In this document: positions 1 through 33,761 of the stretch, in pieces
How positions within the stretch are numbered: the stretch's first letter is position 1
Layout: each line of letters opens with the position of its first letter
Origin: a candidate division WWE3 bacterium GW2011_GWC2_44_9
GTDB taxonomy: Bacteria > Patescibacteriota > WWE3 > UBA101185 > UBA10185
Direction of reading: 5' to 3'
Length of the DNA stretch: 33,761 nt
Assembly: GCA_000994815.1 (NCBI GenBank)
Contig: LCJU01000004.1
Coordinates: forward strand, 1-33,761
Translations under genes and position numbers: made by a program
Notes under the pieces: model-generated
What the model was told of the DNA's origin: nothing
Databases searched by the model: none
What the model saw: only the letters and a program-made list of their open reading frames with translations

Positions 1-178
1 TACGGAAGTGCGGGGCAACGCTCGGGTTGTAAGCGCAAAGGTACCGCTTTCCGAGATGTTTGGCTATGCCACAGACATACGGGGTATGACGCAAGGCAGA
101 GGTTCTTTTACTATGGAACCCAGCCATTACGCCGAAGTGCCGGCTAGTGTTTCGGCCCAAATATACAAGAAGTCTTGA
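1..178 (+). CDS. fusA: Elongation factor G, C-terminal end (5' part lies outside the window)
   Basis: The frame starting at nt 2 is open from the window edge. It reads [58 protein letters not shown], the conserved EF-G C-terminus. TGA is at 176-178, directly upstream of tuf as in str operons. It is absent from the ORF track because it is open-ended. Confidence 0.9.
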
Positions 179-243
179 TTTTCTGGCAATAATTTGGTTA
201 ACTATGCAGGCGAACAAGCATAATTTGTTTAGAAAGGAAAAAA

Positions 244-1422
244 ATGGCAGATTTTATTAGAAATAAACCGCACGTAAATGTTGGAACAATGGGTCACGTT
301 GACCATGGTAAAACCACGCTTACCGCGGCAATAACCAAGGTTCTTGCGCAAAAAGGCAGCGCCGAATTTAGAGCATACGATACTATTGATAGCGCTCCAG
401 AGGAAAAAGCCAGGGGTATTACTATCAATATTGCGCATATCGAGTACGAAACCGCAAAGAGACACTACGCCCACATCGACATGCCAGGCCATGCCGATTA
501 CATCAAAAATATGATCACTGGTGCGGCTCAGGTAGATGGGTCCATTCTTGTTGTTTCAGCTCCCGACGGGCCAATGCCGCAAACCAGAGAGCACATTCTT
601 CTGGCCAGGCAGGTTGGCGTTCCAGCTATTGTTGTTTTCTTAAATAAGTGCGACATGGTTACCGACAAAGAAATCTTGGATCTGGTCGAAATGGAAGTTA
701 GAGAGCTCCTTACCAAGTACGGTTTTAAGGGCGACGAAGCACCCGTTATTAAAGGTTCTGCGGCCAAAGCCCTTGAAGGCGATCCAGAAGCAGTTAAAGC
801 AATAGAACAGCTAATGGATGCGGTAGACAGCTATATACCAACACCTATTAGAGAAACAGACAAACCGTTCTTAATGCCAGTGGAGGACGTATTCTCCATT
901 AAAGGCAGAGGCACCGTAGCTACCGGAAGAATAGAGCGAGGCGTTGTTAAAGTAAATGAGGAAATCGAGATCGTTGGCATTAGAGAAACCAAAAAGACTG
1001 TTGTTACCGGCGTGGAAATGTTTAAAAAGACCTTGTCAGAGGGTCAAGCCGGAGACAACGTTGGTATTCTTCTTAGGGGTATTGAGCGTGATGACATTGA
1101 GCGAGGTCAGGTGCTTGCTAAACCCGGGAGCGTTAAACCGCACTACGAGTTTGAGGCAGAGGTGGTTATTCTCTCAAAAGAGGAGGGCGGGAGGCACAAG
1201 GCATTTTTTACCGGTTACCGACCTCAATTCTACTTAAGAACAACCGATGTTACCGGCGATATTACTCTACCGGAAGGTGTCGAAATGGTTATGCCGGGGG
1301 ATACTGCTAAGTTCAAAGTTAAGTTGATTACACCGGTTGCGCTTGAGGAAGGCTTGAGATTTGCTATTAGAGAAGGTGGACACACTGTAGGTGCGGGTGT
1401 TATAACAAAGGTTGTTGCTTAG
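244..1422 (+). CDS. tuf: Elongation factor Tu
   Basis: 392 aa with GTPase motifs [18 protein letters not shown] and NKCD. The purine-rich AGAAAGGAAAAAA sits just upstream of the ATG. Confidence 0.98.
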
Positions 1423-1434
1423 AGCAAAGACATT

Positions 1435-1758
1435 ATGGCCGTAAAGGATAAAAAAGAAAGCAGAATAAAGATTAAGCTTAATGCCTACGACCATAGGATT
1501 ATAGATTTGAGCTGCAGTAAAATTGTAGACGTTGCTGTTAGGACAGGCGCTAGAGCCATTGGCCCGGTGCCTCTACCTACAAGGATCGAGAAGTATACTG
1601 TTATTAGGGGACCTCACATAGATAAGCGATCCAGGGAGCAGTTTGAGATGCGCACGCACAAAAGGTTGCTCGAAGTTGTTTCTCCAACTCCGGCAACAAT
1701 TGATGCACTGTCACATCTTAGTCTTCCGGCTGGGGTGGGGATCAGTATTAAAATTTAG
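1435..1758 (+). CDS. rpsJ: 30S ribosomal protein S10
   Basis: 107 aa; [21 protein letters not shown]...[36 protein letters not shown]. First gene of the S10 operon order. Confidence 0.97.
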
Positions 1759-1832
1759 CAACGGCACTGTCCAAATAAATGAGAATAACAGAGCAAAATA
1801 CATAAAATGTGACAATTAGTCTGGGGTTGGAT

Positions 1833-1857
1833 AAAGCGCCCAGAGTGGCGCTTTTTT
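1833..1857 (+). terminator. Rho-independent-terminator-like hairpin between rpsJ and rplC
   Basis: AAAGCGCC-cagagt-GGCGCTTT has 5 G:C plus 3 A:U pairs and a 6-nt loop. It runs into a T6 tract (1852-1857) and ends 6 nt before the rplC ATG. Confidence 0.45.
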
Positions 1858-1863
1858 GTGACT

Positions 1864-2298
1864 ATGGAAAAACTAACAGGCAAGAAAATTAATATGACAC
1901 AGCTTTTTCTAGATAGCGGCAAAGTAGTGCCTGTTACCAAAGTGCTTGTCGATTCTGGGTGCCAAGAACTGCTAACCGACGAGCTAATGGGCAAGGCTGT
2001 TGCCGTTTGGGGTTTTTCCAAGGGTAGGGGCTTTGCTGGTGGTATGAAAAGGTATGGTTTCAAGGGTGGCCCGGCAACCAGGGGTCAGTCAACCTTTCCC
2101 CGGCAGGCTGGGTCCATTGGTTCACAAACTCCGGGCAGAGTAAGAAAAGGCAAGCAAATGGCCGGGCATTACGGTAATAAGCGCATAACAGTTAAGGGTT
2201 TGAGGATAGTTGGCCTGCACAAAGAAACCAGGGAGCTTATGGTATCGGGTCCTATTCCCGGCGCAAGAAACAGCAAGGTTAATTTAAGGATTGCATAG
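1864..2298 (+). CDS. rplC: 50S ribosomal protein L3, unusually short form
   Basis: MEKLTGKKINMTQLF...SKGRGFAGGMKRYGFKGGPATRGQS...GSIGSQTPGRVRKGKQMAGHYGNKRITV. The ORF track starts at GTG 1858; ATG 1864 matches the usual L3 N-terminus. Only ~144 aa. Confidence 0.9.
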   Translation: MEKLTGKKINMTQLFLDSGKVVPVTKVLVDSGCQELLTDELMGKAVAVWGFSKGRGFAGGMKRYGFKGGPATRGQSTFPRQAGSIGSQTPGRVRKGKQMAGHYGNKRITVKGLRIVGLHKETRELMVSGPIPGARNSKVNLRIA

Positions 2299-2299
2299 T

Positions 2300-2932
2300 A
2301 TGGTTGCTGTAGTAAGAAAAAAAGAAACTAAAACTGCATTGGTTCGAGTAGAAAGCGGCACAGAGCTAGGTAAAGCATTTACTGCGCCTGCAAACGATGC
2401 ATTGCTATCGCAATATATTAGATATTACAGGTTTAATCAAAGAAGCGGAACGGCAAAAGCAAAAACCAGAGGCGAGGTAGCCGGTTCCGGTAGAAAGCCT
2501 TGGAGGCAAAAGCACACCGGTAGAGCCCGCGTTGGGGATATCAGAAGCCCAGTCTGGCGGCACGGCGGCGTTTCTCATGGCCCGGTGGTTAAAGATTGGT
2601 CGCTTAAACTTACCAAGCAAATGAAGTCAAAAGCCTTTTTACTCGCCGTGTCAAACAAAGTGCAAACCAAAAGTCTTTACAGTTTAGCTACAATTAACTT
2701 AATCGAAGCCAGAACAAAGGAAGCGCTTAATTTGATAAAAGACTGGGGTTTAGAAGGGAACCTGCTATTAGTCACCAATTCTACTAATAAAAACTTAGTG
2801 AAGGCTACAGGTAACCTAAAGACAGTTGCAGTGCGAAGTATTAATAACGTCTGTGCGTATGATATGTTAGCGGCAAAGAATGTTGTAGTCGAAGGACAGG
2901 CTTTAGCAAAGCTGGCAGAGAAATATGCCTAA
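2300..2932 (+). CDS. rplD: 50S ribosomal protein L4
   Basis: GSGRKPWRQKHTGRARVGDIRSPVWRHGGVSHGP motif. ATG 2300 lies just after the rplC stop; the track's TTG 2291 is probably over-extended. Confidence 0.95.
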   Translation: MVAVVRKKETKTALVRVESGTELGKAFTAPANDALLSQYIRYYRFNQRSGTAKAKTRGEVAGSGRKPWRQKHTGRARVGDIRSPVWRHGGVSHGPVVKDWSLKLTKQMKSKAFLLAVSNKVQTKSLYSLATINLIEARTKEALNLIKDWGLEGNLLLVTNSTNKNLVKATGNLKTVAVRSINNVCAYDMLAAKNVVVEGQALAKLAEKYA

Positions 2933-3260
2933 ACTAACTAAAAGCATTTATAACTTAATAACTACGGAAAAGACAACCCGTATCAAGGATGGTCAGAATA
3001 AATATACCTTTCTAACTAATCGGTCGCTGAGTGTTGCCAAGGCAAAAAAAGAGATTGAAGAGGCTTTTAAGGTAGACGTAGAAAATGTGCATGCTATTAT
3101 AATGCCCGGCAGAAAGAAAAGAATAGGCAGAACTAATAACTACACCAGGCTGCCGGCCAGCAAAAAAGTTGTTGTTAAACTAAAAGCCGGCCAAAAGATT
3201 GATATAGCTAAGAAAGTACCAACCGCTTCCGAAAAAAAGGAGGACGCAAAGAATGATTAA
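2925..3260 (+). CDS. rplW: 50S ribosomal protein L23
   Basis: 111 aa; LITTEKT...KYTFLTNRSLSVAKAKKEIEEAFKVDVENV pattern, in the position between L4 and L2. Overlaps both neighbours by 8 nt. Confidence 0.9.
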   Translation: MPKLTKSIYNLITTEKTTRIKDGQNKYTFLTNRSLSVAKAKKEIEEAFKVDVENVHAIIMPGRKKRIGRTNNYTRLPASKKVVVKLKAGQKIDIAKKVPTASEKKEDAKND

Positions 3261-4083
3261 AACCTATCGACCTACAAGTGAAGGCATGCGAACACGCAGG
3301 ACCTTAGTACGGGAGGTTTCCCATACTAGGCCACCCAAACAGTTAATTCGGCCGTTAAAATCTGCACATGGCCGCAACAACGGCAAGATTTCCTCTAGGC
3401 ATAGAGAAGTCGGCCACAAAAAATATTACAGACTAATTGACTTCAAAAGGGATAAGTTTGAAATCCCGGCCGTGGTTGCATCAATCGATTATGATCCCAA
3501 CAGAGGTCCAAACATCGCCTTGGTAGTGTATAAAGATGGGGAAAAAAGGTACATTCTTGCTGCGGACGCGCTTAAGGTTGGGGATGCAGTTATCTCAACA
3601 AAAAGTGCTGTTGAGATTTTGCCCGGCAATTGCACGTGTTTAAAGCATATGCCTTTGGGCACCCAGGTACACAATGTTGAACTTAATATCAATGCCGGCG
3701 GGCAAATAATTAGGGGTGCAGGTAATTATGGTGTTATAATGGCAAAAGAAGGGGACTTTGTTAACGTAAAACTGCCAAGCGGCGAGGTTAAAAAGATTGC
3801 CCAGGATTGTTTAGCTACTGTTGGAGTGCTCTCCAACATAGACATCAGGCATACACGGCTTGGCAAGGCCGGTATAGCAAGACACTTAGGCATTAGGCCG
3901 CATATTAGGGGTGTTGCCATATCTAATCCTTCAGACCATCCTCATGCCGGTTCTTACAGAGATAAAGGCATAGGTCGATCATCGCCCAGATCGCCGTGGG
4001 GTTGGAAGACTAGGGGCAAAAAGACCAGAAGTAGAAAAGCGGGGTTAAAATACTTGGTTAGCCCAAGAAAGGGTATAAGTTAA
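3253..4083 (+). CDS. rplB: 50S ribosomal protein L2
   Basis: 276 aa; [25 protein letters not shown] and [10 protein letters not shown] motifs. Confidence 0.97.
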
Positions 4084-4087
4084 GAAA

Positions 4088-4390
4088 ATGACCAGATCAC
4101 TAAAAAAAGGTCCATACGTGGATGCAAAACTGTTAATAAAAGTAAAAGCCCAGCAGGGCTCCGGCGTGAAAAAGTCTATTAAAACATGGGCAAGAAGATC
4201 AACTATTTCACCCGAAATGGTAGGGCTAACATTTGACGTTCACAACGGCAAAGACTTTCTGCCGGTGTATGTGACAGAGGCAATGGTTGGTCACAAGTTA
4301 GGCGAGTTTGCTTTTACCCGGAGATTCTTTGGTCATTCATCTAGGAAAGGAAAGGAGCCAGGACCAAGCGATGCCGCAAAGCAAGTCTAA
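4088..4390 (+). CDS. rpsS: 30S ribosomal protein S19
   Basis: SLKKGPYVD...[28 protein letters not shown]. Confidence 0.97.
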
Positions 4391-4739
4391 AGCTATATAC
4401 AAATATGCCCGCATCTCGCCCAAAAAGGTTATGCCGGTGTTAAACGCGGTTAGAGGCAGAAGAGTTTTTGATGCGGTTAACTTTTTAACCTTTGACAAAA
4501 CAAAAGCGGCAAAGATGCTCTTAAAGACTTTGAATTCCGCTCTAGCCAATGCCAGGCAGGCTGGTGTTGAGGAAAAAGGCTTGATTGTGCAAAAGGCAGC
4601 GGCTGATCCGGCCCCCACTTTTAAACGCGGCCGGCCTAATTCCAGGTCCAATTATTCCAAGATTTTAAAAAGGAATGCGCATCTTACCATTGTTCTGGCT
4701 GATACAGTTGTTCCGGCTGAAACTAAGGAGGGTAATTAG
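4371..4739 (+). CDS. rplV: 50S ribosomal protein L22
   Basis: [44 protein letters not shown] 4371 is preceded by AGGAAAGGAAAGGAG. The track start at 4308 lies inside rpsS and is rejected. Confidence 0.93.
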
Positions 4740-5372
4740 ATGGGTCATAAAATTAACCCTAACGGTTTTAGAATAGGCATTTCAAAAGATTGGAGTTCTA
4801 GGTGGTATCTAGACAAAAAGTCTGTCGCACCGGCTATTTTGGCAGACAGAAAAATCCGTAAGTTTTTAACCGGCAAGTTCGAGCAGGCCGGTCTCAGGAG
4901 CATCGAAATCGAAAGATCTTTAAACGAGGTAGCCATTTTTGTTAAAGTGTCCAGGCCGGGTGTGGTTATCGGCAGGGGTGGGGCGGGCGCCGAAGAGGTA
5001 AAAGAGCAGTTAAAAAAGATTGTGCAAGGTAAGTTAAGCCTTACGGTAGAGGAAGTAAAAAATGCGGAAACAGATGCCCAGCTTGTGGCTGACTATATCA
5101 GCAGGCAGCTCAAAAGAAGAATGCCTTACAGAAGGATTATGGTTTCAGCAATAAATTCAGCCATGGAGCGTGGAGTTAAGGGGATCAAAATTAAGCTTGC
5201 CGGCCTTTTAGGTGGCGGCAACTCTATTTCCAGAACAGAAACATTGGCGCAAGGTTCTATTCCTGCTCAAACATTACGAGCTGATATAGATTTTTCAAAA
5301 GTGGACTGCCAAATGCTTTTTGGCACTATTGGCATAAAAGTATGGATTTATAAGGGTTTGAAAGAAATCTAA
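4740..5372 (+). CDS. rpsC: 30S ribosomal protein S3
   Basis: MGHKINPNGFRIGISKDWSSRWY..., with a KH-type GRGGAG segment; 210 aa. Confidence 0.97.
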   Translation: MGHKINPNGFRIGISKDWSSRWYLDKKSVAPAILADRKIRKFLTGKFEQAGLRSIEIERSLNEVAIFVKVSRPGVVIGRGGAGAEEVKEQLKKIVQGKLSLTVEEVKNAETDAQLVADYISRQLKRRMPYRRIMVSAINSAMERGVKGIKIKLAGLLGGGNSISRTETLAQGSIPAQTLRADIDFSKVDCQMLFGTIGIKVWIYKGLKEI

Positions 5373-5374
5373 CT

Positions 5375-5806
5375 ATGTTATTACCTAAAAAAGTGAAGTA
5401 TAGAAGGCAAATGAGGGGCAACAACAAGGGCTTGGCCCAACGCGGAGCAGTTATTGCTTTTGGTGATTACGCGCTTAAAGCTGTGGACAGGGGACTTTTA
5501 ACCTCCCGACAAATTGAAGCAGCCAGAAAAGCTGTCTCACACATTACCAAAAGAGGCGGTAAGCTGTGGATTAGGGTTTTTCCCGACAAGCCAATTGCCA
5601 AAAAGCCAAACGAAACTAGAATGGGCAGTGGCAAGTCGCCTACCGACCATTATGCTTGCATTATCAAACCGGGCAGAATCATTTTTGAGATTGCCGGCAC
5701 TTCACAAAGTATCGCGTACGAGGCTTTAGACAGGGCAAGTAGAAAATTTCCTATCCGAACTAAATTTATAGCCGAGGATACCACGCAAGAGAAAGGTGTA
5801 CTATGA
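5375..5806 (+). CDS. rplP: 50S ribosomal protein L16
   Basis: MLLPKKVKYRRQMRGNNKG...RQIEAARKA...GGKLWIRVFPDKP; 143 aa. Confidence 0.97.
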   Translation: MLLPKKVKYRRQMRGNNKGLAQRGAVIAFGDYALKAVDRGLLTSRQIEAARKAVSHITKRGGKLWIRVFPDKPIAKKPNETRMGSGKSPTDHYACIIKPGRIIFEIAGTSQSIAYEALDRASRKFPIRTKFIAEDTTQEKGVL

Positions 5807-6036
5807 CCACCAGCAAGTTAGTTGCAAAAGTAATTTCTACTAAAATGACCAAAACGGTTGTGGTAGCGGTGGAAACTCCCAAGAGGCATCCCCTATACGG
5901 CAAGTTTTCACGCAACACTAAAAAACTAAAAGCACACACAGATATCCAGCTTGTTGCAGGGGATATGGTTGAGATAACAAGCTCCAAACCATTTGGTAAG
6001 ACCGTTTATTTTAGGGTTGTTAGAAAGGTTAATTAA
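5803..6036 (+). CDS. rpsQ: 30S ribosomal protein S17
   Basis: KVISTKMTKTVVVAVETPKRHPLYGKF; 77 aa. ATGA overlap with the rplP stop. Confidence 0.95.
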   Translation: MTTSKLVAKVISTKMTKTVVVAVETPKRHPLYGKFSRNTKKLKAHTDIQLVAGDMVEITSSKPFGKTVYFRVVRKVN

Positions 6037-6040
6037 GAAC

Positions 6041-6409
6041 ATGCTTCAACGAGGTACAGTATTTTCTGTTGCAGACAATAGCGGGGCCAGAGTCTTTAAG
6101 CTTATCGGTATACCCGGCAAGTCAAAGATGCGGTTTGTGTCAATTGGCGATGTTGTCAGCGTTGCTATTAACGGCGCAAGCTCCACCGGCTTTGTTAAGG
6201 ATCACTCCGTTGTAAAAGTGTTGATAGTTAGAACACGTAAAGAGGTAAGAAGAAAAGATGGCAGCTATGTCCGGTTTGACGATAACGCCGGTGTTGTAAT
6301 CAACGACGATGGTGATATGGTAGCCACCAGGGTTTTTGGGCCTGTAGCCAGAGAGATTAGGGACCTTGGCTATCTAAAAGTTGCTTCTTTGGCAAAAGAA
6401 GTTTGGTAA
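6041..6409 (+). CDS. rplN: 50S ribosomal protein L14
   Basis: MLQRGTVFSVADNSGARVFKLIG... from ATG 6041. The track start at 5993 lies inside rpsQ. Confidence 0.96.
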   Translation: MLQRGTVFSVADNSGARVFKLIGIPGKSKMRFVSIGDVVSVAINGASSTGFVKDHSVVKVLIVRTRKEVRRKDGSYVRFDDNAGVVINDDGDMVATRVFGPVAREIRDLGYLKVASLAKEVW

Positions 6410-6414
6410 AGCCT

Positions 6415-6726
6415 ATGAAAATACGTAAAAATGACAAAGTAAAAATACTAACCGGAAAAGATGCCGGTAAAGAGGGCAAAGTATTGGCGATTCTAACTGA
6501 TACTAACAAAGTTGTCGTAAGTGGCATTGGTGTGGTAAAAAGACATGTCAAACCCGGAGCTGTTTCTAAAGAGGGCGGCATTATAAAAATTGAAAAGCCA
6601 ATAGCTGTAAGCAATGTAATGTTGGTGTGCGAAAAGTGCAATAAACCTACCAGAGTAGCCTTTTCTGAAGTGGGTGACAAAAAATTCCGTGTTTGCAAAA
6701 AGTGCGGGGAAGTATTTGCAAAATGA
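6415..6726 (+). CDS. rplX: 50S ribosomal protein L24 (Cys4 form)
   Basis: KOW motif MKIRKNDKVKILTGKDAGKEGKVL. The C-terminal part carries CEKC...CKKC. Confidence 0.93.
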   Translation: MKIRKNDKVKILTGKDAGKEGKVLAILTDTNKVVVSGIGVVKRHVKPGAVSKEGGIIKIEKPIAVSNVMLVCEKCNKPTRVAFSEVGDKKFRVCKKCGEVFAK

Positions 6727-7265
6727 TGAGTATGCTAGAAAAGTATAAAACTAAAGTCATCCCGGAACTTGTCAAGGACCTAAAGCTTGATAATGTAATG
6801 CAGGTTCCAAAGGTAAACAAAGTGGTTGTTAATGCCGGTGTTGGCGGTTTTAGGGAAGCGCGTGAGGCTTTGGAAGCCTTTACTGCCGAACTTTCGGTCC
6901 TAACAGGTCAAAAGCCCACCGCTTGCAAGGCCAGGCTAAGCGAGGCCGGTTTTAAAATCAGAAAGGGCGACACGGTAGGCTATGCTGTTACCTTGAGAGG
7001 TCAGATTATGTGGAGCTTCTTGGAGAAGTTAGTTACCGTTGTCCTGCCTAGAACAAGGGGTTTTTGGGGCCTGGATCCAAAGTCTTTTGACGGTTCTGGC
7101 AATTATTCACTGGGTATTAGGGAGCATACTGTGTTTCCGGAAGTGAATCCAAATGCGGTAAAAGGTATTAGATCATTGCAAATTAGCGTAAACACCTCAA
7201 CAAGGAGTGACAAGGAGGCTCTGCATTTGCTAAAATCGCTGGGCTTTCCCTTTAAAAAGGACTAA
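6723..7265 (+). CDS. rplE: 50S ribosomal protein L5
   Basis: [37 protein letters not shown]. In-frame ATGs at 6723, 6726 and 6732 cannot be distinguished by eye. Confidence 0.93.
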
Positions 7266-7267
7266 CT

Positions 7268-7453
7268 ATGGCTAGAAAATCGTGGCTTGAAAGAATGAAA
7301 AGAGAACCTAAGTTTCCGGTTAGAAAGTACAACCGGTGCGGCTTGTGCGGCAAGCCAAGAGCTTACATGCGCAAGTATGGCGTTTGCAGAATCTGTTTTA
7401 GGGAGCTTAGCCACAAGGGCGAGATTCCCGGAATGCGAAAGAGCAGTTGGTAA
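7268..7453 (+). CDS. rpsN: 30S ribosomal protein S14, short zinc-binding (type Z) form
   Basis: 61 aa; [20 protein letters not shown] Cys4 motif and C-terminal KSSW. Confidence 0.95.
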
Positions 7454-7454
7454 T

Positions 7455-7862
7455 ATGAGTCTAGATACAATAGCAAACATGTTAAGCGCTTTAAAAAATG
7501 CCAGTATGGCAAGTGCAGGTAGTATTGAGCTGCCCTATTTTAGGCAGGGTAAGGAGATTTTGGAAGTGTTTAAGCAAAGGGGCTTGGTTAATGAGCTAAA
7601 AGTATTTAAGCCCGAAGGTAAAGATTATAAATATATGCATGTCGACTTGGCAACAGGAGCAGATGGGGCCAGAAGAATTCTTGAGACCCGGCGAATTTCA
7701 AAACCTGGCAACAGGGTGTGCAGACCTTACGCAAAATTGGCAAAAGTTAAGGCCGGTCTAGGAGTTGTGGTTGTGTCCACATCCAGAGGAGTTATGGCCG
7801 GCGAGGAAGCTAGGAAAAAAAAGCTTGGCGGAGAAGTGCTTTGCAGCTGTTTTTTTAAATAA
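7455..7862 (+). CDS. rpsH: 30S ribosomal protein S8
   Basis: MSLDTIANMLSALKNASMA... from ATG 7455. The track start at 7377 lies inside rpsN. Confidence 0.95.
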   Translation: MSLDTIANMLSALKNASMASAGSIELPYFRQGKEILEVFKQRGLVNELKVFKPEGKDYKYMHVDLATGADGARRILETRRISKPGNRVCRPYAKLAKVKAGLGVVVVSTSRGVMAGEEARKKKLGGEVLCSCFFK

Positions 7863-7872
7863 AGGAAAAGCT

Positions 7873-8424
7873 ATGTCAAGAATAGGCAATAGAAAACTTA
7901 CTATACCAACCGATGTAACACTGGGCGTCCTAGATCAAAGCGTGACTATTAAAGGTAAAAAAGGCGAACTTATAGTGAAACTGCCAAGGAGTGTTGCCGT
8001 TAAGCTTGGCGATGGGTTTGTAGAGACTGTTTGTCCTAAGGGTGTGGACGAAAAAATAGCCTCGCCGTTTTTGGGTTTGGCAAACTCGTTAATCAATAAC
8101 GGCATCCAAGGGGTGACTACCGGATTTACCAAGAAACTGGAATTGGTTGGGGTTGGCTATCGAGCTAAAAAAACCGACAAAGGTATATCTATGACCTTGG
8201 GTTTCTCTCATCCGGTAGACTTTGATGCTCCGGTCGGTATTACAATAGACGTGGAAGAAAACACCAAAGTAACAGTTTCAGGCATTGACAAGCAGCTTGT
8301 GGGTTTAACTTCAGCTAAACTTAGGAAAATAAAGAAACCCGAGCCTTACAAGGGCAAGGGTATCAGATACTTAGGTGAGGCCGTTAGGAGAAAGCCCGGT
8401 AAAGCCGGAAAGGTGCAAAAATGA
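7873..8424 (+). CDS. rplF: 50S ribosomal protein L6
   Basis: MSRIGNRKLTIPTDV...EPYKGKGIRYLGE. AAAGGAAAAG lies upstream of ATG 7873. Confidence 0.95.
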   Translation: MSRIGNRKLTIPTDVTLGVLDQSVTIKGKKGELIVKLPRSVAVKLGDGFVETVCPKGVDEKIASPFLGLANSLINNGIQGVTTGFTKKLELVGVGYRAKKTDKGISMTLGFSHPVDFDAPVGITIDVEENTKVTVSGIDKQLVGLTSAKLRKIKKPEPYKGKGIRYLGEAVRRKPGKAGKVQK

Positions 8425-8783
8425 TCTCAAAAGTAGTACATAGAAAAAACAAGAGGGAACGGAGACGGTTCAGGATTAGAGGTAAGGTGGTTGGAGACAG
8501 CCAAAAGCCAAGGCTTTCGGTTTTTAGATCTAACAGATATATTTACGGCCAAGTCATAGACGACACTGCGGGCAAAACTTTGGTGGACGTGTCTGCGTTA
8601 GTTAAAGGTACCCACAAGGGTGTTTCCAAGCTTGCCGCTGCCAAAAAATGCGGCGAGGAGTTAGGTAAACTCACTATCAAGGCCGGAATAACCAAGATTG
8701 GTTTTGACCGAGGCGGCTACAAGTATACGGGCAGGGTAAAAGGTTTTGCCGACGGAGTAAGGTCCGCGGGCGTAAAGTTCTAA
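8421..8783 (+). CDS. rplR: 50S ribosomal protein L18
   Basis: RLSVFRSNRYIYGQVIDDTAGKTL...GFDRGGYKYTGRVKGFADGVRSAGVKF. Confidence 0.96.
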   Translation: MISKVVHRKNKRERRRFRIRGKVVGDSQKPRLSVFRSNRYIYGQVIDDTAGKTLVDVSALVKGTHKGVSKLAAAKKCGEELGKLTIKAGITKIGFDRGGYKYTGRVKGFADGVRSAGVKF

Positions 8784-8788
8784 AAAAT

Positions 8789-9235
8789 ATGATCAGATCA
8801 CAAGACTCTTTTGAAGAAAAGATAATAGAAATAAAGCGAGTGTCCAAAAAAACCAAGGGTGGCAATAAAATTGGTTTCACCGCCTTAGCGATTGTTGGGG
8901 ATAAGGCTGGAAAAGTGGGGACGGGTACCGGTAAAGCTTTAGATGTGACCTCCGCAATTGCCAAAGCGCTAAATAGGGCCCGCAGGGAAATTGTTACTAT
9001 TACTGTTAGCGACAACACCATACCCCACGAGGTAGTCGAAAAGTTTAAGTCATCCAGCATCAAGCTTATGCCAGCGCCCAGGGGCTCTGGAATTATCGCT
9101 GGAGGTGCTGTGCGCGACGTTTTAGCCCTTTGCGGCATAAAGGATGTTTCCGCGAAAATGCTTGGGTCAAACAATAAAAAAGGCGCCGTTGTGTGCACAA
9201 TTAATGCCCTCAAAAGATTGGAAAAAAGAGGTTAA
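8789..9235 (+). CDS. rpsE: 30S ribosomal protein S5
   Basis: IIEIKRVSKKTKGGNKIGFTALAIVGD...PAPRGSGIIAGGAVR. Confidence 0.96.
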   Translation: MIRSQDSFEEKIIEIKRVSKKTKGGNKIGFTALAIVGDKAGKVGTGTGKALDVTSAIAKALNRARREIVTITVSDNTIPHEVVEKFKSSSIKLMPAPRGSGIIAGGAVRDVLALCGIKDVSAKMLGSNNKKGAVVCTINALKRLEKRG

Positions 9236-9236
9236 T

Positions 9237-9677
9237 ATGGACTTGGCAAACATAACAAAAATTCAAGGAAATAAAGGTAAGAAAAAAAGGATCGGTAGAG
9301 GTGGTGGCAGCGGCAAAGGCTTTCATACAGTGGGCAGGGGGAACAAAGGCCAAAAGGCCCGGCGCGGTAGAGGCATCCCTATAGGGTTTGAAGGTGGGCA
9401 GGTACCTCTTTATAAAAAGTTGCCAAAGATACGGGGATTCAAGCAAAGCGGCAGCAAGCCGGTGATTATTAATATTGGCGATCTTAACAAATTGGCAAGC
9501 GGCGACACTGTTGACGTAGCAAAATTGGTGCACATGGGCATTGTGGCAAAAGAGGCACGCTATCTTGGAGTTAAAGTTCTGTCCAAAGGCACACTAAAAA
9601 AGCAGCTAACGTTTACAGGGGTTGGGTTTTCCAAGTCTGCCAAGAACAAGATCCTAAAAGCAAACGGGAAGATCTAG
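9237..9677 (+). CDS. rplO: 50S ribosomal protein L15
   Basis: GRGGGSGKGFHTVGRGNKGQKARRG. ATG 9237 lies 1 nt after the rpsE stop. The track start at 9144 lies inside rpsE. Confidence 0.95.
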   Translation: MDLANITKIQGNKGKKKRIGRGGGSGKGFHTVGRGNKGQKARRGRGIPIGFEGGQVPLYKKLPKIRGFKQSGSKPVIINIGDLNKLASGDTVDVAKLVHMGIVAKEARYLGVKVLSKGTLKKQLTFTGVGFSKSAKNKILKANGKI

Positions 9678-9683
9678 TGTACG

Positions 9684-10928
9684 ATGCTTAAAAGAAAAAT
9701 AATTTTTACACTCTTTATCATTGTTGTTTTCCGAGCTTTGGCAAATATACCGGTTCCGGGTGTCGACATTGATTCTATCAGAAGCTTTCTGGCCGGCAGC
9801 AATGTTTTTGGGTTGCTTAATCTTTTTTCCGGCGGTGGTTTCTCAAATTTCTCACTTGTTACGTTGGGTTTGGGCCCTTATATTAACGCCTCCATTATCA
9901 TGCAGATCTTTACGGTTGTTCTGCCTAAGCTGGAGGAATTATCAAAGGAGGGCGAATTTGGCCGCGAACGAATCAACCAGTACACAAAGTTGCTTTCTGT
10001 ACCAATCGCGGCAATTCAGGCTTACGGCATGTATTTCTTGTTTTTTAAACAACAGGTTATCAAGCCCCTAGCACCTATAGATTTAGTAGTCTTTATTTTA
10101 ACCTTGACAGCCGGTTCTGTTTTACTTACCTGGCTTGGCGACCTGCTCACAGAGAAAGGGTTGGGTAATGGCATATCTATGCTAATCTTTGTTGGTATAG
10201 TAGAAAGCCTACCGGCAAGCATGTCCCAGTTTTACTTGTTGCTAAACCCGGAAACTGCCTTAAGGTCCCTAGTGTTTCTGGCAATGGCGATAGTTGTAGT
10301 ACTAGGTGTGGTCATGGTTAATGAGGCAGTAAGAAATATTCCCGTGGAGTATGGAAGGCGTGATACACACGCCAAGGTTGGGTCCTCTGCAATTACATCC
10401 TCCTTGCCTATTAAGGTAAATCAGGCCGGGGTTATCCCCATTATTTTTGCAGTTTCGGTTGTTTTGCTCCCCAACCTTTTAGCCTCACCGCTTGCGTCTG
10501 TAGCTAATCCGACAATTGCCAATATTGGCAACTTTCTGTTGTACAACTTTACGCCCACCTCTTTTGCTTATAACGCCTTTTACTTTGCGTTGGTTGTAGG
10601 CTTTACGTACTTTTATACATCTTTTCAATTCGATCCTGCCAAAATTGCGGACGACATTAAAAAGCGCGGCGGTTTTATTCCAGGCATCAGGCCGGGTAAA
10701 AATACCACCGATCATCTTAGAGTAATAATAAACAGAATTACCTTAGGTGGTGCATTATTTCTTGGTAGTATTGCAGTCCTGCCCAATCTGCTTGGCGGCT
10801 ATTTTGGTTTGGGCAACATGGCCGTTGGTGGAACCGGGTTGTTAATTGTAGTTTCAGTTGTGCTTGAGACAGTGCGTCAGGTAAAATCTATAAAAGCCAC
10901 AAAAAGTTACGAGAGCTTTCTAAATTAG
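9684..10928 (+). CDS. secY: Preprotein translocase subunit SecY
   Basis: 414 aa, multi-pass membrane protein; LGLGPYINASIIMQI and KKRGGFIPGIRPG motifs. Canonical position after rplO. Confidence 0.97.
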   Translation: MLKRKIIFTLFIIVVFRALANIPVPGVDIDSIRSFLAGSNVFGLLNLFSGGGFSNFSLVTLGLGPYINASIIMQIFTVVLPKLEELSKEGEFGRERINQYTKLLSVPIAAIQAYGMYFLFFKQQVIKPLAPIDLVVFILTLTAGSVLLTWLGDLLTEKGLGNGISMLIFVGIVESLPASMSQFYLLLNPETALRSLVFLAMAIVVVLGVVMVNEAVRNIPVEYGRRDTHAKVGSSAITSSLPIKVNQAGVIPIIFAVSVVLLPNLLASPLASVANPTIANIGNFLLYNFTPTSFAYNAFYFALVVGFTYFYTSFQFDPAKIADDIKKRGGFIPGIRPGKNTTDHLRVIINRITLGGALFLGSIAVLPNLLGGYFGLGNMAVGGTGLLIVVSVVLETVRQVKSIKATKSYESFLN

Positions 10929-10941
10929 TGGGAGAAACAGT

Positions 10942-11205
10942 ATGTTTGACAAGCTAAAAGACATGAACAATCTGCGCAAAGCCCAAGGAGAAATAAAAAA
11001 AGAGCTGGAGACTATTTTTGTGCAGGCGGAAAAAGGTGGCTACAAACTGCTGGTTAGGGGCGATAAGCGGTTTGAAAAACTAGAGCTGGACGGGGTAGAG
11101 CAAAAAGAATTAAGGGATTTGATCAACGATGTGCTGAAGGATGTGGATAAAAAAGTTGAAAAGCAAATGCGAGGCAGGCTCTCTGATTTAGGATTGGGAA
11201 TCTAG
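10942..11205 (+). CDS. ybaB: YbaB/EbfC-like small nucleoid-associated protein
   Basis: 87 aa. MFDKLKDMNNLRKAQGEIKKELETIFVQAEKGGYKLLVRGDKRFEKLELDG...LRDLINDVLKDV matches the YbaB pattern: helical N-terminus, a GG..v.v.G core, then L.DLI..A. Confidence 0.55.
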   Translation: MFDKLKDMNNLRKAQGEIKKELETIFVQAEKGGYKLLVRGDKRFEKLELDGVEQKELRDLINDVLKDVDKKVEKQMRGRLSDLGLGI

Positions 11206-11206
11206 T

Positions 11207-11833
11207 ATGAAGATTCTGCTTATCGGTCCCCAGGGCTGTGGTAAAGGAACAATCGGTGAGCTGCTGGCTAAGGAGTTTGGTATCCCTACCATATCGGTTG
11301 GTCAGCTGTTGCGCTTAGCTAGTCTCTCGTCACCACACTATTTAAGAATCCAGGAAGACATAAACAAGGGTGCGTTAGTCCCTGAAGTAATTGTGGTTGA
11401 GCTACTAACGGAGGAGTTAAAAAAAGACATATACACTAATGGTTTCATTTTTGACGGTTGGGGCCGCAGAATATCCGACCTTAAAGCCTTTGATCCGGGC
11501 TTTGATATTGTTATTGTCTTTGAATTATCTAGGGAGACTTCCATTAAGCGGATAACCGGTAGACGGATTTGTAGCGCTGACGGTAAAACCTACAACATAT
11601 ACACGTTACCCCAGGACGTCAAGAACTGTACCGGTGAACTTGAACAAAGAGATGACGATACGGAGGATGCCGTAACTAAAAGGTTGGGAATCTATTATAC
11701 CGAGACAGCGGAGGTAATAGACTTCTTTGACAATAAACACAAGACGATACATGTAAATGCGGAACCTATGCCGGAGGTAATTTTTAGGGATATACTTGCT
11801 AAACTTGCACAATTTCCTAGCCAACGCCAATGA
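11207..11833 (+). CDS. adk: Adenylate kinase
   Basis: ILLIGPQGCGKGT P-loop, FIFDGWGRR, and a lid segment ending in RDDD. Confidence 0.93.
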   Translation: MKILLIGPQGCGKGTIGELLAKEFGIPTISVGQLLRLASLSSPHYLRIQEDINKGALVPEVIVVELLTEELKKDIYTNGFIFDGWGRRISDLKAFDPGFDIVIVFELSRETSIKRITGRRICSADGKTYNIYTLPQDVKNCTGELEQRDDDTEDAVTKRLGIYYTETAEVIDFFDNKHKTIHVNAEPMPEVIFRDILAKLAQFPSQRQ

Positions 11834-12564
11834 TTACCATTAAAACAGCGCACGAGCTAGAATTAATGCAAGCTGGCGGAGCGATCGCTAGAGAGGCTAT
11901 AGATAAGGCTATTCGGGCAGTTGGAGTTGGAGTTTCAGCATTGACGCTAAACAAACTCGCCGAGGAGTTGATACATGCTCGGGGCGGGCTTCCATGCTTT
12001 AAGGGTTACGAGGGTTTCCCCTTTGCTACGTGTATAAATGTAAATGCCGGTATTGTGCATGGTATTCCCACTGGTTATAGATTCAAAAAAGGGGACATAG
12101 TAAGCGTTGATCTAGGTGTTTTGTACAGGGGCTATAACACTGATGTTTCAGAAACGGTTGAAGTAGGGTCATCTAAAGAGGACCAGTTTTTGCAACTTGG
12201 CAGAAAGGCATTAGAACTGGCTATTTTTGAGTGTAGGGAAGGTGGCAGGGTGGGTGATATTGCCAATGCGATCCAAAAAACTATTGAGGACAAAGGTTAT
12301 TCGGTAAGCAGAGACCTGGTTGGCCACGGTATCGGAAGAAAAGTCCACGAAGACCCGTTTGTGCCCTGCTTTGGCAAGCCAGATACTCTGGAAAGGCTTT
12401 GTAAGGGCATGACTTTGGCAATTGAGGTTATATACCAAAAAGGTTCTCCTAAGCTCTCTTTAGGCAAGGATGGTTGGACTTTGAGCACCTGGGACGGGAG
12501 CTTGGCCGCATTGTTTGAGAAAACGGTTGCCGTAACAGCGGGGGAAGCACTTGTTTTAACTTGA
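11830..12564 (+). CDS. map: Methionine aminopeptidase, type I
   Basis: 244 aa; [37 protein letters not shown] and LAIEV pita-bread metal-ligand blocks. ATGA overlap with adk. Confidence 0.93.
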
Positions 12565-12590
12565 TTTGTCTGGTAAAATCTTGCGGTTGC

Positions 12591-12803
12591 ATGAGTAAAG
12601 AGCTTGTGAGAAAAGATGGCGTTGTGAGGGAAGCCCAGCAGGGCGGGCTTTTTCGTGTGGAACTTGAAGACGGGAGTGCAGTTCTTGCCGTACTTTCTGG
12701 CAAAACCAGGAAGTTTCACATTCGTATACTTCCGGGTGATAGAGTGCGGATGGAATTTTCACCCCACGACTTAACCAGAGGCAGAATTTCTTACAGGCTG
12801 TAG
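12591..12803 (+). CDS. infA: Translation initiation factor IF-1
   Basis: [70 protein letters not shown] from ATG 12591. Confidence 0.95.
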
Positions 12804-12853
12804 TTTTCATTGATAACAAGGTTAATCGGTAACTAAGGCTAGAAGTGCTATAT

Positions 12854-12970
12854 ATGAAAGTTAGAGCGTCAGTAAAAAAAATGTGTAGAGATTGTAAAGT
12901 TGTAAAGCGCGAGGGCGTTTTAAGAGTTGTTTGTCTTAGAAATCCCAAGCACAAACAAAGACAGGGTTAA
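12854..12970 (+). CDS. rpmJ: 50S ribosomal protein L36 (Cys-containing form)
   Basis: Found by hand because it falls below the ORF-track length cut-off. Reads [38 protein letters not shown], with TAA at 12968-12970. Confidence 0.93.
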
Positions 12971-12974
12971 AGCT

Positions 12975-13364
12975 ATGGCAAGAATTGTAGGTATAGACAT
13001 ACCCAATGACAAGAGAGTCGAAGCCAGTTTAAGCTATATTTATGGTGTGGGTGCAACAACCTCAAAGAGGATACTAGAGCGATCAGGTCTTAATCCTGAT
13101 GCTAGGGTAGCCACACTAATTGAAGCAGACTTGGCAAAGATCAGAAACGCCATCACGGAGCTAAAAATCCCAGTTGAAGGGGAGCTTAGGCGGGTTGTTG
13201 GACAAAACATCAGGCGGTTGCAGGAGATCAAAAGCTATCGCGGTGATAGGCACAAAAAAGGTCTTCCAGTAAGGGGTCAAAGAACAAGGACCAATTCCAG
13301 AACAAGGAAGGGTAAGAAAAAGACCGTTGGGGGAATAAAGAAAAAGTCCGCGGCAAAGACCTAA
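12975..13364 (+). CDS. rpsM: 30S ribosomal protein S13
   Basis: MARIVGIDIPNDKRVEASLSYIYGVG... from ATG 12975. Confidence 0.96.
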   Translation: MARIVGIDIPNDKRVEASLSYIYGVGATTSKRILERSGLNPDARVATLIEADLAKIRNAITELKIPVEGELRRVVGQNIRRLQEIKSYRGDRHKKGLPVRGQRTRTNSRTRKGKKKTVGGIKKKSAAKT

Positions 13365-13377
13365 ATTAAGTTAACTT

Positions 13378-13752
13378 ATGGCTAAAGCTAATAAAAAAAA
13401 GATAGTACCTCAAAGCGGAAAAGTGTACATTTTTTCTGGCTTTAATAATACGATAGTTACTTTTACAGATGCAGACGGCAACGCTTTGTATTCTGGCAGT
13501 GCTGGCAGTGTTGGTTTTAAAGGTTCACGCAAACCCACGCCCTACGCCGCAACTAGGGCGGTTGAAGAAGCGTCCAGAAAAGCTTTTGAGGCCGGGTTAA
13601 AAGAAGTTTCAGTTTATGTAAAAGGCGCCGGTGCTGGCAGGATCTCTGGTATCAAAGCGCTAAAAACCGCTGGTATAAGAGTAACGGCTATTTCCGACGT
13701 TACCCCTGTGCCGCATAACGGTTGCAGGCCAAAGAAAAAGAGGAAAGTTTAA
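13378..13752 (+). CDS. rpsK: 30S ribosomal protein S11
   Basis: [24 protein letters not shown]...[18 protein letters not shown]. Confidence 0.96.
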
Positions 13753-13753
13753 C

Positions 13754-14356
13754 ATGTCACGCTACACTGACGCAAAATGCAGACTATGCAGAAGAGAGGG
13801 CGCTAAGCTGTATCTAAAAGGTATCAGATGCGAAGGTGAGAAATGCGCTTTTACCAGAAGACAGCAAGCCCCGGGTCAGCACGGTACCTCAAGAAGACGG
13901 CTTTCCAACTTTGGAGTCCAGCTAAGGGAAAAGCAGAAGGCCAAAAGAATATACGGCCTGCTCGAAAAGCAGTTTAGAAGTTATGTAACCAAAGCCATGA
14001 AAACAAAAGGCGTGACCGGCGAAGAAGTTATGAGACAGCTTGAATTAAGACTGGACAATATGGTATACAGGTCAGGTTTTGCCATGTCCAGGGCCCAAGC
14101 CAGGCAATATGTGAGGCGAGGTTTCTTCACAATAAACACCAAAATTTGTGATATACCTTCGGCAAGATTGAGGGCTGGAGATATACTTAAGCCGGTTGAC
14201 TTTGAAAAAACTTCTCCTAGAGAAGGCTTTACCTTGCCCGATTGGCTTTCTGCAAACCTCGCCGAAAAGTCAATTAAGGTGGAGAGGCTTCCGCTTTCAG
14301 AAGACATGCCTGCTGATTTTAATGTACAGATGATAGTTGAATTTTATTCCAGATAA
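13754..14356 (+). CDS. rpsD: 30S ribosomal protein S4
   Basis: 200 aa. The N-terminal segment CRLCRREGAKLYLKGIRCEGEKC is followed by an S4 RNA-binding domain (RLDNMVYRSGFAMSRAQARQYV). Confidence 0.96.
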   Translation: MSRYTDAKCRLCRREGAKLYLKGIRCEGEKCAFTRRQQAPGQHGTSRRRLSNFGVQLREKQKAKRIYGLLEKQFRSYVTKAMKTKGVTGEEVMRQLELRLDNMVYRSGFAMSRAQARQYVRRGFFTINTKICDIPSARLRAGDILKPVDFEKTSPREGFTLPDWLSANLAEKSIKVERLPLSEDMPADFNVQMIVEFYSR

Positions 14357-14367
14357 GGAGGAAAAAA

Positions 14368-15282
14368 ATGTTATCTGTTCAAGATCTAAATATTACTAAA
14401 GTTATTGAAGATGGTGCTAAGGGTGTATTTTCATTTGATCCACTGCCTGGAGGGTTTGGTCACACTTTGGGCAACACTTTGCGGAGGGTTCTTTACACTT
14501 CGCTTGAGGGTGCCGGGCTCACGCAAGTTAAAATTGACGGTGCTGTCCATCAGTTTGGTACTGTTGAAGGTGTAAAAGAGGACGTGGTAGAGCTATGCCT
14601 AAACCTCAAACAGGTAAGGATCAAAAAGCATACTAAAACCCCGGTTATAGGGTCAATCAGTAAAAAAGGCCCCGGTATTGTAACAGCGGGAGATATCGAC
14701 TTTCCATCTGACGCCGAGGTTGTTAACAAGGCCTTGGTTATTGCAACACTCGCCGATAAAAATGCAAAGTTCGAAGCCGAGGTAGTTGCCGAAACCGGTG
14801 TGGGTTTTTCGCCGGTGGAGGAGCGCGAAACATCAAAAATTGGCACTATCCTTTTGGACACCGTTTATTCTCCGGTGAGCAATGTAAACTACTCGGTTGA
14901 ACCGGCGAGATTCGGTAAAAAAGTTGATCTAGACAAGCTTACCTTGACAGTGGAAACCGACGGTACTGTTACACCTTGGGAAGCTGTTTCTTCTTCTGCA
15001 AAAATTCTTACAACCTTCTTTGAGGCTATAGCCAATGGTGGCAAAGTGGAGCCAGAAAAAGCCGCCGACACTGAAAAGACTGCCACCATCGATGACAAAA
15101 ACGTTCCTATTGATGATCTGTCGTTGTCTAACCGGGCAATTAACGCCTTAAAAAAGCACGGACTTGTCAATCTAAATGACTTGGCAAAAATGACTGATGC
15201 ACAGATTGCAGATATTAAAAACTTAGGCGAAAAAACGTTGGAAGAAGTTATGCTTTTTCTAAAAAAGGAAGGTCATAGATAG
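14368..15282 (+). CDS. rpoA: DNA-directed RNA polymerase subunit alpha
   Basis: 304 aa; GFGHTLGNTLRRVLYTSLEGAG N-terminal domain and a C-terminal HhH-type domain (LSLSNRAINALKKHGLVNLNDL). Confidence 0.96.
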   Translation: MLSVQDLNITKVIEDGAKGVFSFDPLPGGFGHTLGNTLRRVLYTSLEGAGLTQVKIDGAVHQFGTVEGVKEDVVELCLNLKQVRIKKHTKTPVIGSISKKGPGIVTAGDIDFPSDAEVVNKALVIATLADKNAKFEAEVVAETGVGFSPVEERETSKIGTILLDTVYSPVSNVNYSVEPARFGKKVDLDKLTLTVETDGTVTPWEAVSSSAKILTTFFEAIANGGKVEPEKAADTEKTATIDDKNVPIDDLSLSNRAINALKKHGLVNLNDLAKMTDAQIADIKNLGEKTLEEVMLFLKKEGHR

Positions 15283-15285
15283 ACA

Positions 15286-15690
15286 ATGAGACACAGAGTT
15301 GCTTCTAAGAGATTAAAAAGAACGGGCGGGGAGCTTAAATTGCTTCTGCGCAACATGGCCAAACAGCTTTTTGAACGCGGCTTCGTAAAGACCACTTTGC
15401 CCAAGGCTAAAATCCTACGACCTTTTGCAGAAAAGCTGATAACACAGGCCAAGAAAAAGGACTTCAACCAGATAAAGAGGGTTGGAGCGGTTCTTAACTC
15501 CGAGTCTGTAAGCAGAACACTGTTTGACAAGATAGCGCCCCAATTTGCCAAAAGAAGTGGTGGCTACACTAGAATACTAAAGCTTGGTACCAGATCTGGG
15601 GATGCGGCGGCTTTGGCACGCATTGAGTTTGTAGAAAAGCCTGAAGAACCTAAAAAGAAAGCGAGTAAAAATGCAAAAAACCAAGTTTAA
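15286..15690 (+). CDS. rplQ: 50S ribosomal protein L17
   Basis: MRHRVASKRLKRTGGELKLLLRNMA...GGYTRILKLGTRSGDAA. Confidence 0.96.
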   Translation: MRHRVASKRLKRTGGELKLLLRNMAKQLFERGFVKTTLPKAKILRPFAEKLITQAKKKDFNQIKRVGAVLNSESVSRTLFDKIAPQFAKRSGGYTRILKLGTRSGDAAALARIEFVEKPEEPKKKASKNAKNQV

Positions 15691-16099
15691 AACAATTTCA
15701 GAGCTTAAGCCGGTTTGGTATTTGGTTGACGCTAAAGATAAAATATTGGGCCGGATTGCCGTTGAGGTTGCGGATAAACTGAATGGCAAGAATTTGCCGG
15801 GCATATCTCCTAATCAGTATTGCCAAAGCAAAGTCGTGGTTATCAATACCAATCAAGTAAAAACCACCGGCAACAAGCTAACCAACAAGGTTTATATCCA
15901 TCATACTGGTTTTCCAAAAGGCCTTAGGTCTGTTACCTTAGGTGAAGCTATGCAAAAAGACTCCACCGAGGTTTTTCGAAAGGCCGTTAAGGGTATGCTG
16001 CCCAAGAACAAATTGCAAAAAAAGAAAATGGCCGGGCTTTTTGTATACAAGGATGCTGATCACGAGCACAGGGCAAATTTTGGAAAGGTGGCCAAGTAA
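15671..16099 (+). CDS. rplM: 50S ribosomal protein L13
   Basis: WYLVDAKDKILGRIAVEVADKL...HHTGFPKGLR. 20-nt overlap with rplQ. Confidence 0.95.
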   Translation: MQKTKFKTISELKPVWYLVDAKDKILGRIAVEVADKLNGKNLPGISPNQYCQSKVVVINTNQVKTTGNKLTNKVYIHHTGFPKGLRSVTLGEAMQKDSTEVFRKAVKGMLPKNKLQKKKMAGLFVYKDADHEHRANFGKVAK

Positions 16100-16494
16100 T
16101 GGAGACTATTTACGCCGTTGGAAGGCGAAAGACTGCGGTGGCCTCCATTTTCCTAAAAAAGGAAAAGGGCAAGATTTTGGTTAACGCTAAACCTATAGCA
16201 GACTACTTCCCAACTGAAGAAAGCAGGTCCAAATGGATGAAGCCCTTTTTTGCTATAGGTATTTCTAATCCAGAGCTGACTTATTCTGGTACCATAAAAG
16301 TTGTTGGTTCAGGTACAACCGGCCAGCTTGGTGCAGTTATTCATTGTCTAGCCCGGGCCTTATGCCAAACTTTGCCAGAATCGGCGGGCGTTCTTAGAAA
16401 GCAGGGACTTTTAACCAGAGACTCCCGAATGGTCGAAAGAAAGAAGCCCTATCTTAGGAAAGCCAGAAAAGCCCCCCAGTACTCAAAGAGGTAG
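16099..16494 (+). CDS. rpsI: 30S ribosomal protein S9
   Basis: YAVGRRKTAVASIFL...RDSRMVERKKPYLRKARKAPQYSKR. TAATG overlap with rplM. Confidence 0.96.
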   Translation: METIYAVGRRKTAVASIFLKKEKGKILVNAKPIADYFPTEESRSKWMKPFFAIGISNPELTYSGTIKVVGSGTTGQLGAVIHCLARALCQTLPESAGVLRKQGLLTRDSRMVERKKPYLRKARKAPQYSKR

Positions 16495-16788
16495 TTACAC
16501 TATTCTCTCCGAGGAAAAAGTCTGAGCAAGCAGTGTTTTCAGCTGTACAAAAGAGTTTTCTAGCTGGCTTATCTTTTCCCGTAAATCATTTCTATTTTCA
16601 CTAGGAAACTCCATAAAATTAACGTTATACTCGTCCGCAATATGCTTGAGTATTTTTATTGATGGCACACACCGCCCCGTTTCATACGCAGAGATGCTTT
16701 TTGCCGATATGCCGATCTTTTTGCCAAACCTTTCCTGCGAAAGTTTCAGTCTATACCTCACATTCCTAATTTGTTCACACACAAACAT
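16495..16788 (-). CDS. XRE-family helix-turn-helix transcriptional regulator (SinR-like size and layout)
   Basis: IRNVRYRLKLSQERFGKKIGISAKSISAYETGRCVPSIKILKHIADEY is a classic HTH_3 domain, followed by a helical tail. ATG 16788 is preceded by GGAAAGGCGG. The longest ORF would start at 16830, which has no SD. The stop abuts the rpsI stop (convergent). Confidence 0.8.
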   Translation of the reverse strand: MFVCEQIRNVRYRLKLSQERFGKKIGISAKSISAYETGRCVPSIKILKHIADEYNVNFMEFPSENRNDLREKISQLENSFVQLKTLLAQTFSSERIV

Positions 16789-16833
16789 AACCGCCTTTCC
16801 GGACAGGAATCTTATAAAAATAGAGTACATATG

Positions 16834-16862
16834 TTGATATGTATATTGTTACTAACTATATT
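16834..16862 (+). promoter_or_regulatory. Sigma-70-like promoter for the TasA-like/SipW/Hsp100 genes
   Basis: TTGATA (16834-16839), 17-nt spacer, TATATT (16857-16862). A strong SD, AAAGGAGGTG, lies 6 nt before ATG 16906. Confidence 0.5.
16843..16861. promoter_or_regulatory. 19-bp interrupted palindrome, candidate operator
   Basis: ATATtGTTAcTAACtATAT. Sixteen of 19 positions are self-complementary (ATAT-n-GTTA-n-TAAC-n-ATAT). It spans the spacer and -10 boxes of both candidate promoters. Confidence 0.4.
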
Positions 16863-16884
16863 ATAACCACAGATATAATAGCAA
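16855..16884 (-). promoter_or_regulatory. Candidate divergent promoter for the XRE gene
   Basis: On the minus strand: TTGCTA (16884-16879), 18-nt spacer, TATAGT (16860-16855). Its -10 box overlaps the -10 box of the plus-strand promoter. Confidence 0.3.
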
Positions 16885-16905
16885 TATGAAAGGAGGTGAA
16901 AAACT

Positions 16906-17490
16906 ATGAAAATCCGCAGATATTTGTTAAGTGTTGTGCCCTTGTTTGTTATCGGTTCAGCGGCTATAAGTGTTGCGTATGCGTCTTTTACCGATCAAAC
17001 AAAGTTCGCAGGTTCGAGATTTAGTGTGGGAAGTGCTGATCTTAAGCTGGTAAACAATTTAGCGGGTGGTGTTGAATCGGGCAATTTAGTGGATGATAAG
17101 CCGGCTCCTACATATGATGGTATCTATTCTCTATGGACTGCTGACTATCTTGTAAAGCTGGTAAACAATGGTAATCAAGTAGTTAACTTGACATCAAATA
17201 TGGACTACCTAACTGCAAACGATCCCGGTAATATAAGAGAAGTGCTTTACGTTGAGCCTATTGATTGGACCGACGCGAACGGCAACGGTGAGGCCGAAGC
17301 TGACGAGCTAGGCACCTCGGCTGGCAAAAAAGCCTTTACTTCCTGGAAATCCACCGGCTACGATTTTGGTAACCTTGCTCCGGGTCAAGTAAAAGGTTAT
17401 GTTATGAGATTCTCGGCTGGCACTCTCACTAATGCCAAGATGGGTCAAACGGGTATATACGACTTTGTGTTCGATGCCGTAGGGTTGTGA
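16906..17490 (+). CDS. Secreted TasA/camelysin-superfamily protein with a SipW-cognate-type signal peptide
   Basis: The N-terminus MKIRRYLLSVVPLFVIGSAAISVAYASFTDQTKFAGSRFSVGSADLKL resembles B. subtilis TasA ...GGGTWAAFNDIKSKDATFASGTLDLS (recalled from memory). 194 aa, beta-rich. Directly followed by a SipW-type peptidase. Confidence 0.7.
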   Translation: MKIRRYLLSVVPLFVIGSAAISVAYASFTDQTKFAGSRFSVGSADLKLVNNLAGGVESGNLVDDKPAPTYDGIYSLWTADYLVKLVNNGNQVVNLTSNMDYLTANDPGNIREVLYVEPIDWTDANGNGEAEADELGTSAGKKAFTSWKSTGYDFGNLAPGQVKGYVMRFSAGTLTNAKMGQTGIYDFVFDAVGL

Positions 17491-18023
17491 ATTCAAGAGA
17501 TCCTGCCCACATAATTATGAGTTGTTGCATGTCAAAAGGCGCCATCAAGCTAGTCTTTTTAACAGTAACGCTAGGTGTTGTATGCACGCTTTGCGTGTAC
17601 TTTAACGTAAGAGTTTTTTTTATCAAAACTGGTTCTATGGAGCCTGGCATTGCACGCGGCTCACTTGTCTTTACTTACCGGAGTTTTGTCGATATTGCCA
17701 GTGGGGAAGTCGTTGTCTTTTTTGACTCTCGGTTAAACACGCCCGTGGCTCACCGGGTGCTAGCTATACACAAACAGCCAACTAGCCATTTTATTACTAA
17801 GGGTGACACCAACACTAGCGCGGACACCGGCAAAGTCTACCAAGGCGATGTCATTGGCAAGGTTTTTGCCGTTGTTGAAGCGCCAAGTATATATCAGCTG
17901 TTTACGGCGGTGTTGGGCTTTTGTCTATTTTACTTATTGGGTGTTACTCTTAAGGGATTTTTGCTATCCTTAAGAAAACATGACTATTCCTGTCCGTCCT
18001 CAGCACATAACCAGATTTATTGA
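17487..18023 (+). CDS. Signal peptidase I, ER/archaeal (S26B, SipW-like) type
   Basis: An N-terminal TM is followed by the boxes TGSMEPGI, PVAHRV and ITKGDTNTSAD, then a C-terminal TM (LFTAVLGFCLFYLLGV). The GTG start overlaps the upstream stop (GTGA). ATG 17517 or 17529 are alternative starts. Confidence 0.8.
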   Translation: MNSRDPAHIIMSCCMSKGAIKLVFLTVTLGVVCTLCVYFNVRVFFIKTGSMEPGIARGSLVFTYRSFVDIASGEVVVFFDSRLNTPVAHRVLAIHKQPTSHFITKGDTNTSADTGKVYQGDVIGKVFAVVEAPSIYQLFTAVLGFCLFYLLGVTLKGFLLSLRKHDYSCPSSAHNQIY

Positions 18024-20496
18024 GTTTATCTTTTTAGGCGCGCCAAAGAAGCTTTTTATCATCGGTAAAAGACTTATTGCGCTCACCAACTATGAGCTCT
18101 CGTTCACGCTCAATTTGAGGCTAATCTTAATCCCGCTTTTCGGCGATTATACTAGGGTTGGCAGGGCAATTGGTGTTGTTGTTAGGCTGCTTTGTATCTT
18201 ATCTGGGTTGGTTGCTTTAGCCTTGCTTTCCCTCGTTGTCTTTCTTTTACCGATTCTTTGGTACTTTGCGCTTTTTGGTCTGATCTACGGTTTGGGGGGA
18301 TTTTCGCTTGCGGTCGGTTTAGTTTTTTTTGGCATGTGGTATCTGTCAGTCAAAAACAAACCCTTTGCTTCAGGCCAGCCCCGGCCATATGTGGCCGATC
18401 TTTTTAGAGATTTGGCTATTAGGGGCAATATTCAACTTAAGGACTTTTTGGCAAGCCCGCATGTGTTGGAAATGTGCGTACGGCTTGAGCTTTCTGGATC
18501 GGAGTTTCCGCTTGCCATCTTGAACAGTTTATCGTATCAGCAGGTGGTGGCCTCACACAAGGCTTGGGAAAGTAAAGCATACGGCTACATGCAGGATTTT
18601 GGCAATTTGTATGTGGAGCCCGAGCATGTCTTTTTGGCGATAGTATCAAGTTTATCTGGTGTAGACAGGCTGCTAAGCAAGTACGGCTTAGCTAAGAGGG
18701 ATGAAAAAGCTACAGCCCATGTGTGGCAGGCATATTACAAACTACCGGCAATGGGCGGCATCGGTAAGGGTTCTACCGGCAGAGTAACTCCTGGTTTGGA
18801 CCAGGTTTCTACCGATTATACCCGACTGGTTAAAGAGGGTTTGGTAGAAAGAACTTACTGGCGTAAGGACGAAATAAAACGGGTGGCGGACTTGCTAGGT
18901 GGGTCTAACAGGAATGTGCTGGTTGTGGGTCCACCCGGGTGCGGCAAGACGGGCATTATCAAAGGTATCGCTTACAGCGTAATCAAGGGTACGGAATATG
19001 ACCACCTAAAGTTTAAACGCATTGTGAGTTTAGAAGTCGGTAAAATTCTGGCGGGGACAAAGGGCGGTGGTGATGTTGCAGACAAACTCAAAAAAGCGTT
19101 GGAAGATGCCTTAGGTTCCGGCGATGTTATTTTATTTGTTGACGATATCCATACTTTGGTGGCAGGGTCATCAGCTGAAGATAGTCGCACGAGTATAGCT
19201 TACACCACACTGGTTAACTATCTCTCAAACGGTCGGTTGCAGTTTATTGGAGCTACCAATGTGGAGAATTACCGTAAGTACATTGAGCCAAACGGGTCGT
19301 TTGCCCAGATGTTTCAGGTTGTTGAGGTTCCGGCCTCTTCCAAGCCCGAAACGCTGGAAATTATTAAAACCAAAGCCCGAAACTCGGAAGAGGAATTTAA
19401 GGTTTTTGTAACTTTTTGCGCTCTCCGTAAAATTGTGGAACTTGGAGATAAACTCATTCACGAAAGGGTGTTTCCCGACAAAGCGGTGGACATACTAAAT
19501 CGGTGCGTTGCCAAGGTGCATAAGGATTCGCGCATTGTTAACACTAGTGTGGTTTTGGAGGTACTGTCCGAAGTTACACACATTCCGGTGACGGCTGTTT
19601 CGCAGGAGGAGTCACAGAAATTACTAAATATTGAAGCAGAAATGAAAAAGCGGGTGATTGGTCAGGATGAGGCGGTTGCCATGGTTGGATCGGCGCTAAA
19701 AAGGGCGCGGGCCGGGATACGAAACGAGAGCAAACCTATCGCCAGCTTTTTGTTTGTGGGGACAACTGGAGTAGGCAAAACAGAAACCGCTAAGGCCTTG
19801 GCCCGATGCTACTTTGGCGACGAAAAACTCATGATTCGACTGGATATGAGCGAGTATCAGCAAAAAGATAGCTTATCGCGGCTGCTAGGTGATCCAAACG
19901 GGTCATCAAAGGGCATTCTAATTGAGGCGGTGAGAACCAGGCCGTTCTCGTTGATCCTTTTGGACGAAATCGAGAAGGCGCATCAGGATATTTTATTGAC
20001 TTTTTTGCAGGTGCTGGATGATGGTAGGTTAACCGATTCTTCAGGCTTTACGGCAAACTTTACCAATACGATACTAATTGCTACTAGCAACGTTGGTACC
20101 AGGTCAATTCAGGCAATTTTTGCCAGAAACGGAACTTTTGAAGAGATGAAGGATACGGTTATAAGGGAAGTTAGGGAAAAGTTTGCGCCGGAGTTTCTAA
20201 ATAGATTTACTGGGATTGTTGTGTACAAGCCGTTAAATATGGAATCAGTGCGAAGGATTACGGATATTATGTTGGGCAGCGTGCGAAAGATGGCCGACGA
20301 TAAGGGTATCAAGCTTAGCTTTAAGCCGGAGCTTGTTGAGGAGCTGCTTAAGCGAGGTTATTCGCCAGAATGGGGTGCGCGGCCTATGGCTAGGGTTATT
20401 GAAGAAACGGTTATGAATTATCTATCCATCAAGATCCTTTCCCACGAGGTTGTCCGCGGCGATGCTATTGAGCTTGGGGCAGAGGTTTTTCGTTAA
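17980..20496 (+). CDS. Membrane-anchored class-I (two-ring) Clp/Hsp100 AAA+ ATPase; ClpA-like linker, no M-domain, no ClpP-docking tripeptide
   Basis: D1 has Walker A VVGPPGCGKTG and Walker B ILFVDDIH. D2 has Walker A FLFVGTTGVGKTE, Walker B LILLDEIEKAH, LQVLDDGRLTD and sensor-2 GARP. A Clp_N-like segment reads EHVFLAIVSSLSGVDRLLSKYGL. A ~60-aa hydrophobic stretch covers aa 63-122. The start is uncertain because it overlaps the peptidase ORF by 44 nt. Confidence 0.85.
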   Translation: MTIPVRPQHITRFIEFIFLGAPKKLFIIGKRLIALTNYELSFTLNLRLILIPLFGDYTRVGRAIGVVVRLLCILSGLVALALLSLVVFLLPILWYFALFGLIYGLGGFSLAVGLVFFGMWYLSVKNKPFASGQPRPYVADLFRDLAIRGNIQLKDFLASPHVLEMCVRLELSGSEFPLAILNSLSYQQVVASHKAWESKAYGYMQDFGNLYVEPEHVFLAIVSSLSGVDRLLSKYGLAKRDEKATAHVWQAYYKLPAMGGIGKGSTGRVTPGLDQVSTDYTRLVKEGLVERTYWRKDEIKRVADLLGGSNRNVLVVGPPGCGKTGIIKGIAYSVIKGTEYDHLKFKRIVSLEVGKILAGTKGGGDVADKLKKALEDALGSGDVILFVDDIHTLVAGSSAEDSRTSIAYTTLVNYLSNGRLQFIGATNVENYRKYIEPNGSFAQMFQVVEVPASSKPETLEIIKTKARNSEEEFKVFVTFCALRKIVELGDKLIHERVFPDKAVDILNRCVAKVHKDSRIVNTSVVLEVLSEVTHIPVTAVSQEESQKLLNIEAEMKKRVIGQDEAVAMVGSALKRARAGIRNESKPIASFLFVGTTGVGKTETAKALARCYFGDEKLMIRLDMSEYQQKDSLSRLLGDPNGSSKGILIEAVRTRPFSLILLDEIEKAHQDILLTFLQVLDDGRLTDSSGFTANFTNTILIATSNVGTRSIQAIFARNGTFEEMKDTVIREVREKFAPEFLNRFTGIVVYKPLNMESVRRITDIMLGSVRKMADDKGIKLSFKPELVEELLKRGYSPEWGARPMARVIEETVMNYLSIKILSHEVVRGDAIELGAEVFR

Positions 20497-21013
20497 AAGG
20501 TTTTTTTTGCCAAAATAGTCCCTGTTGAGCGGGCACTTTGTCCACTTGCTTTCTTAGTTTTTGGTAGGCTGTCCAGCGACCCATGCGGGCAAAAAGTTCC
20601 AATTCGAGGCTAATCTTAGTTACCGGGATACTAAGGGTTCCTATTTGTACATGCGTGATAGAGTCGGCATCTGCGACGTACATCTTGCTCCAAGTTTGCT
20701 TAGCATCAAGTATTTGCCAATCGCCCATGATTTCTACGCCTATACCTTCAATAAGAAATTTACCGTAGTACGATTTAAACTTCGCTGACTCCTTATAGTC
20801 AACCTTTTCCACCAAGTAGCCAGCTAGTTTAGTGTTTGTTAAAAGAGCGGTTTCCTTGTCGCACAAAATGTCTATGTCATCAACGTTCATGTCCAATCCC
20901 TGCAGGACCAAACTCGCCGTTCCCCTAACGGCGTACTCACAACCGGCCAGATGTTGGGCAATGATACTAACTACACTATTTAGCTCATCTTTGGTTATAT
21001 TCGTACCCTTATT
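20465..21013 (-). CDS. Nucleotidyltransferase-fold protein (Pol-beta superfamily, Lnu/ANT-like); no canonical start codon upstream of the catalytic motif
   Basis: The open frame reads NKGTNITKDELNSVVSIIAQHLAGCEYAVRGTASLVLQGLDMNVDDIDILCDKE..., i.e. the hG[ST]...DhDh NTase signature. The only ATG/GTG/TTG start in frame is TTG at 20911 (track ORF 20465..20911), which lies downstream of the G[ST] motif. The 3' end overlaps the convergent Hsp100 gene by 32 nt. Confidence 0.6.
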   Translation of the reverse strand, partial: NKGTNITKDELNSVVSIIAQHLAGCEYAVRGTASLVLQGLDMNVDDIDILCDKETALLTNTKLAGYLVEKVDYKESAKFKSYYGKFLIEGIGVEIMGDWQILDAKQTWSKMYVADADSITHVQIGTLSIPVTKISLELELFARMGRWTAYQKLRKQVDKVPAQQGLFWQKKPFNEKPLPQAQ

Positions 21014-21244
21014 TTAGCGGATAGTCGTATTAGTGCGAATTCCGAGGTTTGGCAAGCTGAATTAGCGCTAATTTAGCCGTTCGGACAGCGCAATTAACAT
21101 ATTTAGTATCATGCGGTTGAGAGTGGGGCCGTATTTATTGTGACGACTATAAATACTATAGTAACGGCAAATGCAGAAGATTCGCTTTGAAAAACACCAC
21201 CTAGTAAACCTTCTGAAGTATATCTTTATAATTCGAACGTAAAA

Positions 21245-21297
21245 CTACCGGTGTAAACTGGTAGATATAAGCTGGTGGTTGTTGATTACACCAGTAG
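21245..21297 (-). terminator. Terminator-like hairpin after the DUF6624-like gene
   Basis: Minus-strand RNA: CUACUGGUGUAA, 29-nt loop, UUACACCGGUAG, then UUUU. The stem is 12 bp with one G:U pair and starts 18 nt after the stop. The loop is atypically long. Confidence 0.3.
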
Positions 21298-21314
21298 ATA
21301 TATAGGTGAAGCAG

Positions 21315-21857
21315 CTACTTGGGTTTGCCCTTTATAAAATTATTAAATGTCTCTTCGGACACCTTAATATAATCGGCTAACGGGGGCAAGCCATATTTCT
21401 GCCTTCTTTTGTCAACATTTTTATCATCCTCTATTGGCAATGGTTTTGTAACAAATTTGCCTTTCTTATCTTTTTTAGTTGTAACAACCGTACCAAAGCA
21501 TTGTTTTTTACCTTTAAACAACAGAATTCTATCCTTTAGAATAGCAAGGTCGGTTTTATTGTAGTCTACTCTCCTAAATTCGGGGGTATTTGATAGTGTG
21601 CTTACATAGCTCATATCGGAGGTGTGGATAAGGAGCACTATAAAGTATCTGGCAGCTTCTACTCCAACATTTTCAGGTGTAGGTAATCCAAATTTGTCTA
21701 CTAAAGCTTTTATAACGTCGGTGGAGATGTGGTCGAATTTTTGCATTAAAGTTTCGCTAAAGATTTTGTTTTTTCGTAACCCCTGGTCCACGGCGATAAG
21801 GTTACTGAGTAATGTTGCAATGTTATTATCCATATTGCACTGCAAAATATAACACAC
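21315..21857 (-). CDS. Hypothetical protein, DUF6624-like
   Basis: ...ARYFIVLLIHTSD...LAILKDRILLFKGKKQCFGTVV...PLPIEDDKNVDKRRQKYGLPPLADYI matches my recollection of the DUF6624 pattern (..QH.D...EDRV....GK.Q.YG.....P.ed..nVDkRR...GL.PL.eY). ATG 21833 (MDNNIATLL) is an alternative start. Confidence 0.5.
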   Translation of the reverse strand: MCYILQCNMDNNIATLLSNLIAVDQGLRKNKIFSETLMQKFDHISTDVIKALVDKFGLPTPENVGVEAARYFIVLLIHTSDMSYVSTLSNTPEFRRVDYNKTDLAILKDRILLFKGKKQCFGTVVTTKKDKKGKFVTKPLPIEDDKNVDKRRQKYGLPPLADYIKVSEETFNNFIKGKPK

Positions 21858-21912
21858 ATTGCTACGCCACGGATATAGGCTTGATCTGCCGATCTGCAGC
21901 GTAGCAACATAA

Positions 21913-22464
21913 CTAGCAAGATAACACTTCCGCTATTACTTTGCTGATTTCGTAGCCGCACCCTCTTTGGACAAACAACCACGCCCCGCATGGATTGCTT
22001 TCGAGAAAATAGTATGTACCGTCTTTAGCTAGGATGAAGTCCATTGCGCTGAACCTCAGACCAAAGCCTTTGACTAGCTCCACACACTTCCAAGATAGAT
22101 CTGCGGGTAGCTCGTGCTTTTTAAACACCAGCTCGCCTGCTGGCCCATAACGATAGTCGACATCACCAGCCTTACTTCCGATTTGTTGGATTGACATTGA
22201 GAACACCTTATCCTCAAGAACAACCGTTCTTATGTCAAACGCCCTTTCTATCTCCTCCTGAAATATCGCGGGTGAGCTAGCAAGGAGAGTTAGATCGATA
22301 CTTGAAGCGGGGGATATTCTACTGGTAAATACCGCTCTTACCTTGTTCCCATCCTTCACGATGTGTTTTGCCAGCGGTTTCACTACCATATTTCCCCGCA
22401 ATTTGGCGCGAAATTCTTCTACTTCTGTTGCATCGGAAGTTACCAATGTCTGCGGTATGACCAT
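21913..22464 (-). CDS. ATP-grasp enzyme fragment (RimK / MvdD-graspetide-maturase-like) lacking the N-terminal domain
   Basis: GMVIPQTLVTSD...MVVKPL...PAIFQEEIERAFDIRTVVLEDKVF...DVDYRY...LPADLSWKCVELVKGFGLRFSAMDFILAKDGTYYFLESNPCGAWLF covers the central and C-terminal ATP-grasp subdomains. Only 183 aa. The frame is closed by a stop at 22549-22551. Confidence 0.65.
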   Translation of the reverse strand: MVIPQTLVTSDATEVEEFRAKLRGNMVVKPLAKHIVKDGNKVRAVFTSRISPASSIDLTLLASSPAIFQEEIERAFDIRTVVLEDKVFSMSIQQIGSKAGDVDYRYGPAGELVFKKHELPADLSWKCVELVKGFGLRFSAMDFILAKDGTYYFLESNPCGAWLFVQRGCGYEISKVIAEVLSC

Positions 22465-22602
22465 ACCCAGACTACTGGCAACCTCGAGTTGAAGTTGCTT
22501 ATTTGATATGAGATTAGGATTATTTCCAAACTGGGCTTGTTGATTAGATCAAATAGTCCCACACAAATGACTACCCCAGTATTTTTTGGTACAGTAAGCC
22601 CT

Positions 22603-23604
22603 ATGGAAGAACTAAAAACGCGGCTTACAGAACTTAGAAAAAAGCTAAATATTGAGCACAAGAGGGACGAAATTTCCGAGCTTAAAGTCAAAATGCAGGA
22701 CGACTCCGTGTGGCAAAACTGGGAAGAAGGCCAAAAACTTGCCAAACAGCTCGCCGAGCTCCAAAAAGAGGTCGATGATTTTGACATGCTCGAACTTATC
22801 GCGCAGGACCAAAAGCCCGAGGAGTTTGAACAGGCTTTGTGGGAAGTGGAGAAAAAAACCTATCTCTCAGAGCCACACGATCGGAGTGGGGCGATTTTGA
22901 CCGTCCATGCCGGTCAGGGTGGTACAGAGGCTATGGACTGGGCGGAGATGCTTTACCGTATGTACACGCGGTTTTGCGACAGAAAAAACTGGAATCATGC
23001 AATTCTCTCTTTTACCCCTGGCGATGAAGCTGGGTACAAGTCTATTTGTATTGAAGTATTGGGCACTTACGCTTATGGTTTCTTAAAACACGAATCGGGG
23101 GTGCACAGGCTGGTTAGGCAGTCGCCCTTTAACGCCAACGATCTTAGGCAGACCTCCTTTGCTTTAGTGGAAGTAATCCCTCTAGTAGATGATTCCATAG
23201 AGATAGAACTAAAAGATGACGACATTGAATTTGAGGCCTTTAGAAGTGGCGGCCACGGTGGACAAAACGTTAACAAAGTTTCCACAGCCGTTAGAATAAA
23301 ACACAAGCCCACGGGTATCATAGTAGAAAATCAAACCGAAAGATATCAAGGCAAAAATCGTGAAAAAGCCATGCAAGTGTTAAAGTCAAAATTATACGCG
23401 CTGGAACTAGAAAGAAAGGACGCCGAAAAAAGAAAACTTAAGGGCGACTATAAAGTACCCGGCTGGGGCAACCAAATTCGCAACTATATACTGCACCCTT
23501 ATAAATTGGTTAAGGACTTAAGAACGGACTTTGAGTCCACTAATCCGGAAAAAGTGCTAGATGGCGAACTCGACGAATTTATCGACGCCGAATTAAAGCT
23601 CTAG
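22603..23604 (+). CDS. prfB: Peptide chain release factor 2, single uninterrupted frame
   Basis: SPF tripeptide (VRQSPFNAN) and GGQ ([13 protein letters not shown]). [15 protein letters not shown]... from ATG 22603 matches the RF N-terminus. The track start at 22537 is probably over-extended. Confidence 0.93.
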
Positions 23605-23615
23605 GAGTAAAACTC

Positions 23616-23643
23616 TAGACAATTTTTGTACTCAATATATAAT
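23616..23643 (+). promoter_or_regulatory. Candidate promoter giving a (near-)leaderless transcript of the DUF3048 gene
   Basis: TAGACA (23616-23621), 16-nt spacer, TATAAT (23638-23643). ATG 23652 lies only 8 nt after the -10 box and there is no SD. Confidence 0.3.
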
Positions 23644-23651
23644 AGCTGCAT

Positions 23652-24872
23652 ATGGAAGATGCGAGCGTGAATTTTGTAAATCCTCAAGAGCTGCAGCAAG
23701 TTACTCAAACGGGTAAAGTAGGCAGGTTTAGTAGCCTGGATAAAAAATATGTTATTGCTGGTGTTTGTGTTGGACTTGTAGTTGTGGCATCCGTTTTAAT
23801 ATTGACTCGGTTGGAAAGTTCAAAATTGTGGAACGAGCGCAACTCCATTTTTGGCCAGTTGGCAAAAACCAATCCGGGTGATGAAACTAAGGAGTCTGAA
23901 AAAAACATTGTGAACGCGCTTACTGGGGTTGAGTACACCGAAGAAGAATCCAAGGACTGGAAGGATCTAAGACCACTGGGTGTAATGATCAATAACCACC
24001 AGGATGCCAGACCCCAAGCGGGGTTAATAGACGCAGAGTTTACTTATGAAATAGTGGCTGAAGGCGGTATAACCAGGTTTTTGGCTTTTTATCAATCCGT
24101 ACTGCCGGAAAAAATTGGCCCTATCAGAAGCGCTCGGGAGTATTACCTAGTGCTGGCAAAAGAAATGGGCGATGCAATGTTGATGCACCACGGCTACTCA
24201 CCTCAAGCTTTAGTGGCTATAGAGACTTGGCCGGTGCGGAGTCTTCAGCGGGGCGCCGCGCCATATTGGCGGGAGAATCCTAGGAATGTTGCAATTGAGC
24301 ATACATTGTATGCCAGTGGTAAGGAAGTGGTAAAAAAGGGCTTAGAGTTAGGCTGGGAGGGAAAATCCGCTAATTTTTACGTGTGGCAGTTTAAAGACGA
24401 TGCAACGGCGTATTCAGCCATGCCGCAGGCAACTACCATCGCCTATGATTTTTGGTATCCCGGGGATTTTTCGGCAGAATGGACTTATGACTCTGCTACT
24501 AATGACTACTTTAGATTTATGGGCTACGACAGCGTCGGCAAGTCGGTGCCACATATTGACGAGACAACAAATCAGCAGCTAAAAGTCAAAAATTTAATCG
24601 TTCAATTCGCTACCGAGACCAAAATTGCTGGTGATGACAAGAATCGCCTGGATTACGAATTTGTTGGTAGCGGCAAAGGCTACGTTTTTATAGATGGTCG
24701 AGTAATTGAAGTTACGTGGAGTAAAGCCGAAAGAGATGCCAGGACCAAGTATTACGACATGAATGGATCCGAAATCAGGTTTAACCGGGGGAAATTTTGG
24801 GTGTCCGTTTTGCCCGATAGAAATCCGGACTTCCTGAAGTTTTCTGCCGAAGCTGCCCCAAAAACTAATTAA
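23652..24872 (+). CDS. DUF3048 (YerB-like) membrane-anchored protein
   Basis: An N-terminal TM (YVIAGVCVGLVVVASVLILT) is followed by LRPLGVMINNHQDARPQAGLIDAEFTYEIVAEGGITRFLAFYQS...IGPIRSAREYY, the DUF3048 signature as I recall it. Confidence 0.75.
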   Translation: MEDASVNFVNPQELQQVTQTGKVGRFSSLDKKYVIAGVCVGLVVVASVLILTRLESSKLWNERNSIFGQLAKTNPGDETKESEKNIVNALTGVEYTEEESKDWKDLRPLGVMINNHQDARPQAGLIDAEFTYEIVAEGGITRFLAFYQSVLPEKIGPIRSAREYYLVLAKEMGDAMLMHHGYSPQALVAIETWPVRSLQRGAAPYWRENPRNVAIEHTLYASGKEVVKKGLELGWEGKSANFYVWQFKDDATAYSAMPQATTIAYDFWYPGDFSAEWTYDSATNDYFRFMGYDSVGKSVPHIDETTNQQLKVKNLIVQFATETKIAGDDKNRLDYEFVGSGKGYVFIDGRVIEVTWSKAERDARTKYYDMNGSEIRFNRGKFWVSVLPDRNPDFLKFSAEAAPKTN

Positions 24873-24907
24873 TTTGGAGCGCCTACCCTGCCAGGCGAAG
24901 GCAAAAA

Positions 24908-25507
24908 ATGCAAGAAAAGCTTTCACTTGAGAAGCTTCTGGTAAGCCAGGTTAGACTAAAAATTCTGCGGACGATGCTCCCCCGACCGTCCGAACAGTTC
25001 CACATTAGGGGTTTGGTGCGGGAAATTGGTACAGAAATAAACGCGGTTAGGCGCGAACTGTCCAATTTGGAGTCAATCGGGCTGTTGGTGAGTAGGAGAA
25101 GCGGTAATAGGGTTTATTACACCTTAAATATCCACTCTACACATTATTCGGAGCTTTTGGGGTTAGTTGCCAAAACGTATGGATTGGGGGCTAATATAAT
25201 TGCCAATTTAAGAAACTTGGGGGACGTCCGCTACGCTGTATTGGCCAAAGCCTTTGCCGGTAAGCGAAGGAAGTCGTCATCTTTAGATGTAGATCTTTTT
25301 GTTGTTGGTAAAGTAAATATCGACATGCTTGAGGATATCGTCAAAAAAGAGCAGGAATTGCGCGGCACGGAAATTAACTATGCAGTAATGGGCGAGGACG
25401 AATTCAATTACGCCAAACGCAAAAATGACCAATTTGTTATTAGGATACTGGTCCAAAGTCGAATAATGCTTATTGGCGATGAGGAAGAGTTCTGTTCACT
25501 AACCTGA
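24908..25507 (+). CDS. ArsR/MarR-like winged-helix protein with a C-terminal minimal-nucleotidyltransferase-like domain
   Basis: wHTH: VRLKILRTML...FHIRGLVREIGTEINAVRRELSNLESIGLLVSRRSGNRVYYTLN. C-terminal part: ...SSSLDVDLFVVGKVNIDMLEDI... Confidence 0.6.
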   Translation: MQEKLSLEKLLVSQVRLKILRTMLPRPSEQFHIRGLVREIGTEINAVRRELSNLESIGLLVSRRSGNRVYYTLNIHSTHYSELLGLVAKTYGLGANIIANLRNLGDVRYAVLAKAFAGKRRKSSSLDVDLFVVGKVNIDMLEDIVKKEQELRGTEINYAVMGEDEFNYAKRKNDQFVIRILVQSRIMLIGDEEEFCSLT

Positions 25508-25534
25508 ATGTGTGCTTGAATAGCTAGTGTTCAT

Positions 25535-26893
25535 ATGCGCAAAGACTTTTTAAAGCTGGGGTTAATAGTGGGGTTGTTTGTGGTGGCGGTGGTGGTTGCT
25601 ATGCCGGCTGTGCCGGTGAAACTGCCACGGCTTAATATTGATACAACAGTCGGTGGTTTGTACTTCAATTTGTTTAACGGCGCCTATGTTGTGGACTTGC
25701 GGGATATCAAACGCGGTTTGGATTTGCAGGGCGGTGTAAAGCTCACGCTTGAGGCCGACATGACAAAAATTGCGGATGGCGATAAAGATAAGGCGTTGGA
25801 TTCGGCCCAAGAAATTATTGCCAGAAGAGTAGATTTTTTGGGGGTGGCCGAGCCTAGGATCAATAGCGTAAAAGCTGGCAGTCAGTATCGAATTGAAGTC
25901 GAAATTCCCGGTATAGACGATGTTAAGTCTGCGGTTGATGCTATTGGTCACACTGCACAGTTAACGTTTAAAAAACTTCCTAGTACTGTCGAATGGTCAG
26001 AAGCTAAGCGCTTAGATTATTATCAGAACCCAAACATTTGGGAAGATACAGGCGTAACCGGGGCTGATCTTGTGGGAGCGGAGCCGGTTTTTTCCCAGGG
26101 AGCGTCTTTGGAATCAAAAACATCGCCTCAAATACAGTTAAGGTTTTCCGGCGAAGGTAGAAAGAAGTTCTCCGAGTTGGCGAAGCAGAATGTAGGAAAA
26201 CCCATAGCCCTTTTTCTTGATGATAGCCCGTATCCTATATCCATGCCAATAGTCGACCCTGACTTAGCCGGAGGCCTTACAGGAGATCCTGTTATCAACG
26301 GTTCTTTTGATATGAAAAGCGCTCGGGCGCTAAGTTTACAAATAAGAGCGGGCGCCTTGCCGGTGCCAATAAGCGTTTTAGAGCAAAAAACAGTTGGGGC
26401 AACGCTGGGCGCTGAATCTGTAACCAAAAGCTTAAAAGCGGGACTTATCGGGTTGGGTGTGGTGATGCTTTTTATGATTGTTATGTATCGGGAGCTTGGG
26501 TTGATTGCAGACTTTGGCTTGTTGTTGTATACGGCGCTGGTTATGGCTGTTTTTAAGCTTATTCCAGTGACGTTAACTTTGCCGGGTATTGCCGGCTTTA
26601 TATTGTCAATTGGTATGGCGGTAGACGCCAGCATTCTAGCCTTTGAAAGAATTTTGGAGGAAGTTAGGTGGGGTAAACCCAGAGGCGTAGCCTTAAAGCT
26701 TGGGTTTGAAAGGTCGTGGAATTCTATTAGAGACTCAAATATGTCATCTTTAATTACGGCTGCTGTGCTGTTTTATTTTGGTTCCGGTGTGGTGCGGGGT
26801 TTTGCACTTACATTGGGTATAGGTATTTTGGTATCGCTCTTCACATCTGTGTTTGTGGTTAGAACGGTTATTAAAACAGTGGGGCGCTTTTAG
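25535..26893 (+). CDS. secD: Protein translocase subunit SecD
   Basis: 452 aa. An N-terminal TM and periplasmic domain (LGLDLQGGV, RRVDFLGVAEPRI) are followed by six C-terminal TMs with LTLPGIAGFILSIGMAVDASILAFERI. Confidence 0.93.
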   Translation: MRKDFLKLGLIVGLFVVAVVVAMPAVPVKLPRLNIDTTVGGLYFNLFNGAYVVDLRDIKRGLDLQGGVKLTLEADMTKIADGDKDKALDSAQEIIARRVDFLGVAEPRINSVKAGSQYRIEVEIPGIDDVKSAVDAIGHTAQLTFKKLPSTVEWSEAKRLDYYQNPNIWEDTGVTGADLVGAEPVFSQGASLESKTSPQIQLRFSGEGRKKFSELAKQNVGKPIALFLDDSPYPISMPIVDPDLAGGLTGDPVINGSFDMKSARALSLQIRAGALPVPISVLEQKTVGATLGAESVTKSLKAGLIGLGVVMLFMIVMYRELGLIADFGLLLYTALVMAVFKLIPVTLTLPGIAGFILSIGMAVDASILAFERILEEVRWGKPRGVALKLGFERSWNSIRDSNMSSLITAAVLFYFGSGVVRGFALTLGIGILVSLFTSVFVVRTVIKTVGRF

Positions 26894-26902
26894 TCAGGCA
26901 CT

Positions 26903-27916
26903 ATGTCAAAAAAGGGTAAAAAAATTAAGAAAATCAATACCGTCAGTTTGCCCAAGCAGGAAAGCTTGCCAAGCAAAGAAAGTGGTCAAGTAGATAACGC
27001 GACTCAGGGTTACAACCTCATGAAACACAAAGCTAAATATCTGATCTTTAGCGCTTTGGTAATTCTGCCCGGGGCGTTTTTTCTTGGTTTTTGGGGCTTA
27101 AAAGTATCAATCGACTTTACGGGTGGTTCAGTATTTAGCTACACCAGAGCTGAGGGTGTATGGAACAGAGCTGAAGTGCAAGATGTTTTAGAAAAGGCCG
27201 GTGTAGAGATAATTGCTGTAGCACTGGAGGCAGGTGACAAAAACTTTACAGTAAGAACAAAATCAATTGATGCTAACGCAAATGAGGAGTTAAAGACCAT
27301 CATTCTTCAGACAGCCCCAACCGCTAAACAAATCGCTTTTGAAACCGTGGGTCCCACAATTGGGTCTGAAACAGCAAGAAAGAGCTTTATCGCCTTTGGC
27401 ATAGCCTGTATAGGCATTGTTTTGTATATTTCCTACGCTTTCCGCAACATTCCAAAGCCATATTCGGGTTTGCGGTTTGGTGTTAGTGCAATACTGGCCA
27501 TGATTCATGATGCTTTAGTCGTTTTGGGGGTATTTTCAATTCTGGGACACTTTAAAGGCGTGGAAATAGATTCCATGTTTATTACGGCCCTGCTTACCAT
27601 TATTGGCTTTTCCGTTCACGATACCATCGTAGTTTTCGACCGGATCCGTGAGAATTTAGGCAAGTTTAGAACCAAGGATTTTGAGTGGGTTGCCAACTAC
27701 TCAATCGTAGAAACCATGCGGCGGTCCATTGCCACGTCAACCACAGTTGTTATAACACTCACTGCTTTATTCATTTTTGGCGGGGTGTCAATAAAGTGGT
27801 TTGTTTTTGCCTTGCTCGTAGGCGTTATTTCAGGTACATACTCGTCCATATTCAATGCTACTCCCATTTTAATTATCTGGGAGGACTTTATAGCTAAGCG
27901 TGTTAAAAAATCTTAG
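26903..27916 (+). CDS. secF: Protein translocase subunit SecF (Lys-rich N-terminal extension)
   Basis: SIDFTGGS, GPTIGSE, ILAMIHDALVVLGVFSI and GFSVHDTIVVFDRIREN motifs; 337 aa. Confidence 0.93.
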   Translation: MSKKGKKIKKINTVSLPKQESLPSKESGQVDNATQGYNLMKHKAKYLIFSALVILPGAFFLGFWGLKVSIDFTGGSVFSYTRAEGVWNRAEVQDVLEKAGVEIIAVALEAGDKNFTVRTKSIDANANEELKTIILQTAPTAKQIAFETVGPTIGSETARKSFIAFGIACIGIVLYISYAFRNIPKPYSGLRFGVSAILAMIHDALVVLGVFSILGHFKGVEIDSMFITALLTIIGFSVHDTIVVFDRIRENLGKFRTKDFEWVANYSIVETMRRSIATSTTVVITLTALFIFGGVSIKWFVFALLVGVISGTYSSIFNATPILIIWEDFIAKRVKKS

Positions 27917-27990
27917 GGCTAAAGTTTTTGGAGTTAAGGACTTTTAGATTTTTTTCATCTTGTGTCAATACAATTTTTTGCACACTACGA

Positions 27991-28995
27991 CTATCGGGTT
28001 AAATAGAACCCAATCCCCCTCTTGTTTTTAATCATTAGGGGGATATTGTTATCGGCTAGTTTTTTACGCAAGCGTGATATTATTTGGTCAATAGATTCAT
28101 CGCTCACCCCAGAACCCTTGCTTTGTGGGCTTAATATTTCTGCCACGTCCTCTTTATGAGTTATAGTATCGAAATTGTTATGTAGTTTAGAAAATACCAG
28201 ATACTCATATTTTGTTAAGTAGCGCTGGGCTTCTTGTAGGGTTACTCCAGAGGTGTCTTCAGACCGGGTTTCACCTAAGTTTATGGTTTTTAGTGATTCC
28301 GCTAAGGATTTTCCCATTGCTATATTAACAACCATGTCCCGAATTATTCCGCCCTGCCCATTACAGGCTTTTAATACTGCTAACCTATCTTTGTTTGCCA
28401 ACCGTATGGCGTTTCTTTTAAGCTCGTCTTTTAGTACTCTTGAGCAATCCACATTATTCAGTGAGGGTAAAATCAGCTCAAACGGTGATATATTCAATAA
28501 CTGTTTTAGTTTATGCTTATCCAATTCTACACCGTGCTCATAACATAAAATGTAGCCTAGCTTGTACTTATATCTATCTCTTAGGGACCGTAGATATCGA
28601 GGCGCGCTTTCGTTGAAATCATTTAAGGCCTCCAAATGATCAAGAATAAAGTATACCGCCTTTCCCGATCCTGTTGTGTCAGCCAGCCATTGTTCTAGCG
28701 AACGTTGCTGTCTATTGTAACCTCTGATTGATTCGTTTAACAGGCTTATAAGCTTATCTGTATTACTGTTATAAATACTATTTAGGTCTGTATATATTAT
28801 GTTATGGACAAATTGGGCGAAATAGGTGGAAAATACTTTACTGGAATGACTAATATACCTTAAATATTTGCTTTCCCCGGCCCCACTTACCGCAGTTAAC
28901 CTAAAAACCTGCCCGTTTTTCATTAATGAGGCTAGTTGTTTTGTGGTTTCCTGCCGATATTGTGGGTATAAACCCTCCGGCTCTAACTCCAGCAT
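27991..28995 (-). CDS. Degenerate P-loop NTPase domain fused to a C-terminal OmpR/PhoB-type winged-helix DNA-binding domain
   Basis: N-terminal half: LTAVSGAGESKY (Walker-A-like, but without GK[ST]) and AVYFILDHLE (Walker-B-like). C-terminal part: LTKYEYLVFSKL...KEDVAEIL...SIDQIISRLRKKLADNNIPLMIKNKRGIGFYL, a trans_reg_C pattern. Confidence 0.6.
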   Translation of the reverse strand: MLELEPEGLYPQYRQETTKQLASLMKNGQVFRLTAVSGAGESKYLRYISHSSKVFSTYFAQFVHNIIYTDLNSIYNSNTDKLISLLNESIRGYNRQQRSLEQWLADTTGSGKAVYFILDHLEALNDFNESAPRYLRSLRDRYKYKLGYILCYEHGVELDKHKLKQLLNISPFELILPSLNNVDCSRVLKDELKRNAIRLANKDRLAVLKACNGQGGIIRDMVVNIAMGKSLAESLKTINLGETRSEDTSGVTLQEAQRYLTKYEYLVFSKLHNNFDTITHKEDVAEILSPQSKGSGVSDESIDQIISRLRKKLADNNIPLMIKNKRGIGFYLTR

Positions 28996-29026
28996 GCTGC
29001 GTAGTTTAGCACTTTGTATATACCGG

Positions 29027-30006
29027 TTACAAATTCAGTTCCATTTCCATTTCTATAAAAGATCCGCGTTGATACGCAATATTCCTATTTGATCTGTCCG
29101 CTAGCAGTGGGTATATTGTGCCTATCAATGTGTTTCTATTCACGTGTGTGCCCGTTGGTGCAAATGTTTGATTGGCGATGAACCCTGTTATAGAATGAAA
29201 ACGGGTTGGGCTGATACTCTGTGGGATTACAACAAAACCCTCGTCTCTAAGTGCTTCATCTACAGTTGGAATTGCCAAAGCAGCTCCGTTTTTTACCATT
29301 AGTTTTTCTATTTCACTACATATGTACACAGATTTAGGATAAGGTATAAGTTTGCTGGTCCTAAACGTTTCTAAGGTCGGATACAAGAGCTGCGCGGGTT
29401 CGTTATCACCTCCACAAAAATCCACACCCCTGCTTAATATCTGGAAATACACATGCAATCCGACTGCAGGGTACGCCCATCCCAACCCGCCAGATGTGCA
29501 CTTGCAGAGTGTGGAATATAGGGGTAGATAACCAACCTCGATACGATAGCCGACGGCAACGCCGAAAAACAAACGAGACTCCGGATGTTGTCCGGCGTGC
29601 GATCAAGCAAATTATCGCCTTCACCCCAACCCGTTTCAACGTAATGCAACATGGCATCTGTGGCATGGAATTCACTACGGCCTTCAAGTTCAAATAAAGC
29701 CGCGCACATAAACATATATGTTGCGTATGGGTCCCTTGGTTCTCCACCGGTTACAACTCCGTTACTAAATCTTTCTAACCACCAGCTAATGCATTTAGGA
29801 TTTGTTAAAACCTTCTCCTGCTCCACGAACCACTCTGCCATATCTACTAGTGAGGTTTCGTCATTAGCTCGAGGTCTGGGAATACCCAATTTGGTGTACG
29901 CTTCTATTCGTGGGTGTAACTGGAGCCAACGCTCCGGTATCGTTTCAGTGTCGCGATCAATTATTATCAGGCCTTTTTCTGTAAGTAGTTGTTTATTGTC
30001 AGGCAT
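29027..30006 (-). pseudogene. Unassigned ~320-codon gene split between two overlapping frames (-1 break within 29434-29608)
   Basis: ORF 29434..30006 (190 aa) and ORF 29027..29572 (181 aa, TTG only) overlap by 139 nt, and the downstream part lies in the -1 frame. There is no separate ATG or SD for the second part. I recognise no family motif. Confidence 0.55.
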
Positions 30007-30128
30007 AGCGATAATCTACATTAATATTTGTGATCTTCATTGATTCTGGTCTGACAAATACCTACCATGTATCTCATTGCTTTATAAGTATATAATCGGC
30101 TTTTCATAACGTGTGTTAGACTTCTTAT

Positions 30129-31741
30129 ATGAAGAACTGGAATGTGTTGTGTGTCTATCAGCCCGGAGTTGATGTAGTTTCTGAACTGCTAAAGAACAGA
30201 GGGATTGCGCCGGAGGATAAAGCGGAATTTCTTGCCCCAGCCCCGCTTGCCAAGTACATTAAAGAGCTGTCGGCTGACTTTAGGAAAGCTTTGGTGCAGG
30301 CAAAAGACCTGATACTAAAGGCCATCGCTAAAGATGTTCCGATCGTGATTCATGGTGATTACGATGCTGACGGTATCTGCGCTACCGCGATACTATATCA
30401 AACTCTTACTCAAACCTTAGGTTACACAAAGACTATGTATTTTCTGCCCAATCGGTTTGATCAGGGCTATGGCCTGTCCAAAGATTCTGTTGACACCATA
30501 TGGCATACCATCCAAAAGACATATGGTACGAAGTCAGGTCTTATTATTCCGGGGCTAATTATTACTGTGGACTGCGGCATTACAGCCGAGCCCGAAGTTA
30601 TACATCAGTTGAAGGCTTTGGGTCTAGACATAATTATTACAGACCATCATCAAAAAAAGAGTCAACAGCCAAAAGCGGACGTGTTGGTTTGGACCGATCA
30701 AATGGTTGGGTCTGGTGTTGCGCTCGCCCTCTCGCTTGTTTTAGGGTTACGGGACGAGCGGTTGGTGAGTTTGGCTGGACTAGCCACAATCACCGATCTT
30801 GGACTGCTAAAGGGTTTCAATCGAGCTTTAGTAAGAAAGGCTTTGGAAATATTAAACACCAACCCGCCTTTGGGCATTAAAAAGCTGTTGGAGGTGTCCG
30901 GCAGGACTGGTGGCGAGATAACAACCTATGACGCTGGTTATGTTATTGGCCCGCGGCTTAATGCCTCCGGTCGGCTTGAATCGGCCTACGCTTCTTTGTT
31001 CTTGCTGTTGGATGAAGATCCGCAAAAAGTTACGGAGTTTGCCCAAAAGCTTCATGTGGTAAACATTGAACGGCAAGACATGACGCAAAAACTTTATAGT
31101 TTAGCCCAAACACTGCTCACGGAGCAAAAGAGTCTAGAAAATAAAATTGTTATTTGTTCGCATAAGGACTTTCACGAAGGCGTTATTGGACTTGTCCGCT
31201 GTAGTTATCAGTAGTTTGGAAAACGGCGGTAAAGGTTCTGCACGCAGTGTACCGGGGCTAAACATTATTGACTTGTTACGTTCTTTTGAGCATTTGTTTG
31301 AAAGTATGGGTGGGCATCCAATGGCGGCCGGATTTACACTAAAAAAGGGTATGCTCGATCAGTTTATCCAAGAATTTACCGCTCATGCTAACAAAGTTGT
31401 TGACGCCGCTTTGTTAATTCCAACCATTACCTGACTTTGTATGCGAGCTAAACAGACTTAGGCCCTTTGGTGTGGGGAATCCAGAACCGGTGTTTTTATC
31501 CAGAGCTGTAAGTGTGGTCGGCAACGATTTTGTGGGCAGGGAGGGTAATCATTTGTCGCTAAAACTGTTTGCTGGTGCCGGGCAAACTAGTTACAAAGCA
31601 ATTTACTTTGATGCCCGCAATCAGGGGGTGTCGACTTTTGGGTTAGGTACCAAACTGGATCTTGTTTATTCACTGGCGCTTAAAGACTATAACGGTAAGA
31701 GCTACGTTGATTTAATTGTTAAAGACTTTAGAATCCTGTAA
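30129..31741 (+). pseudogene. recJ: Single-stranded-DNA exonuclease RecJ, interrupted by two +1 frame changes
   Basis: DHH motifs (VIHGDYDADGICA, ITVDCGI, IIITDHHQ) run in frame 0 up to GVIGLV at 31196. The DHHA1 block (GKGSARSVPG...MGGHPMAAGF) is in frame +1 from 31198. The C-terminal RPFGVGNPEPVF...OB-like tail is in frame +2 from about 31418. Confidence 0.85.
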
Positions 31742-31746
31742 GCTTT

Positions 31747-33057
31747 ATGCTAAAATCCAAGGATATTATGCTGAGAACTCACGTTTCGGATCTAAAAGGT
31801 AAAATTAGTGAGCAAGTTAGAGTGGAAGGGTTTGTCCAGGCTCGCAGGGATCAGGGGGGTATTAAGTTTCTTGTTGTGCGGGATGTTACCGGAACAGTTC
31901 AGGCAATTGTTACCAGACAAAATGGGGAAGTATTTGATGAAGTTGCTAAGTTAACGTTGGAGTCAGTGATCGACCTGACGGGGATGATTAAAGAACAGAA
32001 ACAGGCGCCTGGCGGATTTGAAATCGAAATCGAGGCATTAAAAGTTCTATCCGTAGCCGAACCTCTGCCTATACCGGTAGTGGAAGAGAAGAGCGGCGGT
32101 GAGGTAGATGCGGCGCTAAGATTTGACTATAGATGGCTCGACTTGCGCAAGCCCGAAAAACTCAAAATATTTAAAGTCTGGACAGCTTTAGAAAAAGGTT
32201 TCAGAAAGTATTTTAGCGATAACGGCTACGTCCAGGTTTATTCACCGTCAATTATGGGCACAGCCAGCGAAGGCGGGTCGGAAGTGTTTGAGGTACAGTA
32301 CTTTGACCGTAAAGGCTATTTAGCCCAGTCGCCCCAATTTTACAAGCAACTAGCACAAAGCGCGGGTTTTGAAAAAGTCTTTATGGTTGGACCGGTTTTT
32401 AGGGCAGAACCCTCGTTTACTACCAGACACATGACGGAGTTTACAGGTTGGGATTTTGAGTTGTCATATATTGACTCACATGAAGATATAATGCAAGCGG
32501 AGGAAGCCATGCTAGTGGAGGCTTTTAAGACTGTAAAAGAGGAAGTTATGCCGGAGCTGGAGATTCCAACCGTCCCCTTTCCCCGTATGACAATGAACGA
32601 AGCAAAACTAAAACTTAAGCAGGTTGGGGTACCAAGTGACAAAGCCGGGGATTTTTCCTCCGAAGAAGAGCGGGAACTTGGCAGGTTAGTTAAGGAAGAA
32701 ACCGGGCACGACTTTGTTTTTGTTACCGAGTACGGTTCAGCTTACAGAGCTTTTTATCACATGCGGCCCGAAGCCGATCAAACCGTAACAAAAAGTTATG
32801 ACCTTATCTACAAAGGTCTAGAAATTACCACCGGGGCCCAGCGTGAGCATCGGCCGGCTATCCTTAAGCAGCAGGCCCAAGAAAAAGGCATTCCTACCGA
32901 CCAGTTGGAAAGCTATTTTAGTTTTTTCAGATATGGTTGTCCACCACACGGCGGAGCCGGTATTGGCCCGGGGCGAATTATTATGAAACTGCTTGATTTG
33001 GAAAGTGTCAAGGAAGCTACTTTTCTGCCTCGAGATGTGAGGCGACTGACTCCCTAA
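31747..33057 (+). CDS. aspS: Aspartate--tRNA ligase, short archaeal/eukaryotic-type (class IIb)
   Basis: 436 aa. An N-terminal OB domain (VRVEGFVQARRDQGGIKFLVVRD) is followed by QSPQFYKQL, FRAEPSFTTRHMTEFTGWDFE and GGAGIGPGR class-II motifs. There is no GAD insertion. ATG 31768 is an alternative start. Confidence 0.85.
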   Translation: MLKSKDIMLRTHVSDLKGKISEQVRVEGFVQARRDQGGIKFLVVRDVTGTVQAIVTRQNGEVFDEVAKLTLESVIDLTGMIKEQKQAPGGFEIEIEALKVLSVAEPLPIPVVEEKSGGEVDAALRFDYRWLDLRKPEKLKIFKVWTALEKGFRKYFSDNGYVQVYSPSIMGTASEGGSEVFEVQYFDRKGYLAQSPQFYKQLAQSAGFEKVFMVGPVFRAEPSFTTRHMTEFTGWDFELSYIDSHEDIMQAEEAMLVEAFKTVKEEVMPELEIPTVPFPRMTMNEAKLKLKQVGVPSDKAGDFSSEEERELGRLVKEETGHDFVFVTEYGSAYRAFYHMRPEADQTVTKSYDLIYKGLEITTGAQREHRPAILKQQAQEKGIPTDQLESYFSFFRYGCPPHGGAGIGPGRIIMKLLDLESVKEATFLPRDVRRLTP

Positions 33058-33059
33058 CC

Positions 33060-33761
33060 ATGCAAGTTGGACTATTTAGACTAGTTGCTGTGTATGTGTT
33101 GGTACTGCTCGCTGGGGCCATCCACACCCTGGAGAGCAAATTCTGTGATCTATGTACCAAAGCTTTATTAGTTTCTCTTATTTGCTTGTTTGGTATAGTG
33201 CTAAGGGTAGAATTTGAAGCTGTAGTTGATGGTGTGGCAAACGATGGAAATCTGCTTGTTTGGTACAAAAAGCTCCCCCAGGATTTTTACAGTGCTGCTA
33301 GCCAAGAGAACAGTCGGACCTTAGAGAGCTTTCTTCTAACACAAAAGCCCAAGCCGCCGGTTAAGCTAGCGGAGATTCAAACTCCGGCCGTTTCCGCCAA
33401 GTCGTATGTGGTTATGGATGTGGTTAGCGGGACTGTATTGAGCGAAAAAAATCCGGATGAGGTGTTTCCGCCCGCTTCCACGGCAAAAATCGCCACTGCC
33501 TTAGCGGCGTTGGCCTTGTATGACCTGGATGAGGAAATAGCCATTCCGCAGTTTTGTACGCAGGTTGACGGCAATAAAATCGGGTTTGGTCAAGGCCTGC
33601 GGTTTAGGGTTGAAGCCATTTTACAGGCACTTTTGGTAGCTTCGGCCGGAGATGCGGCATGCACGCTGTCTGTCAGTCGGGTTTCGTATGCCGACTTTGT
33701 TGCCAAAATGAATTTTGTAGTAAAAGAAGGGGGTTTGGCAAGGACTAAATTTACTAACCCA
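33060..33761 (+). CDS. Serine-type D-Ala-D-Ala carboxypeptidase (peptidase S11 / PBP5-like), 5' part; continues beyond the window
   Basis: Hand-translated and open to the window edge. It has an N-terminal hydrophobic segment, then SYVVMDVVSGTVLSEKNPDEVFPPASTAKIATALAAL (SxxK motif) and LLVASAGDAA (SxN-equivalent box). Confidence 0.8.
   Translation, partial: MQVGLFRLVAVYVLVLLAGAIHTLESKFCDLCTKALLVSLICLFGIVLRVEFEAVVDGVANDGNLLVWYKKLPQDFYSAASQENSRTLESFLLTQKPKPPVKLAEIQTPAVSAKSYVVMDVVSGTVLSEKNPDEVFPPASTAKIATALAALALYDLDEEIAIPQFCTQVDGNKIGFGQGLRFRVEAILQALLVASAGDAACTLSVSRVSYADFVAKMNFVVKEGGLARTKFTNP

Follow-up and report, generated by a model that had tools for sequence, protein, structure and literature searches.

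A TasA-like protein with an archaeal-type signal peptidase, and its neighbor, a membrane-anchored Hsp100-like ATPase, in WWE3 bacteria

A conserved string of genes beside the ribosomal operon in WWE3 bacteria encodes a secreted TasA-like protein, a SipW-type signal peptidase and a double-ring Clp/Hsp100-like ATPase with a membrane anchor. We consider it somewhat probable that these are two things kept as neighbors by long-standing gene order, a pair of the TasA-SipW type and a WWE3-specific ATPase, rather than a demonstrated three-part machine. The pair is a further member of the known TasA-SipW kind and the ATPase is a new variant within Clp/Hsp100. The extracellular-fiber system of all three proposed in the first-pass annotation is only partly supported, and the evidence for it stops at shared gene order. 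WWE3 (Katanobacteria) are uncultivated ultrasmall bacteria. A TasA-like protein that is conserved, looks strongly expressed and comes with an archaeal-type signal peptidase of its own offers a concrete candidate for one of their surface fiber or adhesion components.

All four open reading frames (ORFs) called by the first-pass annotation were present as described in the window (the whole 33,761-nucleotide stretch of DNA analyzed), together with the strings SVAYASFTDQTKFAGSRFSVGSADLKL, GSMEP, AHRV, and TKGDTN. The suspected CPR-type genome is indeed that of a WWE3 member of the Patescibacteria. The features are as follows.

16495..16830, minus strand: ORF of an XRE-family HTH regulator, 111 aa as ORF
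16789..16905, no strand: divergent control region, intergenic between the XRE and TasA-like genes
16810-16824: degenerate palindrome in the control region
16834-16839 and 16857-16862: promoter-like TTGATA and TATATT, separated by 17 nt, in the control region
16890-16899: strong Shine-Dalgarno (SD) sequence AAGGAGGTGA upstream of the TasA-like gene
16906..17490, plus strand: TasA-like secreted beta-sandwich protein, 194 aa
16906-16983: its signal peptide, about residues 1-26, cut between AYA and SF
16984-17487: its mature domain
17266-17307: its EF-hand-like loop, WTDANGNGEAEADE
17487..18023, plus strand: ORF of an archaeal/ER-type (SipW-like, S26B) signal peptidase I
17980..20496, plus strand: membrane-anchored Clp/Hsp100-like double-ring ATPase, 838 aa
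18187-18243 and 18253-18351: its transmembrane (TM) hairpin, which with a conserved N-terminal motif spans residues 30-124
Residues 200-237 of the ATPase: one weak Clp_N repeat
D1 of the ATPase: Walker A 18928-18954, degenerate pore loop 19051-19089, Walker B 19129-19155
D2 of the ATPase: Walker A 19759-19785, degenerate pore loop 19885-19929, Walker B 19954-19980
C-terminus of the ATPase: ClpB_D2-small domain

All 20 aligned orthologs of the peptidase begin at ATG 17529 (M15 of the ORF), which is therefore its most likely start and gives a protein of 164 aa. The "GTGA" overlap previously described between the stop of the TasA-like gene and the start of the peptidase gene is thus probably not used. 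The 44-nt overlap of the peptidase and Hsp100 ORFs is real.

The TasA-like protein and its signal peptidase

The 194-aa protein is predicted, from its sequence and structural model, to be a lineage-specific secreted beta-sandwich protein with a SipW-type signal. It has a single N-terminal hydrophobic segment (residues 6-24), and the motif AYA followed by [SA]F[TS]D is visible in it and conserved in its orthologs. The conserved signal motif GV[AT]YAAF[ST]D has disappeared from just L025, L038, L045, and L047, and none of these four loci has an adjacent SipW gene. The first-pass description of a secreted protein with such a signal directly upstream of the peptidase is upheld.

Membership in the TasA family, which had also been proposed, stands in part. 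A total of 303 relatives of the protein were found. The window protein itself matched no Pfam or NCBIfam model at E<=1, including PF12389 (Peptidase_M73) and TIGR04088 (SipW-cognate signal peptide), but some of its orthologs touch these two models. One of 30 (P0002) passed PF12389, with 26.2 bits against a cutoff of 22.5 and over residues 4-50 only, and nine of 30 touched TIGR04088 (best 19.5 bits, cutoff 19); the NCBIfam TasA equivalog scored 19 bits against a cutoff of 450. Homologs of PF12389 have already been reported in Patescibacteria (PMC9245690). An hhalign comparison with a six-sequence profile of the Bacillus TasA family gave a probability of 59% (E 9.1e-5) over about 100 columns (4-117 versus 5-112), and with TasA alone the probability was 10.7%. 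An AF2 model was all-beta (pLDDT 80-82). Its top Foldseek matches, all weak, were donor-strand pilins, with FimA at E 3e-4 (TM-scores 0.33-0.37) and AbpA (7ueg_A) at E 5e-3 (TMq 0.43, probability 0.97). No TasA structure was found among the top 50 (5OF1 and 8AUR were looked for), and TM-scores were at most 0.43, which does not confirm a TasA fold. We regard the link to TasA/camelysin as moderate. It rests on the 59% profile match and on the borderline PF12389 and TIGR04088 hits of orthologs, one of them above the PF12389 cutoff, and the fold match is weak.

As an alternative, the 194-aa protein could be a monomeric calcium-binding protein of the surface or the medium, such as an adhesin or wall-associated protein, that uses a SipW-type signal without being a fiber subunit, and the peptidase may process several substrates whose genes lie elsewhere. 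The likeness to TasA models lies mainly in the signal peptide and first strands, and the alignment reveals no counterpart in TasA of the EF-hand-like loop DxNxNGxxDxxE, in which D123, G128, and E134 are invariant. Foldseek retrieved no TasA structures, and no TapA/AbpB-like partner lies nearby; a TapA-like second substrate, the anchor already recorded as lacking, is absent within ~7 kb in any locus. However, the hhalign match reaches ~90 mature residues, the NxG[ST] strand motif included, the best structural matches are pilins that polymerize by donor-strand exchange along with the TasA-superfamily pilin AbpA, and the N-terminal strand SFTDQ..GSRFSVGSADLKL is conserved. We consider the monomeric reading somewhat unlikely.

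The peptidase was confirmed as an archaeal/ER-type signal peptidase I by a match to TIGR02228 above cutoff (69.7 bits versus 51.85) and by conserved catalytic residues. All 21 orthologs share S50 (in GSMEP), H89-R90 (in AHRV), G106, D107, N109, and D113, so that the catalytic pair is Ser-His, not Ser-Lys, plus conserved Asp residues. Hydrophobic segments at 19-37 and 142-160 correspond to N- and C-terminal membrane helices. The equivalog for Bacillus SipW (NF046067) scored 38.9 against a cutoff of 190, and thus the peptidase is no SipW ortholog in the strict sense.

For the pair, we propose that the 194-aa protein would be exported by Sec and that the adjacent Ser/His archaeal-type signal peptidase, dedicated to it, would cleave its signal peptide behind AYA, with Phe at P2'. 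The mature beta-sandwich with its calcium loop probably remains at the cell surface or close to it, as a subunit of a matrix or fiber or for adhesion, and may polymerize via its N-terminal strand, by analogy with the TasA/AbpA family.

The membrane-anchored Hsp100-like ATPase

The product of the downstream gene is a double-ring ATPase of ClpC/ClpB descent, anchored in the membrane by two helices. Its identification as a double-ring Clp/Hsp100 with a membrane anchor was borne out by domain models (AAA_2, 1e-49; AAA, 4e-21; ClpB_D2-small, 5e-20; and AAA_lid_9) as well as by the TM hairpin. The ClpA model aligned in one stretch (272-831; 464 versus an equivalog cutoff of 993), and the ClpB model in two stretches with the middle missing (512 bits, cutoff 1232). 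The closest solved structures are ClpC (3j3t, E 2e-125) and ClpB (1qvr), and HSP101 of the Plasmodium PTEX translocon (6e10/6e11) is among the sequence relatives. A search with the N-domain retrieved no more than 32 representatives from 1.84 billion proteins. The hairpin has a loop of ~3-5 residues with basic flanks on both sides, leaving almost no external part.

Walker A and B motifs are conserved across 37 orthologs (the D1 Walker B in the window reads DD, not DE). The M-domain between D1 and D2 is missing, with ~60 ClpC M-domain residues having no counterpart. The ClpP-docking [LIV]-G-[FL] loop is also missing; the ClpC alignment is gapped at KYVGF, where the window reads SIQAIFARNGT. The D1 pore-loop tyrosine (KYR) is found in none of 37 orthologs, which have S, T, N, G, H, or E instead. 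The D2 pore loop (GYVG) is four residues shorter and is deleted in L008 and L009; just 3 of the 37 orthologs have an aromatic residue there. The label "unfoldase" given to this protein by the first-pass annotation does not hold in its canonical sense, because the tyrosines are missing from the pore loops of both rings. With its membrane anchor and ATP sites, and without pore tyrosines, M-domain, or ClpP loop, the protein fits no described functional class of Clp/Hsp100, and working out its function would widen knowledge of a heavily studied ATPase family.

We propose that this WWE3-specific ATPase, which has kept both nucleotide sites and lost the M-domain, ClpP-docking loop, and both pore-loop tyrosines, is tethered by its hairpin to the cytoplasmic face of the membrane. 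Its clients are most likely cytoplasmic or at the membrane face, and it would handle them in a non-canonical way, either non-threading or weakly gripping. It may best be read as a general, lineage-specific factor for membrane proteostasis or remodeling. Another conceivable role is that of an export-side motor that would hold precursors, including the TasA-like protein, and feed them to SecYEG, in analogy to PTEX HSP101. The tether, the placement of the rings on the cytoplasmic side, and the relationship to HSP101 suit such a motor, as do the secretion genes that flank the block (secY in the ribosomal operon, secD/secF downstream). However, neither ring has the threading tyrosines of HSP101 and ClpB (0 of 37 in D1), and the nearness of secY and secDF is ordinary bacterial gene order. 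We consider this role very improbable.

Control region and gene order

The XRE protein matched HTH_3 (PF01381; E 8.1e-10, 39 bits versus a cutoff of 23), in agreement with its first-pass assignment, and HTH_19 and HTH_31 were also above cutoff. A SinR-specific model gave no match. Its true start, judged from the sequence, is most likely ATG 16788, giving 97 aa; relatives align from about residue 15, and M15 is preceded by an SD-like GAAAGG. In ~44 related loci the gene directly follows rpsI, on the minus strand. The cassette had been described as appended to the ribosomal super-operon, and it does adjoin that operon, but without a transcriptional attachment, because the oppositely oriented XRE gene separates the two. 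In the control region, TTGATA-N17-TATATT was the top sigma-70-like match within 16000-23000 (10/12). The region is 85% conserved in five near relatives, with the -10 hexamer and the SD invariant, and these relatives carry a perfect palindrome, TTCTAGTGAAACTAGAA, that may serve as an operator. The probable regulator of this shared promoter region is the divergently encoded XRE protein.

The order rpsI, XRE (minus strand), RadC (PF04002), TasA-like, SipW (where present), TM-Hsp100, prfB, and DUF3048 is common to ~46 WWE3-type species, and the adjacency is kept in most of them. A SipW-type gene is found at 21 of 49 loci, always directly downstream of the TasA-like one. In ~43 of 48 loci the Hsp100 gene comes after the TasA-like gene, whether or not SipW is present, and this holds while TasA-like identity falls to 35%. 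It is missing downstream in five loci (L014, L038, L040, L041, and L047). Median spacing is 12 nt from SipW to Hsp100 and 44.5 nt from Hsp100 to prfB. The clade to which the window belongs has 44-110 nt of overlap between the SipW and Hsp100 ORFs, and no promoter-like site lies ahead of Hsp100. Co-expression, and hence some functional link, is possible. The Hsp100 gene is probably co-transcribed with its neighbors. Such a tight string is typical of compact CPR genomes and by itself no proof of shared function.

These observations also bear on the fiber system of the first-pass annotation, in which the XRE protein, the TasA-like protein, SipW, and the membrane Hsp100 would form one dedicated unit, with the ATPase for assembly, quality control, or retraction. 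Besides the persistent order and the overlapping ORFs, its appeal is that the TasA-like protein and the Hsp100 are both lineage-restricted; the TasA-like family and the Hsp100 membrane N-domain look like WWE3-specific innovations, side by side between housekeeping genes. If true, it would be new. However, RadC and prfB are equally tightly linked in the same string, adjacency is broken in L014, and L040 and L041, nested among Hsp100-bearing lineages in the tree, keep the TasA-like and SipW genes with no Hsp100 at the locus. An unfolding or retraction role in fibers is also mechanistically less likely, since the hairpin is nearly without an external loop and both rings lack the tyrosines needed for canonical unfolding. 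No known TasA/SipW system has an AAA+ partner, and none is described in PMC9245690. We therefore consider it unlikely that the Hsp100 belongs to a fiber system. It is likewise quite doubtful that the pore-loop-less, membrane-tethered Hsp100 works specifically with the TasA-like/SipW export module, where it could, for example, hold or release the precursor, or the signal peptide after cleavage, at the membrane. If it did, the result would be a system for making fibers or surface proteins with an AAA+ component, which is not known from any TasA system.

Comparison with known systems

Our preferred reading of a TasA-SipW-type pair beside a separate ATPase can be set against several known systems. 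As in the Bacillus tapA-sipW-tasA operon with its neighboring repressor SinR, a secreted beta-rich protein carries a SipW-type signal (A-x-A, Phe at P2', Asp at P4'), its gene lies beside that of a Ser/His archaeal/ER-type signal peptidase, and a small XRE-family HTH gene is located by the operon. In contrast to Bacillus, the WWE3 order is subunit then peptidase, without TapA, and the string runs on into the Clp/Hsp100 gene and prfB. The mature domain is ~168 aa rather than the 234 aa of Bacillus TasA and contains an EF-hand-like loop, PF12389 fails on 29 of 30 family members, and the XRE protein has no SinR-specific match.

The archaeal bundling pilin AbpA (7ueg) and chaperone-usher pilins (FimA), which give the best, if weak, structural matches to the AF2 model, are beta-sandwich subunits polymerizing by donor-strand exchange. 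The WWE3 comparison is with a predicted monomer, TM-scores are only 0.33-0.43, and the WWE3 locus has no usher or chaperone.

The ATPase shares with ClpC, ClpB, and ClpA two AAA+ modules, Walker A/B motifs, AAA_lid_9, ClpB_D2-small, and what remains of a Clp_N repeat, and it matches B. subtilis ClpC at E 2e-125, but it is without an M-domain, ClpP loop, and D1 tyrosine and has GYVG of D2 deleted or replaced. AAA+ rings without aromatic pore loops occur in p97 D1, NSF D2, and torsins, which do not thread substrate; here, unlike in those proteins, the aromatic residue is absent from both rings of one Hsp100-type protein. To the ClpC/ClpB/ClpA plan the WWE3 protein adds a conserved N-terminal motif and a two-helix membrane anchor.

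The divergent gene set beside the ribosomal-protein genes

The first-pass annotation had joined four genes, for an XRE protein, a TasA-like protein, a SipW-type signal peptidase and a Clp/Hsp100 ATPase, into one repressor-controlled fibre system beside the ribosomal super-operon. All four ORFs were recovered, and upstream of them lies a complete string of ribosomal-protein genes, with secY, adk, map, infA, rpoA, rplQ, rplM and rpsI.

16495-16830, - strand, XRE ORF, 111 aa
16906-17490, + strand, TasA-like ORF, 194 aa
17487-18023, + strand, peptidase ORF, 178 aa
17980-20496, + strand, Hsp100 ORF, 838 aa

The minus-strand ORF encodes an XRE/Cro-type HTH protein (HTH_3, E 8e-10), as had been proposed. 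Its start is probably ATG 16788, which is preceded by the SD-like sequence GAAAGG, and the divergent control region is therefore 117 nt long. This region shows 85% conservation among five near relatives, with an invariant -10 hexamer and SD and with the -35 element TTGATA present in four of the five. The control region of relatives also carries a perfect palindrome, TTCTAGTGAAACTAGAA, that is degenerate in the window; judged by sequence, it fits a putative operator for the XRE protein. A promoter scan found no promoter-like site before the Hsp100 gene, and promoter-like sites overall were as numerous as expected from shuffled sequence. No Rfam families or tRNAs were found in the window.

The TasA-like protein and its signal peptidase

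The 194-aa protein belongs to a well conserved family of at least 303 proteins (35-68% identity), which have in common a single signal anchor and the sequence motif GV[AT]YA|[AS]F[TS]D. All of the 120 matches listed from a profile search with the family alignment were orthologues. In the predicted mature protein (residues 27-194, after cleavage at AYA|SF), the N-terminal strand is SFTDQTKFAGSRFSV. For comparison, we built a profile from Bacillus subtilis TasA (a sequence identical to PDB 8AUR over residues 28-261) and five annotated Bacillus plasmid TasA-family proteins. Alignment to this six-sequence profile with hhalign gave a probability of 59% and E 9e-5 over 100 columns, and the aligned part of the mature domain is about 90 residues long and takes in the KP.. 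and NNG[ST] strand motifs.

The claim that this is a TasA-family protein found moderate support in the profile alignment and in its orthologues, 9 of 30 of which touched TIGR04088, the SipW-cognate signal model (the highest-scoring reached 19.5 bits; the cut-off is 19), and one of the 30 passed PF12389, over residues 4-50 only. The window's own protein, in contrast, matched no Pfam or NCBIfam model, and TasA was not among the top 50 Foldseek matches of either the full-length or the mature model. The AF2 models are all-beta and confident (pLDDT 80-82). Foldseek matches to them were weak, the nearest being FimA (E 3e-4, TM 0.33-0.37) and AbpA (7ueg, TMq 0.43), and PDB sequence searches with the protein or its profile returned chance-level matches only, such as an EF-hand protein and EapH1. 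Membership of the TasA superfamily is therefore likely but unproven. Homologues of PF12389 have previously been reported in Patescibacteria (PMC9245690). A role as a camelysin-type metalloprotease was rejected, as the PF12389 match covers the signal region only and the sequence contains no HExxH.

The gene also encodes an EF-hand/dockerin-like loop at 17266-17307 (W-x-D-x-N-x-N-G-x-x-D/E-x-x-E), in which W121, D123, G128 and E134 are invariant in the family and which aligns to the EF hand of a calcium-dependent kinase. Weak matches to SdrD_B were seen in 8 of 30 orthologues.

The 178-aa ORF encodes an archaeal/ER-type signal peptidase I, in agreement with the first reading; its TIGR02228 score of 69.7 bits exceeds the cut-off of 51.85. 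It has hydrophobic helices at both the N- and C-terminus, and Ser50, His89-Arg90, Asp107, Asn109 and Asp113 are invariant in 21/21 orthologues. Strictly speaking, it is no SipW orthologue (38.9 bits against 190). All 20 aligned orthologues begin at the equivalent of M15, so the start is likely ATG 17529, and the GTGA stop/start overlap with the TasA-like gene that had been described is probably unused.

Gene order across relatives

Related loci were collected from a species-representative genome scan (46 loci, labelled WWE3, Patescibacteria or generic Saccharibacteria) and from three metagenome contigs. Homology mapping gave the common order rplM / rpsI / XRE (minus strand) / RadC / TasA-like / SipW / TM-Hsp100 / prfB / DUF3048, in which SipW is present in some loci only (21 of 49) and then always directly follows the TasA-like gene. 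Most loci that lack SipW retain the signal motif; it is degraded only in L025, L038, L045 and L047, all without SipW, which matches the prediction for a substrate/peptidase pair. No locus has another protein with an N-terminus of the SipW type less than about 7 kb away.

The Hsp100 gene lies downstream in all loci except L014, L038, L040, L041 and L047. In a rough neighbour-joining tree of rplM, rpsI and prfB, L038 and L047 group together as a deep-branching sister lineage. The genes are closely packed in all loci: median gaps are 41.5 nt from TasA to SipW, 12 nt from SipW to Hsp100 and 44.5 nt from Hsp100 to prfB, and the RadC gene commonly overlaps the TasA-like gene. Tight gene overlap was rejected as a sign of specific functional coupling, since the junctions from Hsp100 to prfB and from RadC to the TasA-like gene are equally tight.

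Several loci depart from the common order. The radC gene (PF04002) sits between the XRE and TasA-like genes in most WWE3 relatives (compared here: L002 and L008-L048) and has been lost from the window (site 16831-16905) and its near clade (L001, L004-L007). L014 (7500-14513, in the MAG labelled Nomurabacteria HK-STAS-PATE-46) has infC, two PP2C-like genes and pheS, rather than Hsp100 and prfB, after its TasA-like gene, whose upstream part matches L002/L003; the junction marks either a rearrangement breakpoint or a chimeric assembly. L031 (JBAZEV010000237.1, 2.5 kb), binned as 'Candidatus Bathyarchaeia archaeon', carries TasA-like/SipW/TM-Hsp100 at about 61% identity and is most likely a WWE3 contig that was mis-binned.

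A gap of 0-100 nt separates Hsp100 from prfB in most relatives. In the window's clade, three minus-strand genes are inserted between them (20465-22464): a 148-aa ORF that runs 32 nt into the 3' end of the Hsp100 gene and is also found in L001/L006, a DUF6624 protein, and a 183-aa ORF (21913-22464) that corresponds to ATP-grasp RiPP maturases (TIGR04187, 8.5e-38; MvdC/MvdD) in their C-terminal half alone, at model positions of about 137-312. The N-terminal half of this ORF is absent upstream, where prfB starts about 70 nt away, and the ORF is apparently what is left of a truncated gene. Further downstream are secD and secF (25535-27916, plus strand) and a 334-aa protein (27991-28995, minus strand) whose sole domain is a C-terminal OmpR-type winged helix (Trans_reg_C).

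The membrane-anchored Hsp100 and the fibre module

By its domains (AAA, AAA_lid_9, AAA_2, ClpB_D2-small), the 838-aa protein belongs to class I of the Clp/Hsp100 family, with B. subtilis ClpC and Thermus thermophilus ClpB as its nearest solved relatives (E about 1e-124). Its N-terminus carries the conserved motif NNELSFTLNLRLLFTPLFGDYT..GR and then a hairpin of two helices (residues 70-88 and about 92-124) with basic flanks on both sides and an external loop of about 3-5 residues. One weak Clp_N repeat is left (E 0.018), and both the M-domain (by the ClpB model and by alignment with ClpC) and the ClpP-docking loop are absent. Both rings, D1 and D2, show conserved Walker A and B motifs in 37 orthologues. 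In place of the D1 pore-loop tyrosine, 37/37 have a non-aromatic residue, mostly S/T/N/G, and the GYVG loop of D2 is cut down to DGSTKG[IV]L, with an aromatic residue in 3/37. The whole D2 segment is deleted in L008 and L009 (IDR--------LTSQ), and this pore loop is thus dispensable in the family. The window's own protein has Asp for the catalytic Glu in D1 Walker B (DD, the state in 6/37 orthologues; 19129-19155), and a 13-residue deletion relative to relatives in the Clp_N-like region (about 18730).

Among 1.84 billion cluster representatives, the N-domain had only 32 matches, all of them N-terminal in proteins of about 830-866 aa or in fragments; a word-indexed homology search returned one protein only and was uninformative. 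The literature searched described neither a membrane-anchored Hsp100 in Patescibacteria nor WWE3 TasA systems, and the protein is a real variant that is apparently undescribed.

The proposed three-part fibre system found partial support. For membership of the Hsp100, the only support is gene order in one lineage, and universal housekeeping genes show the same order and spacing within the block. The TasA-like/SipW pair persists without Hsp100 in at least one nested lineage, as L040/L041 are placed by the rough tree among lineages with all three genes. An unfoldase, retraction or assembly role is mechanistically unlikely for an ATPase almost without an external loop and without gripping tyrosines; it may instead act on precursors at the membrane face. 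The Hsp100 departs from every described Clp/Hsp100 subclass. The TasA-like/SipW pair can credibly be counted as a divergent example of a known module type, with a peptidase of the Ser/His catalytic type, as in SipW and Sec11.

What the first reader, a model, noticed from the sequence alone, without database searches (positions are those of the whole stretch)
17980..20496. Hsp100 with an N-terminal transmembrane anchor, a DD Walker B in ring 1, and neither an M-domain nor a ClpP loop
Seen in sequence:
- aa 63-122 (nt 18166-18345) form a continuous ~60-residue hydrophobic block (AIGVVVRLLCILSGLVALALLSLVVFLLPILWYFALFGLIYGLGGFSLAVGLVFFGMWYL), enough for 2-3 TM helices. It precedes a Clp_N-like segment and two AAA+ modules.
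- The D1 Walker B reads ILFVDDIH rather than the usual hhhhDE, whereas D2 is canonical (LILLDEIE).
- The D1-D2 linker is short and ClpA-like (DKAVDILNRCVAKV, ~20 aa, THIPVTAVSQEE), so there is no ClpB/ClpC coiled-coil M-domain.
- The region where ClpA, ClpC and ClpX carry the [IL]G[FL] ClpP-docking loop reads NVGTRSIQAIFARNGTFEEMKDTV, with no such tripeptide.

Established knowledge: known Clp/Hsp100 unfoldases are soluble. FtsH is the classical membrane-anchored AAA+ machine.

Inference: this is a membrane-tethered, ClpP-independent unfoldase, possibly acting on secreted or membrane substrates such as the neighbouring fibre subunit.
Basis: partly seen in the sequence, partly recalled or inferred. 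Interest (0 to 1): 0.6.

Follow-up and report, generated by a model that had tools for sequence, protein, structure and literature searches.

The report
Membrane-anchored Clp ATPase lacking pore tyrosines
This gene from an ultra-small groundwater bacterium (Patescibacteria/CPR) encodes a two-ring Clp/Hsp100-type ATPase fused to a small membrane protein; it has no ClpP-docking loop, no middle domain and neither of the tyrosines such machines use to pull on proteins, so it probably does not work as a classical unfoldase.

Summary
The ORF 17980-20496 encodes 838 aa. It has a conserved hydrophobic block at aa 63-122, a Clp_N-like domain and two AAA+ modules. The D1 Walker B reads DD, the D1-D2 linker is ClpA-length with no M-domain, and there is no IGF/IGL loop.

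- Both pore-loop tyrosines are absent family-wide (0 of 41 relatives keep KYR or a canonical GYVG).
- D1 has also lost its arginine fingers, so D2 is the only canonical motor.
- Residues 13-106 are homologous to a stand-alone small membrane protein (hhalign 98.7%). In six other Patescibacteria examined, that protein is encoded just upstream of a zinc-ribbon, 2-TM Clp. The anchor is therefore a gene fusion.
- This window's allele carries a 39-nt in-frame deletion that removes most of the last N-domain helix.

Adjacency to the TasA-like/SipW genes is specific to this lineage. Other families have the ATPase without them, so a dedicated fibre-subunit role is not supported.

The genome also has ClpP and a separate IGF-bearing ClpC/E-like partner.

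The scan has reported this superfamily before on other DNA (at least 40 genomes). Six literature searches found no paper on it. Verdict: a real, undescribed variant of Hsp100 whose mechanism is unknown.

The parts
17980..20496 (+). Whole gene: membrane-anchored class-I Clp/Hsp100-like ATPase, 838 aa
   Evidence: ORF. (Pfam AAA, AAA_lid_9, AAA_2, ClpB_D2-small). (29 full-length homologues).
17980..18165 (+). aa 1-62: conserved cytoplasmic or juxtamembrane part of the fused small-membrane-protein module. Contains the motif NYELSFTLNLRLILIPLFGDYTRVGR.
   Evidence: Invariant N37 L48 P52 D56 G61 R62. AF2 helices 7-40 and 42-47. hhalign to stand-alone small proteins: 98.7%.
18166..18345 (+). aa 63-122: hydrophobic block forming two membrane helices. 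A long helix runs to about aa 105, there is a GG turn at 106-107, and a second helix spans 108-124.
   Evidence: The fusion joint lies at about aa 106-108.
18385..18711 (+). aa 136-244: Clp_N-like domain, truncated in this allele
   Evidence: AF2 and Foldseek match ClpC/Hsp104/ClpA N-domains.
18688..18689 (+). Junction of a 39-nt in-frame deletion. It removes 13 aa (LVIEDFVDCARWL), including an invariant Trp, relative to a 99.8%-identical contig and all homologues.
   Evidence: The lost residues are 237-249 of the intact allele, which is most of helix 239-257.
18724..18822 (+). aa 249-281: N-domain-to-D1 linker with a near-invariant motif (WQ..Y.LP.MGGIGKG.TGRVTP.LD). Its role is unexplained.
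   Evidence: invariant columns. (pLDDT <50).
18928..18951 (+). D1 Walker A, GPPGCGKT (intact)
19051..19077 (+). D1 pore loop, AGTKGGGDV. The canonical KYR tyrosine is absent.
   Evidence: 0 of 41.
19129..19152 (+). D1 Walker B, ILFVDDIH (Asp in place of the catalytic Glu)
19297..19317 (+). D1 arginine-finger site. It reads SFAQMFQ where ClpA/B have AL(A/E)RRFQ, so both Args are lost.
19477..19611 (+). D1-small to D2 linker of ClpA length, with no M-domain
19759..19782 (+). D2 Walker A, GTTGVGKT
19888..19914 (+). D2 pore loop, GDPNGSSKG. A 4-residue deletion removes GYVG.
19951..19974 (+). D2 Walker B, LILLDEIE (canonical)
20083..20160 (+). D2 sensor-1 (TSN) followed by the site where ClpA/ClpC carry the IGL/VGF loop. 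Here the sequence is ClpB-like and has no tripeptide.
20188..20208 (+). D2 arginine finger, PEFLNRF (R742 invariant)
20374..20385 (+). D2 sensor-2, GARP
17487..18023 (+). Upstream SipW/archaeal-type signal peptidase I, overlapping the ATPase start by 44 nt. It is a lineage-specific neighbour and not a proven part of the machine.
   Evidence: TIGR02228, 69.7 bits against a cut-off of 51.85. (Ser50/His89 conserved).
16906..17490 (+). Upstream secreted beta-sandwich protein with a SipW-type signal peptide (TasA/camelysin-like). It is a lineage-specific neighbour.
   Evidence: one homologue hits PF12389; a JGI name reads 'SipW-like signal peptide'. (fold nearest donor-strand pilins).

Best explanation
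SHOWN: architecture and motifs.
- The gene is real and conserved. It encodes a class-I Clp/Hsp100-type double-ring ATPase tethered to the cytoplasmic membrane.
- The tether arose by gene fusion. Residues ~13-106 are a small membrane protein that six other Patescibacteria examined encode as a separate gene immediately upstream of a zinc-ribbon, 2-TM Clp.
- Residues 108-124 form a second membrane helix that returns the chain to the cytoplasm.
- A Clp_N-like domain, D1 and D2 follow.
- There is no ClpP-docking loop and no M-domain, so the protein cannot dock on ClpP or couple to DnaK in the known ways.
- Both pore-loop tyrosines are absent.

INFERRED: roles of the two rings.
- D2 keeps every catalytic motif and is the only motor.
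- D1 keeps Walker A but has lost the catalytic Glu (DD) and both Arg fingers. It most likely binds nucleotide and holds the hexamer together without driving work.

INFERRED: mechanism.
- The ring does not thread polypeptides hand-over-hand as ClpA, ClpB and ClpC do.
- It more likely works as a D2-powered, membrane-apposed remodelling or switch ATPase.
- It would engage membrane or envelope clients through the N-domain and the fused membrane module, in a way comparable to Torsin.

Confidence. Architecture ~0.9. The non-threading, envelope-client mechanism ~0.4.
For: - Domains and motifs.
- Family-wide loss of KYR and GYVG: 19/19, 23/23 and 41/41 with one ambiguous case.
- D1 Arg loss and Walker B variants DD, PE, DA and EE.
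- In the unfused relatives D1 is fully dead (Walker A GKR/GKN/GRS; Walker B INNL/ISGI/VSNI) while D2 stays canonical.
- Fusion: the N-terminal profile hits separate 105-150 aa ORFs next to 870-980 aa Clp ORFs in many families. Sequences are. hhalign gives 98.7%, E 2.8e-16, over fused residues 13-104.
- Topology: K/R-rich flanks and AF2 helices 59-105 and 108-124 at pLDDT ~90.
- Constraint: 30 of 33 own-family genomes of 0.6-1.1 Mb carry the gene, 65 of 81 in the class, and 126 of 401 in the phylum match.
- Envelope context: the unfused pairs lie between mraW and mraY, and a fused one lies next to a PBP transpeptidase. Here the gene lies upstream of prfB-DUF3048-secDF.
- The genome has its own ClpP and an IGF- and GYVG-bearing ClpC/E-like Hsp100.
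- Torsins are a precedent for a Clp-related, membrane-associated ATPase without aromatic pore loops (PMC5425593).
Against: - No experiment, transcript or interaction data exist for any member.
- Non-aromatic pore loops might still translocate some substrate.
- D1 in this lineage keeps Walker A and an acidic Walker B, so slow hydrolysis is not excluded.
- The envelope-client idea rests on variable gene neighbourhoods only.
- AF2 helix boundaries do not give a clean pair of 20-25-residue TM spans, and no dedicated TM predictor was available.
- This window's allele lacks 13 conserved N-domain residues and may itself be impaired.
Confidence: 0.6

Rival explanations
1. One reading: a membrane-tethered processive unfoldase or extractase, like Msp1 or FtsH without the protease. 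It would pull membrane or secreted proteins, possibly the TasA-like fibre subunit or its signal peptide, out of or towards the membrane.
For: - The orientation membrane, N-domain, D1, D2 places the D1 face at the membrane.
- In this lineage sipW overlaps the ATPase start by 44 nt. A single promoter-like site lies upstream of the TasA-like gene and a terminator-like hairpin lies after the ATPase.
- The TasA-like gene is adjacent in about 27 of 30 own-family genomes.
Against: - No aromatic pore-loop residue is present in either ring in 41/41 relatives.
- D1 lacks its Arg fingers.
- The TasA-like gene is unlinked in family f3 (12/12) and not found in f147 (0/10), although both families have the ATPase. 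Three own-family genomes (G448, G454, G456) and one f2 genome (G030) have the TasA-like gene without an ATPase hit.
- The unfused relatives sit in dcw clusters with no fibre gene.
Confidence: 0.15
2. An AAA+-powered membrane conduit. The six fused membrane modules (12 helices) form a pore coaxial with a tyrosine-less central channel. The machine moves a non-canonical cargo across or into the membrane, such as folded protein, a lipid-linked precursor or nucleic acid.
For: - The membrane module is strongly conserved, with invariant polar residues D56, R62 and R69 near the bilayer.
- It is obligatorily paired with, or fused to, the ATPase.
- Pore loops are shortened rather than randomised, with a frequently retained Lys.
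- Neighbours include mraY, a PBP, DprA, a pilin-like gene and RadC.
Against: - This is purely architectural inference.
- No hexamer model could be made.
- The neighbourhoods are heterogeneous.
- Two helices per protomer make a small contribution to a pore.
Confidence: 0.08
3. A decaying or inactive copy. The DD Walker B, the lost Arg fingers, the lost pore loops and the 13-aa N-domain deletion would mean that this gene is on its way to becoming a pseudogene.
For: - The 39-nt deletion removes most of a confidently modelled helix and an invariant Trp. It is unique to this assembly among all homologues seen.
- The other Hsp100 of the genome carries an in-frame TAG in this assembly.
Against: - The frame is intact over 838 codons.
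- The same 'defects' are conserved across hundreds of reduced genomes, while D2 motifs are invariant.
- A 99.8%-identical contig carries the undeleted allele.
- The deletion may be a minor strain variant or an assembly artefact.
Confidence: 0.07
4. Mis-called start: the true protein begins after the hydrophobic block and is a soluble Hsp100.
For: In-frame ATG at aa 119 and GTG at aa 138 exist.
Against: - Residues 1-122 are conserved at the protein level in all homologues, with invariant residues.
- They are homologous to a stand-alone protein family.
- The gene callers of independent assemblies include them.
Confidence: 0.02

Closest known systems
ClpA (E. coli; class-I Clp/Hsp100 without M-domain)
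   Same: - Two AAA+ modules and a D1-D2 linker of the same length class. The protein aligns with ClpA in a single stretch, 272-831.
- A Clp_N-type N-domain.
- D2 Walker A/B, sensor 1, Arg finger and GARP are all present.
   Different: - No IGL ClpP loop.
- No KYR or GYVG pore tyrosines.
- No D1 Arg fingers, and a DD Walker B.
- A membrane anchor.
- Scores 464 bits against the ClpA cut-off of 993.
ClpB / Hsp104 disaggregases
   Same: - Best NCBIfam hit overall, at 512 bits.
- The D2 region that replaces the ClpP loop is ClpB-like in sequence.
- Independent of ClpP.
   Different: - No coiled-coil M-domain, so no known route to DnaK coupling.
- No pore tyrosines.
- Membrane-anchored.
- Far below the ClpB cut-off of 1232.
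ClpC / ClpE (Firmicutes, Actinobacteria)
   Same: - Best PDB sequence hits, at 423 bits.
- N-domain fold nearest the ClpC N-domain.
- The unfused relatives carry an N-terminal zinc ribbon, as ClpE does.
   Different: - No short M-domain, no VGF/IGF loop and no pore tyrosines.
- The genome's genuine ClpC/E-like protein is a different gene on contig C27.
Torsin ATPases (eukaryotic ER / nuclear envelope)
   Same: Torsins are Clp/Hsp100-related. They are associated with the membrane through an N-terminal hydrophobic domain. They lack aromatic pore loops and work with membrane partners (PMC5425593).
   Different: - Torsins have a single ring, lack their own Arg finger and are lumenal.
- Here D2 has its own Arg finger and a second (D1) ring is present.
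- No evidence of common descent beyond the Clp D2 lineage was tested.
FtsH and Msp1/ATAD1 (membrane-anchored AAA+ machines)
   Same: An N-terminal TM anchor holds a hexameric AAA+ ring at the cytoplasmic face of a membrane.
   Different: - Both use aromatic pore loops to thread substrates, and FtsH carries an M41 protease.
- They belong to the classic AAA clade with a single ring.
- The genome has a separate bona fide FtsH.
Unnamed Patescibacteria pair: small membrane protein plus zinc-ribbon, 2-TM Clp-like ATPase
   Same: - Same small-protein module (hhalign 98.7%).
- Same tyrosine-less pore loops.
- Same lack of an M-domain and IGF loop, and the same canonical D2.
   Different: - Here the two genes are fused and the zinc ribbon and first TM are gone.
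- D1 keeps Walker A GKT, whereas the unfused forms have a dead D1.
- The gene lies after the ribosomal-protein cluster rather than in the dcw cluster.

Membership tests
Class-I Clp/Hsp100 (two-ring HCLR-clade AAA+) | D1 module (PF00004 plus AAA_lid_9) followed by D2 module (PF07724 AAA_2 plus PF10431 ClpB_D2-small) | tested here: met
   AAA 313-428, AAA_lid_9 455-533, AAA_2 585-744 (1.2e-49), ClpB_D2-small 752-831.
Class-I Clp/Hsp100 (two-ring HCLR-clade AAA+) | Aromatic pore-loop residues (D1 KYR, D2 GYVG) used for substrate threading | tested here: not met
   D1 reads KGGG. D2 has a 4-aa deletion. 0 of 41 relatives are canonical.
Class-I Clp/Hsp100 (two-ring HCLR-clade AAA+) | Clp_N N-terminal domain | tested here: inconclusive
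   No Pfam Clp_N hit for this protein. Some homologues hit PF02861. The AF2 fold matches ClpC, Hsp104 and ClpA N-domains with TMt 0.5-0.55 and prob ~1, but Foldseek E is only 0.1. This allele lacks 13 residues of the domain.
ClpA | IGL/IGF tripeptide loop in D2 for ClpP docking | tested here: not met
ClpA | NCBIfam TIGR02639 equivalog cut-off (993 bits) | tested here: not met
   464 bits.
ClpB/Hsp104 | Coiled-coil M-domain inserted in D1-small | tested here: not met
   The ClpB M-domain aligns to a gap of about 120 columns. The ClpB model matches in two stretches at 512 bits against a cut-off of 1232.
ClpC/ClpE | Short M-domain plus VGF/IGF loop | tested here: not met
   (gaps opposite the ClpC linker helix and VGF). 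By contrast, the genome's C27 protein has both.
FtsH | Single AAA module plus M41 zinc protease after two TM helices | tested here: not met
   No peptidase domain. The genome's FtsH is elsewhere, on C2 at 708 bits.
Patescibacteria membrane-anchored Clp with small membrane partner (unnamed) | Small-membrane-protein module (motif ..PLFGDYT..GR..G...R plus a TM), encoded upstream or fused | tested here: met
   hhalign 98.7% over fused residues 13-104.
Patescibacteria membrane-anchored Clp with small membrane partner (unnamed) | Tyrosine-less pore loops, no M-domain, no IGF loop, canonical D2, degenerate D1 | tested here: met
   Here D1 is only partly degenerate: Walker A is intact, Walker B is DD and the Arg fingers are lost.
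Patescibacteria membrane-anchored Clp with small membrane partner (unnamed) | Actual membrane insertion with the AAA+ rings in the cytoplasm | not testable with these tools
   Only hydropathy, the positive-inside pattern and AF2 helices are available. No TM predictor or experiment was possible.

The most novel reading that the evidence does not exclude
The six fused membrane modules and the tyrosine-less double ring together form a new kind of AAA+-driven membrane machine. It would be either a conduit or a force transducer that moves or remodels a non-polypeptide or folded cargo at the cell envelope of ultra-small bacteria, such as a lipid-linked wall precursor, nucleic acid or an assembled fibre subunit. 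It would not be an unfoldase.
Probability: 0.1. Interest if true: 0.9.

Novelty: new variant of a known kind. Interest (0 to 1): 0.6.

Why it matters
Hsp100/Clp machines are textbook threading motors. Their pore-loop tyrosines, their ClpP loop or M-domain, and their soluble state are treated as defining features. This protein belongs to a family kept in many tiny, gene-poor Patescibacteria genomes: 30 of 33 in its own family, 65 of 81 in its class, and about a third of a 401-genome phylum sample. The family has dropped the tyrosines, the ClpP loop and the M-domain, it is anchored in the membrane, and it has inactivated one ring to varying degrees. It always travels with, or is fused to, one small membrane protein.

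That pattern implies a conserved job done by a different mechanism. It may parallel the eukaryotic Torsins, whose own mechanism is still unresolved. A tractable bacterial counterpart could help there. It would also assign a role to a conserved 'dark-matter' gene pair that often lies in cell-division and envelope gene clusters of organisms whose envelope biology is poorly understood.

Tried and rejected
- Pfam scan of the membrane module and of the stand-alone small proteins at E up to 1 gave nothing usable.
- Foldseek of the N-terminal model found only Clp N-domains and nothing for the membrane part.
- Six literature searches found no paper on a membrane-anchored Clp/Hsp100 in CPR.
- The promoter and terminator scan was not above shuffled expectation (10 sites against 8.5 expected). 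It serves only as weak support for co-transcription.
- The TasA-like protein did not retrieve TasA itself by fold. The nearest folds are donor-strand pilins and archaeal bundling pili, at low TM-score.
- A conserved link to prfB was considered and rejected as an explanation. prfB follows the gene only in this class, and elsewhere the neighbour is mraY.
- An alternative downstream start was rejected on conservation.
- Both AF2 jobs went to the N-terminal region and the TasA-like protein, so no full-length or hexamer model was made.


Full report
OBSERVATION

The ORF 17980-20496 (+) is open for 838 codons from an ATG. It overlaps the upstream signal-peptidase gene by 44 nt.

Pfam finds the full class-I Clp/Hsp100 set:
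- AAA at 313-428
- AAA_lid_9 at 455-533
- AAA_2 at 585-744
- ClpB_D2-small at 752-831

NCBIfam places the protein far below every equivalog cut-off: ClpB 512 bits against 1232, and ClpA 464 against 993. The ClpA model aligns in one uninterrupted stretch, 272-831.

Residues 63-122 (nt 18166-18345) are strongly hydrophobic, with 19-residue Kyte-Doolittle means up to 2.86.

START CODON AND ANCHOR

A search with residues 1-290 alone recovers 29 proteins of 820-890 aa at 30-95% identity. One is labelled candidate division WWE3.

The alignment shows invariant residues well upstream of the hydrophobic block (N37, L48, P52, D56, G61, R62, G65, R69) and inside it (G76, W94). The ATG at 17980 is therefore the start, and the block is part of the protein.

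Charge distribution fits an N-in/C-in hairpin:
- The segment before the block holds on average 7.5 K+R.
- The segment after it holds 5.6.
- The 89-96 stretch holds none.

AF2 on the intact allele, with 22 aligned sequences, gives mean pLDDT 87. It models helices 7-40, 42-47, 59-105 and 108-124, then a helical domain at 136-257. Foldseek matches that domain to ClpC, Hsp104 and ClpA N-domains, with TM-score on the target 0.5-0.55 and probability ~1. No dedicated TM predictor was available, so the exact spans remain approximate.

MOTIFS COMPARED WITH ClpA, ClpB AND ClpC

I fetched E. coli clpA and clpB and aligned them with the family. The PDB search supplied a ClpC alignment.

- D1 Walker B is ILFVDDIH and D2 Walker B is LILLDEIE.
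- The D1-D2 linker is even 5 residues shorter than that of ClpA.
- The ClpB M-domain aligns to a gap.
- The VGF loop of ClpC and the IGL loop of ClpA have no counterpart. The sequence at that site resembles ClpB.

Two larger deviations were missed:
- The D1 pore loop AG(T/A)KYRG(E/D)F reads AGTKGGGDV.
- The D2 pore loop GAPPGYVG(Y/F) is cut by four residues to GDPNG----SSKG.

No aromatic residue stands at either position in 19/19, 23/23 and 41/41 relatives. There is one ambiguous case, L059. More distant members keep the loop length but read GPPPGQPDA, so the loss looks stepwise.

The D1 arginine-finger pair, AL(A/E)RRFQ in ClpA and ClpB, is ARLFQ in most of the family. In the window's subclade it is AQMFQ or AQLFQ. 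These are the same sequences that carry DD.

Other lineages show independent D1 decay: DD again, plus PE, DA and EE in Walker B, and Arg lost in family f147. In contrast, D2 Walker A/B, sensor 1, the Arg finger (R742) and GARP are invariant.

D1 is therefore under relaxed catalytic constraint and D2 is the motor. From memory and untested here, NSF D2 likewise carries a DD Walker B and serves as a non-hydrolysing assembly ring.

ORIGIN OF THE ANCHOR

A profile of the N-terminal 298 positions was searched in 401 Patescibacteria genomes and matched in 126.
- In the window's own family, 12 of 12 other sampled genomes have the fused ~850-aa form.
- In many other families the first ~105 positions hit a separate ORF of 105-150 aa. 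Positions ~195-297 hit the N-domain of a 870-980-aa Clp ORF that starts right behind it.

I fetched eight loci, six unfused and two fused. In the unfused loci:
- The small protein carries the same motif (..NLFVPMYGQFD.QGR..SF.MR..) followed by a hydrophobic helix.
- The adjacent Clp begins with a CxxC...CxxC zinc ribbon and two TM helices of its own.

hhalign between the fused N-termini and five stand-alone small proteins gives 98.7% probability, E 2.8e-16. It covers fused residues 13-104, with the pairwise alignment running to residue 106, against the entire small protein. The joint thus falls at the GG turn (106-107) where AF2 breaks the helix. Helix 108-124 is probably the remnant of the Clp's own last TM.

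The unfused Clps have a fully dead D1 (Walker A GKR/GKN/GRS/GKD; Walker B INNL/ISGI/VSNI). They have no pore tyrosines, no M-domain, no IGF loop and a canonical D2.

The window's protein is therefore the fused, least-degenerate form of a wider Patescibacteria superfamily.

By the strict single-sequence search, the N-terminal region occurs in only 53 clusters at 50% identity among 1.84 billion representatives. No Pfam family covers it.

GENOMIC SETTING

The genome is 712 kb in 53 contigs and 88.8% complete. It encodes the following:
- ClpP.
- FtsH.
- No detectable ClpX.
- A second Hsp100 on contig C27. It has a zinc finger, a short M-domain, GYVG and an IGF loop, making it the natural ClpP partner. 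In this assembly it carries an in-frame TAG at a conserved Tyr codon.

The local gene order is: ribosomal proteins S13 to S9, XRE (minus strand), TasA-like, SipW-like, the ATPase, then prfB, DUF3048 and secDF. This order recurs in relatives.

The 194-aa neighbour has a SipW-type signal peptide. One homologue hits Pfam camelysin. It folds as a beta-sandwich nearest donor-strand pilins and archaeal bundling pili.

The peptidase passes the archaeal-type SPase I cut-off and keeps its Ser/His.

The linkage is lineage-specific, as shown by the 81 class genomes and two individual loci:
- The TasA-like gene is next to the ATPase in about 27 of 30 own-family genomes and in 1 of 2 f2 genomes.
- In two own-family genomes, G181 and G300, the two genes are unlinked.
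- It is present but unlinked in all 12 genomes of family f3.
- It is not found in any of the 10 genomes of family f147, all of which have the ATPase.
- It is missing beside P0020, and SipW is missing beside P0025.

Elsewhere in the phylum the unfused pair lies between mraW and mraY. A fused copy lies next to a PBP transpeptidase and DprA.

The ATPase is thus not a dedicated component of the fibre module. An envelope-related role is suggested but not shown.

THE WINDOW'S ALLELE

A 29.5-kb groundwater contig is 99.8-99.9% identical to the window and encodes an 851-aa version. The window lacks 39 nt at 18688/18689. The deletion is in frame and flanked by GGCT micro-homology.

The 13 lost residues are present in every homologue and include an invariant Trp. 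They form most of the last N-domain helix, 239-257, which has pLDDT >90.

MECHANISM

Shown:
- The architecture, the motif losses, the fusion, the conservation, and the separate ClpP system.

Inferred:
- A hexamer sits with its N-domain/D1 face at the membrane.
- D1 is a nucleotide-binding assembly ring.
- D2 hydrolysis drives work that is not tyrosine-mediated threading.
- That work is most likely ATP-dependent remodelling or switching of membrane or envelope clients, through the N-domain and the membrane module.

Torsins are the nearest functional precedent. They are Clp-related, membrane-associated, lack aromatic pore loops and depend on membrane partners (PMC5425593).

Rivals are a still-processive extractase, a coaxial membrane conduit, and decay of this particular allele.

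PRIOR WORK

The scan has already reported this superfamily on other DNA, with 41 notes in at least 40 genomes and the same main conclusions. I reached mine before reading those notes.

Six full-text searches found no paper on it.

VERDICT

This is a real, conserved and apparently undescribed variant of Clp/Hsp100. The 'unfoldase acting on the fibre subunit' reading is not supported.

Noticed in passing
window 18688-18689: There is a 39-nt in-frame deletion relative to a 99.8%-identical public contig (L007). It removes 13 conserved residues of the N-domain, including an invariant Trp. It may be a real variant or an assembly artefact.
   Followed up: partly
own genome G000:C27:13051-15140: The genome has a second Hsp100. 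It is ClpC/ClpE-like, with an N-terminal zinc finger, a short M-domain, GYVG and an IGF loop. An in-frame TAG at about C27:13681 replaces the conserved Tyr of LDEYRKYIE. This may be a sequencing error, a pseudogene or a recoding event.
   Followed up: partly
window 18724-18822: The N-domain-to-D1 linker (WQ..Y.LP.MGGIGKG.TGRVTP.LD) is among the most conserved stretches of the family. AF2 nevertheless models it with pLDDT <50. In canonical Clp proteins this linker is variable. It may be a docking motif.
   Followed up: no
window 16906-17490 and 17487-18023: A secreted 194-aa beta-sandwich protein with a SipW-type signal peptide is paired with an archaeal-type signal peptidase. The fold is nearest donor-strand pilins and archaeal bundling pili. 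The protein was found in all 33 sampled genomes of the window's family and in families f2 and f3. It was not found in most other families of the class.
   Followed up: partly
L014 (G018:C4:157500-164000), L016 (G158:C1:137000-143500): In other Patescibacteria the unfused pair (small membrane protein plus zinc-ribbon Clp) lies between mraW with two small ORFs and mraY. That is where ftsI-murE-murF usually lie in dcw clusters.
   Followed up: partly
window 20465-20911 (-) and 20531-20543 (+): A convergent 148-aa ORF with no Pfam hit overlaps the 3' end of the ATPase gene by 32 nt. A weak terminator-like hairpin follows the ATPase stop codon.
   Followed up: no
L010, L012, L013 (loci of P0015, P0023, P0025): In more distant class members a RadC (JAB-domain) gene sits between the XRE regulator and the TasA-like gene. 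It is absent from the window.
   Followed up: no
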